A stretch of 64,000 bases of DNA from Tequatrovirus BCH953P4, in the sequence record OZ035789.1, one strand, 5' to 3'. This document shows positions 1 through 64,000 of this stretch, piece by piece (position 1 is the stretch's first letter; each line of letters starts with the position of its first letter). A program made the position numbers and the translations under genes. The notes under the pieces were generated by a model. The model was not told the origin of the DNA. It worked only from the letters and a program-made list of their open reading frames with translations, and did no database searches.

Positions 1-69
1 TTTCTTTCTTCTTCCCCCTCCGAAGAGGGGGATTCATCGATAATTTCTAGATCTAAATCTAAATCATCT

Positions 70-1251
70 TTACTCATTAAATTCTTCCATATCACTTAAC
101 TGCTCGAGGTCAGTTTCTAAATCAGCAGCTGATTTACTTTTACTTTCTGGAGATTTAAATTTTTCAACCTTTGAGTTAATCAATTCATCAACTTCCGCTT
201 CAACAATTTCATTACTATCAATAGCACCTAACTGATAAGCACGTTTAATAGCATCTCGGAATGGTTGATGCTTAAATAAAGGACCCCAGAATGTAGTGCA
301 GTTGGTATCTTTTGCACGCCAAGATTTTTCTTCGCGAATCATCTCACCGGTTTCTTCATCAAGAAATTCACGGGCATACCAGCCATTTTTAGGTTTTACT
401 ACAAATCCTAATTCTAGAGCCATATCTAACAATCCAGAATAAGGATCGATACCACCGTCAAATTTAACATCAATAAAGAATTTACTTTTTTCTTTAACGG
501 TACGAGATTTTTCTACATTTAGAACAAATTGATACCCCTGAAGATCAGAACCATCTTTAATTTGACGTTTACCGATAATGAATACAGTATCAGCCGAATA
601 CATTACGCCTGTACCGCCTGTCATCACGGTTTTACTAAACATTTCAATTGTTTCAATTGTATGGTTAACCGCAACGCACGGAATATTTTTAATGCTAAAA
701 TAAGGAGTAACAATACGGAATAATGACTTCAGTGATTTAGCACGAGTCATATCTGCCACAGATTTTTCATTCAAGGCATCTTCCGTTTCTTTCTTAGAAG
801 CCATATTACCGATTGAGTCGATGAATACAATAACCTTTTCACCACGCTCAATAGTTTCAAGCTGATTCACCATATCAATTTTCAGCTGTTCAACTGATTG
901 GATTGGCGTATGAATTACTCGTTCCGGGTCAACTCCCATGGATCGCAAATAAGCTGGAGTAATACCAAATTCGCTATCATAGAATAGACAAACCGCATCA
1001 GGATATTTGTTCAAATACGCCGCAACCATAGTCAAAGACATATTTGATTTAAAGTGTTTAGAAGGCCCTGCGAAAATAGTTAAACCAGACTGCATACCAC
1101 CATCAATCGCGCCAGAAATAGCAATATTAAGCATTGGGATTTTTGTACGGATTACATCCTTTTCATTAAAGAATTTAGATGTAGTCAGTTCAGCAGTCAT
1201 TTTAGAAGTGGAAGCTTTAATCAAACGGGATTTTAAATCTGCAATAGACAT
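70..1251 (-). CDS. uvsX: UvsX RecA-like recombinase
   Basis: 393 aa; RecA-fold ATPase core; near-identical in length and recalled sequence to T4 UvsX; position next to the beta-gt locus and gene 42. Confidence 0.93.
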   Translation of the reverse strand: MSIADLKSRLIKASTSKMTAELTTSKFFNEKDVIRTKIPMLNIAISGAIDGGMQSGLTIFAGPSKHFKSNMSLTMVAAYLNKYPDAVCLFYDSEFGITPAYLRSMGVDPERVIHTPIQSVEQLKIDMVNQLETIERGEKVIVFIDSIGNMASKKETEDALNEKSVADMTRAKSLKSLFRIVTPYFSIKNIPCVAVNHTIETIEMFSKTVMTGGTGVMYSADTVFIIGKRQIKDGSDLQGYQFVLNVEKSRTVKEKSKFFIDVKFDGGIDPYSGLLDMALELGFVVKPKNGWYAREFLDEETGEMIREEKSWRAKDTNCTTFWGPLFKHQPFRDAIKRAYQLGAIDSNEIVEAEVDELINSKVEKFKSPESKSKSAADLETDLEQLSDMEEFNE

Positions 1252-1328
1252 TCATTTTTTCCATAGGCATCATTATATTTTCCTCACTGGTTAAAGATAG
1301 AGTAATTATAACACAATAAATTTAGGCA

Positions 1329-2171
1329 TTAATCAACTGCTATTGGATGAATAGCATTAAACTTATGAAATGCTTCTGATTTTTCTTTACGCGAAACGCA
1401 CATGCGAAGAACCTTTAGTGGTTCATCTTCTTCACCCAACGATTTTCGTTTTTCAATATTAGAAGTTTTCCAACGAGCTTGCTCTGGAAACTCTCTATTG
1501 ATTTGCTCAAGCGCTCTATTATGTTTAGAATTACTACGAATTGAACTGCACCCGCCAGGAGCTTGTGCTTTTCCAGATACAACCAGATATTTGAACAAGG
1601 CCAAATGCGGATAACCTTGATTAATTAAATTGAGAAATGCATACATATCTTCGCATAAATCAATTTTTCCATATCCAATTTGTTCTGTCGTAAGTTTTCC
1701 AAGGTCATACCATGTATTCGTGAATCCATATGAATTTTCACGATAATTACCCCAAGATGAAGTAATTTTAAAAATTGGTAGACGAGCATGGCCATGATAA
1801 TACCCGCAATCCATGGCATCTTCAACATATTGAATCAATTCATAGAACTGTTCACGAGTTAATTGATTAATTTTATCTACACAACGACGATCATCTCTTT
1901 TTCGCATTGAACTCATACGAATAGTAGTATCATCGTCAATCATCCAGATTCGTTGACCTGCATACATATCAGTAATTGCTTTACGAGTACCGGCAATTCC
2001 GTTTACATCATCAGGAATAGTTATAATTTTAGCTCTAGACCCATAGGCATCATAATAAGCTTTTTCTTCATGTTCACGCACTACAATATGGGGTTCATAA
2101 TCAGTCGGAAACATATCAAGGGCAGAAACTGCCCCGACACGCTGATAGCTCGGAATTACGAATTGAATCAT
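1329..2171 (-). CDS. GT-A fold glycosyltransferase with DxD motif (WMIDDDTTI) at the T4 beta-gt locus; not T4 beta-gt; possibly the T2/T6-type beta-glucosyl-HMC-alpha-glucosyltransferase
   Basis: 280 aa ORF between uvsX and gene 42; DxD motif; T4 beta-gt is about 351 aa with a different N-terminus (recalled). Confidence 0.7.
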   Translation of the reverse strand: MIQFVIPSYQRVGAVSALDMFPTDYEPHIVVREHEEKAYYDAYGSRAKIITIPDDVNGIAGTRKAITDMYAGQRIWMIDDDTTIRMSSMRKRDDRRCVDKINQLTREQFYELIQYVEDAMDCGYYHGHARLPIFKITSSWGNYRENSYGFTNTWYDLGKLTTEQIGYGKIDLCEDMYAFLNLINQGYPHLALFKYLVVSGKAQAPGGCSSIRSNSKHNRALEQINREFPEQARWKTSNIEKRKSLGEEDEPLKVLRMCVSRKEKSEAFHKFNAIHPIAVD

Positions 2172-2809
2172 TTAAGTGCCTTACATTTATCAAAATGGTA
2201 TCTTGTCATATTTGGCCCACGTCCTTTTAGTCCGCAATGCGGACATATTTTTTCTATCAAATTATGAGGTTTTCCTTTACGATTTTTAGACATCGTTTCT
2301 TTAATTATTTTAGCTTTTTCTACGCCAAAAATTTCTTCATAAGTTTTACCAGAATTTTCCTTGGCTCGATTTATAATTCCATATGCCTGCTCATTTTTAC
2401 CATACATTGGATTACCTTCGCCTTTCATTCTTTTAGAATGATCAGGACGCTTGATTCCACGAAAGGCATTTCCGCACTTATATCTTTCTTCTGGAGATAG
2501 TTTTTTACCGTACATTCCATTTAATTTGCCTGGAAAACTTCCTCCCCATGCTTCATTCTTTAAATTATATGAATCCGGACAATTAGCAGCATCTAAACAA
2601 GTTAAAATAATTTCTTCAACCTGTCTAAACATTGGTCCTTCATATAATATTTCTTTATTAAAGGATTTTATTCCATATTTCTTTTTAACATGTTGCCAAA
2701 CTACACCCGAACCATCATAATTCGGGTTGTGACCATCATGACTTCCTATATACCACTTTTTAGTTTTAGGATGTTTATACTTATAAACATGCGGCACATT
2801 TACTTCCAT
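2168..2809 (-). mobile_element. free-standing GIY-YIG homing endonuclease (Seg-like) with C-terminal zinc-finger-like module
   Basis: 213 aa; N-terminal VYKY...KWYIGSHDG GIY-YIG-like motif; C-terminal CPHCG...GPNMTRYHFDKC module; inserted between gene 42 and the glycosyltransferase. Confidence 0.65.
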
Positions 2810-3540
2810 TTTCCAGTATAATCCTTTTTAGCAATATGAGTCTCACCGGTGTTCCACCAATGGTCAACTAAATAAAACTGATTTTCGTACACATGAAGAC
2901 TTCCAACGTTCCATATAATAGAACCTGCTTTATATTGCCGCGATGGGTCGCCTGCATTCAAATCAGATACTAATTTATCTAGTACGTATTTTTGCCAAGC
3001 ATAATCATTACGATAGCCTGCCCAGCAATCATTGCTTCTCATGCTAACAACCGCATTGACTTTCTTATCACGAATCAGGTACTGTACTGTATTAGTACAC
3101 ATGAAATCTGACATACCATCTTTATTGTAATCAAATTGCATGGATGGACGAGTATAAATCATGATACCACGTCGAGAATCAGGATTTTGACCAAGTTCAG
3201 CTAAACACATATCATACTGGGCATAGTTATCTTCTGACCAAATAGCCCAACCATAATTCGAGTTAATTTCGCCTTTAGAAGATGCTACTTGTTGCCAAAT
3301 CTTCGGTGTTTCACCCGGAATATCTTTAACAAACAAACTCTTAGATTTATACCATTCAAGTTCACGCTGAATGTATTCATCATTAAGAGCGCCAAAAATA
3401 AACGGTTCATCTGCTACAAATGATGCGCCAATAATTTCAATAGTTTTAACACCAGTTTTATCAACTACGAAATCTTTTTCCTTTAATGCAGTTCCCAAAT
3501 AAAAACGGATTTCTTCAACTGTCATAGAGTCATTAATCAT
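2800..3540 (-). CDS. 42: dCMP hydroxymethylase (thymidylate synthase fold)
   Basis: 246 aa, same length as T4 gp42; conserved position upstream of the glycosyltransferase and uvsX. Confidence 0.88.
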   Translation of the reverse strand: MINDSMTVEEIRFYLGTALKEKDFVVDKTGVKTIEIIGASFVADEPFIFGALNDEYIQRELEWYKSKSLFVKDIPGETPKIWQQVASSKGEINSNYGWAIWSEDNYAQYDMCLAELGQNPDSRRGIMIYTRPSMQFDYNKDGMSDFMCTNTVQYLIRDKKVNAVVSMRSNDCWAGYRNDYAWQKYVLDKLVSDLNAGDPSRQYKAGSIIWNVGSLHVYENQFYLVDHWWNTGETHIAKKDYTGKWK

Positions 3541-3693
3541 TTAAACCTCAATTGATGCATTCATATTTAAATTGTAACAGTAATAAACCCCACCCTATGA
3601 TAAGAGTTGGAATCATAGCAGGAACTGTTACGCTATAGTATATACTTATTATAACCATCAAGATTAAAAGCAACACTGCTATAATTTTGCTTT

Positions 3694-3945
3694 TCATTCT
3701 TTCTCTCTGATGATAATTACCTGATTTGGCTGTGCAGACTTTTTAGTTTCACCAGCAATTGACCAAATAAATGTAATAAACCAACCAATAATTGACCAGT
3801 TAAACAGTAAAGATGTGAAAAAGATTCCTACTGTCGATTTTGACCCACGCATCAAGGCGATAAACCATGGAAGCATGTATATAATAATAGCCAACACGCC
3901 TGAAACTAAAACCATAAAAATTGAACCTGCTACTAAAGTTTCCAT
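3694..3945 (-). CDS. imm: Imm superinfection immunity membrane protein
   Basis: 83 aa, two hydrophobic helices; T4 imm is 83 aa and lies between 43 and 42. Confidence 0.8.
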   Translation of the reverse strand: METLVAGSIFMVLVSGVLAIIIYMLPWFIALMRGSKSTVGIFFTSLLFNWSIIGWFITFIWSIAGETKKSAQPNQVIIIREKE

Positions 3946-3952
3946 GTTTTCC

Positions 3953-4345
3953 TCACTTAGTCAAATTTTTTACACATGAATTATAAGAATTCACTACATA
4001 CTCCATCGGAGCATTTTTACCAGTACGCCATTGGTAATTATTAGCCCAATTAGCCCAAATTTCGGCGCAGTAGTTTTCAATTTTTTCTTCGCGTGTAATT
4101 ACATCAGAATTACGATATGCTTGAGCAGATTCATCTGGACGAATAGCTTCGTCAAAATTCGCCTGCATTTGTTCTACTGTTTGCTTTGGAGCTTCTTTAT
4201 AACACTTGACATTAGGATTATAAAATTTGCTTGAACAGTTTACAATTTTTCCTGCATCAGACTGATTTACTACCGGTCCTTGAGCTACACAACCAGTAAG
4301 ACCTAATGCAATAACCAAAATAGCGATTTTCATTTCATTCTCCAA
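3953..4345 (-). CDS. predicted lipoprotein (signal peptide with LTGC lipobox), imm.1 position
   Basis: 130 aa; N-terminal MKIAILVIALGLTGC; directly downstream of an early promoter. Confidence 0.65.
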   Translation of the reverse strand: MENEMKIAILVIALGLTGCVAQGPVVNQSDAGKIVNCSSKFYNPNVKCYKEAPKQTVEQMQANFDEAIRPDESAQAYRNSDVITREEKIENYCAEIWANWANNYQWRTGKNAPMEYVVNSYNSCVKNLTK

Positions 4346-4364
4346 ATCCGTATTAGTTGATAGT

Positions 4365-4398
4365 TGTATAGTACCATGGAAGAACAGTCTTGTAAACA
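4365..4398 (-). promoter_or_regulatory. T4 early-type sigma70 promoter (-35 GTTTACA, -10 TACTATACA, AT-rich UP element) driving the lipoprotein and imm
   Basis: plus strand shows tgtatagta ... tgtaaaca, i.e. reverse complement of the consensus; same element repeated at several other sites. Confidence 0.6.
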
Positions 4399-4514
4399 GT
4401 TTTGTGAAAAATTTTTTAGGGAATTCTAAAGGTCCAGAATCATCTGTTTTTCATAAGTATAGATTTATATTACTTGTATGAAAAAGGGACCCGGAGGTCC
4501 CTAGATTTATTCTA

Positions 4515-7211
4515 TCAGCCAAACAGGAAGTCTAACGAAGCTTTTTCTTCATAGTCCATACCAGCCGATTCACACATACCCGCAAGCGGTTTAACAAACG
4601 ATTTTTGGAACAAAGTTGAGTAGTCAATCCAAGATAGTACATCAGAACGAATTTCTTTTGGAAGTTCTGTACCCGACGGCCAAGCAATGCACTTGTCGCC
4701 AAATGGATTTCCTTCACGTAATGGAAGAACCATTACCTTATTTCCATCCAAAATTGGAGCTACACCTAGACCGCTAACAGCTCGACGATAAGTTAGCACA
4801 CCACGAATATGGAACGGGCATTTAAATCCTGGCCAACCTTTATCATCATATTTCGCTATATCGTTCGCAGTTTTTACTTCAGCAATAACTTTATAGTCAA
4901 GTTGACGATATTCTTTCTCGAAGTTTTTGTAATATTCTTGGACAGACTCTTCACCTTCCTGAAGAATACGACGAATACTTTCTTCGAGAGCTTCTTGCAC
5001 TGCTTTTGGTGTTGAACTCTGCTGAGTTTCCATACCCATGATTTTTAGATGTGGTTCAGCAAATCGCTTATCTTCCATATCATAAACGTTCAGAGCATAA
5101 CGCTTTTTCGCTTTCCAAAATCCACCAACGCCCTTTGAACCAAGTGGAGGGCAAGAAATAGCTTCACGGTCCATATGCATCAGATGCTCGCGGTTATTCA
5201 TATAATCACATAACTCGCGATATGCAACATCAATCATAGGTTCCATCTTTTTCTTACCGAACTGATTCATGAATTCAACTAAATCGTTCTGCTCTTTGAA
5301 TCGGTCAAGACCTACTTTTTCAATAACTTTATCTACGCAAACATATACCGAATCAGTATCACCTGCTGCAATGAAATCTTCGCCATTAGTTCCGCATACT
5401 TTATTCAGATATTCATTAATTTTACGAGCAATCCACTGAATACCAACTTGGCCGAAAATTGTGATAGCAGTAGCATTTCGCAAATCATAGTAACGGAAAT
5501 GAATATTACCAAGAGCACCATAAAGACTGTTAATAAGAATTTTACGGTTCAGCTGATTTGTGTTAGCAAGTGTAGCTGCTTTTTCACATTCTTCGATCAG
5601 ACTATTAAGAACAGATTCAGTGTAATTCGATAATTCATTTAAGAAATCATCACTGAACTTAACATATCGTTCAACTTCTGGTTTAGTTGAACAAGACCCT
5701 GCGCCTTTCATAATAATCTTTTTAATAGCTTCGGCATTCATTTCTTCAGCGAACATTTTCTTTTTCCAGTCTTTACGCTGGAAAAATACTTTAGCGATTT
5801 CCTTTGGAATGATACCTTCTTGATGCTTATCATACATCCATCCATTCGGAGAACAAGAATATTCATCACTCGGTTTAGGAGCTGTTCCTGCAATATATTC
5901 ATGAATTGGATGAACTTTAAACTGCCCACGAATAGTCTCAGGACTAATGTTAACCTGACGAATAATGCTAGGATACAGAGACGTCAAGTCAAAACTCATA
6001 ATATATCGACGAGCAATTGGTTTAGGTTCAAACACAAATGCACCCGGAAAACTTTGTTTAACGTGCGAACCCTGTTGAGGAATAACCTTATGTTCACCTT
6101 TCAATGAGTTAAAAATAATAGCATCCCAAGTTTTAATAGGACTCATTACGCCAGAAAAAGGCATTTTAGCATAATAAGACATACTTAAAACTAGATCGAT
6201 AAACCCGCGAATTTTATCAATTGCTTGAACTGATTCTACGTCAATGATGTTATAACTAATGTATCGTTGATGATTAGTTTCACGAAGTTTATTAATAGGA
6301 CCGTCGTATGGTAATTTACCTTTTTTGGTTTCATGTTGAGCAACTGATTCCAAAGAGAATGACGGCAAATTAGTAAAAGCGAATTTCTTGTACAAATCTA
6401 AATAATCAAGAATAGATACACCATCAATAGAATAAATTTCTTTGCTACCGTACATATTTTGAATTAGTTTAGATTTTACTCGACCGATTGGAGAGAAGCG
6501 TTTCATACTACGTTCACCGAGAACCATTTTAACACGATTCATGATATACGGAACGTCAAATCCCTCAATATTCCAACCAGTAAAAATAGCAGGTCGTTTC
6601 TGTTCCCAAAGATTGATATATTCCATGAGCATATCACGCTCGTTATCGAATGGCATATAAATTACTCGGTCAAGAATTTCTTGAGGAACTTCATCACCAC
6701 CTTCACAGTCAAGCTTAGCAGCTAACTTTGCATCCCATTTTGATACTGAACCGTACATTGAATTCAAAAGGTCGAAAACATAAAAACGATCGTCAATTGA
6801 ATCGTAATGAGTGATAGCATCAATTTCATATTCAGCTTTCATTGGGTCAGGAAATTTATCACCAGTAACCTCAATGTCACAGTTAGCTACGCGAACAAAT
6901 TTTCGGTCATAAACAATTTCTGAACCATATGTATCACTAATGTAAGCGAGTTTAAAATCGTTCATACCGAGAGCTTCGAGACCGATGTCTTCCATTCGCT
7001 TCATCCAGTCTCGTGCATCTTTCATTGATGGAAATTTTTGAGGAGCGCAATTTTTACCATAGATGTCTTTGTACTTTGACTCTTCCTTACAATGCCTAAA
7101 CATAGTCGGAAGATATTCTACTTCACGGGTACGTTCCTTTCCGTTTTCATCAATATAACGTTCAACAATGTTATTTCCGACTGTTTCGATAGAGATATAA
7201 AATTCTTTCAT
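4515..7211 (-). CDS. 43: DNA polymerase (family B) with 3'-5' exonuclease
   Basis: 898 aa, same length as T4 gp43; polymerase motifs including YGDTDS. Confidence 0.95.
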   Translation of the reverse strand: MKEFYISIETVGNNIVERYIDENGKERTREVEYLPTMFRHCKEESKYKDIYGKNCAPQKFPSMKDARDWMKRMEDIGLEALGMNDFKLAYISDTYGSEIVYDRKFVRVANCDIEVTGDKFPDPMKAEYEIDAITHYDSIDDRFYVFDLLNSMYGSVSKWDAKLAAKLDCEGGDEVPQEILDRVIYMPFDNERDMLMEYINLWEQKRPAIFTGWNIEGFDVPYIMNRVKMVLGERSMKRFSPIGRVKSKLIQNMYGSKEIYSIDGVSILDYLDLYKKFAFTNLPSFSLESVAQHETKKGKLPYDGPINKLRETNHQRYISYNIIDVESVQAIDKIRGFIDLVLSMSYYAKMPFSGVMSPIKTWDAIIFNSLKGEHKVIPQQGSHVKQSFPGAFVFEPKPIARRYIMSFDLTSLYPSIIRQVNISPETIRGQFKVHPIHEYIAGTAPKPSDEYSCSPNGWMYDKHQEGIIPKEIAKVFFQRKDWKKKMFAEEMNAEAIKKIIMKGAGSCSTKPEVERYVKFSDDFLNELSNYTESVLNSLIEECEKAATLANTNQLNRKILINSLYGALGNIHFRYYDLRNATAITIFGQVGIQWIARKINEYLNKVCGTNGEDFIAAGDTDSVYVCVDKVIEKVGLDRFKEQNDLVEFMNQFGKKKMEPMIDVAYRELCDYMNNREHLMHMDREAISCPPLGSKGVGGFWKAKKRYALNVYDMEDKRFAEPHLKIMGMETQQSSTPKAVQEALEESIRRILQEGEESVQEYYKNFEKEYRQLDYKVIAEVKTANDIAKYDDKGWPGFKCPFHIRGVLTYRRAVSGLGVAPILDGNKVMVLPLREGNPFGDKCIAWPSGTELPKEIRSDVLSWIDYSTLFQKSFVKPLAGMCESAGMDYEEKASLDFLFG

Positions 7212-7248
7212 AGATATTCCTTAGTTTATAGCCCGAGTTATTAGGCTC
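7212..7248 (-). promoter_or_regulatory. gp43 translational operator: hairpin GAGCC-UAAUAACU-CGGGCU next to the gene 43 Shine-Dalgarno
   Basis: minus strand reads GAGCCUAAUAACUCGGGCUAUAAACUAAGGAAUAUCUAUG, matching the recalled T4 gp43 autogenous operator. Confidence 0.65.
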
Positions 7249-7270
7249 TTGATATATTATACTCCAAATA

Positions 7271-7286
7271 AGGGGCCGAAGCCCCT
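7271..7286 (-). terminator. GC-rich hairpin, UUCG tetraloop on transcribed strand (AGGGGC-UUCG-GCCCCU), downstream of regA
   Basis: perfect 6-bp stem with 4-nt loop between the regA stop and the gene 43 start. Confidence 0.6.
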
Positions 7287-7289
7287 TGC

Positions 7290-7658
7290 TTAATTACCAA
7301 TCGTATATTTAGGAACGAGTTTCCATTCATGTTTTTGTTTAAAAGAAATAACTCGGAAGTTATTAGTTAAATCTTTCATAAAAGTTCTTTGACCAGGGAC
7401 GATTTCAATCAGTCCCCAATCTTCTAATAGCCATGCAATCGAATCACGACGAACTTCATCTTCTTCTGTCATTTCAACTTGGCGACCATCCATACGAAGC
7501 ATTTCTTTAAAATGAACGATATAGTATAGTCCTTTTTTCTGAAGAATATGACAGGACTGATACAGAACTTTATCTTTATTATTAGCAATTCCCATACGAG
7601 TCAAAGTTTCTTTTACTTTCAGAAAATCTTCAGGTTTTTTAAGAGTAATTTCAATCAT
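7290..7658 (-). CDS. regA: RegA translational repressor
   Basis: 122 aa as in T4; position between 62 and 43. Confidence 0.88.
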   Translation of the reverse strand: MIEITLKKPEDFLKVKETLTRMGIANNKDKVLYQSCHILQKKGLYYIVHFKEMLRMDGRQVEMTEEDEVRRDSIAWLLEDWGLIEIVPGQRTFMKDLTNNFRVISFKQKHEWKLVPKYTIGN

Positions 7659-7659
7659 T

Positions 7660-8223
7660 TTACCATTCCAATGCTAGTTTTTTGAGTTGTTTCTGTTCTT
7701 TTACGTTCTTAGTCACTTCTTTCAAAAAATCATCCGTGACTAATCCTTTTAGTTCTTTTAATACTAAAGGTAGTTTTCCATTTTTAGTAAGAATTGATTT
7801 ATAGTTAATTGCATCATTTGTATTAACTTGATACCGCTTAGCAAGTAACTTAATAATCAATACTTCGGTGGAATCTTCAACCAGTTTTGCCCATTTACCA
7901 TATCTTTTACCACGAGGAACTGCAGCCATTAGATAATTAAAATGAGCTTCATCACTTAAACCTGATCCAATTAAATTCATAGCATATACAGCTGGCATGC
8001 ACTCCGGAAATTGTGATAATGCATTTTCAACCATGAATTTTGAATAATCTTTTTGAGCAATAGAGCATTTAGTTTTATTATTAATAGCTCCAATTATTTC
8101 AAAAAATTCATTTTCAGCTTTTTCTTTAAAAGAATCAGCAGCAGATTGGACAGCTGTCCAATCTTTTGAATACCAAGCAACTTGATGCTCGTTTAATTGA
8201 ATATCATCTTCAAATAAGCTCAT
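7660..8223 (-). CDS. 62: clamp loader small subunit
   Basis: 187 aa from the internal Met MSLFEDD (ORF track extends 7 codons upstream); start overlaps the gene 44 stop. Confidence 0.85.
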
Positions 8224-8224
8224 A

Positions 8225-9184
8225 TCACTTCCACTGCATTTCACATGCTAATTGAATGAAAAGATAAGCTAAATGTAATTCAGTGTTAGCTGCAATTCCA
8301 TGATACTGATTATTTTCACCAACAATTTCGTACATACGAATAATACTTTGCGGAGTTACACGTGAATAGATTTCTTCGGCAAGTTTACCCACAAACCACG
8401 AATAATCAGCCGCATATTTTGGTGCTAAAGCTCTGAGTTGTTTAACATCTTTATTTTTGAGAGACTCAAGAACATCATCAATAGCACCACGATCGTTAGT
8501 AACCAGTGATAAAATACCAGCATCCAAAACACCTTTAGATGAATAACTATCGAGCTCGCCAATAGTTTTACGAAAATCAGGAAAATTCTTTTTAACCAAA
8601 GCTGCTACAACTTTCATATCAGCTATAGCAATTCCTTCATGCTTGCAGATTTCAGTCAATCGACGAATCATCTGCTTCATCATTTCAATTTTATCTTCAT
8701 CGGTCGGTTGACCGAATGTAATAACTCGGCAGCGTGACTGAAGCGGTTTAATAATACCATCAATATTGTTAGCAGTAATAATAATACTACAGTTTGAACT
8801 ATAAGCTTCCATAAAGGAACGAAGATGTCGCTGAGATTCTGCTAAACCTGAACGGTCAAATTCATCAATAACAATTACCTTTTGACGACCATCAAATGAA
8901 GCTGCACTCGCAAAATTAGTTAAAGGACCACGAACGAAATCAATTTTACAATCTGATCCATTCACAAACATCATATCAGCATTTACATCATGACACAATG
9001 CTTTTGCTACAGTTGTTTTACCTGTTCCTGGAGAAGGAGAATGAAGAATAATATGTGGAATCTTACCTTTACTTGTAATAGATTTAAAGGTTTCTTTATC
9101 AAAGGCGGGAAGAATACATTCATCGATAGTAGATGGACGATATTTCTGTTCAAGAATGTGTTCTTTTTCATTTACGGTAATCAT
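8225..9184 (-). CDS. 44: clamp loader ATPase subunit (AAA+, RFC-like)
   Basis: 319 aa from MITVNEKEH; Walker [11 protein letters not shown]; arginine finger SRC. Confidence 0.9.
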
Positions 9185-9216
9185 AATTTCCTCATTCAAG
9201 TTTTAGTGTAAATTAT

Positions 9217-9234
9217 AAAGGGCCGAAGCCCTTT
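9217..9234 (-). terminator. hairpin AAAGGGC-UUCG-GCCCUUU between genes 45 and 44
   Basis: 7-bp stem, UUCG loop on the minus strand. Confidence 0.6.
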
Positions 9235-9235
9235 A

Positions 9236-9922
9236 TTAAAAATCGTGGGTAGAATCAGCTTCAAGAGCTACCACATAATTCGCGTGTTCACCTTCAAATT
9301 TAGCAGCACCTTGTTTACCTTTTGCCCAGAGCAGAAGTTTATAATTTCCTGGTTGCATTTTCATATTTGCCATATTGATAATGAAATTAAATGTATTTTC
9401 ACCATCATAATCACCAAGAGTCAAAGAATATTTAACACGGGTCAGAGCAGAATCTTCTACTTTATTAAAACCGTTAATTACGATTTTACCTTCTTTTACT
9501 GTGATAGCAATTGTATCAATCTGCAGACCGCGAGATACACGCAACAGCTGTTGAAGGTCTTCAGCTTTAATTTCGGTAACAACAGATGCTACCGGGAATG
9601 GAATTGGTTTATTAGGAGCAACTACTGTACTCGGATCGGCTGCTGGCCAAAAAATTGTTGAGCGAGCATCAGCAATTTTAATATTTCCATCTTCTGATTG
9701 CGAAATTTCTGCATCATCATTAACTAGAGACAGAATACCGAGAAAACCGTTCAAATCGTAAATTGCTACATCAAAATCAATAACGTCAGAAATATTTGCT
9801 TCCGCATAAGTTGTACCATTAACTGCGCGAGTCATAATAAATTGACCGGATTTAAGCATAATACCGGAGTTAATAGTAGCGAAATTTTTCAAAATATTCA
9901 GTGTGTCTTTAGATAATTTCAT
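9236..9922 (-). CDS. 45: sliding clamp
   Basis: 228 aa as in T4 gp45; position upstream of 44/62. Confidence 0.9.
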   Translation of the reverse strand: MKLSKDTLNILKNFATINSGIMLKSGQFIMTRAVNGTTYAEANISDVIDFDVAIYDLNGFLGILSLVNDDAEISQSEDGNIKIADARSTIFWPAADPSTVVAPNKPIPFPVASVVTEIKAEDLQQLLRVSRGLQIDTIAITVKEGKIVINGFNKVEDSALTRVKYSLTLGDYDGENTFNFIINMANMKMQPGNYKLLLWAKGKQGAAKFEGEHANYVVALEADSTHDF

Positions 9923-10806
9923 TTCAATTTCCTATTTACATAATAGTTAGACCAGGACCGTACAGCACCCTGATAAGATTCGTCGTTAAACCCATTAGCT
10001 ACTGCAATTTTACGAAATTTATTATAACTCGGTTTTCCGTAAGCATGCCATAAAGATTTTAATTCATCTTCATGTTCAATCCAAGTTCCTCTAGCTTTAG
10101 ATTTTCTAAATTTTGATTTGAATTCCGGTGAATTATTTCTAACAGTTGCTTGAATTGAAGCCCTCTGTCTTCTTTCAGCATTATTCCATAACTCTTTTTG
10201 AGATTTAGAAATTTTTGATTTTACACTTTCTGAATTCATTATATCACTAAACTTTTTAGCATAACTACAATCAAGATATTTCAATTTCATCTTATTTGAA
10301 AGTTTAAGCTTTTTCTCATCGGTCCAGTGATTCTTCATTGAATTAGATATTTTGTATTTTACGTCAGAACTATGTTTGTAACCTTTACGAATACCAACAT
10401 AATCGGGCGTAATTTCAGATTGCGAAAGCTTTACAATTTTTCCAGTTAAAACATTTTTATATGTTCCATATCCTTTAGCGCCAATTAAAGTATTTTCATC
10501 TGCGTATGCTTTATTAAAATATTTTATATTACTTTTTGCTTTAACTTTTAATTGAAAAAATCTTTCCAATTTTCTTGGATCTAATATAGTTTCAGCTAAA
10601 ATTTTGACGGTATATTTAGTGGTTTTAATAAGCTCAAAATATTCATCGCTATAACTCGATGACACGCTTCCAGTATAAATCTTTCCAGCTGAATCAATTA
10701 TATTTGTTCCATCGAAAATTGCGTCAATTTTCGAACCTATATAATAACATGGAAAAATATTTTTAGCTTCCCGCTCTGGAAAGCTAATAAGATATACTAA
10801 ATTCAT
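9919..10806 (-). mobile_element. free-standing GIY-YIG homing endonuclease (Seg-like), inserted between rpbA and 45
   Basis: 295 aa; N-terminal VYLISF...CYYIGSK GIY-YIG motif; lysine/serine-rich C-terminal DNA-binding-like repeats; 4-bp overlaps with both neighbours. Confidence 0.7.
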
Positions 10807-11192
10807 TTATTAAAATCAGCTGCGATTGTTTCGGCAACAATTTGAGCAGCAACAATCAGACGTTCATCTGCATTGCCGCAATATTCATCTTCAAGGCGTT
10901 CACCACATGAAGTCATAATAAATTTAGCACCGGCGTTTAGGGATTCTGTAGTATGTTTGCGCATTAGTTCAATCCATTTATTACTTACTTCACGATCGAT
11001 AGCTTCATAATACGCATGACGAGCAGGTGCAGATTTAATTTTGTTCTGAATAACTTCCATTGCGTTATCAGAAAGAGACAAAACCCATGCTCGACGAATT
11101 TTATTTTGGTTTTGTGGATTTGATTCAGAACGCACGTGTTTTGGCTGAATATCTTTTACATCAACAGTATAATTCACAGTAATTTTAGTCAT
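10803..11192 (-). CDS. rpbA: RNA polymerase binding protein RpbA
   Basis: 129 aa as in T4 rpbA; position between 46 and 45. Confidence 0.75.
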
Positions 11193-11201
11193 AATACACC
11201 T

Positions 11202-11393
11202 TTAGTCATAATAATCAGTGACAGTCCAAGCTTCATTTCTATTGGACATTATTTTTGTATATTCTGCTTTAAATGCATTCCTAAGCATAGATTCAGTAAC
11301 TATATGCTCTTCATTAGAAAAATTATTTCTCAGAATATATCGTTTTATTTCAGGAATAGTTAATAGATGCTGTCCGGTTGAATATTCTGCCAC
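11202..11393 (-). CDS. small hypothetical protein (45.2 position)
   Basis: 63 aa ORF, syntenic with T4 45.2. Confidence 0.5.
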   Translation of the reverse strand: MAEYSTGQHLLTIPEIKRYILRNNFSNEEHIVTESMLRNAFKAEYTKIMSNRNEAWTVTDYYD

Positions 11394-11403
11394 AATTCCT
11401 CCG

Positions 11404-11411
11404 TATAAATA
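11404..11411 (+). promoter_or_regulatory. late promoter TATAAATA upstream of the plus-strand HNH endonuclease
   Basis: exact TATAAATA octamer 34 bp upstream of the ATG at 11445. Confidence 0.5.
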
Positions 11412-11444
11412 TGTTTATCACTCGCTGTATCAAAAGGATATGTT

Positions 11445-12161
11445 ATGAATTATAAACTAATTTATGAAAAGTTAATCTCTAATGCTAAATCTCGAAAACT
11501 TGATTGCTATACTGAATCTCATCACATTATACCACGCTGTTTAAATGGCAGCGATGATGCTTCAAACTTAGTAGATTTAACACCAGAAGAGCACTATGTA
11601 GCTCATCAACTTTTAGTAAAAATTTATCCTTCTGAACCAAAATTAGTATATGCTGCTAACATGATGACAGTTTCCACGAAATACGCTAAACGCAACAATA
11701 AAACTTTCGGTTGGATTCGTCGTAAACTCTGGGAAATAGAAAAGAACAAAGAATTCTCCCAGGAGACACGAAAGAAAATGTCTGATGCAGTAGCTAATAA
11801 AGCAAGACTAACTTGTCCTCATTGCGGTAAGTCTGGATTAAGCGGGAATATGAATCGTTGGCATTTTGATAACTGCCCAAATCACCCTAATCCTAAAGTT
11901 AGACCACCAATGTCTAAAGAACACAGAAATAATATCTCAAACGGGCTTAAAGCAATCGTTCTTGAAGAAACATCTTGCGAATTCTGCGGAATGATAGGCA
12001 AGAAATGCGTTATCGCAGCGCATAGAAATTTCTGCAAGAAAAATCCAAATGGACGCAAGAAAACTGAAAAGACTGGTACTTGCGTCCATTGTGGTAAAGT
12101 TACCACTTTCGGAAATTTATCAAGATGGCATAATGATAACTGTAAATATAAACCTAGCTAA
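11445..12161 (+). mobile_element. free-standing HNH homing endonuclease (Mob-like) with three C-terminal CxxC...H...C zinc modules; opposite strand to all neighbours
   Basis: 238 aa; ESHHIIPRCLNGSDD...NLVDLTPEEHYVAH HNH motif; repeats TCPHCGKSGLSGNMNRWHFDNC and TCVHCGKVTTFGNLSRWHNDNC. Confidence 0.8.
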
Positions 12162-13842
12162 TCTTAGCTAAACTAAATCTACCAACTTTTTCCATCTGAA
12201 TATGCTGACCATATTCTTGTGGGTCATGGTCTTTATGCGAAATTATGAAGAAGTTGGTATCCTTCAAACCATCTAAAATTTTAGCTACATTTTTAATACC
12301 TTCAGCATCAAATGCACCGTCATACACTTCATCAAGAAATAAACAACTTATTTTAACACCTGAAACTTTTTCAGCAATATCACGCCAAGTAAATAAAAGA
12401 GCAATATCAATTCGTGCTTTTTCACCTTGACTGAATGAAGCATAACTAAAATCTTCACGACCACGGGATTTAATTGTCTCATTAAATTCTTCATCTAATG
12501 TAAACACATAATCCGCTTCCATTATTTTAAGATAATGGTTAATCTGCTTATTAAATAATGGAATGTACTTTTTAATAATAGCACCTTTAATACCAGAATC
12601 TTTGAGCATATCAGTCAAAATTCCTCGGTGGTATTTTTCCATTACTAAATTAGTTTTTGTCTTAACAATTTTATCAAGTTCTTCTTGAAGCAGTGCTATT
12701 TCATCAGCATGGTCAATAAACTCAGAAGATGCTTTTTCTATAGCCGCTTTAACCTTTTTAGCTTTATCTACTGCTGCGATCAAAGATTGCTTTTTATTGC
12801 GAATATCATTTGCCAACGACTGTTGGGTTTTAATATTATCTCGGTATTCATCAACAAGAACTTTTAAATTATCACGATGTGTTGAAAGCTGTTCAAACGA
12901 ATGCGTACATTCAGAAACTTTATCTTTAATTTTAGAAACAACTTTATCACCGGAACTCAATTGTGACAAACAGGTTGGACATAATCCACCTTCGTGATAC
13001 ATATTAATGACTTTATTATACGAGTCAATTTTTGATTTAATTAAAAATGCTTCTTGACCGATTTTATTAAATGCATCAGTTGGGTCTTCGTCTAAAACAA
13101 TATTAACTAATCTTTCATTAGCTTCTTCTATTTCCGATTTTAGCGTTCTAGCTTCTTTTGCCAAATCATCATACATATTTTGCAGACGAGTAAGGTTGTC
13201 ACCCGTTAATTTTTTCTGGCGTTCAACGTTATCATTATATATTTTAATTTGTTGGATAATACTATCTTTTTTAACATCAAGCACTTGGTTCTGCGAATTT
13301 AATTCGCGTATTAGTGCTTTATTAAGCTTATCCATTTCAGCTAATGTTCCTACCTCAAGCAGGTCTTCCACAAGCTTTCTTCGCGCAGGGGTCGACAAAC
13401 CCATGAAAGGGGTATACCCTGCTGTACCAAGGACAACAATCTGCTTGAAACTGGCATATGACATTCCGATAAGCTGTTCAAATTCTGCTTGGAAATCTTT
13501 ACTGCTGGCAGATTCATTAAGACGTGTACCGTTAACGGTGATTTCGAAAACGTTTGGTTTTTGTCCTCTTTTGATATAGTACTTTTTCTCATCATATTCC
13601 ATCCACAGTTCAACTAAAAGTTCTTTCTTATTTGTGCTGTTTATTAATTGACCTTTCTTTACATCACGAAATGGCTTGCCAAAAAGCCCAAACGTGATGG
13701 CTTCTAGCATAGTAGACTTACCACCGCCATTTCGTCCAGTAATAAGAGTTTTTTGAACCTTATCTAATTGAATGTCAATCCCATTTTGACCAACTGACAT
13801 TATATTTTTATATTTTACTCTATTAAGTTTAAAATTCTTCAC
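12154..13842 (-). CDS. 46: recombination nuclease subunit, SbcC/Rad50-like ATPase
   Basis: 562 aa; Walker A GRNGGGKST; long coiled coil; C-terminal signature and Walker B. Confidence 0.92.
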   Translation of the reverse strand: MKNFKLNRVKYKNIMSVGQNGIDIQLDKVQKTLITGRNGGGKSTMLEAITFGLFGKPFRDVKKGQLINSTNKKELLVELWMEYDEKKYYIKRGQKPNVFEITVNGTRLNESASSKDFQAEFEQLIGMSYASFKQIVVLGTAGYTPFMGLSTPARRKLVEDLLEVGTLAEMDKLNKALIRELNSQNQVLDVKKDSIIQQIKIYNDNVERQKKLTGDNLTRLQNMYDDLAKEARTLKSEIEEANERLVNIVLDEDPTDAFNKIGQEAFLIKSKIDSYNKVINMYHEGGLCPTCLSQLSSGDKVVSKIKDKVSECTHSFEQLSTHRDNLKVLVDEYRDNIKTQQSLANDIRNKKQSLIAAVDKAKKVKAAIEKASSEFIDHADEIALLQEELDKIVKTKTNLVMEKYHRGILTDMLKDSGIKGAIIKKYIPLFNKQINHYLKIMEADYVFTLDEEFNETIKSRGREDFSYASFSQGEKARIDIALLFTWRDIAEKVSGVKISCLFLDEVYDGAFDAEGIKNVAKILDGLKDTNFFIISHKDHDPQEYGQHIQMEKVGRFSLAKIS

Positions 13843-14102
13843 AAAAGATTCCTTTTAATGTATCTTTTAGACCATTCTATCATATCATCATAATCTAAAA
13901 AGTATTCATCAAATTCAGCCATGCAAACAACACCTTGCGCTGTTTTTGATGTGATATAAATTATTCCAACATATCTAGAATCTTCTTCGGTATAATTAAT
14001 GTTTGCTATGAATTCATCATTAATGTCAAATGTCGAAAACTTCACAGTATGCATCCTTAATACAAGATACAGCCATATCTCGTAATGATTTAGGTGTGTC
14101 AT
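13839..14102 (-). CDS. small hypothetical protein (46.1 position); true start uncertain
   Basis: 87 aa ORF overlapping the next ORF by 77 nt in another frame. Confidence 0.4.
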   Translation of the reverse strand: MTHLNHYEIWLYLVLRMHTVKFSTFDINDEFIANINYTEEDSRYVGIIYITSKTAQGVVCMAEFDEYFLDYDDMIEWSKRYIKRNLL

Positions 14103-14289
14103 TATCTAAAATGTTGAAGTTAAAAGATACAGCCCAGTCAGTGCAGACCGTGACCTTTTTAATACAATTATCTTCAGCCTCTAACGGTTCAAACCAATAT
14201 TCAATAATTTCTTTATGTCCAATATCATCTTTTACTTCGCATTCAAAATGCTGACTCATCATAACATTTTTAAATTCATCAAAAGTCAT
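14026..14289 (-). CDS. small hypothetical protein (46.2 position)
   Basis: 87 aa ORF, start overlaps the gene 47 stop. Confidence 0.45.
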   Translation of the reverse strand: MTFDEFKNVMMSQHFECEVKDDIGHKEIIEYWFEPLEAEDNCIKKVTVCTDWAVSFNFNILDNDTPKSLRDMAVSCIKDAYCEVFDI

Positions 14290-15305
14290 TGTGTTGCCTC
14301 TACATATAACTGATTTGCATATTGAATAAGTGCTTCACGGTCAGAATCAGTGATGTCTGGAATTGCATTAATGTATTCTTCCATCAACGTCTGAAGAGAT
14401 TGAACTTCAACTTCTTCACTGTCATCTGACTCGACAGAGTTATCAATTTTTGACACAACTCGTAATGAATGCACAACTTTTTCTAGTTCAGATTCGAACT
14501 TCGTTAGATTTTTGTCTACTTCAGTTACTATAACACGTACTGATAGATTTGTAAAATCTTTATAGTCAATTTTTCCTTTAAATGGATAATGAATTCTACG
14601 ATGCCAGGTAGTGTTGTTTGGAATAAATTCCATTTGTTCTGTTTCTGTATCAAACATCCAGAACCCACGAGGGTCATTCTCGTCACCTGCAGTTAGTGTC
14701 CATGGTGTCCCAATATATCTGACGTTAGCAGCCTCAGAGATAGTATGGAAGTGACCAGACCACACTTCTTTATAAGTCTTAAGGAAATCAGGTTCAAGAC
14801 CATGAGATTTCATTCCTTTATAAAAATAAAATCCGTTCAGTTCCCAGTGACCAACGCAAAAAGAAGCAGATGAAGTTTTGATGTGTTCAAGAATTTCACC
14901 AGTATTTTCTTCACACATCCAAGGAATTAAATCAATTAAACATCCGTCAAAATCTACTGTAGTAGGCTTATCATATACTTTAACATTAGGATATTTAGCC
15001 AAAAGCTCAGTAGAGGCATTTGGATGCATTACATTTTTGTAGTGGAGATCGTGATTTCCTACAATAGTATGTAATGTGATTCCAGCATCATCAAGCATTT
15101 GAACTATTTCACGGGCAAACTCCATAGTTTTATGTGTGATCGCTTTTCGTACATCAAAAATATCACCATATTGAATCCATACAGTAATTCCATTTTTCTT
15201 AGAATATTCTATCGCTTGTTTAATTCCATCAATTTGAATACCGCGAATCCACTCATCATCGGCTTTAACGCCTAAATGCCAATCACCTAAATTTAAAATT
15301 TTCAT
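14286..15305 (-). CDS. 47: recombination nuclease subunit, Mre11/SbcD-like phosphoesterase
   Basis: 339 aa as in T4 gp47; calcineurin-like motifs (LGDWHLG, GNHD). Confidence 0.92.
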   Translation of the reverse strand: MKILNLGDWHLGVKADDEWIRGIQIDGIKQAIEYSKKNGITVWIQYGDIFDVRKAITHKTMEFAREIVQMLDDAGITLHTIVGNHDLHYKNVMHPNASTELLAKYPNVKVYDKPTTVDFDGCLIDLIPWMCEENTGEILEHIKTSSASFCVGHWELNGFYFYKGMKSHGLEPDFLKTYKEVWSGHFHTISEAANVRYIGTPWTLTAGDENDPRGFWMFDTETEQMEFIPNNTTWHRRIHYPFKGKIDYKDFTNLSVRVIVTEVDKNLTKFESELEKVVHSLRVVSKIDNSVESDDSEEVEVQSLQTLMEEYINAIPDITDSDREALIQYANQLYVEATQ

Positions 15306-15465
15306 ATATCAAGAACCGTCATTGAAATGCAAAATAAAATTATTGAAATAAATCCATCTGGAGTGCTAAAGAACCCAATCCAACATGCTCTAGTGAATAG
15401 ATAAAATGCAAGAAAAAGTATCACATATCCAAGAAATATCATTATATCAAACTCCGTATAAAGCT

Positions 15466-15484
15466 AAAGGGCCGAAGCCCTTTA
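15466..15484 (-). terminator. hairpin AAAGGGC-UUCG-GCCCUUU at the alpha-gt stop
   Basis: 7-bp stem, 4-nt loop. Confidence 0.55.
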
Positions 15485-16684
15485 TTTTGTAATAATGTCA
15501 AACTGTTCTTTAAAGCAGAAGCTTGAATCTTGATGCTGATACAAAAATTCATATGCTTTTTCTCGCTCACGGTCATAAAGAGCTCGGTCAGATGACAGTT
15601 CTTTAATACGCTCGAATGTTGATTCCATGTCATTTTCATCAAACCAAACGATACCGCTATCATGCGAGGTCAAAGGAGTATTATCAACACGGAATTTTAA
15701 ATTTTCGCCAGTAGATTTCCAAAATACCGGAATTGTTCCACATGCACCAAGCTCGAGGTGAGTATATTCTAAAGAGCGCTGTAGATATTTTTTATCCAAC
15801 TTACTCAACTGATAACCAAATCCGGATTTACTCATACGTTCAAGCATTTCGCTATTTACATAACGATCGAGAATTTGCGTTGGTAAATTAGGAGCAATTT
15901 TAATTTGGTCTACTTGATGAAGACGATAATACTCGTATGGAATTCCTTTTTCTTTAATAGGAATGAACGCTGGAGAACGTTCCAGACCTTCCATAATAGT
16001 ACTTAGTCCTGCAGGTTTAAGATGTTTTTCGTGAAAATCAAACATCTGATAAAAACCTTTCCATGTAGTCGTACGACCAATCCAACGGTTGATATTCATG
16101 TTAATTTCAGAAACATCTTTCCAGTAGGTTGATCGAACCTTCGCAATATCCATAGGAGGCTGAAAGTTGTATACGGTCGGTGCTTCTTCAATATCATCAA
16201 ACAGAGAAACTGTTTCTGGATACCATTCTTTCATCAGAACTTTATTAAAATCACCATTATCAGAATGGCTAAAAATAACATCAGCTCGACGAACAGTTTC
16301 TTCTAATCCCAAATTTCGACGCAAAGAAAGAGAAGAATGGTCATGTTGATAAACTACAACACGAACCGAAGGTTTAATGTTATCAATAATTTTTTTATAG
16401 TTATTAATAGTGTCTTCTTCAACTGAAGTAGCAGGAACGGAATTGATAATTAGAATATCACAATCATTTACCAGCTTAAGTGTTTTATCGTATTCTTTTG
16501 CCAATAAAACCGGAATTGAAAATGATTTATAATCATGCGCGCAATTACGGGTAAATGATTTATCTTTAGCATAAACCAAAGTTACTTCATGACCATTTTT
16601 AATAAACCAATCACGCTGCTCAAGAGAAAATTTAGTTACACCGCAACCTTCAAGACCCCGAGCCATAAAAATGCAAATACGCAT
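15482..16684 (-). CDS. a-gt: alpha-glucosyltransferase (DNA hydroxymethylcytosine alpha-glucosylation)
   Basis: 400 aa from MRICIFMARGLEGCGVTKF, matching the recalled T4 AGT N-terminus and length; ORF track extends 7 codons upstream. Confidence 0.85.
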   Translation of the reverse strand: MRICIFMARGLEGCGVTKFSLEQRDWFIKNGHEVTLVYAKDKSFTRNCAHDYKSFSIPVLLAKEYDKTLKLVNDCDILIINSVPATSVEEDTINNYKKIIDNIKPSVRVVVYQHDHSSLSLRRNLGLEETVRRADVIFSHSDNGDFNKVLMKEWYPETVSLFDDIEEAPTVYNFQPPMDIAKVRSTYWKDVSEINMNINRWIGRTTTWKGFYQMFDFHEKHLKPAGLSTIMEGLERSPAFIPIKEKGIPYEYYRLHQVDQIKIAPNLPTQILDRYVNSEMLERMSKSGFGYQLSKLDKKYLQRSLEYTHLELGACGTIPVFWKSTGENLKFRVDNTPLTSHDSGIVWFDENDMESTFERIKELSSDRALYDREREKAYEFLYQHQDSSFCFKEQFDIITK

Positions 16685-16742
16685 AGTTTTCCTCTTTTCA
16701 TTCAATAAATCATGTAAATAATATTTTATTTTCTATAAAACG

Positions 16743-17537
16743 CTACGAATAGGCCCAAACATATCCATAAGCAATTTTGCTTTTTCCAGATATACACTTT
16801 TTAATATTAGACATGCATCCTTTAACGGATACAGCTGCGTCTTTAATTTTAGGAAATACTCGTAATAATTTTCCAGTAGTATCATATTGAAATACTGGCA
16901 CATTTCTTTTCTGAGTTATCCCACGTTTAGATTTAGACATTTTTTGTTTAGTTGCATTAGACATCCTAGAGGGCTTTCCTATGTTATCAGAATAATAATA
17001 TTTCCATTGAAATCCTCCAGCGGTTTTCCTTTTCCCATCTACACATTGTTTAATTGAACTTGAACAGCTATATGACATATCTTCTGCAGCATCTGTAATA
17101 CATCTATATTTGCGAATAAAATTTCCATTTAAATCATATTGATAAATTGGTTTTCCAGCATTTCGTCTAGCGTTAGACATGTATTTTTTATTATCATCAT
17201 CTTTCCAGAACTCTTTCATGCCTTCCGATATTGAGGAAGATACAGCTGTTTTAATCCATCCATACATTTTATTATTTAGTCTTGTTCCGTCAGAACTATA
17301 ACACATCATACGAATAGCTAAAGCCAATTTAGGAAGTCTATAAATTTTAAATAATAATAAATGCGCGGTAAAATGTTCTTCTGGTGTCAAAAGAACTAAA
17401 TTAGTTTTATCATCTGTACCACCCATACATCTAGGAATTATATGATGAGTTTCAGTATAGTATGTCAAAAGACTTTTATCATTGCCTCTGTTTAGTCCTT
17501 TTTCGATCAGTAAATTATATATGTTTAAATAATTCAT
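16743..17537 (-). mobile_element. free-standing HNH homing endonuclease (Mob-like) with two tandem C-terminal repeat modules
   Basis: 264 aa; TETHHIIPRCMGGTDDKTNLVLLTPEEHFTAH HNH motif; repeats IKQCVDGKRKTAGGFQWKY and IKKCISGKSKIAYGYVWAY; N-terminal paralogy to the ORF at 11445. Confidence 0.8.
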
Positions 17538-17570
17538 TTTAATTATTTTATCAAAAATTTATAAAGCAAT

Positions 17571-17590
17571 ATAGGAGCCGAAGCTCCTAT
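17571..17590 (-). terminator. hairpin AUAGGAGC-UUCG-GCUCCUAU upstream of the HNH gene
   Basis: 8-bp stem, UUCG loop on the minus strand. Confidence 0.55.
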
Positions 17591-17763
17591 CCACATAATA
17601 CGCCATACAAAGGCTCATTAGAGCTTCTAAATTTTATGCGCTTATATGTTATAGTTCCTTCTGCTTTAGCTTTATCATGAGACTCTTTAAAGCGTCTCAT
17701 GATTTCTACTTTAGAGGAACGAATTTTATTATAATCTATTTCAGAAGTCTGGGTGTTCATCTT

Positions 17764-17970
17764 TCATAACTGCCACCATTTTTTGACTTGATAAGAATCA
17801 ACCCACACTTTCATATTAGGGTCTGCTCTTACAATAGGAGGATTAACTTCTTTAATTGAACTATCATGGTATTCTTTTTCAGAAATTTTCACACAAAGAT
17901 GACCATTCAAAGATTCAGTAAATCCTGCATTAATTTTAAGACGCTTGAATTTTACGTGTGTAAGCATCAA
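17764..17970 (-). CDS. small hypothetical protein (a-gt.x region)
   Basis: 68 aa ORF in a tiled minus-strand array. Confidence 0.45.
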   Translation of the reverse strand: MMLTHVKFKRLKINAGFTESLNGHLCVKISEKEYHDSSIKEVNPPIVRADPNMKVWVDSYQVKKWWQL

Positions 17971-18253
17971 TCATATCCTCAATCTGCGATCTAGTAGTCT
18001 TCCAAAGAATACTGATGAGTTCATCGTTATATGGCTGTTTTAGAATATCCCGACTTTTCTTGATAGCATATTCGTATTGAGCAAAATTATTATTTTCAGC
18101 TGCGATCTGAGCGTGCTTATAAAGACGATTCAGTTCGCGTTTGTTTTTAGACAATAACTTATTTGCTTTTCTTTCTGCTTCAAGACGGTTCTTTTCTTCA
18201 ATAGAAGAAATAAGCTTTTCCACTTCATCATTAATTTCGGGTTTATCAGTCAT
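17936..18253 (-). CDS. hypothetical coiled-coil protein
   Basis: 105 aa ORF. Confidence 0.5.
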   Translation of the reverse strand: MTDKPEINDEVEKLISSIEEKNRLEAERKANKLLSKNKRELNRLYKHAQIAAENNNFAQYEYAIKKSRDILKQPYNDELISILWKTTRSQIEDMIDAYTRKIQAS

Positions 18254-18254
18254 A

Positions 18255-18473
18255 TTATTTCTCTAATATAAAATAAAAATCATCATCTGTTAAATGATAC
18301 CGATAGTTTAATTCTACACCATTAGATTTAAAAGCGGTATCATACGGATTTTCTGGATCAATATCAATGTCAAGAGCTAAAACTTCCCTGAGATACATTT
18401 TAAGTAAATAGGGAATAGCTTCAACTTCAGGTATTTCTTCCAAGAATCCGGAGAGGTTAATCGTTAGCCTCAT
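18255..18473 (-). CDS. small hypothetical protein
   Basis: 72 aa ORF immediately downstream of gene 55. Confidence 0.5.
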
Positions 18474-19014
18474 ATAAAAAATCCAAACTAGGAGAATCGT
18501 CTACAACACTTTTCTTTTCAGCCCCCGGTGTTCTATAGGTTGATTCTTCGTAATGCGTCATTTTATCGTAGATGTCTTGAATAAAAGTTTCATCTACTAA
18601 CGCAACCATATCGTCGTCACGGCTGTCATAGACATTGTGAACGAAGTAACTATATTTCTTTGCAACTTCCTTACGTTCTTTTTTAATACGTTGGACGAAT
18701 GCATTAAAACAAGCTTGAGTTATATACGCATGTGGGTTTTTATATTTCGTTTCATCAAAATTATGAAGCCCCTTAATAGAAGCTTCTATACCATCTGCAA
18801 TCATTTCTTGTTTCCAAGACTGGGTGTATCCTGAAAAGTTGAAACGTTTAGATAAGCCTTCTGCAATAAGCATAATGGCTAATCCGATAGTATCATTCTG
18901 ACGAACTACTTTATTTGGGTCTTTATTATTTGCTAATTCTGTTTTCCAATCGATAATAGCTTGTAAAAGCTCTTTATTGTTTACGTAATTATATTTAGGC
19001 TTAGTTTCTGACAT
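18457..19014 (-). CDS. 55: late sigma factor gp55
   Basis: 185 aa from MSETKPKY as in T4 gp55; position. Confidence 0.85.
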
Positions 19015-19096
19015 TTTCACCTCTTAGCTCAATTCATAGATCTATTATATCATAATATTTGAAGATCTATCTTAAAGCATAGAGGATGAATCAATT

Positions 19097-19312
19097 TCAA
19101 GAATTCATCAGCTTAGCCGCTCCAAGAGCTGCATCTAGTGAATCAAATTGGTCAACATATTCAATCAATTCGCCGTAATTAGCATATAACCACCATTGGC
19201 TAAATTCATACTCAAGGATGAATCCATTTCCTTCAATTTGAGTTAAACCATTGCCATTTGTATTTACTTCATATCCGGCAAGACGCAAATCGTTAATAAG
19301 AGCTTCGTTCAT
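19097..19312 (-). CDS. small hypothetical protein
   Basis: 71 aa ORF. Confidence 0.45.
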   Translation of the reverse strand: MNEALINDLRLAGYEVNTNGNGLTQIEGNGFILEYEFSQWWLYANYGELIEYVDQFDSLDAALGAAKLMNS

Positions 19313-19314
19313 AA

Positions 19315-19641
19315 TTATACCTTAGTAATTTTCAGGTCTGCAAATTTTTTCTTGCGTTGATTTTTCATGCGACGAATAGTTTTATCGGAAATTTCATGCT
19401 TTTGATAAGCTTTAGATTCTACACCAAAAGCTTTAACATCAAATTCTGACAAGATATATTGAACCAACAATTCACGGACAGTATTGCGTCCAATCTTCTG
19501 ATCATTCTGTTTCATCGTCTGATGAAGCTCTTTTTCCCATTTATCCAAAATTTGAGGAGTTACAATATCGCCTTTTTCTAGCAAAGAAACTACTTTATCA
19601 TATGCGTAAGAATTAATGACGTTTTTAATTTGAATAGTCAT
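19315..19641 (-). CDS. hypothetical protein
   Basis: 108 aa ORF. Confidence 0.5.
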   Translation of the reverse strand: MTIQIKNVINSYAYDKVVSLLEKGDIVTPQILDKWEKELHQTMKQNDQKIGRNTVRELLVQYILSEFDVKAFGVESKAYQKHEISDKTIRRMKNQRKKKFADLKITKV

Positions 19642-19679
19642 ACATTATCCTCAATTACGTTAAAATTTTATTATCCAAA

Positions 19680-19695
19680 AAGGGCCGAAGCCCTT
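19680..19695 (-). terminator. hairpin AAGGGC-UUCG-GCCCUU
   Basis: 6-bp stem, UUCG loop. Confidence 0.55.
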
Positions 19696-19894
19696 AGCTA
19701 AACTTTTTGGCACCCTTCCAGCCTTCATACATCATTGCGGCTGATATTAATATTGCTCCTGAGCAACTCGAATATTTGTGATTCCAAAACCAGTTTAGAA
19801 AAACTTCATCATCAATACCTTGGGCTATCATATTTTCAAAGAACTGACGACGAGATTCGGCAATTCGTTGTGATAATTTAGATTCAGGATTCAT
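19694..19894 (-). CDS. small hypothetical protein
   Basis: 66 aa ORF. Confidence 0.45.
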   Translation of the reverse strand: MNPESKLSQRIAESRRQFFENMIAQGIDDEVFLNWFWNHKYSSCSGAILISAAMMYEGWKGAKKFS

Positions 19895-20110
19895 TTAAAT
19901 TTTCCAGTTACCGTTTTCATCAATAAATTTAATCCAGTCATTTACTGACCACTTAGTTGTATCGCCTTTTGGAGTAGCATTTAAAGTATATAGCCCTTGC
20001 TTAAAAAGCATTCGTTTGATATTCATATTTTCCTCAGCTGTAACGATAACACTCGTTTGATTTACGTTTAGCAACTCGTTGAGAAGTATTATAATCAAAA
20101 TCATCGTCAA
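19895..20110 (-). CDS. small hypothetical protein, start uncertain
   Basis: 71 aa ORF overlapping the next ORF. Confidence 0.35.
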   Translation of the reverse strand: MTMILIIILLNELLNVNQTSVIVTAEENMNIKRMLFKQGLYTLNATPKGDTTKWSVNDWIKFIDENGNWKI

Positions 20111-20366
20111 TGTAAACTGATTTTTTCAACTTTCTTACTTCACCGCGTAATTGGCGATTTAGCTCATCTTTAACTTCTGAATCAATACCTTTCATTCTAC
20201 GCCATTTATCTGAGCGAAAAATGTTTTCAACCATATCTTTATGACTTACACCGTCTGGAGCTTTACGCTTTCCGAAATAGTCATAATCACGCACTTTTAA
20301 GTCTTTACGACGATACGTTTTACCCATGGAGTTTAATTTCCTTAGCAACTGAACTAAATACAGCAC
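20034..20366 (-). CDS. hypothetical basic protein
   Basis: 110 aa ORF, lysine/arginine rich. Confidence 0.45.
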   Translation of the reverse strand: MLYLVQLLRKLNSMGKTYRRKDLKVRDYDYFGKRKAPDGVSHKDMVENIFRSDKWRRMKGIDSEVKDELNRQLRGEVRKLKKSVYIDDDFDYNTSQRVAKRKSNECYRYS

Positions 20367-20523
20367 GATCGCAAATCATCTGTTTATTCCATTTAAGTAC
20401 AGTATAATGAACATCTAGATCATCTACTGCTGTAACAATAACAATATGTCCGTTAACACGATAATACTGATCTCTTTTAATCTCTTTATCAACCATATCA
20501 AATCCTCAAAGGCAATTCATATG

Positions 20524-20557
20524 TTAATAATACCACAGTTTGAACTTGTTGTAAACA
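20524..20557 (-). promoter_or_regulatory. early-type promoter (-35 GTTTACA)
   Basis: tgtaaaca element with AT-rich flank, same family as 4365..4398. Confidence 0.45.
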
Positions 20558-20637
20558 ACTTTGTGAAAAATATTTTAGGGAATGATAAGAAAGGAACGAT
20601 AGATTAGAATGGTAATATACAGAATGTGAGAAAGAAA

Positions 20638-20650
20638 GGCCCAGAGGGCC
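20638..20650 (-). terminator. hairpin GGCCC-UCU-GGGCC downstream of nrdH
   Basis: 5-bp GC stem. Confidence 0.45.
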
Positions 20651-20654
20651 CGTC

Positions 20655-20963
20655 TTAATCTTCTATGATATCTCTATCATATCCAAGTGAAATGAGAGTT
20701 TCTTTGAAGTGTTTAATGTTCTTTTGTCTAGAATCATTAATGAAAATGACTGGATAACGAATGTTAAGAGATGTGAATCCAGCGCGTTTAGCAAGAGATA
20801 CAATCAGTGGACGATCATACTCAATCTTACCATTATTTGTAAGAACTTTATAGAAAGTAAAAGGAGCATTGAGCTCCTTTAGAAGTTTTGTAACTGATTG
20901 ACACCCAGGACAACGACCTACTTCATCTGGAATTCCATAGACTTCAATCTTGTTTTGTTTCAC
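20655..20963 (-). CDS. nrdH: glutaredoxin-like NrdH redoxin
   Basis: 102 aa; CPGC active-site motif; adjacent to nrdG and nrdD. Confidence 0.8.
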   Translation of the reverse strand: MKQNKIEVYGIPDEVGRCPGCQSVTKLLKELNAPFTFYKVLTNNGKIEYDRPLIVSLAKRAGFTSLNIRYPVIFINDSRQKNIKHFKETLISLGYDRDIIED

Positions 20964-20965
20964 AA

Positions 20966-21178
20966 CTATTCCTTACTAAGAGCAGCATTCAGCTTATTAG
21001 TAATTTTATCCAGACGCTCATTGAACTCACTAGAAGACAGTCCTTTTTCTGGAGAAATCAAACTAATCACGAAAAATATAGCAATAAAAGGAATAAGGAA
21101 AATAGCTCCAACTGCCATAAACAGAAAGAATGTTACAGTTGTAAGAAAATCAGCTAAACCTTTACGAAATTTATACAT
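20966..21178 (-). CDS. small membrane protein
   Basis: 70 aa with a central hydrophobic helix. Confidence 0.5.
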   Translation of the reverse strand: MYKFRKGLADFLTTVTFFLFMAVGAIFLIPFIAIFFVISLISPEKGLSSSEFNERLDKITNKLNAALSKE

Positions 21179-21296
21179 TTACCTTTACCTTTAATTGATT
21201 AACCAAGCATTGATAAGCACTAAACTATATTGCGAATAAAATTCTGGACCAAAATGAAAAATCATATCATTTATAGTGTCCATAATATAATTCAAT

Positions 21297-21767
21297 TTAA
21301 TCATGTTTCCACACCCCATCGGTATTTGACCAAAGTCGCTGATTATCTGATCCTCGCCACAGCTTTTTGGTCGGAAGATTTTTCTCATACTTCCCATCAA
21401 TAATAACATCAACATATTTAAGCATTTCTAGTTGTTTAATATCTTCAAACTTATATCCTGTCCACAACCAAATGCTTTTATTGGGATAAAGATTTTTAAT
21501 AGTTTGAACCACAGAGTGAATCACGTCTCTGTTATCAGGATAAAGAGGGTCACCTCCGGTTATAGTCAATCCTTCTATATAATCATTATTCAAACATTCA
21601 ATTAATTGTTCTAGTGTTTCACCAGTGAATGGAACACCATTTCTAGCATTCCATGTTGATTTATTATAACACCCTTCGCATTTATGCAAACAACCTGTAA
21701 CGAAAAGAACGACCCTGCATCCAGGGCCATTCACAAAATCACAGGGATAAAATCTATCGTAATTCAT
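21297..21767 (-). CDS. nrdG: anaerobic ribonucleotide reductase activating protein (radical SAM)
   Basis: 156 aa; CxxxCxxC cluster (GCLHKCEGCYN); immediately downstream of nrdD. Confidence 0.88.
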   Translation of the reverse strand: MNYDRFYPCDFVNGPGCRVVLFVTGCLHKCEGCYNKSTWNARNGVPFTGETLEQLIECLNNDYIEGLTITGGDPLYPDNRDVIHSVVQTIKNLYPNKSIWLWTGYKFEDIKQLEMLKYVDVIIDGKYEKNLPTKKLWRGSDNQRLWSNTDGVWKHD

Positions 21768-23095
21768 TGGTGTTTAACCCTATGCATGATTTCTTTGTTT
21801 TTACCGAGATTAAATCCGCGTTCGTTCGGGTTTCCAAGATATCCGCATGTTCTTCTTATGGTATTCATCTTTTTAGGATCAGTTTCTCCACAAATAGAAC
21901 AAACAAATCCGTTTTCAGTAGGAGTCATTTCATGGGTACTTCCGCATGTAAAACATTTATCTACCGGCATGTTAACACCAAAATAATCTAAATGTTGTGC
22001 AGCATAATCCCATACGGCCTCAAGGCCTTTTAAGTTATTTTTCATATCAGGAAGTTCAACATAAGAAATGTGACCACCTGTCGCAATGAAATGATATGGC
22101 GCTTCACGAGAAATCTTTTCAAACGGAGTAATATTTTCTTCTACTGAAACATGGAAACTGTTAGTGTACCAGCCTTTATCGGTAACATCTTTTACACTTC
22201 CATATTTTTCTGTATCAAGTTTACAGAAGCGATAACAAAGGTTTTCAGCAGGAGTCGAATATAAACTAAAAGCAAATCCAGTTCTTTCAGTCCACTGTTT
22301 AAGATGAGCATTCATCTTAGTTAAAATTTCTTGTCCAATATCACGACCGACAAGAATATTCAATTCGTGAATACCAATGTATCCTAGGGACACTGAACTT
22401 CTACCGTTTTTAAATAACTCAATTATGTCGTCATCAGGTTTAAGACGAACCCCGAATGCACCTTCTTGGTAAAGAATAGGAGCAACAGTAGCTTTAACTC
22501 CTTTTAAGGAACTAATTCTACACATCAAAGCTTCAAAACATAAATCCATTCGTTCATTAAATAGCTCAACAAATTTCTGTTCATTGAACTGTGTTCCAAT
22601 ATAAGAATCTAACGCAATGCGAGGAAGATTCAGTGTTACAACACCAAGATTATTACGTCCATCAAGAATTTCATTACCAGTTGAATCTTTCCATACGCTC
22701 AAGAAACTACGGCAACCCATTGGAGAAACAGGAACAGATGAACCAGTGATAGCTTTATTGTTTTTAGCTGAAATAATATCAGGATACATCCTTTTGCTTG
22801 CACACTCTAGAGCAAGCTGCTTAATATCATAGTTCGGATCGTCTTTATAAAGATTAACACCTTCTTCGACGAACATAACAAGCTTAGGAAAAATAGGAGT
22901 TATCCCATCACGACCGAGACCTTTAATACGATTTTTCAGAATTGCTTTCTGAATCATTCGTTCAGTCCAGTCAGTTCCCGTACCAAATGTAATTGTTACA
23001 AAAGGTGTTTGTCCGTTAGAGCTGAAAAGTGTATTTACTTCATCATTATATTCAGCATGAGTCGCAAATTCATGCCCGTTTATATGAAACAACAA
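21764..23095 (-). CDS. nrdD: anaerobic ribonucleotide reductase NrdD, exon 2 (C-terminal part with glycyl-radical motif RTCGYLG); 3' splice site not resolved
   Basis: 443 aa ORF ending in the glycyl radical motif; upstream part continues in the ORF at 24081..24626 across about 1 kb containing an endonuclease ORF. Confidence 0.85.
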   Translation of the reverse strand: MLFHINGHEFATHAEYNDEVNTLFSSNGQTPFVTITFGTGTDWTERMIQKAILKNRIKGLGRDGITPIFPKLVMFVEEGVNLYKDDPNYDIKQLALECASKRMYPDIISAKNNKAITGSSVPVSPMGCRSFLSVWKDSTGNEILDGRNNLGVVTLNLPRIALDSYIGTQFNEQKFVELFNERMDLCFEALMCRISSLKGVKATVAPILYQEGAFGVRLKPDDDIIELFKNGRSSVSLGYIGIHELNILVGRDIGQEILTKMNAHLKQWTERTGFAFSLYSTPAENLCYRFCKLDTEKYGSVKDVTDKGWYTNSFHVSVEENITPFEKISREAPYHFIATGGHISYVELPDMKNNLKGLEAVWDYAAQHLDYFGVNMPVDKCFTCGSTHEMTPTENGFVCSICGETDPKKMNTIRRTCGYLGNPNERGFNLGKNKEIMHRVKHQ

Positions 23096-24085
23096 AATTT
23101 GGATAGTCCATAGATATGCAACGTTCTTTTATAGTGCTAGGATGAAAATTTAGCGCTTTAGCTGCTTCTATATAAGACGTATACTTAATACCGTCAACAA
23201 CCACATATTCAGGAACTTTATGAATAGTAGTCTTAATACTCAAAACAAGAGGATGAGTTTCGACTTCACTTTCAGTGCAATTTAAATATTCCGCTGCTTT
23301 TTTAAAACTTCTAAAAGTTTTATTTTTAAGCTTTATCGATACTTGTTTTTTACTTTTTCGACTATTGATATTATTTTGCACATGTTCCTTAGATCTTCCG
23401 TTTTTAGCATAATATTCAGCTACAGAAGATTTTATATTGTTTTTATGAGATTCGGATAACACTTTACCCTTATGAGCATCTCTTAATTTTTGAATATGTT
23501 CTTCAGTATCCGGATGCTTATAAAACTTTTTACCGCCTATGGATTTATTTAAACATTTTTTGCTATAAAAATATTTACGTATGACCTCTTCTTCATGTTT
23601 TAATGCATCTTTATAACTATCAAATGTTTTTAAAATTATCCATTTAGTAGGTGTATCAGTTTTTAAGCGTTCATTTATATACTTAGATGACGTTGTGTAA
23701 GTTTTCCAGTTTGTGGGCTTGTTTTTAATTGTTCTAAATTTTTTATAACCGATATAAATGTCGCCATTAGAAAACTTAACTAAGTATGTAAATGCGTCTT
23801 TATCTTTTATTTTAGTACAACGTCTTTTTATCCATTTCATTGTTTCACCTCGTATTCATAAGATAATCTTATTTATACAAGATGACTGCTGCATGTCGCC
23901 ATGCAGATTAGACTATATCTTCATCTTTCGATGCCGGCCGTTTCGAATAGCATTAGCTTCTATTCTACACCGCTACATTCATCACGGTTAGTCGTTAGGC
24001 ATTTAGTTCAAAAGAACATTTAGCACGGGATTGTCTACTAGAGAGGTTCCCCGTTTAGACCGGTTTTACATGAGCCTGAATTAAA
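23060..24085 (-). ncRNA. group I self-splicing intron interrupting nrdD (approximate boundaries)
   Basis: nrdD reading frame split in two; intervening 1 kb holds a homing endonuclease ORF plus about 240 nt of GC-rich structured non-coding sequence (23860..24080). Confidence 0.65.
23070..23840 (-). mobile_element. intron-encoded GIY-YIG homing endonuclease (I-TevII-like) inside the nrdD intron
   Basis: 256 aa; YLVKFSNGDIYIGYKK GIY-YIG motif; located between the two nrdD coding segments. Confidence 0.75.
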
Positions 24086-24626
24086 TTAACTCATACGCCT
24101 GAAACGCGTCGTATACATCTTTTTCTGTTTTAGATTGAGCATAATTCAACGCATCAGCGATTTGCCATTTTTCTGCATCCTCAATATGTTTTGCATAGGT
24201 GCGTTTAACATAAGGAGAAAGTACTTTATCTACATTAGCAAAAGTCGTTCCGCCATATTGGTGAGAAGCAACCTGTGCAGTAATTTGTGCCATAATTGCA
24301 GTAGCAACACCGATTGATTTAGGAGTTTCAATCTGTGCATTACCAAGCTTAAATCCGTTCTCAAGCATTCCTTTTAAATCTACTAAACAGCAATTAGTAA
24401 ATGGAAGAGCAGGGGAATAATCAATATCGTGGAAATGAATAATTCCGCTTTCATGCGCTTTCATAATAAAAGACGGGACCATATTTTTGGCAATGTGTTT
24501 AGACACAATACCAGCCATAAGGTCCCGTTGAGTTGGAAAAACACGAGAATCTTTGTTAGCATTCTCGTTTAAAAGGTCTTTATTAGTTTTATGAATCAAT
24601 CCTTCAATTTCTTTTTCAATTGTCAT
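24081..24626 (-). CDS. nrdD: anaerobic ribonucleotide reductase NrdD, exon 1 (5' splice site upstream of the in-frame stop, not resolved)
   Basis: 181 aa ORF starting MTIEKEIEGLIHK; start overlaps the gene 49 stop. Confidence 0.8.
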   Translation of the reverse strand: MTIEKEIEGLIHKTNKDLLNENANKDSRVFPTQRDLMAGIVSKHIAKNMVPSFIMKAHESGIIHFHDIDYSPALPFTNCCLVDLKGMLENGFKLGNAQIETPKSIGVATAIMAQITAQVASHQYGGTTFANVDKVLSPYVKRTYAKHIEDAEKWQIADALNYAQSKTEKDVYDAFQAYELI

Positions 24627-25096
24627 TTTAAACTCTTTCTAAGCTGCTTCTTAAATGAAGCTATTAATTGTGTTTTGGTGTCAGATTCATTATATTCAAA
24701 TCCTCTTTGAAGCATCTCGGCCATCATTTCCTCTTTTCCTAAACGAGAAAATTCCTTTGATTTATCTCCAACAAAGTTAGGGTGAATATTATTTTGGGTG
24801 TAATCGGATTTTAAATAAGTAAGTAAATTTTCTAACCATTCAAGATAATCAACACCTTGTCCCTTTAAGCCAGAACGATTAAATTTATGCTTCATTTGAC
24901 CTTCTGCGGCATTGCAGAGATTACAAAGCAATCCACGTACCTTTCCTGCTTTTGGTCCATTTAATTCATGGTCATGGTCGAGGTGATTAGCTTGAACATC
25001 AGGATTTAGTTCTCGTTGGCAAATTAAGCATTTACCGTTTTGTGCATCATAAAATTTCTGTTTTTCTTCTTTATATAATTTGCCAGTCAATAACAT
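24623..25096 (-). CDS. 49: endonuclease VII (Holliday junction resolvase)
   Basis: 157 aa; zinc-binding CLICQ...HLDHDH motif; matches recalled T4 gp49. Confidence 0.9.
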   Translation of the reverse strand: MLLTGKLYKEEKQKFYDAQNGKCLICQRELNPDVQANHLDHDHELNGPKAGKVRGLLCNLCNAAEGQMKHKFNRSGLKGQGVDYLEWLENLLTYLKSDYTQNNIHPNFVGDKSKEFSRLGKEEMMAEMLQRGFEYNESDTKTQLIASFKKQLRKSLK

Positions 25097-25137
25097 AATA
25101 AACCCTTACCTTAAATAGATAAGGGTATTTATTATTT

Positions 25138-25623
25138 TCAAGTATTGTAAAACATTTGATGCAATCGCTTATATTGCTGAATCATTCGGTCAGAAAAAGA
25201 AATTTGATTTTCAAGCCATTCAATGTATTCTGCGGCAGCTTGCATCAGGTTACCTTCATAGCCATCGTTATTTTCTTGCGCAGCTAATTTAGCTAATGCG
25301 TATGAAATACGTTCACCTTGAAAAGAGGCTTCAGGCTTCTGAACAACTTGATTAGTTCGCTCTACAACTTCTTCAATTTCGCCAATTTCGACTGATTCAG
25401 TATTCCACAAGCACCAATACGTAATTGGCTTATCGTAGATATTAATAATCTTTCCATCAGAAAGTTCAATTTCAATAATTCCAGTATCAGGCTCTATATC
25501 ATCTTCACATTCTTTTGCAAGTTCACGAACTTTAAAGACAGTACCTGCACTAAGTTCAGGCCAGTAATTACACAGCCCTGTATCAGCACGATTAATTCTA
25601 AACCACTTATCTACTGTAATCAT
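25138..25623 (-). CDS. hypothetical protein, pin position (possible Lon protease inhibitor)
   Basis: 161 aa from MITVDKWF; assignment by position and length only. Confidence 0.5.
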   Translation of the reverse strand: MITVDKWFRINRADTGLCNYWPELSAGTVFKVRELAKECEDDIEPDTGIIEIELSDGKIINIYDKPITYWCLWNTESVEIGEIEEVVERTNQVVQKPEASFQGERISYALAKLAAQENNDGYEGNLMQAAAEYIEWLENQISFSDRMIQQYKRLHQMFYNT

Positions 25624-25746
25624 GTCCCATCTCCATATCAATTAAGTCATTTATCGTTGGTTCATTATATACTGTTTCTTCATCAGTGTAAACCGGTTCT
25701 TCCGGCTCTGGCTCTACAGTTTCCCATCTAGCCGCCCACCAAGGTT

Positions 25747-26067
25747 TTATAGCGTAATCCATTCTCTTACTGTCTGAGTTACTACACGTTCTCGAAGCTC
25801 AACCAGTTCAACGGTAGGAACTGCATAATACCAGTCAGAATGGTAAGAACCTGAGCGAGATTCATTTACGGAAACATATACGTAGTGTTTTGGGCTAAAG
25901 TAAATTACTCGACGATATTGGCATTTGCCTTGTTGAGTCCATTCTTCGGATTCAATCGGAATAAGATAGTCGGAAAAATCGAAATCATAGTTTTCCGAAA
26001 ATGCATCATGGTCTTCAATGATTTCGCTCAGAACTGCATCAACATCTAATTTATTTTCAGTATTCAT
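25747..26067 (-). CDS. hypothetical acidic protein
   Basis: 106 aa ORF. Confidence 0.5.
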   Translation of the reverse strand: MNTENKLDVDAVLSEIIEDHDAFSENYDFDFSDYLIPIESEEWTQQGKCQYRRVIYFSPKHYVYVSVNESRSGSYHSDWYYAVPTVELVELRERVVTQTVREWITL

Positions 26068-26078
26068 TTTTTCACCAA

Positions 26079-26273
26079 TTAATTTCGCAATTTATTAAGT
26101 TCTTCATAATCAATCCAGGATTCTAATCCTGATGGCAAATCAGATTCAATTTCCCAAAGAAGTTCTTCAATTTTATGAAGACGATCTAATTCTTCAGCTG
26201 GAATAGTAACCATTGACGGAGTTCTTGATACACTAATATCGTAAATCATATTTACCCCAGTTTGACCATGCAA
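26079..26273 (-). CDS. small hypothetical protein
   Basis: 64 aa ORF. Confidence 0.45.
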   Translation of the reverse strand: MHGQTGVNMIYDISVSRTPSMVTIPAEELDRLHKIEELLWEIESDLPSGLESWIDYEELNKLRN

Positions 26274-26467
26274 TCACCGTATTTCCACTTAGAAATAGAC
26301 TTTTCACCATTAGAATAATAAACTTCGAGTTTAGCACGATTATTTTTAATTTGAATAACCTTGGCTGTCATCAAAGTTCCATACCCATAATAAACTGCAA
26401 CTTCATCACCTACATATACCGTGCTTCCGCGGTAATCATGAATATAGTCAGTTCCTTCGAGCATCAT
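26252..26467 (-). CDS. small hypothetical protein
   Basis: 71 aa ORF. Confidence 0.45.
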   Translation of the reverse strand: MMLEGTDYIHDYRGSTVYVGDEVAVYYGYGTLMTAKVIQIKNNRAKLEVYYSNGEKSISKWKYGDCMVKLG

Positions 26468-26727
26468 TTAAAGTATTCCCGCAATTGATCAAATCCACCA
26501 ATATGACTTCCATCAGGAGCAAATACCTGAGGCATTGTCAAGCCGATTTGAGTATCACGACCTAGTTTAGTCAGAAGCTCAGCGATTTTCTCATCATCAA
26601 AAACACCTTTTTCCGGCATAATGTTGATAAATTCAAACGGCTGTTTCTTCACGGTCAAAAGACGTTTTGCATTATCGCAATACACACATTTATGAATGTT
26701 GCTATCATAACCATATACTTTAAACAT
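26464..26727 (-). CDS. nrdC: glutaredoxin/thioredoxin NrdC
   Basis: 87 aa as in T4 NrdC; CVYC active site. Confidence 0.85.
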   Translation of the reverse strand: MFKVYGYDSNIHKCVYCDNAKRLLTVKKQPFEFINIMPEKGVFDDEKIAELLTKLGRDTQIGLTMPQVFAPDGSHIGGFDQLREYFK

Positions 26728-26728
26728 A

Positions 26729-26971
26729 TTATTCCTTAATTCCTAGTACTTGTTTAAAAGTCTCGTCGTAATCAAGACTTTGGCCCGTTTGTTCTTTATG
26801 TTTGTATATAATATCACTTACTTCTGATAGCATATTTTTATATGAACGAGTTAAAGCAGATTTAAGCACGCTGTATCTATCAGGAAATTTACCATGTTCA
26901 TTATAATAAGCTATTGCTAATTCACGGACTGCTTTTTCAGCAATCTCCATACATTCTTTACGCTTGGTCAT
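26729..26971 (-). CDS. small hypothetical protein (start taken at internal Met)
   Basis: 80 aa from [13 protein letters not shown]; the longer ORF would overlap the upstream gene. Confidence 0.45.
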
Positions 26972-27275
26972 TTTCTTCTCTCTCAAATCGATGTTTGCAA
27001 TGACGGCATTTATAACGAAGATTACTAGTCTGCCAATGGACCAATTGCACCTGTTCAGTTCCACATTCAGGGCAATTAGGAACGTTTTTAGAAGCGCGTT
27101 CGCGGCGTTCAACCATAACCATAATGGCATCCCAAGCAGGAGGTTTAAAGTCTAAATCATCACAACCATGAATCTTTCCACGCATTTCCAAATCGTCTTC
27201 TTCACCGGACATAATAATTTTAATTAAACTGGAATTACTTGAAGCTGCAATGTCTTCTAATAGACGCTTTTTCAT
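26958..27275 (-). CDS. hypothetical zinc-ribbon protein
   Basis: 105 aa; CPECG...CRHCKH four-cysteine motif. Confidence 0.55.
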
Positions 27276-28249
27276 TTCAATACCTCAATAGCATTACGTA
27301 AACCATTTGCTTTTGCATTAAGAGCTTTTAACAATTTGGTGTGTTCTGCAATTTGGGCTTCAACTTCAATCAAACGAGCATTGAGATATTCGCGTTCTTC
27401 ACTCAGATTATCAACCTTTTCTACTTTAGGTTCTTTTACAACTGGCTTATACGTATTAGGGTTCTTCAGTTTAATTAGAATGCGTGAACTGTATAACATT
27501 GAACCATTATCTTCGGTTTCATCATACATTTCTACTACGTCCATGATTTTTAACATCATGCGAAGTTTATAAGACAACGAACGAATAGTTTTGTTGTGCT
27601 TATTAATTTCTCTAGCTGTCATGGTGCCGAGATTACGTGAGTAATAATAAGGAACCTGGATATTAATTAATACTGATGAACCACCTGGCTTGTGTGTTAC
27701 TTCATCAGCAATAACCCAGTCCTTAACATGAACTGTATTTGTACGGTCATCGCCAGCGGTAAACAGTTTGCGAGCATGCTTAAAAAGCATATTCACTTGA
27801 GTATTGAATTGACAAGCAAATTTATCAGCAAATTTAGTTTCAGGAATGGTAGATAACCAATCAGCCAAATGGGTCTTTTTAACATCGTTAATAATAGTAA
27901 ATTCAACCAAATCAGTTATAGATGTCGCAGTTTTAATGAAGCTCGGCTTCATAAAGTTTTTAATGTTATCACGAGCTACAGTAGAAGATAACATACGAGA
28001 ACGTTTAAACCATTCAAGCAAATTGCCCAATGAATGAGAATAGGCGTTCTGAGTATCTTTACAGATATGATTTTCCTGGCCAACATATTGAAGGAAATCA
28101 CGAAGAATATTATTGATTACTGCTCTGTGTCCTATCTGATAATTACGGTGTTTAGTAATAAGACTATCAAAATAATCAATATAATGTTTACGAGTCATAT
28201 TAATCTCCTCAGTAGAAAGTAAGAACATTATACCACATCCTTGTGGCAA
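27272..28249 (-). CDS. hypothetical protein with C-terminal KPV-plus-coiled-coil module (paralog family member 1)
   Basis: 325 aa; C-terminal heptad-repeat segment preceded by NPNTYKPVVKEPK. Confidence 0.6.
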   Translation of the reverse strand: MPQGCGIMFLLSTEEINMTRKHYIDYFDSLITKHRNYQIGHRAVINNILRDFLQYVGQENHICKDTQNAYSHSLGNLLEWFKRSRMLSSTVARDNIKNFMKPSFIKTATSITDLVEFTIINDVKKTHLADWLSTIPETKFADKFACQFNTQVNMLFKHARKLFTAGDDRTNTVHVKDWVIADEVTHKPGGSSVLINIQVPYYYSRNLGTMTAREINKHNKTIRSLSYKLRMMLKIMDVVEMYDETEDNGSMLYSSRILIKLKNPNTYKPVVKEPKVEKVDNLSEEREYLNARLIEVEAQIAEHTKLLKALNAKANGLRNAIEVLK

Positions 28250-28255
28250 AGTAAA

Positions 28256-29278
28256 CTAGTTCAGTGCATTTAGTGCATTGTTCAGTTTAGAACGTTGCTT
28301 CGTGAGATTTTTGACTTTTTCTTGAGCTTTTTCTAACATCTTTTCAGCTTCTAACACTTCATTAGTTGCTTTAACGAGTTCATCATCTACTGCCTTGATA
28401 GACTTCTCAATCGCATCCGCGTGCCATTTTTCAACAGGTTTAAGACTCGGATTTTCAACAGGAAGAAAATTCACTTTATTGAATTTCCATGCATCCTTAT
28501 TACCTGAACTATACATCCAAAATTTAGGATCGTTTGATGAGTAATTAGATAAATTTAAGTTATCTTGCACTTCCTGCTTTTTCTCTTGCGGGACTTCGTC
28601 CTTTCTCAAAAAATCGTATTTAAATGAAACGATCATATCAAGTTCATACGTTGTTGTGTCTAATTTAAATCGCTCAAAACGAGGTAAAATCTTAGACTGA
28701 ACAGCGGCAACAACATCCATATACTTAAATGCTTCTGTCAACTGCGATTTAAGGCATTCGCAAATTGAAAGAGAATTTTTTGTATTAGGTTTAAAGCTAA
28801 TTCGTGCAGTTCTGTTATTTTCTTTTAATGGTCTTACTTCCATCTGAAGAGTATAACCATCAAATTTCAGGTTCTTTAAGTTAATGTCAGAACCTTTTAA
28901 TCGACTAGCCGTGGACAAAATTTGCTTTAATTGTTTACGGAATAGAGCAATAAATCTCCATTCAATACGATAATGATTTGGATTGAAAAATCCAGATGAT
29001 AAATTAACCTTACTTTGACCAACGCCTTGAACAAATAGAGGATTTTTATAATCAATAGTTTTACAGAAATCGGTGAGCTGCTCACGAGCAGTCATTTGCG
29101 TAATATACCCTGCTTTACTAAAATTACGCACCCATTCACTGCTATTCGTATACTTAAAGTGATGAATAACACGATTAACTTTATCAGGGTCTAAATTATT
29201 TTCACACAAAAATGTCATAACATCACGAGTATAGCTGGCATTACGAACCATATCTTCAATTTGAGAACGAGTTTTCAT
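28256..29278 (-). CDS. hypothetical protein with C-terminal coiled-coil module (paralog family member 2)
   Basis: 340 aa; C-terminal NPSLKPVEK followed by a coiled coil. Confidence 0.6.
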   Translation of the reverse strand: MKTRSQIEDMVRNASYTRDVMTFLCENNLDPDKVNRVIHHFKYTNSSEWVRNFSKAGYITQMTAREQLTDFCKTIDYKNPLFVQGVGQSKVNLSSGFFNPNHYRIEWRFIALFRKQLKQILSTASRLKGSDINLKNLKFDGYTLQMEVRPLKENNRTARISFKPNTKNSLSICECLKSQLTEAFKYMDVVAAVQSKILPRFERFKLDTTTYELDMIVSFKYDFLRKDEVPQEKKQEVQDNLNLSNYSSNDPKFWMYSSGNKDAWKFNKVNFLPVENPSLKPVEKWHADAIEKSIKAVDDELVKATNEVLEAEKMLEKAQEKVKNLTKQRSKLNNALNALN

Positions 29279-29286
29279 GGTGTTCC

Positions 29287-30198
29287 TTAAGATTTAAGTA
29301 AATCAACAATTTTAATTAACTTTTCACGCTCAGATTTAGCTTTACTACTCAGTCCAGATAGTCTGAAAATTTCATCATCATACTGTTGAATAGAAATATT
29401 CAGCTCTTCAATTTGCTTATTAAAATAATCAATTTGTTCAGAATGTTTTTCATTACTACGAACTGGTACAGGTTTTGTAGGCAATTTAGTTGAACTGGAT
29501 TCATCCGGGCGATAAATTAAAATACAATTTGAACCAATCGGACATTTAGCACCAGACACATATTCTAATGTTCCAGCTTCTTTTAAAACTTCAAAAGCTA
29601 AACAGAGATGATGCCCCATATTAACATAATCTGTAGAGCGAGCTCTGATATAATAATCATCTCCACGAGTGCTAAATTTAAAGCATTTAAGGTCTTCTGT
29701 ATTATTAGTTTTAAAAATCATTTGTTTATCTAGACCTTTAGCTAATCGAGCGCCTAATGCTAATAATCGTCGTTGATTTTCCCACAAATCCGCAATCATT
29801 TGATCGAATGATAATTTTGGCATTAGTCGACCATAAAGGTCATATCCTTTATTATAATTACGAAGGATTTCACTCGCATTAATACGAGATAATGCTCCAA
29901 TTTTATTAAGGGCTTTCATGATGCGATTAGATAAACTCATTCCAGACCCGTTTGTTCGCTGTAAATGTTTTTCTAATCCAAATCCAATATCAACTTTAAA
30001 CTTATCTAAAATTTCAGCATGAACATCTCTGTCAATAACATTCAAATCCAAAGTTGAGTTAAATCTATGAAAAAATTTATCTGGCTCTCCACGACGAAAT
30101 ACAGTCCATTCATTCATCATTTTTTTATTAACTAAAGATTTAATTACTGCATTGACATTATTAATTACTACTGACATATTTTCCTCACTCAATTTCAA
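29287..30198 (-). CDS. hypothetical protein with C-terminal coiled-coil module (paralog family member 3)
   Basis: 303 aa; C-terminal LPTKPVPV followed by a coiled coil. Confidence 0.6.
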   Translation of the reverse strand: MKLSEENMSVVINNVNAVIKSLVNKKMMNEWTVFRRGEPDKFFHRFNSTLDLNVIDRDVHAEILDKFKVDIGFGLEKHLQRTNGSGMSLSNRIMKALNKIGALSRINASEILRNYNKGYDLYGRLMPKLSFDQMIADLWENQRRLLALGARLAKGLDKQMIFKTNNTEDLKCFKFSTRGDDYYIRARSTDYVNMGHHLCLAFEVLKEAGTLEYVSGAKCPIGSNCILIYRPDESSSTKLPTKPVPVRSNEKHSEQIDYFNKQIEELNISIQQYDDEIFRLSGLSSKAKSEREKLIKIVDLLKS

Positions 30199-30592
30199 TT
30201 TTACTAAATATACAGAATATGATGGAAAAGACTATATAAGCACCACACACAGATTGAACTAATACCATTCCAAAGAACCAAATAATATTATCAAACCATG
30301 TCTGTTTTACGTCGAAAGGACGTAAACTTACAGTAATATTATCACCTTTTTCTATTGAAGAATACATCTCTGGCGAAATATATTCGCTAAATCTATAACC
30401 GTCTTTGAGTTCATATACGGCAATAAACGATAAACTAGACCCCTTTCCTTGAGTTCCTGTAAGGGTATTAACTACAGTAACATCATAATCTTTATAATGC
30501 ATATAATCATTAATTGCGTAATAACCATATGCAATTACTATACATAAACAACATATCAATAAATTCAATCTTTTAATTATCAACTGTTTCAT
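30185..30592 (-). CDS. membrane protein (N- and C-terminal TM helices)
   Basis: 135 aa with two hydrophobic segments. Confidence 0.55.
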   Translation of the reverse strand: MKQLIIKRLNLLICCLCIVIAYGYYAINDYMHYKDYDVTVVNTLTGTQGKGSSLSFIAVYELKDGYRFSEYISPEMYSSIEKGDNITVSLRPFDVKQTWFDNIIWFFGMVLVQSVCGAYIVFSIIFCIFSKIEIE

Positions 30593-30647
30593 AATAATCT
30601 CAGTTAAAAGGGCTTAGAACCATTATACCATCCTTGGTATAAAGCGG

Positions 30648-31175
30648 TTATGCGAGTACCGTCTTTAACCGTTCTTCAAATTTCCGAATAGTGTTCTGGC
30701 GTTCAGCTCTTTGCTTTTTGTAAGTTTCAATACGCTCTGAAATGAGAGTGTATCGTTCATTTACTGATTCTTTCATAAAATCAGGAATTTCACGAGAAGC
30801 TTTAATCTCGTCAAATTTATCAATAACAGCTTGCTCTTCAGCAATTAAGTTATCATACATCAAAATATCTTTCTTGATGAACTCAATATCTTCTTGAGTT
30901 ACACGAGATAATTTAGATGCTTTATCCTTTTTGTACTGTTCGTTAGTATCACGAGACCAGTGTAATGTACGATTTTTATTCGTATTCTTGTAAATTTCTA
31001 CAATACCAATCTCATCAATAATAACGATCCAATTCCAACGAGATTTGTAAATTTGCCCTCCGTCAACCGTGATTTCACCTCCGATTGAGATGTCATTAAA
31101 GAACTTGCTTTGTGCTTCAGATTTAAATTTACCATCGTTGTAATTTACCAGGTTGAAAATATCTTTAGCGTTCAT
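30648..31175 (-). CDS. hypothetical protein with C-terminal coiled coil
   Basis: 175 aa from the internal Met MNAKDIF preceded by a GGAGG Shine-Dalgarno; the ORF-track N-extension overlaps a promoter. Confidence 0.55.
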   Translation of the reverse strand: MNAKDIFNLVNYNDGKFKSEAQSKFFNDISIGGEITVDGGQIYKSRWNWIVIIDEIGIVEIYKNTNKNRTLHWSRDTNEQYKKDKASKLSRVTQEDIEFIKKDILMYDNLIAEEQAVIDKFDEIKASREIPDFMKESVNERYTLISERIETYKKQRAERQNTIRKFEERLKTVLA

Positions 31176-31200
31176 TTTGTGTTCCTCCGTAGTTGATAGT

Positions 31201-31234
31201 TGTATAGTACCACAGAGGAACAGTCTTGTAAACA
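31201..31234 (-). promoter_or_regulatory. early-type promoter (-10 TACTATACA, -35 GTTTACA)
   Basis: agttgatagttgtatagtac...tgtaaaca repeat element. Confidence 0.55.
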
Positions 31235-31235
31235 A

Positions 31236-31550
31236 CTAAAAGAAACTTCTTTCACAATTTTTTCCACTGAACCAAGCGCTCACTGCTTTCTTAGTCTCAG
31301 GAGCAGTGTTATCCATAAACCATTCAAAGGCAGCCTTTTTATGATTCTGGAGGGCTTCTCGGGCTTTAATCTGCTCACGGTCTATTAACACTAACATATG
31401 AGCCTTTCTTGTCACCAAGGGCTTCTTATGATTTTTTGAATATTCCCAATCATTTGTCCATCGCATCGTTGTTGCGAATTGAAGTACAGCTTCTTTAATT
31501 TTAGTTTCGTAAATTTCACGAGCCTTTGAGTATAACATCATTACCTCCAT
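31236..31550 (-). CDS. hypothetical protein
   Basis: 104 aa ORF. Confidence 0.5.
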   Translation of the reverse strand: MEVMMLYSKAREIYETKIKEAVLQFATTMRWTNDWEYSKNHKKPLVTRKAHMLVLIDREQIKAREALQNHKKAAFEWFMDNTAPETKKAVSAWFSGKNCERSFF

Positions 31551-31640
31551 TCACCAGTTTAATTCTAGTCATCTTTTTGATTGCAGTCCATATAATCTAT
31601 TTCTGAACTGCCTTTTTGTCTTAGAAGGCCTCTTATGAAT

Positions 31641-32609
31641 TTATTTCAGAAGAGTAACCTCAGCGATTTCTTGCCAACCGTTTTTGTCGGTCATAATAAA
31701 GTCAGCAAGATAAAGAGCAGTACGCAGTGAAACATTACGTAAACGGTTAACATTGACTTTCATCCATGATAATGCTTTATAAGTTTCTTCATCAGAAAGA
31801 CCGCGCTTTTGCATCATGTCGGTTGAAAGAATAACATCTTCAACCCTGACCATAATTTCTTCATTAGTGTGAACACCCAAATCTAAATAAACTGAGCGGG
31901 ACACTAATGCTTGTAAATGTGGAGCAAGTTTAGTACCACGGTCTAATTCGCGGTCAATGTCAACGTTTGTGATAAAAACAATCGTTCCTTTAAATTCAAA
32001 CTCACGCTCAATGCCTTTTTCTTCTAAGTAAGAAGATGCGGTGCTCCAGCAGACTTTACGGGTCTCTCCAGTGTCCAGAGCAGCTTTCAGAAGATTAAGA
32101 ATGTCCATATCAGAGAAAACATCCACATCATCAATCAAAAGGACAGAATTCTCTTCACGATTATTCCAAAGCTGTTCATAAAGACCGATACCAGAGATTT
32201 TACCATTAATGCTTTTATACTCAATGTATCCAATATCATTTGCTTTATTTAAAGCTTTATCTAAAGAATACGTTTTACCAATACCTGCTGCTCCCGAGAT
32301 AATTAATGAACGAATGTTTCCGTTAATAATACCATTCGTCATCATTCCCATAACATTAAATCTTTTATTAATGCGGGTTTTCATATCTTCATACGATTCT
32401 TTAACTTCTTCAACTTTTACACCATCATATGAAATGTCTGATTTGTAAACCCAAACACCGCGACGTTTACCGTCAATTTCAACAAAAACTTTACCATCTC
32501 CTTGTGCATCTACCGGAGCATTATCTGGGAACCATTCGCCTAAGAGCTCAAAAGTTCCAGAGATTTCTTTACCGAAGTAGATACCCTTATTGATAGTTAC
32601 AGTTTTCAT
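31641..32609 (-). CDS. AAA+ / P-loop ATPase
   Basis: 322 aa; Walker A SGAAGIGKTY and Walker B VLLIDDVD. Confidence 0.7.
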   Translation of the reverse strand: MKTVTINKGIYFGKEISGTFELLGEWFPDNAPVDAQGDGKVFVEIDGKRRGVWVYKSDISYDGVKVEEVKESYEDMKTRINKRFNVMGMMTNGIINGNIRSLIISGAAGIGKTYSLDKALNKANDIGYIEYKSINGKISGIGLYEQLWNNREENSVLLIDDVDVFSDMDILNLLKAALDTGETRKVCWSTASSYLEEKGIEREFEFKGTIVFITNVDIDRELDRGTKLAPHLQALVSRSVYLDLGVHTNEEIMVRVEDVILSTDMMQKRGLSDEETYKALSWMKVNVNRLRNVSLRTALYLADFIMTDKNGWQEIAEVTLLK

Positions 32610-32666
32610 TTTATTCTCCTTTGATTTGATAGGACTACTATAACATAGTCCTATCAGTTTGTATAC

Positions 32667-32867
32667 TTATTTTGACATTTCTTCGATGTCACGACGATAC
32701 CCGTCACGAACTTCACGAAGAGCTTCAAGGCCACACATAGGCTCGATACCTGTAATGTGAACTTGATTAATCTGATACTCTACATCTTCTAACTGAGCGA
32801 AAACATAACGACGTTCAGCTGCACAACCAGATTTAGCTTTACCGAAACGTTTATTCAAAGTAGTCAT
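32667..32867 (-). CDS. small hypothetical protein
   Basis: 66 aa ORF downstream of an early promoter. Confidence 0.45.
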   Translation of the reverse strand: MTTLNKRFGKAKSGCAAERRYVFAQLEDVEYQINQVHITGIEPMCGLEALREVRDGYRRDIEEMSK

Positions 32868-32902
32868 TTTGTATCTCCAATTTACTCATTTGTTTTGATA
32901 GG

Positions 32903-32936
32903 TCTATAGTATCAACAACTACAGACCATGTAAACC
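32903..32936 (-). promoter_or_regulatory. early-type promoter
   Basis: tctatagta ... tgtaaacc with AT-rich upstream element. Confidence 0.5.
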
Positions 32937-32966
32937 GTTTTGTGAAAAATTTTTGAAATAAAAAAA

Positions 32967-32984
32967 GGGAGCCCGAAGGCTCCC
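32967..32984 (-). terminator. hairpin GGGAGCC-UUCG-GGCUCCC immediately after the nucleotidyltransferase-like gene
   Basis: 7-bp GC stem with UUCG loop. Confidence 0.6.
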
Positions 32985-32986
32985 TA

Positions 32987-34000
32987 TCATTTATAATAAC
33001 TTCGATGGTTTTCAAGATAGACCTTCTCAAGGAAGTCATCCCAAAAACCCATGTCCACTTTTTGCTGCATACCGTTCTTAGAAGCTTCAGTAGATGCTGC
33101 TTCTACTTGATCGACCACATCTTCCAAAAACTCTTGAACGGTTTTAAATGGATGTTTACCCAACTTCACGTCGAGAATAAATGGAGCATCTTGGAGTGGA
33201 TAAACCAAGTCACCAGTTTTGTAAATTTCCAATAGTTGAAGTCCACCACGACAGGCATGGCTCAGAGCTTTCCAGTCAATGCCTTCGTTGGCTTCGGCCT
33301 TACGAGCGCGTTCACCGTATTCAGCATCTAATTTGTTCAGTGACTGCTTAAGCTCAATAAGAGAAAGCGTTGTCTGATATTTACGACCCAACACAGTGTA
33401 GAACGTTTGTGGGCCTGTTTTCTCATGATTATGGAACACCCATTCACAGAATTCGTTTTCTGGAAGACGATGCTTAATATCTTCAACTTTAGTACGACGC
33501 TGCTTAATGGAACCGTCTTCTTGGTAATCAACCCATTGCTCAGGGATTTGATTAACTACTTTCAATACATCACGTAATGCTGCCAAACGAGAACCCTTGA
33601 CACCGTATTTAGAAGCTTGCTTACGGACATATCCTAAATATGATTTCATGTTAGTCGTATAAAAACGAGAACGGTTGTCTTGAATAAACTTCCACACATC
33701 AGGCAAATCAGATTTAACCACTAGTTCAGGTGGAGTGTGAAGCATATCCAATGCTACGGTTTCACCATCTGCTGCTAATTTAAAGAAATATTTAAGACTG
33801 TATAGTTCATGGTCAATATCATCTTTAGTGTTTTTAGATGATGTATTGTTAGTGTTTTTACTCATATGTTCTTTAACATTTCCGATAAGAATATCGCGAG
33901 CAGGAGGAACAAAGATTTCTTTAAAATCTACATCAGATTCTGGGGTAGAAGTTCCATAAAGATGACTACCAAAATAGCTTTTCATTACTGTTTTCATCAT
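32987..34000 (-). CDS. nucleotidyltransferase-fold protein (Pol-beta superfamily GS...DxD motif at the N-terminus) with an uncharacterised C-terminal domain
   Basis: 337 aa; FGSHLYGTSTPESDVDF fits the hG[GS]x(9-13)Dh[DE]h pattern; last gene of a four-gene operon. Confidence 0.6.
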   Translation of the reverse strand: MMKTVMKSYFGSHLYGTSTPESDVDFKEIFVPPARDILIGNVKEHMSKNTNNTSSKNTKDDIDHELYSLKYFFKLAADGETVALDMLHTPPELVVKSDLPDVWKFIQDNRSRFYTTNMKSYLGYVRKQASKYGVKGSRLAALRDVLKVVNQIPEQWVDYQEDGSIKQRRTKVEDIKHRLPENEFCEWVFHNHEKTGPQTFYTVLGRKYQTTLSLIELKQSLNKLDAEYGERARKAEANEGIDWKALSHACRGGLQLLEIYKTGDLVYPLQDAPFILDVKLGKHPFKTVQEFLEDVVDQVEAASTEASKNGMQQKVDMGFWDDFLEKVYLENHRSYYK

Positions 34001-34458
34001 TCAGCCTTATATTCAATAACAGGACATACTTTAGCTTTACGAGCTTTTAAAAATTCGACGATAATAGATTTCTTGGGTTGAATAGGAGGTAAACCTTTAT
34101 ACGCCCTATCAATATTTTCTACGTGTAAAGCATAATCCTTTTTCCATTTATAATCTTTATATTTTTCACGCAAATGTGCAGGAATAACAAATGAACCGAT
34201 AATAAGTAAAACAACCAAAAGCGCAAGTATAAATGCTGATGGAAGCAAAGTCCATAAACTACCAAAAATAAGCCAACGTTGTAGGCTTTCTGCACAAATA
34301 ATTGTTAGCCCTACGAGTATAGCACATCCAAAAATAGAAACGAAAAATGTAGGAATGGCAATAGACCAAAAATATGCGCATAGTGTCTTAGGTCGTTGCC
34401 ATTCATCGTTAAACAATTTGAATAATTTATAGTGCCAAGAGTTTTCATTAATAATCAT
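33997..34458 (-). CDS. multi-pass membrane protein
   Basis: 153 aa with about four hydrophobic helices; 4-bp overlap with the downstream nucleotidyltransferase-like gene. Confidence 0.6.
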   Translation of the reverse strand: MIINENSWHYKLFKLFNDEWQRPKTLCAYFWSIAIPTFFVSIFGCAILVGLTIICAESLQRWLIFGSLWTLLPSAFILALLVVLLIIGSFVIPAHLREKYKDYKWKKDYALHVENIDRAYKGLPPIQPKKSIIVEFLKARKAKVCPVIEYKAE

Positions 34459-34460
34459 AA

Positions 34461-34982
34461 TTATCCTTTCATTGAAGGCGTAACAGTTGTTAAATACTTA
34501 ATCATAGCTTCAGCTTCTGATTTTGATAATGAAATTTCTCCATTGTTTTGACGAATAGAAATAAAATCCGGATGACGGTCACCACCAGCTTTTAAAACAC
34601 ACATATAAGTATCAACTTCATCTTCAATATTTGAAATGATTGAAGCAGTTCCACATGAATGCGGTTTTTGATAAATCAATGCAGCTTTTCTTCCGCCATT
34701 TGACTGTTCATAAACTTTTAATACATCAAACAAATCACTTCTTTTATCAATAGCTAAAATGTTATTTTCATCTTCAATGTTAAATCCTTCGGATACTTCA
34801 TAAAGTGTCACCCATAAATCGCCAATATCAATAACAGCGTTCACCTTTCCATGACTTTCAAGAGCATGACAAATTTTCTTGATTTCGTCATAACTCATTT
34901 TAATAATATCATCTCCTTGACTAAGAAAGATGTCATTTTTAAATTCAACACGAATTAAACCGCTTCCACTTGAAATAAACAT
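34461..34982 (-). CDS. hypothetical protein, tandem paralog A
   Basis: 173 aa; C-terminus EAEAMIKYLTTVTPSMKG resembles the C-terminus of the adjacent ORF. Confidence 0.55.
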   Translation of the reverse strand: MFISSGSGLIRVEFKNDIFLSQGDDIIKMSYDEIKKICHALESHGKVNAVIDIGDLWVTLYEVSEGFNIEDENNILAIDKRSDLFDVLKVYEQSNGGRKAALIYQKPHSCGTASIISNIEDEVDTYMCVLKAGGDRHPDFISIRQNNGEISLSKSEAEAMIKYLTTVTPSMKG

Positions 34983-34988
34983 ATTTCC

Positions 34989-35546
34989 TCACTTTGAAAT
35001 CATAGTTGGAATGACAGAATCAAGATAAGTCTTTAGCGCAATAGCTTCGTCTTTGGTAAATGTGACAATATGTGATCGAAAATCGTCAATTTGGCGAATA
35101 GTTAAGACATCTCCCTCTTCATAACATTTTGATACATTTAAAAGAGTTTCATCATTCTGATTGCAAGCGTTAGTAATAATAGCATTGCAATTTTTGAGCC
35201 ATTTTAAACTATGTTTTCTTTCATTAAAATAATAAAAATATTTAATCTTAGCTATAAAACTATCCCAATGGATAACTGATAAACACATTGACTCACTTTT
35301 AATATTAAATCCTGGGCATGAAGAATAAAAATGAATTTTGTGCTCATCATTGATGCTTACTATTTTATCAGTATAAGGATATTCAATTTGGGTTAAATGA
35401 ATGATTTCACTAGGCGTAAAATATAGCATATCGTCTTCTTGCGTCAAACGATACATGTTATTTACTTTTTCTATAGCCAATTCACCAAAAAGCGGACTAA
35501 CTTCTAATACTAATCGTTTCATATTGATTCTCTTCGACTCACTCAC
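34989..35546 (-). CDS. hypothetical protein, tandem paralog B
   Basis: 185 aa; C-terminus DEAIALKTYLDSVIPTMISK. Confidence 0.55.
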   Translation of the reverse strand: MSESKRINMKRLVLEVSPLFGELAIEKVNNMYRLTQEDDMLYFTPSEIIHLTQIEYPYTDKIVSINDEHKIHFYSSCPGFNIKSESMCLSVIHWDSFIAKIKYFYYFNERKHSLKWLKNCNAIITNACNQNDETLLNVSKCYEEGDVLTIRQIDDFRSHIVTFTKDEAIALKTYLDSVIPTMISK

Positions 35547-35876
35547 AATTACATACTCCTTTGAATAATATCAATAATGTTGTTCACCAGATTATAAGTA
35601 AACATTGGGTAATTATATTGAATCATCACATACACAACAAACAAAACTTTCATTCTCTTCTCCTTGGCAGTTGACAAGATTACTATACCATAACCTTGCC
35701 AACTTGTAAACCATTAAATGACGTTTTCAATAAAATTCTGAAGCTTTGTGTGAGCATCAACCATGATTTTCATTTCTTCTTTGGCGAAAGCTATACCTCT
35801 TTCCCGAGAAGAACACTCATAGTCAGAAACTGCATTAGCATATTCTTCAATTAGCTTCATTAAAAACATCTGCTTT

Positions 35877-36071
35877 TCAGTTTTCATTATTCCACCTAAT
35901 CATTTCAAGATATTGAACTAACTTAGCTTTAGATTTGTCCAAATCCTTTTTAGCTGCTTCTATACCGTCGTATGAATATCCTTCACAATGCTCAACTGCT
36001 AATTGATATGAATCTATTTCAATATCATGCGCTAATTTAATGATTTTTTCAAACTGTTCGCGTGTTAGCAT
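35877..36071 (-). CDS. small hypothetical protein
   Basis: 64 aa ORF. Confidence 0.45.
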   Translation of the reverse strand: MLTREQFEKIIKLAHDIEIDSYQLAVEHCEGYSYDGIEAAKKDLDKSKAKLVQYLEMIRWNNEN

Positions 36072-36073
36072 AC

Positions 36074-36313
36074 TTAAACTCTCGTATTATGATCGATAAT
36101 TTCATCAAGAAACATATCTAACGCTTCTAAAGCATTATCCACTTTAGTTTCAAAGTCTTTAATGCCTTTATTCGAAATACCCGATGAATACCAAGCAAAG
36201 TTAATGCGCTCCTCATCTGCTTTACGAATTAAAGCTACCAATTCCTTAATTTTATCAGCTTGTTCGATACTAATCATTATTCCACCACATATGAAAGAGA
36301 GAATATTGCACAC
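36074..36313 (-). CDS. small hypothetical protein
   Basis: 79 aa ORF. Confidence 0.45.
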
Positions 36314-36465
36314 GCCATGTGAGTTGCAACTTCATCACACATATTATAACGTTTCTTAAGAAGTTCTACAAGTTCTTCACTAGTAACTTCATCCATGTCG
36401 ACGAAAAAATCACCATTAATGATGACGTAGATATTTCCTTCTTGATTGAGTGCTTCAATTTTCAT
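36277..36465 (-). CDS. small hypothetical protein (start at internal Met)
   Basis: 62 aa from [10 protein letters not shown] preceded by a GAGGA Shine-Dalgarno; the longer ORF would run into a promoter. Confidence 0.45.
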
Positions 36466-36490
36466 GATGTTCTCCTCTTTATCCGATAGT

Positions 36491-36524
36491 TGTATAGTAT
36501 CACAGCTCAAACGGAAAGTAAACC
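36491..36524 (-). promoter_or_regulatory. early-type promoter
   Basis: gatagttgtatagtatcac ... agtaaacc. Confidence 0.5.
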
Positions 36525-36539
36525 GGTAAAATGAAAAAA

Positions 36540-36555
36540 GTCTCCCGAAGGAGAC
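36540..36555 (-). terminator. hairpin GUCUCC-UUCG-GGAGAC
   Basis: 6-bp stem with UUCG loop. Confidence 0.55.
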
Positions 36556-36560
36556 TAATG

Positions 36561-36947
36561 TTATTCGAGGGAAAGAAGATACTTACTCTGGTAAAACATT
36601 CCAGTAATATCATCTATCGTGCTTTGGATGGCTGGAGGCATTTCTTTATAAATGCTGTTAGATTGGTCTAGTATGCGATCAATCATTTTAATTGTGTCGG
36701 TAGGAAGTTTACTGGCATCTGGAATTGAAGGCGTGTATTTTCTACCAGAATACCCCAAATATTGCTCACCAAATTTATCAATCAAATCTGGCAACTCGGA
36801 GAAAATAAAATCGTATGCTTTGTGTCTAGCATAATTTTTAGTTTCAAAATGTGCAGAATGAAAATAAGCTTGTGCAGCCATTAATAAACCTAAGTATTCA
36901 TCTGCCTTTGAAGGTTTTCCACTTTGTGAAAAGTCGCTGAATTTCAT
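36561..36947 (-). CDS. hypothetical protein (rI.1 position)
   Basis: 128 aa ORF. Confidence 0.5.
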
Positions 36948-37237
36948 TCAGTCTCCAATTTAATGTTCATAATTCTAGCGTATGATTGTGCCATCTCCGC
37001 GCCTCGTTCTATACATTCAAAATCAGAAGAGCACGGGTCATTTTTATAGGTCGTTCTCATAAAACTATAGAATTGTTCAGACGATTCTACGCTTTTATTT
37101 TCAAAAAGCATATAAACGTGTCTAATACCAGATTCCATAAATTTATCAAAATGAGGATCGACATTCGCTTCAATTGGTGGAGATAAAGCAAACGCTAATC
37201 CTAGCATGGCAAATAGTGCCGTTGCTTTTAAGGCCAT
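36944..37237 (-). CDS. rI: lysis inhibition regulator RI (secreted/periplasmic)
   Basis: 97 aa as in T4 RI; N-terminal signal-anchor MALKATALFAMLGLAFA; position next to tk. Confidence 0.75.
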   Translation of the reverse strand: MALKATALFAMLGLAFALSPPIEANVDPHFDKFMESGIRHVYMLFENKSVESSEQFYSFMRTTYKNDPCSSDFECIERGAEMAQSYARIMNIKLETE

Positions 37238-37249
37238 AAAGGCCTCCTA

Positions 37250-37462
37250 TCATTTTTGTCCTGTATTTACTTTATGCCGATGCACGGCCTTAACTTTATC
37301 AAGGTATTTTTCAAAATTTCGCAATCTAGTATAGTCTGCCGGAGATTGGTTGAGTGATACTTCTCGACGCAAAGCTGAAATGATATTTCCAACTTCCCTA
37401 CGAATTTCATCTAATTGAAGAACAGTAAGATTGCGAAGTTGCTTTTCAGTTAATTGTAGCAT
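37250..37462 (-). CDS. small hypothetical protein
   Basis: 70 aa ORF. Confidence 0.45.
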
Positions 37463-37504
37463 ATATACCCCTTTAGTTAGATAAACCTATTTATAACTTT
37501 TGCA

Positions 37505-38086
37505 CTAACCGAGCTTTTTAGTTAATTCATTCCAATGTTTTCTACACAAAGAAACATAAATTTCATCACCAATACAGATTTGATTACCTTCTTTAACGGG
37601 TGTTCCATCTTCCATTAATCGAGCTGTCATAATCGCTTTTTTGCCGCAATGACAAACTGCCTTCAGTTCAATAAGTTTATCTGCAATTGCCAAAAGTTCT
37701 TTAGAACCTTCAAATAATTTTCCGGCGAAATCAGTCCTTAATCCATAAGCCATAACAGGAACATTATATGTATCAACAATTCGGCTCAATTGATGCACCT
37801 GTTCAGTTTTTAAAAACTGGGCTTCATCTACAAATACGCAATGAATATCTTTTTGTGCTTCAGCCCATTTATAGAACTCGAAAATATCCATATCATCTGT
37901 AATAATATTCGCTTCCTGTTTAATTCCAATGCGAGAAACGACTTCACAGACAGAATCACGAGTATCAATAGCAGGCTTAAGAACTAATACACTCATTCCA
38001 CGTTCTTTATAATTATGTGCAGCAGTCAAAAGAGAAGCAGATTTTCCAGCATTCATTGCTGCATAAGTAAAAATTAAACTCGCCAT
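37505..38086 (-). CDS. tk: thymidine kinase
   Basis: 193 aa as in T4 tk; P-loop AAMNAGKS; C-terminal zinc-ribbon cysteines. Confidence 0.9.
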   Translation of the reverse strand: MASLIFTYAAMNAGKSASLLTAAHNYKERGMSVLVLKPAIDTRDSVCEVVSRIGIKQEANIITDDMDIFEFYKWAEAQKDIHCVFVDEAQFLKTEQVHQLSRIVDTYNVPVMAYGLRTDFAGKLFEGSKELLAIADKLIELKAVCHCGKKAIMTARLMEDGTPVKEGNQICIGDEIYVSLCRKHWNELTKKLG

Positions 38087-38095
38087 ATCACCTTC

Positions 38096-38281
38096 TTAAA
38101 GCGTATTCACATAAGCTATTAATTCGTTTTCTTTCTTATCAAACCGATCAGCAAATTCTTCCTGTTGTTCAGGAGATAGCGGGCCGTATTCATCATAAAA
38201 GGTGTTTGCTTCTGTATGCTCATCTAGAAGTTCATGGATAAGCTCAAACAATTTATCTTTTTGTTCTTTACTCAGACTCAT
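38096..38281 (-). CDS. small acidic hypothetical protein
   Basis: 61 aa ORF. Confidence 0.45.
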   Translation of the reverse strand: MSLSKEQKDKLFELIHELLDEHTEANTFYDEYGPLSPEQQEEFADRFDKKENELIAYVNTL

Positions 38282-38447
38282 ATATTAATTTCCAGGAGTT
38301 TTAAAATAATTCGCTTTTGCTTAAATATTTCCACAGTTAAATGATCAGTATCTTTTTGACCAATTCCAATGGCAAAACCTTTATTAACAGCGAGTTCAAT
38401 TAAATTATCAAGTTCACGTAACACTTCATATTGTAACTCAGAACTAT

Positions 38448-38675
38448 TCATTTCGGTTTACCTTCTTTAACGAAATCTGGATAAGGATAAAATCCCGAAT
38501 AAAATCCTTCACCTTTATGATTGATGCATCCTTTATTAGAACAATAGCACCAATAATCGAAATCACAAACCATTTCATCGTTGCATAAAGCAAAAACAAC
38601 CGGCCATTTACACTTTTCACAGTGGGCATTTTTAAGAATACTTGTTTGGCTCATAACCATGTAACCTTTAAGCAA
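38448..38675 (-). CDS. small cysteine-rich protein
   Basis: 75 aa with 8 cysteines (CEKCK...CNDEMVCDFDYWCYCSNKGC). Confidence 0.5.
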   Translation of the reverse strand: MLKGYMVMSQTSILKNAHCEKCKWPVVFALCNDEMVCDFDYWCYCSNKGCINHKGEGFYSGFYPYPDFVKEGKPK

Positions 38676-38863
38676 TATTCTTCTACGTGCTGTTTACGAC
38701 CTTTCTTATCAATAAAGGTATATTCAACGAATGTTCCAATATAGTCTTTATCTACATCATGCGGACTATTAATTGGACATTTAGTACGGCAAATGCGTTC
38801 CCATTGACGAATAATTTCCACTTTGTTTTTAGGATCAAACGGATGCGGGTAATGTACTTTCAT
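38651..38863 (-). CDS. small hypothetical protein
   Basis: 70 aa ORF. Confidence 0.45.
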   Translation of the reverse strand: MKVHYPHPFDPKNKVEIIRQWERICRTKCPINSPHDVDKDYIGTFVEYTFIDKKGRKQHVEEYCLKVTWL

Positions 38864-39314
38864 AATCCACCACTATTAAATCAATATCAGGAGTAAACAT
38901 GTCGATTAATTTAGAAACCTTATCCCAATCGCCGCCAGCAATACCGCAACCTATGCGTGGAATGTAAATTACTGGTTTAAACAAAAGGGTTTCTGCCTGT
39001 AGATTTAATTCTATCATGCAGTTTACTAAAGCACCATAATCAAGATTAGGACCCGGTTCATATTGCGTATACAGGTTATAGCATATACCAAATCCTGTAG
39101 GATTATGTTTAAAAACAATAGACATATCGCCTAATTTATCACGAGAACCGTACTCGGTAGTGGTTTTATCTATTTCCAAAATTTTAGGATAGGCTCTTGC
39201 TAATTGACCTGCTACGCCAGAGCCCATTGTGTGGAAGCAATTGCACCCATGCGCAATAATATTACCTTGAAGAAATAGGGCGACAAGATCGCCCTTGATA
39301 TATTTTACAATCAT
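38835..39314 (-). CDS. macro-domain-like protein (putative ADP-ribose binding or hydrolase)
   Basis: 159 aa; GDL...AHGCNC...GSGVAGQL and PRIGCGIAGGDWD resemble macrodomain signature segments. Confidence 0.55.
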   Translation of the reverse strand: MIVKYIKGDLVALFLQGNIIAHGCNCFHTMGSGVAGQLARAYPKILEIDKTTTEYGSRDKLGDMSIVFKHNPTGFGICYNLYTQYEPGPNLDYGALVNCMIELNLQAETLLFKPVIYIPRIGCGIAGGDWDKVSKLIDMFTPDIDLIVVDYESTLPASV

Positions 39315-39652
39315 CTAGTACTCAATCCTCGATTATAAGAATCTACTAAACGGTCAACCATTGAATGACAAGCGGCTTTATCTTTCTCCTCCGCAACTGA
39401 ACATTCTAAGGTATTCCACTTTTTAGCATATCGTTTTAACAATGTATCATTTTTGTATCTGCTTGATTTATCTCTTTCTCCGTCTTTATATGCATATATT
39501 AATTTCTGCGCAAATTCAGCTTGGCATGCTTTATTTTTCCCACAATAATCCGCGGCAGTACGGTTTACATACTCTCTAATTTCAGTATATGATGTATCTG
39601 CTAACGCAGAAAATGAAATTAATCCTATACATAAAACCAAAATTTTAGTCAT
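39311..39652 (-). CDS. secreted/periplasmic hypothetical protein
   Basis: 113 aa; N-terminal signal peptide MTKILVLCIGLISFSALA; four cysteines. Confidence 0.55.
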   Translation of the reverse strand: MTKILVLCIGLISFSALADTSYTEIREYVNRTAADYCGKNKACQAEFAQKLIYAYKDGERDKSSRYKNDTLLKRYAKKWNTLECSVAEEKDKAACHSMVDRLVDSYNRGLSTR

Positions 39653-40190
39653 TTACTATTTCCAAAAGTTTATTATTTTTAAGGTAATTAGCCTTTTCTA
39701 GGACTTCAGAAGCATATTTAGAACCAGCTTTAACATTCCATCCCGAATTATAAGAGGATATTGCTTTTCTTATATCGCCCTTATGTATATTTAACCAATA
39801 AGAAAGTTCAATGTACGCCCAGGAAGCTGAATTGGATCGTTTATTCAACATTCTTTTTATTTCAGCATCGGTCATATTATAACCAAGTTCCTTAACTCTT
39901 GCTCGCATAGTAGGCAAATAATTTTGGAACATTCCGTAGGCGTGATGCTTTGGTTTAGATTTTAAATTAACTCCGCCAGAGCTTTCTTGCCATAAAATGG
40001 CTGCCATTATATGGCCCAATCCGCTCTTGTGGATGTTTTTGTGTGTTTTATATTTTCCATCCTTAGAAAATTGTTCCCCGAATTGATATGCGTAGCGCAT
40101 GTTATCGAGTTGGACATTACTGAAAGTATGCTCGGAGCTATGTGCCATCATTGAAATGGCCAATAGACCAGCGAGTAGTGCTTTTCTCAT
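39645..40190 (-). CDS. secreted lytic transglycosylase-like protein (SLT domain)
   Basis: 181 aa; signal peptide MRKALLAGLLAISMMAHS; QESSG and YGMFQ motifs typical of SLT domains. Confidence 0.6.
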   Translation of the reverse strand: MRKALLAGLLAISMMAHSSEHTFSNVQLDNMRYAYQFGEQFSKDGKYKTHKNIHKSGLGHIMAAILWQESSGGVNLKSKPKHHAYGMFQNYLPTMRARVKELGYNMTDAEIKRMLNKRSNSASWAYIELSYWLNIHKGDIRKAISSYNSGWNVKAGSKYASEVLEKANYLKNNKLLEIVND

Positions 40191-40197
40191 GCTTACC

Positions 40198-40659
40198 TCA
40201 TTGAGTTTTAATTACTGCTTTAGAAGCCTTTCCTGGTAAACGACGACTGTTGATAATTGCCATCCTACATTGAAGCGACGGGTCTTTGAACTTCGCATTA
40301 GGTTTACAAACTGTAAATCCAAGCCAAAGATTTCCATCTGTGATTTCTAAACGTCCAGGGCGATATTCAACCCCATCAATAAAATCCTCGTCAATGTCAG
40401 GACGCGGAGGCATACTCAGGAATTCATTAACTTCTAAAACATGGTCTTTTATTTTGTGGAATAATTCAAAAACATATGTCTCATCAATCTCCCGTTGAAT
40501 TGCACGATCAAGAAGATGCTGAGAATATTTTAGATGAAACGATGAGACCCCTGCTGCTTTTGATGCCTCACGAATCTCATTGTTAATTTGACGAAACTCC
40601 GACTCAAAGTGACGACGAAGCTTATTTCGACGGATAAAAACTTCTGTGTTGATAGTCAT
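40198..40659 (-). CDS. regB: RegB sequence-specific endoribonuclease
   Basis: 153 aa as in T4 RegB; position. Confidence 0.8.
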   Translation of the reverse strand: MTINTEVFIRRNKLRRHFESEFRQINNEIREASKAAGVSSFHLKYSQHLLDRAIQREIDETYVFELFHKIKDHVLEVNEFLSMPPRPDIDEDFIDGVEYRPGRLEITDGNLWLGFTVCKPNAKFKDPSLQCRMAIINSRRLPGKASKAVIKTQ

Positions 40660-40718
40660 GTTATTCTCCTCTTAACTGATAGAAAAATTATACCACAGTC
40701 AAGAGGAAAAGTAAACAG

Positions 40719-41039
40719 TTATTCTTTAAATCTAATCAATTTATTCATAGACTTTGTAACTTCTGCACGAACCTCATGTAGATTTTTGAGCTGTTCAAGA
40801 CGCTGCTCATAGTAAGCAATTTCATCTTCTTCGAGACAGTCCTGTGAATCTTCTTTAAGATAGCGTGCATAGTCCTGGAAAGCGTTACGGACTACTTCCT
40901 GGAAATCATCAAGACTTTGAATTTTCTTAGGAGCAACAGATACACGACGAGGGGCAGTATAATACTCATAACCAAACCCTGCGCTTAATTGAGCCATTAA
41001 TATTTTTCCTCTGGTTGGAACACAGCACGACAAGCCCAC
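40719..41039 (-). CDS. hypothetical protein (vs region)
   Basis: 106 aa ORF. Confidence 0.5.
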
Positions 41040-41299
41040 ATACTGGCTTCTTTGAGTTTCGTTTTAGCAATAGTTAACTGATCGAGGCTTTCGGCATAAT
41101 TCTTCGCGAATTCACAGTCTTCACAATTATCTAGTGCTTCCCAGAATTCATCGTATAAAGCATCAAAGATAAGTCCTAAACGAACTTCAGCGTCTTTGAT
41201 GGCATTCACTTTACCGATTTTCTTTTCAGTATGCGGCTTATAACCCTTAATATCTTCAATCATATTTGACTTCCTCACCAGTACATAAATCATATTCAA
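40997..41299 (-). CDS. small hypothetical protein (vs region)
   Basis: 100 aa ORF (88 aa from the internal Met). Confidence 0.5.
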
Positions 41300-41477
41300 C
41301 TAAACGAATAGGTTCATGAATGCCATATCCCTGAACAGAAATTTCTGTAGTAGGATAAATTCCATCAATATCACCCATGTTCCATGCTTCGTTAAATTGC
41401 TGTTCGCCTGAATTACTAAACCATTCGGCAAAAGCATTTAGCACATCTTCAGAACCTTCAATAATTATCTTTGCCAT
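41256..41477 (-). CDS. small acidic hypothetical protein
   Basis: 73 aa ORF. Confidence 0.45.
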   Translation of the reverse strand: MAKIIIEGSEDVLNAFAEWFSNSGEQQFNEAWNMGDIDGIYPTTEISVQGYGIHEPIRLVEYDLCTGEEVKYD

Positions 41478-41839
41478 TACAAACTCTCGGTAAAGGTACG
41501 AGCGATAACATCGCGCTGCTGTTCCGGAGTCAGAGAGTTAAAGCGAACTGCATAACCGGATACACGGATGGTCAGCTGCGGATATTTTTCCGGATGCTTA
41601 ACTGCATCTTCCAGAGTTTCACGACGCAGAACGTTAACGTTCAGGTGTTGACCACCTTCAATTTTAACTGTAGGTTGTGTTTCAATTTCAATTTCACGGG
41701 CGTGCAAACCATAGAAAATTTCTGGGTCTACAAAAGAGTCCTCTTTAAAGGTTTTAGAGACAATAATTCGCGCTTGAATACCATCTTCAAAATAAATAGT
41801 ACCTTTATGCGTGCCTTCAAGAATTTGATATGCTTTCAT
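41477..41839 (-). CDS. autonomous glycyl radical cofactor (GrcA/YfiD-like; T4 Y06I type)
   Basis: 120 aa; C-terminal RVSGYAVRF glycyl-radical motif; C-terminal 60 aa recalled as essentially identical to E. coli GrcA. Confidence 0.85.
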
Positions 41840-41846
41840 ATAAACC

Positions 41847-42173
41847 TCAATTAGAAAATAAATTTATCCAAGATTGTTCTTTAATTAAAAATGGCTCAGA
41901 ATCATATGCCATTAAACTCTGTGTGATTAGTCCTTTAAAAGGCCCATCAATAAATTCCATGGTAAAATATGGAATTTTATTCATTAGCCGTGCATTAGGA
42001 GCAGTACATAAAACTCTGCATCCTTTGAATACACCCTTTTGTAATTTGTATTGCTTGGGATAAAATTCGCTCAAAATGTTATTATTCGCTAAAATTTCAA
42101 AATGATTCACCAATTTATTTTTAATAGTTTTTGGTGAAAAATAGAGATATTCGAAAAGCTGTGCGTCTGTCAT
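41847..42173 (-). CDS. hypothetical protein (start at internal Met)
   Basis: about 108 aa; the ORF-track N-extension overlaps the upstream gene. Confidence 0.45.
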
Positions 42174-42712
42174 CATTGCATTCCGATTACGAAAAACTGT
42201 GGACGAGTAATACCACCAATGCAACATTTACTATTGCAACAGTACTGTACAGTGTCAATATGAGCATCATAAATCTTATCCATATCAGGAGATTTGACAG
42301 GCTCATCAATTATATACAAAATTCGCGAAAGCGATAAACCTCTGAACTTGCTTCCTTTATTACCAATAAAACTGCGCACAGAATCAGTAAATAAACGAAA
42401 ACGTATATCATCATTAGAATAACGCGAAAATTCCTTTTTAATGTCATCTGCGGAATTTTTAGCATAAACTGAAGTATTAGAAAGAACAATAACTGTTCCG
42501 CCATCATACAACCAGTTAGCAGCGAAGTTAGTCACAGCAATTGATTTACCGGATTGACGTCCACCATCTATACGAAGTGTGCAGTACTGTTTAAGTAAGT
42601 CTTCAAATGATAGGATATAATCGTTTTTACAAATTTCTTCTACTCTAGCATCAGAATGGTGTGTAAAAGCATTCATCAGGGATAGATAAGGACCAGTTAA
42701 AAATGTTCTCAT
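42173..42712 (-). CDS. small P-loop NTPase-like protein
   Basis: 179 aa; Walker A-like GGRQSGKS and Walker B-like ILYIIDE. Confidence 0.55.
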   Translation of the reverse strand: MRTFLTGPYLSLMNAFTHHSDARVEEICKNDYILSFEDLLKQYCTLRIDGGRQSGKSIAVTNFAANWLYDGGTVIVLSNTSVYAKNSADDIKKEFSRYSNDDIRFRLFTDSVRSFIGNKGSKFRGLSLSRILYIIDEPVKSPDMDKIYDAHIDTVQYCCNSKCCIGGITRPQFFVIGMQ

Positions 42713-42864
42713 TTCTTCTCTCTAAATTTGGGCCATTCCATGGCGCATGAATTGTCCATTTCTGTATTTACCCATTACCGCACTTGGGCTCGACCTTATT
42801 ACAGGTTGGCGGGAATCCCTCACAGAATCATGAGGTCCAGCTTGTTCCCATATTTCTTATTTGC

Positions 42865-43338
42865 TTATTTGAATGATTTAACGTACTGAATAGAACCTTT
42901 ACTATTCACAAAGGCAATTTTACCATTTTTGTTATACATGGTAGCAGTACGCTGATAGCCATAAGTTTGTTTACCAGATTGATAACCAACTAATGCAAAA
43001 TTATCTTCACCCATTTTATTCTGTTTAGCGCGAATGCGTTCATGACCATGTGCCATAAGAACCTTAGCATCACCAGTTGCAATGGATCTACGAGTTTTTT
43101 CATCTTCAACTGTATTAACAAAGTCGTCAAATGAATCAAATTTAGCATGAGATTTATTATACAGTTTTCCATCTACTGCATAATTATATCCCTGTACATC
43201 CATCTCAACTTCTGTACCATCATCCAATACAGCAGTGATTTTTTGACCTTTTTTAAATTTCAAAAGATCAGTAAAAGATTCAGCAATAATTTGAGAATTA
43301 ATAGCTGCTTCAGTGATAAATTCTTGATATGTTTTCAT
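42865..43338 (-). CDS. capsid internal protein with N-terminal capsid-targeting sequence (IPII/IPIII-like)
   Basis: 157 aa; N-terminus MKTYQEFITEA matches the T4 internal-protein targeting consensus. Confidence 0.7.
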   Translation of the reverse strand: MKTYQEFITEAAINSQIIAESFTDLLKFKKGQKITAVLDDGTEVEMDVQGYNYAVDGKLYNKSHAKFDSFDDFVNTVEDEKTRRSIATGDAKVLMAHGHERIRAKQNKMGEDNFALVGYQSGKQTYGYQRTATMYNKNGKIAFVNSKGSIQYVKSFK

Positions 43339-43347
43339 ATGTTTCCT

Positions 43348-43764
43348 TTAAATGTAAATATTTTTACCGTAATACTTATACCAATGTGGTTTCATTAAAA
43401 TTTTTTCATCAAGTCGTTGTTGACTCAATTTAATAGCTGATTTGCATGGATTATAATCATTTTTCCATTCTACTGGAATATCGCTGATGTCAGGAACTTC
43501 AGTATCTTTTATACTGAACCCTCGTTTTAAGCATTCCGTTATAATGTCCGATTGACGCTTTCGCAAAAATTCTAACTTATCGTAAAAGAAAGTAACATGA
43601 CCAGAACCTAAAATAAATTTAGAAGATATTTTAAAATCTTTAACGCGCTTACCATTTGCCACATGCTTACGAACTATACCAAAAACACGTGGCAATTCAC
43701 GATATTCTGCGATTAAATGTTGATCAGCAAGTTCAGATACTAAAGTCAAATTAATACGAGTCAT
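43348..43764 (-). CDS. denV: endonuclease V (pyrimidine dimer DNA glycosylase)
   Basis: 138 aa; closely matches recalled T4 endo V ([17 protein letters not shown]...). Confidence 0.9.
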
Positions 43765-43783
43765 TTTATCCCTCCAAGTAACT

Positions 43784-43820
43784 GTGAATATACTATCACA
43801 ATTCTAGGAGAAAGTAAACA
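43784..43820 (-). promoter_or_regulatory. early-type promoter upstream of denV
   Basis: tatactatc ... agtaaaca element. Confidence 0.5.
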
Positions 43821-43823
43821 ACT

Positions 43824-44792
<969 letters not shown>

Positions 44793-44811
<19 letters not shown>

Positions 44812-45092
44812 TCACTCACAAACTCTTTCATTGATTCATTTTCAATATAAGACATGTAGCTATTATATTCTTTTAATTGTATTTTGTAATCCTTTTTTCT
44901 TTGCCAATTTATTTTAAAATTATCATAATGAAAATATAACATGGTACCAAAGAATGAAAATAATGAAATAATTTTAGTATAGTGAAGTTCACTCCAAACT
45001 TCTGTTATATTTACTGTGCCGTCGATGTTTAAAATAAGACAGTCAATTAACAATCCAAAAAGACTACCCGCAAGAGCTGCAGCCAACGCCAC
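44793..45092 (-). CDS. small membrane protein
   Basis: 99 aa, hydrophobic N-terminal half. Confidence 0.45.
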
Positions 45093-45137
45093 AGCAAAAA
45101 TTAAAAAATGACTCAGGAAGAGAATATTTGACTTTAT

Positions 45138-45551
45138 TTAGTTTTGGCTTTTGCATCGTGATTCCTTAACAAATTTCATAATTTCATCAAATTCGTATGC
45201 AGCAAGTTTAAGCTGGTGTTCCTTTTTAATCTTTTTACACTGTGCTTTCCAATCACGTACGCGTTTACGATAATGTCTTCCTTGATACCAGTATCCTACC
45301 CAATTTACCGGTACTAATAAAAGTGGAACTACCAATGGAAGAATTAGCATTAACACAAGTATTTCGCCAGAATCAATATCAGTCATAACATCTAAAACAC
45401 CTCCAATAATCAATAGAATTACAAATGATATAAGTATAACAGGACCTATTAATACATCGGTAGAAATTATCTGGTGCTTTGATTCATACTTCAAAGGTTT
45501 ACTTGGAAGGTATAGTGATGGTTTTGACATATTCTCTACATTCCTTAACAA
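45138..45551 (-). CDS. membrane protein
   Basis: 137 aa with two long hydrophobic helices; start uncertain. Confidence 0.5.
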   Translation of the reverse strand: MLRNVENMSKPSLYLPSKPLKYESKHQIISTDVLIGPVILISFVILLIIGGVLDVMTDIDSGEILVLMLILPLVVPLLLVPVNWVGYWYQGRHYRKRVRDWKAQCKKIKKEHQLKLAAYEFDEIMKFVKESRCKSQN

Positions 45552-46110
45552 ATTTTTCTAATAATAAATCGCTTTCAAAATTGGGGTTTTCTACGAATTT
45601 ATCAAAAAGATCATCAACAATAGTTAAGATATTCTTTTTACTAAGAATACGTTTATTTTCATGCTTCGTTTCAGAATCAACTATAAGAGTAAAGAAATAT
45701 TTCTTTCCCTGAAATTTTACTGTAGTATCAATATAGAATAAATTTGACTTTTGTAAGTTACGTTTAAACCATGCGTCACTTAAACTATAAACACCGAGAT
45801 AATCAAAATCGTCGTTTAAATAACATACTGTCCATTCAGGAGAAATGAAATCAGTAAATTCAACATCAAAATCACACGTCAATGAATGAATTGATTCAAT
45901 ACTGTTAATAAGTATTCCAGGACGTATTAAAGACTTTTTACCTCTAGAAAATCTTCCAGAAAGACTTTCATCAGTTTCATATGAAGAACCCCAATAATAA
46001 TTACGTCCTTCTGCCATACGTTTAAGAGCATTTAATAATTGGTCTGGAACATCAACTTGTCTTTGGAATTCTTCAAACATTGAATTGAAATCAATTTGCA
46101 TTCTTCTCAT
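45499..46110 (-). CDS. hypothetical protein
   Basis: 203 aa ORF. Confidence 0.55.
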   Translation of the reverse strand: MRRMQIDFNSMFEEFQRQVDVPDQLLNALKRMAEGRNYYWGSSYETDESLSGRFSRGKKSLIRPGILINSIESIHSLTCDFDVEFTDFISPEWTVCYLNDDFDYLGVYSLSDAWFKRNLQKSNLFYIDTTVKFQGKKYFFTLIVDSETKHENKRILSKKNILTIVDDLFDKFVENPNFESDLLLEKFVKECREYVKTITIPSK

Positions 46111-46130
46111 TCCTATTTACTCCAAGTAAT

Positions 46131-46146
46131 AGGGGCCGAAGCCCCT
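46131..46146 (-). terminator. hairpin AGGGGC-UUCG-GCCCCU
   Basis: 6-bp stem with UUCG loop, identical core to the hairpin at 7271. Confidence 0.55.
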
Positions 46147-46151
46147 TATCA

Positions 46152-46745
46152 TTATTTCAGAGAATTAATATATTCCTGAACATCGGCAGAGGTAGTTTCA
46201 ACCCCAGAAATATTACCGTTAAAGGTTTCAACTCGAGCAAGAGTATCTTCAATATCAACCTTAGTCAGCGCTGCAATTTCAACTACATCATCGGCAGTAC
46301 TAATTCCAAGGGCATTTGCTGCACGAGTTTCACGGATATATTCCAATTTAACTGCAAGTTCTTGGCGAGCATCATCCAATTCAACTACTTTCTTGGCGAT
46401 TTCAATTCGCATTTCAGCATAACCATCAGCTTTAGTAGTCAACTGTTCAGCTGTTCGACGATATAGCAAACCGAGTTTAGCATGCATTGTTACATCTTGA
46501 CCTTCAGAAAGAAGCTTGCGAATTTCACGCTCTTTTGATTCGGCCTGCTTATTCTTTTCAATAACAAGTTCACGAATACGTTTTTCTTCATTAATAGATT
46601 TAACAGAAGCAGTTTTTAGGTCTTTAATTTTATCAAGCAGTTTTGCTGCTGCGGCAGTATACTGTTCTTCAACAGATAGATTTTTAGCCATAGCAGAACC
46701 AAGTTTAGTGCGAATAAACTCAACAATTTTCTTCAGTGTGTTCAT
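46152..46745 (-). CDS. coiled-coil protein with weak PspA/IM30-like architecture
   Basis: 197 aa, predominantly helical heptad repeats; resemblance is architectural only. Confidence 0.5.
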
Positions 46746-47035
46746 AGTATTTCCTTTAGTTAATTAAGGGTTTTATAATCCGTGGGAGTATTATACTCCG
46801 GATAGTTTGTAAACTATTTCAACATCGCCTTTTGCTGCTTTATAACCTTCAGCCCAAGATACAACCGAGTTTTTATCCGAAGATTCAAATTCTGGCATTG
46901 GGCTTTCGCCAATGTTCACGCAGTATGTTTCTTCATTTTCGTCGAACCAAATAATTAAAGTAGTCATTTATTTCTCCGTTTCTGTATTTGTTTTGATAAG
47001 TCTATAATAACACCGTCCTTGGTGTTTGTACACAA

Positions 47036-47299
47036 TTATTTCATATTATTGAAATATTCTTCTGCGATTTCGTCGTTATCATGGTAAACTTTAGAAGACA
47101 GTTTAACATAACTTTCAGCAGTGAACATGTTAATCACAACCTTTACAGTATACCACTGACCATCTTCATTACCCATTACTGCGTAAGTTTCAAACATCGG
47201 ATGATCAGGACCGATAACTTTAATATCATTCACTGTACGACCAAAATCTTCTGAAACACATTTCATAAAGAAGTTGAACAGTTCGCCGTAATTATCCAT
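47036..47299 (-). CDS. hypothetical protein (start at internal Met)
   Basis: about 87 aa from MDNYGELF; the longer ORF runs into the promoter. Confidence 0.45.
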   Translation of the reverse strand: MDNYGELFNFFMKCVSEDFGRTVNDIKVIGPDHPMFETYAVMGNEDGQWYTVKVVINMFTAESYVKLSSKVYHDNDEIAEEYFNNMK

Positions 47300-47340
47300 T
47301 TCATTCTCCAAGTTGTTTTTCTGTATCAGTAGTTGATAGT

Positions 47341-47376
47341 TGTATAGTACCATGGAAGAATAGGGATGTAAACAGT
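47341..47376 (-). promoter_or_regulatory. early-type promoter
   Basis: agttgatagttgtatagtaccatgg ... tgtaaaca, near-identical to the element at 4365. Confidence 0.55.
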
Positions 47377-47500
47377 TTTGTGAAAAATTTTTTAAAAAGT
47401 TTTGGGGGAATTCTAGGGCAGGGAGGGCAATTAAAGGATAGGATAATATATTATAAAGGATAGAAACTAAATGATGCCTAGAGAGGCCCGGAAAGGCCTA

Positions 47501-47524
47501 GATACCAAAAAGCCCCGACCAAAA
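47501..47524 (-). terminator. 10-bp GC-rich hairpin, copy 1 of a pair of direct repeats flanking the internal-protein gene
   Basis: agccccgacc-aaaa-ggttggggct with shared flanks ataccaaaaa and aag. Confidence 0.5.
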
Positions 47525-47541
47525 GGTTGGGGCTAAGAATG

Positions 47542-48015
47542 TTATTTGATTTGTTTAGCAGACCAAATGCGGTCTTTAATAATTTTTTGGATGTCTTCAA
47601 CATACTCAAGAGAGTGAACATGTGGGTTATCTTTGAAACTATAAGCACGAGCTAGCTTTTGGCCTTCAGTTTTGATTACTAAAAGCTCTTTAAGGATAGC
47701 TTCATATTTGGAGATAATTCCTTTAACAATATTTTTCTCTTGTGTAGCTTTAGGATCTGCTTTAGGAGCAGGTTTACCTGAAGCCTTTGCAAAAGCAGCT
47801 CCAGTAGCAACTAAACTTTTCCAGGCCATACTAACTGCATTTCCCGTAAATCCTTCCGCTTTCATGTCGCGTGCGAACTGGAATCGCGATTCATCAGAAG
47901 CATCTTTATAAGAATATTTACCCGCTGCAATGGCTGCTTTTGCGACAGCTTGAATTTCGGTGCTAGATGCTTCATTTAACACCGCTTCATTTAAAAATTG
48001 AGTATATGATTTCAT
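47542..48015 (-). CDS. capsid internal protein with N-terminal targeting sequence
   Basis: 157 aa; N-terminus MKSYTQFLNEA; alanine/lysine-rich. Confidence 0.65.
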   Translation of the reverse strand: MKSYTQFLNEAVLNEASSTEIQAVAKAAIAAGKYSYKDASDESRFQFARDMKAEGFTGNAVSMAWKSLVATGAAFAKASGKPAPKADPKATQEKNIVKGIISKYEAILKELLVIKTEGQKLARAYSFKDNPHVHSLEYVEDIQKIIKDRIWSAKQIK

Positions 48016-48069
48016 CTTATTTCCTGTTTTAATTCGTGGATTTAATATACTACTATATTTATACCAAAA

Positions 48070-48093
48070 AGCCCCAACCTTTCGGTCGGGGCT
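48070..48093 (-). terminator. 10-bp GC-rich hairpin, copy 2 (GAAA loop on the transcribed strand)
   Basis: agccccaacc-tttc-ggtcggggct; same flanks as copy 1. Confidence 0.5.
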
Positions 48094-48099
48094 AAGCCT

Positions 48100-48400
48100 T
48101 GCGGCAACCTTGTCGAGGTTCCACCTGCTAAGGCAAGTGTTTGTACGAAACGCCGGGACTTGAACCCGGTTATTAAGTAGTTGACGCTACTCAATATTTT
48201 TAAAAGGCCATATCTCGACCATATCCGAACGTTCCGTCAAAAACGCTACTCGGCTTACGGCAAAGATATTTCCTCGAATCGATAATTCGGTGCGCCGTTT
48301 CTGCTGTGATGTAAGAGGGCATTAGCAGATCGTAAAGATTTGTTAATGCCAGTCCTTAAACAGGGAACATCAGTCCGACGACTTACCGGTAGCGACCCGG
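48100..48400 (-). ncRNA. candidate small stable RNAs (T4 species 1/2 type) between tRNA-Arg and the internal-protein gene
   Basis: 300 nt with no ORF; GC-rich; T-arm-like ccgggttcaagtccc on the minus strand; T4 carries two stable RNAs at this location (recalled). Confidence 0.35.
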
Positions 48401-48409
48401 TTTCTTGTC

Positions 48410-48486
<77 letters not shown>

Positions 48487-48489
48487 TAG

Positions 48490-49155
48490 TTAAAATTTCA
48501 TTTTTCGACCTTTAAACCATCCTTCTGGAATTGGGTCAGTTTTCTTAATACGTTTAGAAACTTTTTCATCTAATGAATGAATCCACATCATACCAAATTG
48601 GGAATTCTTTTCACCTTGTTGGTGTTTATTTCTGGCGTGAGATTCTTTCATTTTATTAATAGTTTCAGGAGTATGGGTCTTACCCAAGAAAGATTTAGTA
48701 TTTAAAAATTTCTCTCTATACTTAGGATTATCCCAAAACTGTTTAAACCTTTCTGAACCCATTTTACGATATTTTTCTTTAAGGTCTGGGTCGTTCTCAA
48801 ATCTGGTTTTAAAAGCGGCAGCTCCTTTTAAGGAAGCTTCTTTCTTTTTATCCAAATATTCTTTAGTGTTTAAATGGTCCCAACCACCTTCACCACCTAA
48901 TTTCAAATTATAAACATCAGAGCGCTTTAAAAACTCTTCAGTCACAATATTCTTTTCTGACTCAAACATAGAGGTTTTATCGTCAAAGAACTCTAATATT
49001 TCTTTAGAAAAATTTTCTATACCATACTTATCTTGGGCTCTTTTTAATAATTTACCAGAACCCATATATCCATCATCTAAATTTTCGGTAGAATGAGCGC
49101 CTATATAGATTTTATTATTAATTTTATTTGTTATTTTATAAGTGTAATGGAACAT
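48490..49155 (-). mobile_element. segB: SegB-like GIY-YIG homing endonuclease within the tRNA cluster
   Basis: 221 aa; N-terminal YTYKITNKINNKIYIGAHST GIY-YIG motif; same location and length as T4 segB. Confidence 0.8.
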
Positions 49156-49196
49156 AAATATCTCCTATTTCTAAGAGTATTTATGTTCCCAAAATA

Positions 49197-49268
49197 TGGC
49201 CCTGGGTGGAATTGAACCACCATCTGGCGATTATGAGTCGCTTGCTTGAACCTTCCAGCTACAGGGCC
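49197..49268 (-). tRNA. tRNA with anticodon CAU (Ile2-type or Met)
   Basis: acceptor GGCCCUG/CAGGGCC, anticodon loop CUCAUAA, T-loop UUCAAUU; last tRNA of the T4-order cluster. Confidence 0.75.
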
Positions 49269-49274
49269 TTGATA

Positions 49275-49347
49275 TGCTGATTGACGGAATCGAACCGCCG
49301 ACATCCTCATTACAAGTGAGGTGCTCTACCTACTGAGCTAAATCAGC
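49275..49347 (-). tRNA. tRNA-Thr (UGU)
   Basis: acceptor GCUGAUU/AAUCAGC, anticodon stem-loop CCUCA-CUUGUAA-UGAGG, T-arm GGUUCGAUUCC. Confidence 0.85.
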
Positions 49348-49354
49348 GAAATTA

Positions 49355-49441
49355 CGGAGGCGATAGGATTTGAACCTATGAGTCGCCGGAGCGACTGCCG
49401 GTTTTCAAGACCGGTGCATTAAACCACTCTGCCACGCCTCC
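49355..49441 (-). tRNA. tRNA-Ser (UGA), long variable arm
   Basis: acceptor GGAGGCG/CGCCUCC, anticodon stem-loop CCGGU-CUUGAAA-ACCGG, long extra arm, T-arm GGUUCAAAUCC. Confidence 0.85.
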
Positions 49442-49443
49442 AG

Positions 49444-49517
49444 TCTCCGCGGCAGGATTTGAACCTGCGACATTCTGCTCCCAAAGCAGACGCTCTACCA
49501 AACTGAGCTACACGGAG
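49444..49517 (-). tRNA. tRNA-Pro (UGG)
   Basis: anticodon stem-loop UCUGC-UUUGGGA-GCAGA, T-arm GGUUCAAAUCC. Confidence 0.85.
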
Positions 49518-49529
49518 TAAATTAAATTT

Positions 49530-49601
<72 letters not shown>

Positions 49602-49607
49602 AAACTT

Positions 49608-49694
49608 TGGTACGAGAAGTGGGACTCGAACCCACAAGGAAATCATTCCGCAGCATTTTAAGTGCTGTGCCTTTACCAATTTGACCATTCTCGC
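49608..49694 (-). tRNA. tRNA-Leu (UAA), long variable arm, CCA encoded
   Basis: anticodon stem-loop CAGCA-CUUAAAA-UGCUG, long extra arm, T-arm GGUUCGAGUCC, 3' ACCA. Confidence 0.85.
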
Positions 49695-49695
49695 G

Positions 49696-49768
49696 CTGGG
49701 AATAAAGGACTCGAACCTTTGCATCTAGCAGTCAAAGTGCTATGCCTTACCAACTTGGCTAATTCCCA
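49696..49768 (-). tRNA. tRNA-Gln (UUG)
   Basis: acceptor UGGGAAU/AUUCCCA, anticodon stem-loop UAGCA-CUUUGAC-UGCUA, T-arm GGUUCGAGUCC. Confidence 0.85.
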
Positions 49769-49854
49769 ATTATTAACAAAGGCTCTCTAACAAGAACCCT
49801 TGATGATAGAGGGTATTAATCAGTGCGATATGAATTAATAATAACAAATAATTC

Positions 49855-50379
49855 TTAAAGCAAATTAAACATTTTAACGGTCGGCAAAACAATTTCTTCT
49901 TCTATATAAGAGTATTTAACACTCTCAACTACACGCAAAAAATCATAATCATAATACTCAGAAGCATTACCTAAAATATTAATAAGTCCTTCAAGCACTT
50001 TATTACCATTCACAAAGAATAAGTCAAATACACGTTCTTCATCTTCTTCAGATTTATTACCAAGATCAACTTCTATGCGAAAGACCTTTTTAATGAATTC
50101 TGGATAAAGCTGGTCTGAGAACAGTCCTTCAACCAAGTATTCATAAATAAAAAGAGATTGCTCGCTGAACAAACCATTACCACAATAGCGCTCAATTTTA
50201 GTACTAGAATATCTGCTTTTAAACTTCTTTAAAAGATACTGAAATTGTAAGATTTCATGCTCTTCTACGCCAAACAGTGTTTTAGTTTTATAGTTGTCAC
50301 CATCATTTTCCCAGGTAGTGACATCAATTACGTAGCCCTGCGGAATTGTAGTACCTAAACAAATATTCATTTTCACCAC
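49855..50379 (-). CDS. hypothetical protein
   Basis: 174 aa ORF upstream of the tRNA cluster. Confidence 0.55.
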   Translation of the reverse strand: MVKMNICLGTTIPQGYVIDVTTWENDGDNYKTKTLFGVEEHEILQFQYLLKKFKSRYSSTKIERYCGNGLFSEQSLFIYEYLVEGLFSDQLYPEFIKKVFRIEVDLGNKSEEDEERVFDLFFVNGNKVLEGLINILGNASEYYDYDFLRVVESVKYSYIEEEIVLPTVKMFNLL

Positions 50380-50663
50380 GCTGCATTAATGTAAGTATAT
50401 TTAATACATCCAAGACCCAAAGGATTCTTGAAAATATCATATTCAAGAGGACCTTTTTCTGTTTCAATAAAGAAATCAAAATTTACTGTATTAAATGCAC
50501 GGTCTTCCTTTACTAATTTAACTTGAGAAGATGAACGGTCAATGTAAACCTTTTCAACTTCAAAACATGTTAAAACGCCATAATCATCAATCAAGGCTTT
50601 AGCTGCGTCTTGATCATATTTATATCCATTTTCAATGGATGATACTTTAGCATAAAGAATCAT
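50373..50663 (-). CDS. hypothetical protein
   Basis: 96 aa ORF. Confidence 0.5.
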   Translation of the reverse strand: MILYAKVSSIENGYKYDQDAAKALIDDYGVLTCFEVEKVYIDRSSSQVKLVKEDRAFNTVNFDFFIETEKGPLEYDIFKNPLGLGCIKYTYINAAW

Positions 50664-50665
50664 TA

Positions 50666-51085
50666 TCAGCCTTCATCAACAATAGTATGAGTGTGGGCAT
50701 TTACAATTTGCCACCAATCAAAGCGATTAGAACCATACATCGGTTTGTTTTCATTTTCTTTGATAATATCACGGAGTTCATCTTCGGTAGCGGCTTTCGC
50801 GATTAAATCAGCATATCCACCACGAGGATAATAATTATCACCTGCAAAAAGTAAAAAGTTTGGTTTAATATTATTAAACTCTTCAAGAGTAATAACTGTT
50901 CCACCAGGTTGAACAATCTCTACATAACTATATCCTAATTTTTGAGCAGCATCTACTGCTTCAAGCAGGGTATCATGAGCCCATCCAATTTGGCAATCTG
51001 GCTTTTCAGATGGATTAGCCTGATAATCCGCGTACACTTTATACATTCTATTCACCTTTAGAAATTTTATCCATAACGATAGCAA
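50666..51085 (-). CDS. hypothetical protein
   Basis: 139 aa ORF. Confidence 0.55.
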   Translation of the reverse strand: MLSLWIKFLKVNRMYKVYADYQANPSEKPDCQIGWAHDTLLEAVDAAQKLGYSYVEIVQPGGTVITLEEFNNIKPNFLLFAGDNYYPRGGYADLIAKAATEDELRDIIKENENKPMYGSNRFDWWQIVNAHTHTIVDEG

Positions 51086-51233
51086 TTAAACCAATTAAAA
51101 ATGCTACTACAAGTGAAAAAACATTTTCTGCTGTAGTCAATAATCCGCATATAAATCCAACAAACATTGAAAAACTAAAAGCGGAAGCAGAAATTGCAAT
51201 AGCAACATTTCGAATTAATTCACAACGTTTCAT
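51048..51233 (-). CDS. small membrane protein
   Basis: 61 aa, almost entirely hydrophobic. Confidence 0.45.
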   Translation of the reverse strand: MKRCELIRNVAIAISASAFSFSMFVGFICGLLTTAENVFSLVVAFLIGLIAIVMDKISKGE

Positions 51234-51291
51234 TTTATTCTCCTCAGTAGTTGATAGGGTAATAGTATCACTACCCTATCTAAAAGTAAAC

Positions 51292-51525
51292 TTATTTTTT
51301 ACGAAAAATTGATTTATTTTCTGCTGCCCATTTTTCAATAACTGCAGCCGGACCAGTAACAACAATTTTATCACCGTAATCTTCTGCGGCGAGTTGACCG
51401 AAATTATCTAATGCATCACGAAGAACTCCATGAGGCATTTCACCCATTTTATCTTTCTTGCCAGTGTAAATAAACTCAACTTTTACATCAGAAGATTCAG
51501 CGATAAATTCTTTAAACGTTTTCAT
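51292..51525 (-). CDS. small capsid internal protein with N-terminal targeting sequence at the ipI locus (not T4 IPI)
   Basis: 77 aa; N-terminus MKTFKEFIAES; location between the tRNA region and 57B. Confidence 0.65.
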   Translation of the reverse strand: MKTFKEFIAESSDVKVEFIYTGKKDKMGEMPHGVLRDALDNFGQLAAEDYGDKIVVTGPAAVIEKWAAENKSIFRKK

Positions 51526-51597
51526 TTTATTTTCCTAATTAATTTTGATGAGATAATAGTATCACTACCTCATCAGCATGTAAACAACTTTATGAAA

Positions 51598-52294
<697 letters not shown>

Positions 52295-52295
<1 letters not shown>

Positions 52296-53020
52296 TATAG
52301 TACCTTTAGTGTATTTTTAATTTTAGAAAAAAGTTCTTCAAGAGAACCATCGTTTGTAATTACTAAATCGCCATCACGAATTGGCAATCCAGCTTCTGTA
52401 ATATGTGTATCATTGGATTTTTGACCAGGACGAACTACATGAATTACTGTAGCACCCATCGCCCTAGCCGCATCCATTTCATGATCTTGACGAGTATCAG
52501 GAACGATATAATAATCATAACCTGAGTTAAATTTATCAAGATAATCTAAAGCAAATAATTTTACCCAGTACATGCGATCGAAGTTATTAACAATCAAATC
52601 CGTACCTAGGGCTTGCATCAGACGACGGACTGACCATTGATCTTCAATATTATTTATAACGTCAATAATCTTGTTAAATGCTACGGAATTAACTGATTCT
52701 TGTCCTTCGTCATCAAAAACAAACACACCCTTAATTGGGCTTTTACCATTAAGATAGCAAAATGCTTGTTCCATAATCGTGATTACTTCTGATTTAGTCA
52801 GATTTAAATTAGTCTCACGATCATAGTCAATTCCTTCAAACTCTTTACGAGTTAAGCAAGGATAGTCAGTGTTTGCTGCAAATACTCCCCATGCATAAGC
52901 CAATGCATCCTTAATAGGACCAGCAAGTTGGTATTTAACTGCAGAATAATTGCTCATGATAAAATCAGCAGTAGTATCTTTTCCACTACGCTTTACACCG
53001 CTTAAAAAGATTAGTTTCAT
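52295..53020 (-). CDS. 1: deoxynucleoside monophosphate kinase
   Basis: 241 aa from MKLIFLSGVKRSGKDT (P-loop); ORF track extends 13 codons upstream. Confidence 0.88.
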
Positions 53021-53069
53021 GTGTTTCTCCTCAAATTTAATTAAGATTATAACACACAAAACTGAAGCA

Positions 53070-53600
53070 TTAAACTTCTGCTATAATTTTTCCATCTTTT
53101 TCTACTTGAAAATAGGTGTAAGGAATCGTTGCTGTACATACTAAAGCCGGGTCTGAATCTTCCGTATAGCTAAATTCTACTTCAGACAGGTCAGAAACCC
53201 AAGGCTTATAAAAATTTATTGACATCACGATTTCAGTTTTGCTATTATCTAAGATGTAAAGCGTAATGTACTCAGGACCTGTTTTTTGGGCAGTATTTTC
53301 ACCTGTAAGATAGTTGCTAGTTCCTAGCATCCATTCATACATTCCTATCCACGACTTAAGTTCTTCATCGACTATAAATCTCACAATGAGTGGGTCATAC
53401 TCGAATGTAACACCTGGACGTTGTGCTCGGCCCAGTCCAAACGGCCCAGTCACGGTATCAGTAACAGGTATTCTAATTCCTGGAATAGGAACTGACTGAG
53501 CATTTAAAGTAAAAGCAGATGTAGTATTACTATGCGGTATTGATACTACAAAGTTAGTTGTATTTGCTTGGTTAAAAATTTGTTGCAGAGCTTGCGACAT
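53070..53600 (-). CDS. 3: tail tube/sheath terminator protein gp3
   Basis: 176 aa from the internal Met MSQALQQ, matching T4 gp3 length; order 3, 2, 4. Confidence 0.75.
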   Translation of the reverse strand: MSQALQQIFNQANTTNFVVSIPHSNTTSAFTLNAQSVPIPGIRIPVTDTVTGPFGLGRAQRPGVTFEYDPLIVRFIVDEELKSWIGMYEWMLGTSNYLTGENTAQKTGPEYITLYILDNSKTEIVMSINFYKPWVSDLSEVEFSYTEDSDPALVCTATIPYTYFQVEKDGKIIAEV

Positions 53601-53706
53601 ATATTCCTCATAATGCTTTATAACTGTTGGTGGTATAATGGGTCTAAGTCCCTTCCATTCAATTCCATTTAGAACAAACAACAGAAAAGAATGGAAGATA
53701 ATAGAA

Positions 53707-54531
53707 TTAGATATTTGACCAGACTTTGTTTGCAGAGAAACGTTTTCCTTTTGAAACGAACTGCTGAAGTGGCATCAACACAACGTTCGCCCAGTCTTTC
53801 GGGGCGATTTCAACAAGGCTACCCATAATATTACCGGGTATATATGCCTTAATCATTTGATCTGCACCCCTAAATCCTTTCACTTGACTCCAATCAATTT
53901 TTAATTTCGTTTTATTAGTAATAGTAGGTGTATTTGAGTATTGCTTTAAAAGCTCTTCTAGGAATTGCTGACGAGCTTTAGGTGGAATATAGTGCAAGTT
54001 TAATCCGTACATTAAATTATGCTTACCTAAACCAAGGTAAATTATCAAAGGAAATTTATCCCAGTAAGGAAGAGTTTCCTTGTGTTTAGCATCATAAGCA
54101 AAAGCATATATTCGTCCCGGCTGTGGGCGAACAACTTTATGTCCTTTTACTTGCTTAATAGTTTCAGCAAACCACTTTCTGGTTTTATTATTAATTGCTG
54201 CGCCTTCATTACGAATTTTATCACGCAATGTTTGCCTGAATGAATTTATCATAAGCAGTTGTCTTTCTTGCTTATTGAGTTTATTCATTGGTTTTGATTC
54301 AAGCTTTTGAATCTTTTCAGCCGTTTTAATTCCTGAAGCATATTTTGACATTGCCGAAGTAAACGTGGAGTATTTGATTCCTCTTTCTTCAGCAAATTGC
54401 TTTCCTGTCATTCCTTTTGCTTTGGCCTTTTTATACTCAAGACCTATCTGAATCCATTTCTTTTCGTTTAATGATTGCTTAACCTTTGGAACTTGGGGAG
54501 TGCTTTCATTAATTATTTGAAAAATAGCCAT
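53707..54531 (-). CDS. 2: DNA end protector gp2
   Basis: 274 aa as in T4 gp2. Confidence 0.8.
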
Positions 54532-54983
54532 TATGCCCCCTTAAAGCCAAGAGCTCGTAATCCATCTTCTGTTAGAATTCTAAATTTTATTCCACGCTTT
54601 TCAGCTAAAGATTGTGCTGCTTTCCATTTGTCAGTATTAACAGAATATGTATAAATTTCATTCATAAATCTTTTCTTCGCTGCGGTTGTTAGATGTGCTG
54701 GTTTAACTGGTGGTTGTGTTTCTTTTTTAGGTTTTATTTCAATAAAAAATTCTTGCCCAGAAGAATCTTTCATCCAAATATCCATGAAGTATCTACGTTT
54801 TTTCCCTTCTGCATTACAAAAATAAGGAATTACTGCTGTTTCACTACCCCATGCAATAATTTCTGGATTTTTATCTAACCATTCAAAAAAGAATTTTTCC
54901 CAATTTGATCTATACGTAATTTTTTTAGGGTCACCTCTATATTTTGATATATTTTTAGGAACCCATTTTCCAGAATATGCCAT
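54531..54983 (-). CDS. 4: head completion protein gp4
   Basis: 150 aa as in T4 gp4; start overlaps the gene 2 stop. Confidence 0.8.
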
Positions 54984-54995
54984 TGGATTCTCCTT

Positions 54996-55003
54996 ATAAA
55001 TAG
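54996..55003 (+). promoter_or_regulatory. late promoter TATAAATA for gene 53
   Basis: exact octamer 28 bp upstream of the gene 53 ATG. Confidence 0.6.
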
Positions 55004-55009
55004 ATAATA

Positions 55010-55017
55010 TATTTATA
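55010..55017 (-). promoter_or_regulatory. late promoter TATAAATA (minus strand) for genes 4, 2 and 3
   Basis: plus strand tatttata 27 bp upstream of the gene 4 start; divergent to the gene 53 promoter. Confidence 0.5.
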
Positions 55018-55030
55018 AACAGGAGGGCCC

Positions 55031-55621
55031 ATGCTCTTTACATTTTTTGATCCGATTGAATATGCGGCCAAAACGGTGAATAAAAACGCGCCGACTATTC
55101 CTATGACAGATATTTTTAGAAACTATAAAGACTATTTTAAACGCGCTCTTGCGGGATACCGCTTACGTACTTATTATATTAAAGGTTCACCACGCCCGGA
55201 AGAATTAGCAAATACTATATATGGAAATCCACAGTTGTATTGGGTTTTATTGATGTGTAATGATAATTATGATCCGTATTATGGATGGATTACTTCGCAA
55301 GAAGCTGCTTATCAAGCATCTATACAAAAATACAAAAATGTAGGTGGAGACCAAATAGTATATCATGTGAATGAGAACGGTGAAAAATTTTATAATTTAA
55401 TATCATACGATGATAATCCATATGTTTGGTATGATAAAGGTGATAAAGCTAGAAAATATCCTCAATATGAAGGAGCACTTGCTGCTGTTAATACGTATGA
55501 AGATGCTGTTCTTGAAAATGAAAAACTTCGTCAAATAAAAATAATAGCAAAATCAGACATTAATTCATTTATGAACGACCTTATACGTATAATGGAGAAA
55601 TCTTATGGAAATGATAAGTAA
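55031..55621 (+). CDS. 53: baseplate wedge protein gp53
   Basis: 196 aa as in T4 gp53; precedes gene 5. Confidence 0.85.
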   Translation: MLFTFFDPIEYAAKTVNKNAPTIPMTDIFRNYKDYFKRALAGYRLRTYYIKGSPRPEELANTIYGNPQLYWVLLMCNDNYDPYYGWITSQEAAYQASIQKYKNVGGDQIVYHVNENGEKFYNLISYDDNPYVWYDKGDKARKYPQYEGALAAVNTYEDAVLENEKLRQIKIIAKSDINSFMNDLIRIMEKSYGNDK

Positions 55622-57332
55622 TAACCTTAATTGGTTTGTTGGTGTTGTTGAAGATAGAATGGACCCATTAAAATTAGGTCGTGTTCGTGTTCGTGTGGTT
55701 GGTCTGCATCCACCTCAAAGAGCACAAGGTGATGTAATGGGTATTCCAACTGAAAAATTACCATGGATGTCAGTTATTCAACCTATAACTTCTGCAGCAA
55801 TGTCTGGAATTGGAGGTTCTGTTACTGGACCGGTAGAAGGAACTAAAGTTTATGGTCATTTTTTAGACAAATGGAAAACTAACGGAATTGTCCTTGGCAC
55901 GTATGGTGGAATAGTTCGCGAAAAACCGAATAGACTTGAAGGATTTTCTGACCCAACTGGGCAGTATCCTAGACGTTTAGGAAATGATACTAACGTACTA
56001 AACCAAGGCGGAGAAGTAGGATATGATTCGTCTTCTAATATTATCCAAGATAGTAACTTAGACACCGCAATAAATCCCGATGATAGACCACTATCAGAGA
56101 TTCCAACCGATGATAATCCAAATATGTCAATGGCTGACATGCTTCGCCGTGATGAAGGATTAAGATTAAAAGTTTATTGGGATACCGAAGGATATCCGAC
56201 AATTGGTATTGGTCATCTTATCATGAAGCAGCCAGTTCGTGATATGGCTCAAATTAATAAAGTTTTATCGAAACAAGTTGGTCGTGAAATTACAGGAAAT
56301 CCAGGTTCTATTACAATGGAAGAGGCGACGACTTTATTTGAGCGTGATTTGGCTGATATGCAACGTGACATTAAATCACATTCTAAAGTAGGACCAGTCT
56401 GGCAAGCTGTCAACCGTTCTCGTCAAATGGCGTTAGAAAATATGGCATTTCAAATGGGTGTTGGCGGTGTAGCTAAATTTAACACAATGTTAACTGCTAT
56501 GTTAGCAGGAGATTGGGAAAAAGCATATAAAGCCGGTCGTGATTCATTGTGGTATCAACAAACAAAAGGCCGTGCATCCCGTGTTACTATGATTATTCTT
56601 ACGGGAAATTTGGAATCATATGGTGTTGAAGTGAAAACCCCAGCTAGGTCTCTATCAGCAATGGCTGCTACTATAGCTAAATCTTCTGACCCTGCTGATC
56701 CTCCTATTCCAAATGACTCGAGAATTTTATTCAAAGAACCAGTTTCTTCATATAAAGGTGAATATCCTTATGTGCATACAATGGAAACTGAAAGCGGACA
56801 TATTCAGGAATTTGATGATACCCCTGGGCAAGAACGATATAGATTAGTTCATCCAACTGGAACTTATGAAGAAGTATCACCGTCAGGAAGAAGAACAAGA
56901 AAAACTGTTGATAATTTGTATGATATAACCAACGCTGATGGTAATTTTTTGGTAGCCGGTGATAAAAAGACTAACGTCGGTGGTTCAGAAATTTATTATA
57001 ACATGGATAATCGTCTTCACCAGATAGATGGAAGCAATACAATATTTGTGCGCGGCGATGAAACTAAGACGGTTGAAGGTAATGGAACTATCCTAGTTAA
57101 AGGTAATGTTACCATTGTAGTTGAAGGTAATGCTGACATTACAGTTAAAGGAGATGCTACCACTTTAGTTGAAGGAAATCAAACTAATACAGTAAATGGA
57201 AATCTTTCTTGGAAAGTTGCTGGGACAGTTGATTGGGACGTTGGTGGTGATTGGACAGAAAAAATGGCATCTATGAGTTCTATTTCATCTGGTCAATACA
57301 CAATTGATGGATCGAGGATTGACATTGGCTAA
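55605..57332 (+). CDS. 5: baseplate central spike / cell-puncturing protein with lysozyme domain
   Basis: 575 aa as in T4 gp5; internal lysozyme domain (DMLRRDEGLRLKVYWDTEGYPTIGIGHL); C-terminal beta-helix VEGN repeats. Confidence 0.93.
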   Translation: MEMISNNLNWFVGVVEDRMDPLKLGRVRVRVVGLHPPQRAQGDVMGIPTEKLPWMSVIQPITSAAMSGIGGSVTGPVEGTKVYGHFLDKWKTNGIVLGTYGGIVREKPNRLEGFSDPTGQYPRRLGNDTNVLNQGGEVGYDSSSNIIQDSNLDTAINPDDRPLSEIPTDDNPNMSMADMLRRDEGLRLKVYWDTEGYPTIGIGHLIMKQPVRDMAQINKVLSKQVGREITGNPGSITMEEATTLFERDLADMQRDIKSHSKVGPVWQAVNRSRQMALENMAFQMGVGGVAKFNTMLTAMLAGDWEKAYKAGRDSLWYQQTKGRASRVTMIILTGNLESYGVEVKTPARSLSAMAATIAKSSDPADPPIPNDSRILFKEPVSSYKGEYPYVHTMETESGHIQEFDDTPGQERYRLVHPTGTYEEVSPSGRRTRKTVDNLYDITNADGNFLVAGDKKTNVGGSEIYYNMDNRLHQIDGSNTIFVRGDETKTVEGNGTILVKGNVTIVVEGNADITVKGDATTLVEGNQTNTVNGNLSWKVAGTVDWDVGGDWTEKMASMSSISSGQYTIDGSRIDIG

Positions 57333-57861
57333 TATACTTCCAATGAGCGCTGATTTAGGAGAATCCATGGAAGGTTCTTCTATCGACGTCACCTTTACCG
57401 CTCAATTAGAAACAGGTGAAACGTTAGTATCTATAAATATAACTAGTTACGAAGAAACTCCTGGGGTTTTAGTAGAAGAAAATCGCTTATATGGAACATA
57501 TGAATCTGTATTTGGTTTCGGAAATGACGCGTTAAAATATCGTTTAGGTGATGAATTTAAAACTGCTGCTTCATGGGAAGAACTTCCTACTGATTCTGAT
57601 ACTCAGTTGTATTTGTGGAAAGCTCCTCAGAATCTCCAGAAGACATTCACTTACGAAGTAACATTAATATATGACTACCAAGAACAGAGTGAATCTGGAG
57701 GTTCTGGCAGTAATTCTAGGTCATCTTCTGATATTACTGAACCGACGAATCCTCCTGCTCCAGTAAGAAAAACTCTCGTTAAAAATTATACTAAAACTAT
57801 AGTTGGAAATTGGAGTCGTTGGGCTAATAAATTGAGAAGCTATGTGTATGAGAGGTCATAA
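57304..57861 (+). CDS. hypothetical protein (5.1 position); start uncertain
   Basis: 185 aa ORF overlapping the gene 5 end by 29 nt; internal Met codons nearby. Confidence 0.6.
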   Translation: MMDRGLTLANILPMSADLGESMEGSSIDVTFTAQLETGETLVSINITSYEETPGVLVEENRLYGTYESVFGFGNDALKYRLGDEFKTAASWEELPTDSDTQLYLWKAPQNLQKTFTYEVTLIYDYQEQSESGGSGSNSRSSSDITEPTNPPAPVRKTLVKNYTKTIVGNWSRWANKLRSYVYERS

Positions 57862-58155
57862 ATGCCAGGATTAAGTTATGATAAGTGTGTTACTGCTGGA
57901 CATGAAGCATGGCCTCCAACAGTTGTGAATGCTACACAAAGTAAAGTATTCACTGGAGGAATTGCTGTTCTCGTAGCAGGCGATCCAATTACAGAACATA
58001 CAGAAATTAAAAAGCCATATGAAACACATGGCGGAGTGACACAACCTAGAACTTCTAAGGTATATGTCACTGGAAAGAAAGCTGTTCAAATGGCTGATCC
58101 AATATCATGCGGTGATACTGTGGCTCAGGCATCATCTAAAGTATTCATTAAATAG
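57862..58155 (+). CDS. 5.4: spike tip protein (PAAR-like, 5.4 position)
   Basis: 97 aa as in T4 gp5.4; position between 5.1 and 6. Confidence 0.75.
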
Positions 58156-58163
58156 GATTTAAA

Positions 58164-60146
58164 ATGGCAAATACCCCTGTAAATTATCAATTAACAAGAA
58201 CAGCAAATGCTATTCCCGAGATATTCGTCGGGGGTACGTTTGCTGAAATAAAACAAAACCTCATTGAATGGCTTAATGGCCAAAATGAATTTTTGGATTA
58301 TGATTTTGAAGGCTCAAGATTAAACGTTCTGTGTGACCTTTTGGCTTATAATACATTGTACATTCAACAATTTGGTAATGCTGCTGTGTATGAAAGCTTT
58401 ATGCGTACTGCTAACTTACGAAGTTCAGTTGTTCAAGCTGCGCAAGATAACGGATATTTACCTACTTCAAAATCAGCTGCGCAGACTGAAATTATGTTAA
58501 CTTGTACAGACGCATTGAATAGGAATTACATTACTATTCCTCGCGGAACTCGCTTTTTAGCATATGCAAAAGATACTTCTGTTAATCCATATAACTTCGT
58601 TTCTACCGAAGACGTTATTGCTATTCGTGATAAAAATAACCAATATTTTCCGCGTTTAAAATTGGCCCAGGGACGTATAGTAAGAACTGAAATCATTTAT
58701 GATAAATTAACACCTATTATCATTTATGATAAAAATATTGATAGAAACCAAGTTAAATTATATGTTGATGGAGCGGAATGGATTAACTGGACGAGAAAGT
58801 CAATGGTTCATGCTGGTTCAACATCAACGATTTATTATATGCGTGAAACTATTGATGGAAACACTGAATTCTATTTTGGCGAAGGTGAAATTTCTGTTAA
58901 TGCTTCTGAAGGAGCTTTGACCGCTAATTATATCGGAGGTCTTAAACCTACTCAGAACTCTACAATTGTTATTGAGTACATCAGTACTAATGGTGCTGAC
59001 GCGAACGGAGCAGTCGGATTTTCATACGCAGATACATTAACAAATATAACTGTCATCAATATTAATGAAAATCCAAACGATGACCCAGATTTTGTTGGGG
59101 CAGATGGCGGCGGTGATCCAGAAGATATTGAGCGTATTCGCGAATTGGGTACTATTAAACGCGAAACCCAGCAACGCTGCGTAACTGCAACTGACTATGA
59201 TACATTCGTTTCAGAAAGATTTGGTTCTATTATTCAAGCAGTTCAGACTTTCACTGATTCTACTAAACCTGGTTATGCATTTATTGCTGCTAAACCTAAA
59301 TCAGGATTGTATTTAACTACTGTGCAACGTGAAGATATTAAAAATTATCTCAAAGACTATAATTTAGCTCCTATTACGCCATCAATTATTTCTCCTAATT
59401 ATCTTTTTATTAAGACTAATTTAAAAGTCACATACGCTTTAAATAAGCTGCAAGAATCCGAACAGTGGCTCGAAGGTCAAATAATTGATAAAATTGATCG
59501 TTATTATACCGAAGATGTAGAAATTTTTAACTCGTCTTTTGCCAAGTCTAAGATGTTGACATATGTAGATGATGCAGATCATTCTATCATTGGTTCATCA
59601 GCGACAATTCAAATTGTTCGTGAAGTACAAAACTTCTATAAAACGCCTGAAGCAGGTATTAAATACAATAATCAAATAAAAGATCGTTCTATGGAATCTA
59701 ATACGTTTTCATTTAATTCTGGACGAAAGGTTGTAAATCCTGATACTGGTTTAGAAGAAGATGTATTATATGACGTTCGCATAGTATCAACAGACCGAGA
59801 TTCTAAAGGAATTGGTAAAGTTATTATTGGTCCATTTGCTTCTGGCGATGTTACAGAAAATGAAAACATTCAGCCGTATACAGGCAATGATTTTAATAAA
59901 TTAGCAAATTCTGATGGACGTGACAAATATTATATTATCGGTGAAATAAATTATCCAGCTGACATGATTTATTGGAATATCGCTAAAATTAATTTAACAT
60001 CTGAAAAATTTGAAGTTCAGACCATTGAATTATATTCTGACCCAACCGATGATGTTATCTTTACTCGCGATGGTTCACTGATTGTATTTGAAAATGACTT
60101 ACGTCCACAATACTTAACTATCGATTTGGAGCCTATATCACAATGA
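58164..60146 (+). CDS. 6: baseplate wedge protein gp6
   Basis: 660 aa as in T4 gp6. Confidence 0.9.
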   Translation: MANTPVNYQLTRTANAIPEIFVGGTFAEIKQNLIEWLNGQNEFLDYDFEGSRLNVLCDLLAYNTLYIQQFGNAAVYESFMRTANLRSSVVQAAQDNGYLPTSKSAAQTEIMLTCTDALNRNYITIPRGTRFLAYAKDTSVNPYNFVSTEDVIAIRDKNNQYFPRLKLAQGRIVRTEIIYDKLTPIIIYDKNIDRNQVKLYVDGAEWINWTRKSMVHAGSTSTIYYMRETIDGNTEFYFGEGEISVNASEGALTANYIGGLKPTQNSTIVIEYISTNGADANGAVGFSYADTLTNITVININENPNDDPDFVGADGGGDPEDIERIRELGTIKRETQQRCVTATDYDTFVSERFGSIIQAVQTFTDSTKPGYAFIAAKPKSGLYLTTVQREDIKNYLKDYNLAPITPSIISPNYLFIKTNLKVTYALNKLQESEQWLEGQIIDKIDRYYTEDVEIFNSSFAKSKMLTYVDDADHSIIGSSATIQIVREVQNFYKTPEAGIKYNNQIKDRSMESNTFSFNSGRKVVNPDTGLEEDVLYDVRIVSTDRDSKGIGKVIIGPFASGDVTENENIQPYTGNDFNKLANSDGRDKYYIIGEINYPADMIYWNIAKINLTSEKFEVQTIELYSDPTDDVIFTRDGSLIVFENDLRPQYLTIDLEPISQ

Positions 60147-63100
60147 CAGTAAAAGCACCTTCAGTCACTAGTCTCAGAATTTCCAAGTTATCCGCAAATC
60201 AGGTGCAAGTACGCTGGGATGACGTTGGTGCTAATTTCTACTATTTTGTAGAAATCGCTGAGACAAAAACAAACTCGGGGGAAAAACTCCCGAGTGATCA
60301 ATATCGTTGGATTAATTTAGGATATACAGCAAATAATAGTTTCTTTTTTGATGATGCTGATCCATTAACAACATACATTATTAGAGTAGCTACAGCTGCG
60401 CAAGATTTTGAGCAGTCTGATTGGATTTATACCGAAGAGTTTGAAACTTTTGCTACAAATGCTTATACATTTCAAAACATGATTGAAATGCAATTAGCTA
60501 ATAAATTCATTCAGGAAAAATTTACTCTTAATAATTCTGATTATGTTAATTTTAATAATGACACTATAATGGCTGCATTGATGAATGAATCATTTCAATT
60601 CAGCCCATCATATGTTGATGTTTCATCAATCAGTAATTTTATTATTGGTGAAAATGAGTATCATGAAATACAAGGTTCCATTCAGCAAGTATGTAAGGAT
60701 ATTAACCGTGTTTATTTGATGGAATCAGAAGGGATTCTATATCTTTTTGAGCGTTATCAGCCTGTAGTTAAAGTATCTAATGATAAAGGACAAACCTGGA
60801 AAGCTGTAAAGCTCTTCAATGACCGTGTAGGATATCCTTTATCTAAGACAGTATATTACCAATCTGCGAACACAACATACGTTCTAGGATACGACAAGAT
60901 TTTCTATGGCCGCAAATCTACTGATGTTAGATGGTCAGCCGATGATGTCAGATTTAGTTCCCAGGATATAACATTTGCTAAACTTGGCGACCAGTTACAT
61001 TTAGGATTTGATGTAGAAATCTTCGCTACTTATGCTACTTTACCAGCGAATGTATACCGTATAGCTGAGGCTATTACTTGCACGGATGATTATATCTATG
61101 TTGTTGCCAGAGATAAAGTTAGATACATAAAAACGAGTAATGCACCCATAGATTCTGATCCATTATCCCCAACATATTCGGAAAGACTTTTTGAACCTGA
61201 CACAATGACTATAACCGGAAATCCTAAAGCAGTATGCTATAAAATGGATTCTGTTGGTGATAAAGTTTTTGCTCTTATTATTGGTGAAGTTGAAACATTA
61301 AATGCCAATCCGAGAACTTCAAAAATAATTGATTCCTCTGATAAAGGAATATATGTTTTAAATCATGACGAAAAGACATGGAAAAGAGTTTTCGGTAATA
61401 CCGAAGAAGAAAGAAGACGTATTCAACCCGGATATGCGAATATGTCAACTGATGGTAAATTAGTTTCTCTGTCTTCGAGTAATTTTAAATTTTTAAGCGA
61501 TAATGTTGTTAATGACCCTGAAACTGTGGTGAAATATCAGTTAATCGGTGCTGTTAAATATGAATTTCCTCGTGAATGGTTAACTGATAAGCATTATCAT
61601 ATGATGGCATTTATAGCGGATGAAACATCTGATTGGGAGACTTTTACTCCTCAACCAATGAAATACTACGCAGAACCATTCTTTAACTGGTCTAAAAAAT
61701 CTAACACGCGTTGTTGGATAAACAACTCTGATAGAGTTGTAGTAGTTTATGCTGATTTAAAATACACCAAAGTTATAGAAAATATTCCGGAAACATCACC
61801 AGATAGATTAGTTCATGAATACTGGGATGATGGTGATTGCACTATAGTAATGCCAAATGTTAAATTCACTGGATTTAAAAAATACGCATCAGGAATGCTT
61901 TTCTACAAAGCCTCCGGTGAAATAATTTCTTACTATGATTTTAACTATCGTGTGAGAGATACAGTAGAAATTATTTGGAAACCTACTGAAGTATTTTTGA
62001 AAGCATTTTTACAAAACCAAGAGCATGAGACTCCTTGGTCACCAGAAGAAGAGCGTGGACTAGCTGACCCCGATTTAAGACCATTAATTGGCACAATGAT
62101 GCCTGATTCTTATTTGCTACAGGATTCGAATTTTGAAGCATTTTGCGAAGCATATATTCAGTATCTTTCTGATGGATATGGAACTCAATACAATAATTTA
62201 CGAAATTTAATTCGTAACAAATATCCACGAGAAGAGCATGCATGGGAATATTTGTGGTCAGAGATATATAAAAGAAACATTTATTTAAATGCTGATAAAC
62301 GCGATGCTGTTGCGAGATTCTTTGAATCACGTAGCTACGATTTTTATTCTACTAAAGGAATTGAAGCATCATACAAGTTTCTTTTTAAAGTTCTTTATAA
62401 TGAAGAAGTTGAAATTGAAATTGAATCTGGGGCTGGTACTGAATATGATATAATCGTTCAATCTGATTCTTTGACTGAAGATTTAGTAGGACAAACGATT
62501 TATACAGCTACAGGAAGATGTAATGTTACTTATATAGAAAGAAGCTATTCTAATGGTAAATTGCAATGGACCGTAACTATTCATAATCTTTTGGGACGAT
62601 TAATTGCTGGTCAAGAAGTTAAAGCAGAAAGACTCCCTAGTTTTGAAGGCGAAATTATTCGTGGCGTTAAAGGAAAGGATTTGCTTCAAAACAATATAGA
62701 CTATATTAATAGAAGTAGATCATACTATGTAATGAAAATTAAATCCAATTTACCTTCTTCCCGCTGGAAATCTGACGTTATTCGTTTTGTTCATCCAGTA
62801 GGATTTGGATTTATAGCAATTACCCTTTTAACAATGTTTATTAATGTTGGTTTAACTCTTAAACATACAGAGACTATAATTAATAAATACAAAAACTATA
62901 AATGGGATTCTGGATTGCCTACTGAATACGCTGATAGAGTAGCTAAATTAACTCCAGCTGGTGAAATTGAACATGATCCAGTAACAGGCGAAGCAATTTA
63001 TGAACCTGGTCCAAAGGCTGGTGTAAAATATCCTCTTCCTGATGACTATAATGCTGAAAATAATAATTCAATATTTCAAGGTCAATTGCCGTCTGAACGA

Positions 63101-63241
63101 CGTAAATTAATGAGTCCTTTATTTGATGCATCTGGAACAACATTTGCGCAATTTAGAGATTTAGTTAATAAACGTCTAAAAGATAATATAGGAAATCCAA
63201 GAGACCCTGAAAATCCAACACAGGTTAAAATAGATGAATGA
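60143..63241 (+). CDS. 7: baseplate wedge protein gp7
   Basis: 1032 aa as in T4 gp7; 4-bp overlap with gene 6. Confidence 0.9.
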   Translation: MTVKAPSVTSLRISKLSANQVQVRWDDVGANFYYFVEIAETKTNSGEKLPSDQYRWINLGYTANNSFFFDDADPLTTYIIRVATAAQDFEQSDWIYTEEFETFATNAYTFQNMIEMQLANKFIQEKFTLNNSDYVNFNNDTIMAALMNESFQFSPSYVDVSSISNFIIGENEYHEIQGSIQQVCKDINRVYLMESEGILYLFERYQPVVKVSNDKGQTWKAVKLFNDRVGYPLSKTVYYQSANTTYVLGYDKIFYGRKSTDVRWSADDVRFSSQDITFAKLGDQLHLGFDVEIFATYATLPANVYRIAEAITCTDDYIYVVARDKVRYIKTSNAPIDSDPLSPTYSERLFEPDTMTITGNPKAVCYKMDSVGDKVFALIIGEVETLNANPRTSKIIDSSDKGIYVLNHDEKTWKRVFGNTEEERRRIQPGYANMSTDGKLVSLSSSNFKFLSDNVVNDPETVVKYQLIGAVKYEFPREWLTDKHYHMMAFIADETSDWETFTPQPMKYYAEPFFNWSKKSNTRCWINNSDRVVVVYADLKYTKVIENIPETSPDRLVHEYWDDGDCTIVMPNVKFTGFKKYASGMLFYKASGEIISYYDFNYRVRDTVEIIWKPTEVFLKAFLQNQEHETPWSPEEERGLADPDLRPLIGTMMPDSYLLQDSNFEAFCEAYIQYLSDGYGTQYNNLRNLIRNKYPREEHAWEYLWSEIYKRNIYLNADKRDAVARFFESRSYDFYSTKGIEASYKFLFKVLYNEEVEIEIESGAGTEYDIIVQSDSLTEDLVGQTIYTATGRCNVTYIERSYSNGKLQWTVTIHNLLGRLIAGQEVKAERLPSFEGEIIRGVKGKDLLQNNIDYINRSRSYYVMKIKSNLPSSRWKSDVIRFVHPVGFGFIAITLLTMFINVGLTLKHTETIINKYKNYKWDSGLPTEYADRVAKLTPAGEIEHDPVTGEAIYEPGPKAGVKYPLPDDYNAENNNSIFQGQLPSERRKLMSPLFDASGTTFAQFRDLVNKRLKDNIGNPRDPENPTQVKIDE

Positions 63242-64000
63242 TTCAAGTGTTATCTATCGTGCGATAGTTACTTCAAAATTTAGAACAGAAAAAATGTTGA
63301 ATTTTTATAATTCAATTGGAAGTGGTCCGGATAAAAACACTATCTTTATCACATTTGGAAGATCAGAACCGTGGTCATCAAATGAAAATGAGGTGGGCTT
63401 TGCCCCACCTTATCCAACCGATTCTGTATTAGGCGTAACTGACATGTGGACGCATATGATGGGAACAGTAAAAGTTCTTCCATCAATGCTTGATGCAGTT
63501 ATTCCTCGTAGAGATTGGGGAGATACTCGATATCCTGATCCATACACATTTAGAATTAATGACATTGTAGTGTGTAACTCAGCTCCTTACAACGCTACTG
63601 AATCCGGCGCAGGCTGGTTAGTATATCGTTGTTTAGACGTTCCTGATACTGGAATGTGCTCAATAGCATCTTTAACTGATAAGGATGAATGCCTTAAATT
63701 AGGCGGAAAATGGACACCTTCTGTTAGATCAATGACTCCTCCTGAAGGTCGAGGAGATGCTGAAGGAACAATTGAACCCGGAGACGGGTATGTGTGGGAA
63801 TATCTATTTGAGATTCCGCCTGATGTATCTATAAATAGATGCACGAATGAATATATCGTGGTTCCTTGGCCTGAGGAATTAAAAGAAGACCCGACTAGAT
63901 GGGGGTATGAAGATAATCTCACTTGGCAACAAGATGATTTTGGATTAATTTACCGTGTTAAGGCAAATACTATCCGTTTTAAAGCATATTTAGATTCAGT
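63238..64000 (+). CDS. 8: baseplate wedge protein gp8 (5' partial, runs off the window)
   Basis: ATG at 63238 overlapping the gene 7 stop; translation begins MNDSSVIYRAIVTSKFR; frame open to the window end. Confidence 0.8.

What the first reader, a model, noticed from the sequence alone, without database searches (positions are those of the whole stretch)
38835..39314. Macro-domain-like protein next to tk
Segments GDL...AHGCNC...GSGVAGQL and PRIGCGIAGGDWD resemble macrodomain ADP-ribose-binding loops. T-even phages ADP-ribosylate host proteins (Alt, ModA, ModB), and hosts use ADP-ribosylating toxins such as DarT for defence. A phage macrodomain could reverse or read these marks. The canonical NAAN motif is replaced by AHGCNC, so this is either a divergent macrodomain or a look-alike.
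Basis: partly seen in the sequence, partly recalled or inferred. Interest (0 to 1): 0.55.

Follow-up and report, generated by a model that had tools for sequence, protein, structure and literature searches.

The report
Phage T4 tk.4/adfM macrodomain gene
This is a real macrodomain gene: the T4-like phage gene tk.4, recently named adfM, whose T4 version protects the phage from the bacterial DarTG2 system that ADP-ribosylates DNA. It is a known gene, present here as a divergent allele that has not been tested.

Summary

The window comes from a Tequatrovirus. The gene lies between vs and tk.3, so it is the positional ortholog of T4 tk.4. Its macro (A1pp) domain was noted in 2006, and GenBank already annotates it as "macro domain protein" or "phosphatase". 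A November 2025 preprint showed that deleting T4 tk.4 sensitises T4 to DarTG2 and renamed the gene adfM.

Two refinements came out of this work:
- **Active site.** The position of the catalytic lysine of DarG (K80) and TARG1 (K84) holds a glutamine, Q84, in 121 of 121 family members. Together with H22 and N25 this matches SCO6735, a lysine-free hydrolase that removes ADP-ribose from thymidine in DNA. It does not match DarG or the PhiKZ protein also called AdfM.
- **Allele.** The window protein is only 57% identical to T4 Tk.4, while the flanking genes are 93-100% identical. Synonymous sites are saturated and dN/dS is 0.24, which indicates an old allele swapped in by recombination. This allele has not been tested experimentally.

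The parts
38835..39314 (-). tk.4 / adfM coding sequence: a 159-aa single-domain macrodomain protein
39237..39251 (-). H22-G23-C24-N25-C26 motif, the counterpart of NAAN in MacroD-type domains. H22 and N25 align with SCO6735 H24 and N27, and N25 aligns with DarG N22 and PhiKZ AdfM N23.
   Evidence: H22, G23, N25 and C26 are present in all 119 sequences that cover the column. Alignments. DarG N22A and PhiKZ N23A both reduce activity.
39204..39227 (-). M30-G31-S32-G33-V34-A35-G36-Q37: first glycine-rich ADP-ribose-binding loop (GxG after strand 2)
   Evidence: G33 is invariant and A35 and Q37 are conserved. The loop aligns with the DarG V31 and Q34 contacts to ADP-ribose.
39063..39077 (-). N80-L81-Y82-T83-Q84. 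Q84 occupies the position of the catalytic Lys of TARG1 (K84) and DarG (K80), and of the essential Gln85 of SCO6735.
   Evidence: Profile alignment to TARG1, MAFFT alignment with DarG and PhiKZ AdfM, alignment of a family member to SCO6735. Q84, N80 and Y82 are present in 121/121 sequences. SCO6735 Q85A is inactive.
38925..38960 (-). P119-R-I-G-C-G-I-A-G-G-D-W130: second glycine-rich (diphosphate-binding) loop. A126 sits where TARG1 has the catalytic D125.
   Evidence: P119, G122, G124 and W130 are invariant. Aligned to TARG1 PRIGCGLDRLQW and DarG PPLGAGNGGLPW.
38850..39276 (-). Divergent allele cassette. DNA identity to T4 falls to 35-75% here, while both flanks are 95-100% identical.
   Evidence: Pairwise DNA alignment and sliding identity. 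Codons 1-12 are identical at DNA level. For codons 13-155, dS is 1.5-3.1 (saturated) and dN/dS about 0.1-0.2. Flanking proteins are 93-100% identical to T4.
39311..39314 (-). ATGA overlap of the vs stop codon with the tk.4 start codon (translational coupling)
   Evidence: Read directly from the sequence.
38835..38863 (-). 29-nt out-of-frame overlap of the tk.4 3' end with the tk.3 start. It arises from a 13-nt deletion relative to T4 and encodes a low-confidence C-terminal tail, YESTLPASV.
   Evidence: DNA alignment to T4. ORF coordinates. Mean pLDDT of the last block is 68.

Best explanation
The ORF is the tk.4 (adfM) gene of a T4-like Tequatrovirus. It encodes a stand-alone macrodomain enzyme. 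It most likely binds the ADP-ribose that the host toxin DarT2 attaches to thymidines in single-stranded phage DNA and hydrolyses the ribose-thymine bond, so that phage DNA replication can proceed in cells carrying DarTG2.

The chemistry is probably not DarG's lysine-based mechanism. The active site has His22, Asn25 and Gln84, the arrangement found in the lysine-free hydrolase SCO6735, which removes ADP-ribose from thymidine in DNA. There the Gln positions the distal ribose and an activated water is proposed to attack.

What is shown and what is inferred:
- Shown here: the macrodomain fold, its class, positional orthology with T4 tk.4, the active-site residues, and purifying selection.
- Taken from the literature, for the T4 allele only: the anti-DarTG2 phenotype.
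- Inferred: that this 57%-identical allele does the same job, that the substrate is thymidine-linked ADP-ribose on DNA, and that the mechanism is Gln/water based.
For: - **Orthology.** The window is 98.6% identical to phage teqskov, where the gene is annotated 'macro domain protein'. The gene order regB, vs.1, vs, tk.4, tk.3 is the same as in T4. Identity to T4 Tk.4 is 57% with no gaps.
- **Function of the ortholog.** T4 tk.4 was the single DarTG2-specific hit in a transposon screen, and a clean knockout is DarTG2-sensitive.
- **Active site.** Q84 sits at the K84/K80 position. H22, N25 and Q84 are present in every sequence that covers them. SCO6735 has H24/N27/Q85, cleaves thymidine-linked ADP-ribose from DNA, loses all activity with Q85A, and its loss sensitises S. 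coelicolor to DarT.
- **Both alleles keep the core.** All 15 family-invariant residues are shared between the two alleles, and dN/dS is 0.24.
- **Net charge is no objection.** The protein is acidic (pI 5.0), but so is PhiKZ AdfM (pI 5.05), a proven DNA de-ADP-ribosylase.
Against: - No experiment exists for this allele. It differs from the tested T4 protein at 66 of 155 positions, including the second binding loop (GCGIAGGDW here, GAGIGKGNW in T4).
- Even for T4 the enzymatic step is only inferred by the authors.
- The DNA-contacting lysines of SCO6735 (K34, K89) and DarG (K29) are absent. S32 takes the place of K34/K29, and the loop after Q84 is shorter.
- Related phage homologues sit in NAD+ salvage gene clusters, which hints at small-molecule substrates.
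- The HxCNC motif is shared with Poa1p, a phosphatase acting on ADP-ribose-1''-phosphate.
Confidence: 0.7

Rival explanations
1. The main job is processing soluble ADP-ribose derivatives, for example as an ADP-ribose-1''-phosphate phosphatase like yeast Poa1p or as an O-acetyl-ADP-ribose deacetylase. That would make it part of phage NAD+/ADP-ribose metabolism, or a destroyer of ADP-ribose-based immune signals.
For: - PHROG 335 is labelled 'phosphatase', and many GenBank records follow that label.
- Homologue P0106 lies between an NMNAT-NUDIX gene and a NAMPT gene in four uncultured-phage contigs.
- Vibrio phage homologues abut ribose-phosphate pyrophosphokinase.
- Iyer et al. 2022 argued that phage macrodomains mostly target low-molecular-weight ADP-ribose derivatives.
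Against: - The T4 ortholog has a specific DarTG2 phenotype.
- T4-like phages in this window region carry no NAMPT/NMNAT cluster beside the gene.
- The 'phosphatase' label is inherited from the old A1pp domain name and was never tested.
- The two activities are not mutually exclusive.
Confidence: 0.13
2. It removes ADP-ribose from proteins, either reversing the phage's own Alt/ModA/ModB marks or undoing host ADP-ribosylating toxins.
For: - TARG1 and SCO6735, both close structural relatives, also hydrolyse Glu/Asp-linked protein ADP-ribose.
- T-even phages do encode ADP-ribosyltransferases (general knowledge; alt is listed as a T4 gene).
Against: - Alt, ModA and ModB modify arginine (established knowledge). 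That linkage is normally reversed by ARH/DraG-type enzymes and only by specialised macrodomains such as MavL (title and abstract seen).
- No genetic or contextual link to alt or mod was found.
- The only phenotype on record is DarTG2.
Confidence: 0.06
3. It acts mainly without catalysis, either by binding and blocking DarT2 directly or by simply reading ADP-ribose.
For: Catalytically dead SCO6735 Q85A still inhibits DarT in vitro, more strongly than dead DarG or dead TARG1.
Against: - Every residue that lines the ADP-ribose pocket, and the Gln at the catalytic position, is invariant across 121 diverse homologues. This is the conservation pattern expected of an enzyme.
- The protein lacks the DarT-binding C-terminal domain of DarG. 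NCBIfam DarG scores 28 bits against a cut-off of 250, and the PADLOC match covers only positions 2-144 of 329.
Confidence: 0.05
4. It removes ADP-ribose from RNA, for example uracil-linked marks or mRNA marks made by CmdT-like toxins.
For: Reversible ADP-ribosylation of uracil in RNA has been reported, in a paper that mentions TARG1 and DarG repeatedly (title and abstract only). Thymine and uracil are chemically similar acceptors.
Against: CmdTAC gives robust defence against T-even phages even though they carry tk.4 (abstract). I found no data for this family on RNA.
Confidence: 0.04

Closest known systems
T4 Tk.4 = AdfM (anti-DarT factor Macrodomain), bioRxiv 10.1101/2025.11.20.689424
   Same: - Same locus, between vs and tk.3, and same length class.
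- 57% identity over 155 residues with no gaps.
- All 15 family-invariant residues are shared, including H22, N25 and Q84.
   Different: - 66 substitutions, concentrated in residues 51-79 and 131-148 and in the second glycine loop.
- A 4-residue longer tail, created by a 13-nt junction deletion.
- The window allele has not been tested experimentally.
SCO6735 of Streptomyces coelicolor (PDB 5e3b) and its Bacteroides relative BT1257 (2afc/2fg1)
   Same: - The same His/Asn/Gln active-site residues and the same PRIGCG(L/I)AGG(x)W loop.
- SCO6735 cleaves thymidine-linked ADP-ribose from DNA and protects against DarT.
   Different: - Only about 25-29% identity.
- The window protein lacks K34 (it has S32) and the longer mobile loop with K89.
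- It is acidic (pI 5.0) whereas SCO6735 is basic (pI 9.6).
- It is encoded by a phage rather than being a cellular gene that protects the host's own DNA.
DarG, the macrodomain antitoxin of DarTG2 (PDB 5m31, 5m3i, 7omu)
   Same: - N25 corresponds to DarG N22, and the GxG loops are shared.
- It probably acts on the same substrate.
   Different: - The catalytic Lys80 (FPTK motif) is replaced by Gln84.
- There is no C-terminal DarT-binding domain and no adjacent darT gene.
- The DarG profile scores only about 28 bits.
PhiKZ gp104, also named AdfM (Cell Rep 2026, PMC13309987)
   Same: A phage-encoded single macrodomain that counters DarTG2. The Asn corresponding to N25 matters for its activity.
   Different: - It belongs to a different sub-family. 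PhiKZ AdfM is a close DarG relative: E 9e-25 to Mtb DarG, 133 bits on the PADLOC DarG model, and it keeps the FPTK lysine.
- BLASTP against the window protein finds only a 23-residue patch.
- The shared name hides two independent acquisitions.
Human TARG1/OARD1 (PDB 4j5s)
   Same: Top Foldseek hit (E 3.8e-10, TM 0.72-0.82). It shares the PRIGCG loop and the His of the H-x-x-x motif.
   Different: The TARG1 catalytic dyad K84/D125 corresponds to Q84/A126 here.
Yeast Poa1p, ADP-ribose-1''-phosphate phosphatase (PDB 6lfq)
   Different: The C-terminal half aligns poorly. The pathway that produces its substrate (Tpt1/KptA-type RNA repair) is not known in T4; that is general knowledge and was not tested here.

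Membership tests
Macrodomain superfamily (Pfam PF01661) | Sequence match above the curated threshold | tested here: met
   33.1 bits against a gathering score of 22, E 5.8e-8, covering profile positions 2-117 of 118.
Macrodomain superfamily (Pfam PF01661) | Three-layer alpha/beta/alpha fold with a mixed beta-sheet | tested here: met
   [not shown]
Macrodomain superfamily (Pfam PF01661) | Two glycine-rich loops that hold ADP-ribose | tested here: met
   MGSGVA (30-35) and IGCGIAGG (121-128) align with the corresponding loops of TARG1, DarG and BT1257 and are conserved across the family.
Macrodomain superfamily (Pfam PF01661) | Actual binding of ADP-ribose | not testable with these tools
   Needs ITC, thermal shift or a co-crystal structure.
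ALC1-like / TARG1-like macrodomain class | Closest structural neighbours are TARG1, DarG and SCO6735-type proteins rather than MacroD or viral types | tested here: met
   [not shown]
T4 Tk.4 / AdfM orthologous group | Same genomic position and full-length homology | tested here: met
   Gene order regB, vs.1, vs, tk.4, tk.3 in both phages. 57% identity with no gaps. PHROG 335 at E 1e-71.
T4 Tk.4 / AdfM orthologous group | Protects the phage from DarTG2 | not testable with these tools
   Shown only for the T4 allele.
DarG antitoxin (DarTG2) | Catalytic lysine (TaqDarG K80, FPTK motif) | tested here: not met
   Gln84 occupies this column, in 121 of 121 family members.
DarG antitoxin (DarTG2) | C-terminal DarT-binding domain and full-length model score | tested here: not met
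   The protein is a single 159-aa domain. NCBIfam DarG scores 28.4 bits against a cut-off of 250. The PADLOC DarG match covers only positions 2-144 of 329.
DarG antitoxin (DarTG2) | Encoded next to a darT toxin gene | tested here: not met
   The neighbours are vs and tk.3. A bacterial homologue, P0098, also has no darT-like neighbour.
SCO6735-type lysine-free hydrolase of thymidine-linked ADP-ribose | His24 / Asn27 / Gln85 active-site residues | tested here: met
   H22, N25 and Q84 fall in the same columns, shown through the P0098 to 5e3b alignment and the family alignment.
SCO6735-type lysine-free hydrolase of thymidine-linked ADP-ribose | DNA-binding Lys34 and the extended mobile loop with Lys89 | tested here: not met
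   S32 replaces K34. The stretch from Q84 to Y93 has 9 residues, against 14 in SCO6735 (Q85 to Y99), and it has no lysine.
Poa1p-type ADP-ribose-1''-phosphate phosphatase | HxCNC motif and the residues probed in Poa1p structures (H23, S30, F152) | tested here: inconclusive
   H22 and C24-N25-C26 match, and T29 aligns with S30. The C-terminal part, which includes F152, aligns too weakly to judge.
MacroD-type (Af1521-like) | N-A-A-N motif and closest similarity to MacroD proteins | tested here: not met
   [not shown]

The most novel reading that the evidence does not exclude
T-even phages did not capture a DarG antitoxin. Instead they carry a lysine-free, SCO6735-like enzyme that removes ADP-ribose from DNA. 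Several ancient alleles of it (window-type, T4-type and at least two more) are shuffled as a cassette among otherwise near-identical phages because the alleles are not functionally equivalent. They might differ in which DarT variants, acceptor bases or DNA modifications they handle, or in escaping host factors that recognise them.
Probability: 0.2. Interest if true: 0.5.

Novelty: already known. Interest (0 to 1): 0.2.

Why it matters
It confirms that this phage carries the recently described counter-defence gene against DarTG2, a bacterial immune system that ADP-ribosylates DNA.

The practical value is modest. The common 'phosphatase' label on this gene in phage genomes is probably misleading. 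Two proteins now both called AdfM (T4 Tk.4 and PhiKZ gp104) belong to different macrodomain branches with different catalytic residues. The allele in this window is at least as common in sequenced phages as the T4 allele (311 records at 90% identity or more, against 224), yet it has never been tested. Anyone predicting DarTG2 sensitivity of therapeutic T4-like phages would need to know whether both alleles work.

Tried and rejected
- **Single-sequence AlphaFold run.** It gave pLDDT 34 and was discarded. The run with a 52-sequence alignment was used instead.
- **'Orphan DarG antitoxin'.** Rejected as a membership claim: no catalytic lysine, no second domain and a weak DarG profile score.
- **Fast in-place positive selection as the cause of the 57% identity.** Rejected: synonymous sites are saturated, dN/dS is 0.24, and the edges are sharp next to 95-100% identical flanks. 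This pattern fits recombination of old alleles.
- **Net negative charge as an argument against DNA substrates.** Rejected, because the validated PhiKZ AdfM is just as acidic.
- **Promoter and terminator scan of 37300-41200.** No more sites than in shuffled sequence.
- **GC-rich hairpin in codons 7-13.** Not significantly more stable than shuffles: z -1.83, with 9 of 200 shuffles folding as well.
- **darT next to a bacterial homologue.** None found.
- **Technical failure.** The T4 locus file never appeared in the Python sandbox, so comparisons with T4 used the alignment tools instead.

Full report
**1. The observation**

The window has an ATG-to-TGA ORF of 159 codons on the minus strand at exactly 38835..39314 (sequence read).

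Its start codon overlaps the stop codon of the upstream gene vs (ATGA, 39311-39314). Its last 29 nt overlap the start of tk.3. Thymidine kinase (37505..38086) is four small ORFs away, so 'next to tk' is loose.

**2. It is a true macrodomain**

Sequence evidence:
- Pfam Macro (PF01661): 33.1 bits against a gathering score of 22, covering almost the whole profile.
- PDB by sequence: BT1257 (1.6e-10), yeast Poa1p, SCO6735, Mtb DarG and TARG1. A 52-sequence family profile raises these to 4e-19, 6e-17 (TARG1), 2.5e-15 (SCO6735) and 6e-12 (DarG).

Structure evidence:
- A single-sequence AlphaFold run was useless (pLDDT 34). With the family alignment the model reached pLDDT 95 and pTM 0.89.
- Foldseek against the PDB puts TARG1, Poa1p, BT1257 and DarG on top, at TM 0.72-0.83.

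The protein therefore belongs to the TARG1/DarG/SCO6735 ('ALC1-like') branch. In that branch the NAAN motif of MacroD enzymes is normally H-x-C/x-N. By my own alignment to Af1521, recalled from memory, NAAN lines up with H22-G23-C24-N25, so the second Asn is kept. The odd motif marks a class and is not a sign of a look-alike.

**3. Which gene it is**

The region is 98.6% identical to Escherichia phage teqskov and 97-98% identical to hundreds of other Tequatrovirus genomes. In teqskov the gene is already annotated 'macro domain protein'. RefSeq copies call it 'phosphatase', after PHROG 335.

The gene order regB, vs.1, vs, this gene, tk.3 ... tk is that of phage T4. This is therefore the positional ortholog of T4 tk.4. 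An A1pp (macro) domain in tk.4 orthologs was reported in 2006 (PMC1524935).

**4. What is known about function**

- **T4 tk.4.** A bioRxiv preprint of November 2025 (10.1101/2025.11.20.689424) found tk.4 as the single T4 gene specifically depleted in a transposon library grown on cells expressing DarTG2. A clean knockout became DarTG2-sensitive, and the authors named the gene adfM. They infer, but do not show, that the protein removes ADP-ribose from DNA.
- **Background.** Earlier work had shown that T4 lacking adfA and adfN is still DarTG2-resistant, and predicted a further factor (PMC11825919).
- **PhiKZ gp104.** A separate 2026 Cell Reports paper gave the same name, AdfM, to this protein and did show removal of DarT2-made ADP-ribose from DNA in vitro (PMC13309987).

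It is also already published for the T4 version of the gene.

**5. First refinement: the active site is not DarG-like**

DarG needs Lys80 and TARG1 needs Lys84 with Asp125 (PMC5179494; PMC9411070). In the profile alignment to TARG1 and in a MAFFT alignment with both DarG structures and PhiKZ AdfM, that lysine column holds Gln84 in the window protein and in T4 Tk.4. TARG1 Asp125 corresponds to Ala126.

Across the window protein plus 120 homologues, down to about 40% identity, Q84, N80 and Y82 are present in 121 of 121. H22, G23, N25 and C26 are present in every sequence that covers those columns.

The His/Asn/Gln arrangement is that of Streptomyces SCO6735 (H24, N27, Q85). I mapped it through the alignment of family member P0098 to chain 5e3b, using the 20-residue tag offset. 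What is known about SCO6735:
- It cleaves thymidine-linked ADP-ribose from DNA faster than DarG or TARG1.
- It is dead as Q85A or Q85E.
- It is proposed to use an activated water.
- It protects S. coelicolor from DarT.

In contrast, PhiKZ AdfM is a close DarG relative. It matches Mtb DarG at E 9e-25, keeps the FPTK lysine and scores 133 bits on the PADLOC DarG model, against 28 for the window protein and 36 for T4 Tk.4. BLASTP between it and the window protein finds only a 23-residue patch. Two different macrodomain lineages have thus been recruited by phages against DarT2 and given one name.

There are limits to the SCO6735 analogy. The window protein lacks SCO6735's K34 (it has S32) and the long lysine-bearing loop after the Gln. 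It is also acidic (pI 5.0), but so is the validated PhiKZ enzyme.

**6. Second refinement: a divergent allele in a T4-identical background**

Identity to T4 for each protein:

| Protein | Identity to T4 |
|---|---|
| Tk | 100% |
| Vs.1 | 100% |
| RegB | 99% |
| Vs | 97% |
| Tk.3 | 93% |
| Tk.4 | 57% (89/155, no gaps) |

- **Boundaries.** DNA identity is 98-100% up to codon 12 of tk.4. It then falls to 35-75% through the rest of the gene and returns to 95% or more inside tk.3.
- **Selection.** Nei-Gojobori estimates give dS of about 1.6 overall, and 3.1 in codons 51-155, which means saturation. dN is 0.38 and dN/dS is 0.24. Codons 1-12 have no synonymous change at all. This is an old, purified allele moved in by recombination, not rapid local evolution.
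- **What differs.** Both alleles keep all 15 family-invariant residues. The differences cluster in residues 51-79 and 131-148 and in the second glycine loop (GCGIAGGDW here, GAGIGKGNW in T4).
- **Junction.** A 13-nt deletion at the tk.4/tk.3 junction makes the window gene run 29 nt into tk.3. It adds a low-confidence tail.
- **Frequency.** In the phage collection, 311 records carry the window-type allele at 90% identity or more. The T4 type is in 224 records at 90% or more, plus 159 at 80-90%.
- **Other lineages.** Further allele lineages at about 75-80% and about 60% identity exist in other T4-like phages.

**7. Rival functions**

- **Small-molecule ADP-ribose processing.** This is the main rival. 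The HxCNC motif is shared with Poa1p. In four uncultured-phage contigs, a 44%-identical homologue lies between an NMNAT-NUDIX gene and a NAMPT gene. Vibrio phage homologues abut ribose-phosphate pyrophosphokinase. A 2022 survey argued that phage macrodomains mostly target small ADP-ribose derivatives (PMC9503650). The T4 genetics argue that DNA repair is the selected role in T-even phages, but a dual role is possible.
- **Reversal of Alt/Mod marks on proteins, action on RNA, or non-catalytic DarT2 binding.** These are less likely, for the reasons given under the rival explanations.

**8. Verdict**

Two modest points are new here: the Gln-type, SCO6735-like active site, and the cassette-like allele polymorphism that leaves the window allele untested. 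I rate interest as low (0.2) and novelty as 'already known'.

Noticed in passing
L005:3292-6484, L006:1995-5187, L007:51-3243, L008:53-2597: In four uncultured-phage contigs, a Tk.4-family macrodomain (P0106, 44% identical to the window protein) sits directly between an NMNAT(CTP_transf_like)-NUDIX fusion gene and a NAMPT gene, which together form a phage NAD+ salvage cluster. Vibrio phage homologues (H52, H65) lie next to ribose-phosphate pyrophosphokinase. Outside T-even phages the family may therefore be tied to NAD+/ADP-ribose metabolism.
   Followed up: partly
window 38440-38660 (minus strand ORFs 38448..38654 and 38278..38451): A second mosaic block lies just downstream of tk.3, where DNA identity to T4 drops to 27-40%. 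The window has three small ORFs between tk.3 and tk (PHROGs 2306, 3452 and 653), where T4 has two (both PHROG 653). One of the three is a 68-aa cysteine-rich protein (CEKC...C..C...CYC..KGC) of unknown function.
   Followed up: partly
window 39277-39295 (minus strand, tk.4 codons 7-13): An 8-bp GC-rich hairpin, AGGGCGAUCUUGUCGCCCU, lies inside the coding sequence. It is conserved in T4 and sits exactly at the left edge of the divergent cassette. Its stability is not significantly above shuffled sequence (z -1.83), so it may be a by-product of the GDxVA codons.
   Followed up: partly
literature (no coordinates): Two unrelated-lineage phage macrodomains now share the name AdfM. T4 Tk.4 is the Gln-type, SCO6735-like protein. 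PhiKZ gp104 is the Lys-type, DarG-like protein. The Cell Reports paper states that no macrodomain Adf had been reported before it.
   Followed up: yes
window 39645-40190 (minus strand, vs.1): In the teqskov GenBank record, several genes of this region (vs.1 and other vs.x ORFs) carry the label 'endoribonuclease RegB'. This appears to be annotation spill-over from the true regB (window 40198..40659). Other records call vs.1 a lytic or SLT transglycosylase.
   Followed up: no

Follow-up and report, generated by a model that had tools for sequence, protein, structure and literature searches.

We identified a direct repeat of two GC-rich hairpins on either side of a gene for a 157-aa protein, here called ORF-A, in the tRNA region of Tequatrovirus BCH953P4 (record OZ035789.1; "the window" below is the whole 64-kb stretch of this record that was analysed). 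Both hairpins have the anatomy of one Rho-independent terminator, and the copy that lies upstream of the gene is fused to a match to the late-promoter consensus of phage T4. It is likely that the duplicated terminators, together with the late promoter, make ORF-A a self-contained cassette, and that this cassette is lost or exchanged by recombination at the repeats.

Megablast assigned the locus to the tRNA region of Tequatrovirus (787 phage records match, best 96.5% identity), where the gene order in T4 is ipI, trna.4/.3/.2, the tRNAs, segB, tRNA-Arg, rnaD, rnaC, e.8, e.7 and e.6. The same order is also borne out by the annotations of Kha5h, NBG2 and ASO78A. Eight tRNA genes were found at positions 48410-49768 of the window, with the GIY-YIG homing endonuclease gene segB among them. 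The placement of rnaC rests on collinearity between T4 and the window, and the gene is annotated likewise in Kha5h and RB27; Rfam holds no model for rnaC or rnaD. On the other side, the e.8 position is occupied by a longer ORF, of which residues 19-105 match PHROG 2678, and e.8 is annotated in T4, Kha5h, RB14 and RB69. ORF-A lies between rnaC and e.8 (Table 1), outside both the ipI and the ipII/ipIII loci. Each of these loci has an occupant of its own in the window: at ipI there is a 77-aa ORF (51292-51525) with GTTTAC...GGTAGTGATACTATTA repeats on either side of it (51250-51600), and in the ipII/ipIII region near lysozyme there is a second leader-bearing ORF (42865-43338). The first-pass annotation had ascribed ORF-A to an internal-protein locus with known hypervariability, and this part of it must be withdrawn, since the rnaC/e.8 site is not one of the classical ip loci.

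Table 1. Positions in the window of the features at and around the rnaC/e.8 site.
Feature	Position	Strand	Remarks
e.8 homologue	47036..47299	-	Conserved downstream flank of the variable slot; PHROG 2678
Early-promoter-like site	47344..47372	-	TTTACA, 17-nt spacer, TACTAT, TG-extended; from promoter scan; 5' of e.8
Hairpin repeat copy 1 (downstream in transcription)	47502..47537	-	Stem-loop 47511-47534; putative ORF-A terminator
ORF-A	47542..48015	-	157 aa, pI 9.5; candidate internal (injected) protein; CTS-like leader
TATAAATA, match to T4 late-promoter consensus	48056..48063	-	Overlaps 3' tail of copy 2; 40 nt before ORF-A start
Hairpin repeat copy 2 (upstream in transcription)	48061..48096	-	Stem-loop 48070-48093; putative terminator of the tRNA/rnaD/rnaC unit
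rnaC (species 1 RNA)	48144..48282	-	Last RNA gene of the tRNA unit; approximate, by constant offset from T4
segB	48490-49155	-	~400 bp upstream of the hairpins

The two hairpins form a 36-nt direct repeat whose copies, ATACCAAAAAGCCCCGACCAAAAGGTTGGGGCTAAG (copy 1) and ATACCAAAAAGCCCCAACCTTTCGGTCGGGGCTAAG (copy 2), are identical at 30 of 36 positions, lie 559 nt apart and bracket the minus-strand ORF-A. A degenerate pattern of the repeat, allowing up to three mismatches, occurs at these two sites only in the 64-kb window, with a chance expectation of 0.00 in 100 dinucleotide-preserving shuffles. Both copies fold into 10-bp GC-rich hairpins on either strand (-16 to -20.6 kcal/mol; z -2.3 to -4.1). 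On the minus strand, copy 2 forms the stem-loop AGCCCCGACC-GAAA-GGUUGGGGCU (-20.3 kcal/mol, z -3.5), and a terminator scan picked it up, counting 10 pairs (7 GC) and a T-rich tail. Copy 1 forms AGCCCCAACC-UUUU-GGUCGGGGCU (-17.2 kcal/mol in the minus-strand fold); one A.C mismatch is present in its RNA, and the same scan missed it. No Rfam family was assigned to the hairpins in a scan of positions 45000-51000 at E<=1, which returned eight tRNAs and chance matches only. Two near-identical 36-bp hairpin repeats flanking a 157-aa gene were just what the first-pass annotation had described, and the hairpins and its coordinates for the gene are confirmed; the product of the gene has the N-terminus MKSYTQFLNE.

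We read the repeats as two copies of one putative Rho-independent terminator acting on the leftward transcript. Read along the transcript, each copy consists of CUUAGCCCC..GGGGC followed by UUUUUGGUAU, which is the anatomy of a GC-rich stem with a U-tract, and on the minus strand the stem of each copy comprises 10 bp with 7 GC, closed by a loop of 4 nt. The surrounding genes all share this strand, and both hairpins stand in the same orientation at the 3' ends of transcription units, copy 2 about 50 nt past rnaC and copy 1 starting 5 nt beyond the stop codon of ORF-A. The strand is also indicated by the stem itself, in which a G.U pair and, among relatives, an alternation of A-U and G.U at two positions are paired in the minus-strand RNA only; on the plus strand the same positions would give A.C mismatches. 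Terminators have been annotated here by others in NBG2 (both copies), Kha5h and fPS-65. In an alignment of the hairpin, 90.7% of the cells were paired. A single compensatory change, from C-G to G-C, was seen in IME08; the hairpin at this position in KpV477 has an inner stem of its own, GTC/GAC. The covariation score was matched by 34 of 500 shuffles, in an alignment of nearly identical copies with sparse variation. The literature searched contains no report of 3'-end mapping for either hairpin. It had been suggested earlier that the repeats might be transcript-processing signals; we would instead take them for intrinsic terminators of the minus strand, copy 2 being fused to the late-promoter match.

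This match, TATAAATA, is followed by an AGGAAA Shine-Dalgarno sequence before the ATG of ORF-A. It is kept in the exact same position 5' of every ORF-A homologue that we examined, in four genera including Dhakavirus and Jiaodavirus, and in fPS-65 it carries the annotation "predicted late promoter". The motif is not enriched in the AT-rich window, where 12 occurrences were observed against 10.4 expected, and the case for TATAAATA as a putative late promoter is purely positional and comparative. On the other side of the gene, copy 1 is followed 3' by GGUAUCUAGG and then, about 130 nt further on, by the early-promoter-like site for e.8; the annotation of ASO78A has a T4-type early promoter at the corresponding site.

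Configurations of the rnaC/e.8 site were read from 19 loci with the junctions put in register. Alignment with T-even relatives had been proposed in the first-pass annotation as a check, and it showed that gene content does vary between conserved flanks: relatives carry 0, 1 or 2 cassettes between rnaC and e.8, and the hairpin is kept, as a single copy in T4 and T2. Neither ORF-A nor any other cassette is present in T4 and Mosigvirus phiEC1. ORF-A alone is found in the window and in NBG2, ASO78A, Kha5h, RB27 and LH2, and a second cassette gene, ORF-B, stands alone in RB14 and RB69. ORF-A is followed by ORF-B in Nami, HP3, CrRp10, PhAPEC2 and two IMG/VR genomes, and by an unrelated membrane-type ORF in GRNsp7. 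The conserved rnaC and e.8 flanks were found in 786 phage records, ORF-A in 469 records by DNA search and 510 by protein search, and ORF-B in 165.

The junctions are exact. In T4 there is a single hairpin without an ORF; the sequence to its left is that found left of copy 1, and the sequence to its right is that found right of copy 2. The 559-bp difference between T4 and the window is bounded exactly by the repeat, with the T4 junction inside it. The hairpin that follows rnaC in T4 matches copy 2 at 24 of 24 positions of the stem-loop and has the same position relative to rnaC. The same one-piece junction occurs in T2 and several others, being present in 5 of 19 full-length rows obtained with a 130-nt T4 query, a search in which BLAST joins halves across the cassette.

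In these loci the hairpin is the common joint. Its 5' neighbour is rnaC or the end of ORF-A, and its 3' neighbour is the e.8 leader, the late promoter of ORF-A or the leader of ORF-B. ORF-B has a terminator stem that differs (CCCTATC-TAAAT-GATAGGG) followed by the same tail, GGGCTTTTTGGTATCTAGG, and its cassette is therefore bounded by a 9-nt overlap, GGGCTTTTT. The hairpin was found in 719 phage records at 1144 places, with at most two per record among the records listed. Since it occurs no more than twice per genome, it is best regarded as a probable local duplication and not as a dispersed mobile element. A pattern scan of IMG/VR returned 10 loci, six of which are unrelated contigs that carry look-alike terminators with other flanks.

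The proposal that the repeats are recombination boundaries of a swappable cassette can thus be retained in part. Gain, loss and exchange of alleles are all seen at the repeats, but the replacement of ORF-A by an unrelated gene is not: among the loci compared, the space between two copies of the hairpin is always taken by ORF-A, in alleles of 75-100% identity, and never by an unrelated gene. The variation that we observed consists of loss, allelic divergence and the addition of neighbouring cassettes.

ORF-A begins with MKSYTQFLNE|AVLNE|A and contains two L-x-E motifs for the prohead protease, at residues 8-10 and 13-15. This leader has the form of a capsid targeting sequence, which in T-even internal proteins spans about 10-19 residues up to a prohead-protease L/I-x-E site, and it resembles those of the ip-locus ORFs of the window (MKTYQEFITE|A and MKTFKEFIAE|S) and of T4 IPI (MKTFKEF...). 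In the capsid targeting sequence of IPIII, positions 4 and 7 govern targeting and positions 8 and 10 govern processing (PMC9026906), and ORF-A has Y4, F7, L8 and E10 at these places. The first-pass description of the gene as CTS-bearing accordingly agrees with published determinants. The predicted mature product has a mass of about 16 kDa and a pI of 9.5. Its family is PHROG 2280, to which no function is assigned; 13 homologues are all hypothetical proteins of T4-like phages, and the gene is labelled hypothetical in every one of the phage records that carry it.

No Pfam match above threshold was obtained for ORF-A, whereas T4 IPI matches PF11634. An AlphaFold model of the product is all-helical (pLDDT 74, pTM 0.40), and a Foldseek search of this model against the PDB gave no match with E below 2, and so no fold match with E<1. 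Since the Ips have only the leader in common (PMC12373910), the lack of kinship in Pfam or fold to a characterised Ip is not disqualifying. The same is seen within the site: ORF-B, of 187 aa and annotated as hypothetical, starts with MKTYAEFLTE|AA, also a capsid-targeting-like leader, and comparison of ORF-A with ORF-B revealed a common 11-residue leader and nothing else shared. In the literature searched we found no proteomic report on the ORF-A product in heads. That this product is an internal protein is a reasonable prediction from its sequence.

Our preferred account of the locus is as follows. A local duplication would have placed two copies of the terminator on the leftward transcript. 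The upstream copy would stop the transcript of the tRNAs, rnaD and rnaC, and a late promoter, TATAAATA, would start a new one within its tail, with ORF-A as a self-contained late transcription unit that is ended by the downstream copy. Because ORF-A carries a leader of the capsid-targeting type, its product is probably packaged; it would be loaded into proheads, where the prohead protease would cut it behind E10 or E15, and it would be injected together with the DNA. The 559-bp unit should be deletable, because its terminators are direct repeats in a setting of recombination-proficient T4-type replication. T4 recombination needs less than 50 bp of homology (PMC2839356, PMC4122927), and recombination of this type between direct repeats of about 36-40 bp could delete the unit and leave one hairpin, as found in T4 and T2. 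In a mixed infection the same homology could re-insert or exchange the unit, and the ORF-B cassette, with its own different terminator stem, would have been joined at the same hairpin tail.

Signs of exchange are found both in the repeats and in the gene. Variants specific to a lineage, such as TTCC in PhAPEC2 and AGCC in RB27, are often present in both copies of the same genome, and these shared variants indicate that gene conversion or recent exchange has probably taken place. In a comparison of the window with RB27, identity of about 96% gives way to 54-86% exactly at the hairpin and late promoter, stays low across the ORF and rises again near the 3' end of the gene, and in LH2 the allelic breakpoint is inside the ORF. 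We regard the locus as a probable recombinational mosaic, of which the hairpin is one preferred edge.

The copies of the window themselves differ in an unusual manner. In most relatives both copies have, on the plus strand, the inner stem and loop AACC-TTTC-GGTC or AACC-TTTT-GGTC. The 12 nt at the core of copy 1 in the window, GACC-AAAA-GGTT, are the exact reverse complement of AACC-TTTT-GGTC, which ASO78A has at the corresponding position. The difference between copy 1 and the common form (GACCAAAAGGTT against AACCTTTTGGTC) lies between the outer stem arms GCCCC/GGGGC, and one small inversion between these arms therefore explains all six differences between copy 1 and copy 2. On the RNA strand the flip puts an A.C mismatch in place of the G.U pair, and a UUUU loop in place of GAAA or AAAA. 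The flipped form is rare, with about 6 full-length records at 94-100% identity (ES12, ES26, T4_ev240, KAW1E185 and a48 among them), and about 340 records stand at 89.3% identity, the value expected for the unflipped form at the place of copy 1. The flipped downstream copy is a rare derived state. Owing to the flip, uninterrupted direct homology between the copies is down to 15 nt in this phage, so that excision may be inefficient in it. Loop flips between inverted-repeat arms, that is, small hairpin-associated inversions, are well known in plastid non-coding DNA. The core of copy 1 is like these in being an exact reverse complement between stem arms, and unlike them in that the flip sits in a phage terminator.

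The history of the site bears on whether the cassette is being lost or gained. A remote homologue of ORF-A stands at the same place behind a hairpin and TATAAATA in Dhakavirus IME08 (29% identity, E 5e-9), and another in Jiaodavirus KpV477, so that the combination of hairpin, TATAAATA and ORF-A homologue is known from Tequatrovirus, Mosigvirus, Dhakavirus and Jiaodavirus. Since the same hairpin and late-promoter head is found across genera, ORF-A and its head appear to be old at this site. The downstream terminators of IME08 and KpV477 are unrelated to the repeat, and the downstream duplicate seems to be specific to Tequatrovirus and Mosigvirus.

A recent insertion would reverse this order of events. 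The single hairpin of T4 and T2 would be ancestral, and a donor segment of late promoter, ORF-A and hairpin, either circular or linear, would have integrated at the resident terminator and duplicated it. The geometry of the junctions fits integration as well as excision, a model of integration by mini-circles has been published (PMC2839356, PMC4122927), and in most genomes the copies hardly differ from each other, as they would after a recent duplication. We nevertheless consider such an insertion rather unlikely, given that the arrangement behind hairpin and TATAAATA extends to four genera, in some of them with unrelated downstream terminators, and that the two lineages with empty sites, T4 and Mosigvirus phiEC1, each lie among relatives that bear the cassette, for either flank, in a low-resolution tree built from short alignments with no support values. 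These comparisons favour repeated loss by recombination between the copies over gain by integration. Because the sample behind the flank tree is small and unbootstrapped, loss is favoured and not established, and gain may still have occurred.

It is improbable that the hairpins are instead targets of a dedicated enzyme, be it a site-specific recombinase, a structure-specific nuclease or SegB, or that they serve mainly in the processing or stability of rnaC and the ORF-A mRNA. SegB comes to mind from the closeness of its gene (Table 1), but segB is absent at this place in NBG2, Nami and RB27, all of which bear the cassette. Stem-loops of the GGGG...CCCC type have been speculated to be a recombination target by Arbiol et al. 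(PMC2839356), and deletions in T4 studied by Mosig often involve GGGC/GCCC motifs (PMC2839356); the neighbourhood, however, is without a recombinase gene. The joint of ORF-B has only the 9-nt GGGCTTTTT overlap and the allelic breakpoints differ between phages, and both are easier to reconcile with general or illegitimate recombination than with a fixed site. Transcripts would also gain stability from a 3' hairpin, a role that is compatible with the terminator reading and not exclusive of it.

That the likeness of the copies has no recombinational meaning at all, selection having produced two strong hairpins and the indel boundaries coinciding with them by chance, is very improbable: GC-rich GGGG/CCCC terminators are indeed common, and unrelated viral contigs carry look-alikes with other flanks, but identity here reaches the non-pairing flanks (CTTA before the stem and TTTTTGGTAT after it; 35-36 of 36 positions in most relatives), the T4 junction lies exactly within the repeat, lineage-specific variants are common to both copies, and ORF-B as well as the Dhakavirus and Jiaodavirus homologues use different stems, so that this particular stem is not required.

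A recombinational cassette, as we prefer to read the locus, would have some bearing on the biology of T4-like phages. The rnaC/e.8 site is empty in T4 and T2, and ORF-A is present in roughly 500 relatives and ORF-B in 165. Two widespread, unannotated leader-bearing proteins are encoded here, outside the textbook Ip loci, and T2, T4 and T6 have neither. Each of Ip1, Ip2 and Ip3 has been shown to inhibit particular GmrSD restriction enzymes (PMC12373910), which makes ORF-A and ORF-B testable candidates for injected anti-defence factors; they may help to explain differences in host range among therapeutic T4-like phages. Tentatively, and with more doubt than confidence, we suggest that rnaC/e.8 is an unrecognised third hot-spot for injected capsid-targeted proteins, where ORF-A and ORF-B are borne on excisable late cassettes and act against host defence as Ip1-3 do (for example against GmrSD), and where the flipped core serves as a lock that lowers the loss of the cassette. 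According to the literature, including a 2025 study of Ip1-3 (PMC12373910), there are two Ip loci only. Leaving aside Repoila et al. 1994 and Comeau 2007, we found no mention of a third Ip site at rnaC/e.8 in the literature searched, which does not mention the RB-phage ORF names at this locus either. The locus is made of ordinary parts, namely two copies of a terminator, a late promoter and one small accessory gene, and current understanding stands. What the locus may offer is an example, at the level of sequence, of regulatory hairpins in T4-type phages that also serve as joints for the recombination of accessory genes.

Compared with known systems, the site has a superficial likeness to integrons, in that attC-bearing arrays also consist of promoter-proximal single-gene cassettes parted by imperfect palindromes. 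We rejected an integron-like reading, as there is no integrase and only two copies are present per genome; nor does the site have an attI/attC consensus or promoterless cassettes. A REP- or MITE-like reading was rejected as well, there being two copies per genome only. The nearest counterpart within T4 is its own rnaC terminator, which is single there and stands directly before the upstream region of e.8; in the window there are two copies of it, and the tail of the upstream one runs into the late promoter.

The ip loci are closer in kind. By the account of PMC2839356, PMC3012670 and PMC12373910, they too contain small ORFs that share only an N-terminal leader, variable in number and identity, between conserved flanking repeats. 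According to the account given in PMC2839356, Repoila et al. (1994) found analogous elements at two IP loci, in the form of AT-rich stem-loops on early promoters, and the repeats beside the 77-aa ORF at the ipI locus of the window are of this kind. The present locus differs from these in its site, rnaC/e.8, and in having a GC-rich terminator repeat in place of AT-rich early-promoter stem-loops.

The closest likeness is to the PeSLs and PmSLs (promoter-early and promoter-middle stem-loops) reported by the Krisch laboratory, composite terminator/promoter elements that flank small ORFs in the hyperplastic regions of T4-type phages (Arbiol et al. 2010, PMC2839356; Comeau et al. 2014, PMC4122927). 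PeSLs coincide with indels between close relatives, and recombination between them leads to deletion of the ORF or to mini-circles in RB49 and phi1 (PMC2839356); the mini-circles of RB49 were shown by inverse PCR on infected cells (PMC2839356). Like these elements, the hairpins described here combine a terminator with a promoter, accompany a small non-essential ORF that would form an insulated transcription module, and indel end points lie within them, both between T4 and the window and at the junctions of RB14, Nami, PhAPEC2 and GRNsp7. The mechanism proposed is likewise recombination of one element with its neighbour, to give a deletion or a mini-circle. They differ in that only the stem-loop and a short tail are repeated, and not the promoter, and in that there are at most two copies per genome at one locus, whereas PeSL elements occur in dozens. 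The promoter, moreover, is of the late type (TATAAATA), where a PeSL has its stem-loop directly before a sigma-70-like or T4 early promoter and the Shine-Dalgarno sequence of the next ORF, and a PmSL has a Mot-dependent middle promoter; copy 1 has an early-promoter-like site only about 130 nt away. Overall, the locus appears to work like PeSL shuffling, and a late promoter in place of an early or middle one is its new aspect.

The segment downstream of ORF-A, the 157-aa reading frame with a capsid-targeting-like leader between rnaC and e.8, takes different forms among the relatives. In Salmonella phage GRNsp7, the short terminator that follows ORF-A is a different one, GCCCTGTCCAGGGC. The position of ORF-B, the second leader-bearing ORF (187 aa) of this slot, is held there by a hydrophobic ORF of 184 aa that has no capsid-targeting leader. 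The ORF-A homologue of Klebsiella phage KpV477 is broken by an in-frame TAA around position 2730 of L022 and is annotated as short fragments; it may represent a pseudogene or a sequencing error. In the window, a second inverted repeat, CTAGGCCTTTCCGGGCCTCTCTAGGC, adjoins hairpin copy 1, the putative terminator downstream of ORF-A, on its downstream side and is conserved, apart from minor differences, in T4 and relatives. The e.8-e.6 slot, too, is polymorphic, its content differing among the window, T4, Nami and CrRp10.

Features at and around the cassette region of the window and relatives (L004, T4; L015, Nami; L018, CrRp10; L022, KpV477; L024, GRNsp7; slash, predicted prohead-protease cleavage point)
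Feature	Sequence	Coordinates	Strand	Location or leader
Third ORF with capsid-targeting leader, 157 aa	window	42865-43338	minus	MKTYQEFITE/AA
58-aa ORF, RB14 ORF134 / RB69ORF145c type	window	46791-46967		e.8-e.6 slot
e.7, 111 aa	L004	3969-4304		e.8-e.6 slot
176-aa ORF	L015	3415-3945		e.8-e.6 slot
e.7-like ORF and 176-aa ORF, both present	L018	3014-3945		e.8-e.6 slot
Second short GC-rich inverted repeat (minus-strand sequence)	window	47470-47501	minus	
Segment downstream of ORF-A	L024	1975-2572		
ORF-A homologue	L022	2495-3027		MKFKEFLAE/ASS
~115-aa ORF	L015; L017; L021	6056-6406; about 3300-3650; 2677-3021		between tRNA-Arg and rnaD
segB and tRNA neighbourhood	window	48490-49155 and 49197-49268		
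ipI-locus ORF, 77 aa	window	51292-51525 (within 51250-51600)	minus	MKTFKEFIAE/S

In many relatives (Nami, CrRp10, phiEC1, RB69ORF150c, PhAPEC2 and GRNsp7), tRNA-Arg and rnaD are separated by an inserted ORF of ~115 aa, which is absent from positions 48290-48410 of the window and from T4. The place of the window segB is taken by tRNA-Asn and tRNA-Tyr in NBG2, ASO78A, RB14 and RB27; the window lacks these two tRNAs, and T4 is alike in this respect. The tRNA-Met(CAT) called by ARAGORN in the window is the counterpart of T4 tRNA-Ile. In an evolution experiment with phage BW-1 (OR125554), all lines adapting to ECOR34 gained one convergent SNP in rnaD (PMC12685909), at a site just upstream of the cassette region. 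ORF-B is present in BW-1. The rnaD SNP may be linked to expression of the downstream cassettes.

Leader-bearing ORFs are also found elsewhere in the window. One lies downstream of the lysozyme region, separated by a 138-aa ORF from a 164-aa, lysozyme-sized ORF, and the gene order here appears unlike the e-ipIII-ipII-denV arrangement of T4. The ORF at the ipI locus is not the same as T4 IPI. On both sides it has direct repeats, GTTTAC...GGTAGTGATACTATTA, set in AT-rich stem-loops, which are the stem-loop elements with early promoters known from internal-protein loci (PMC2839356).
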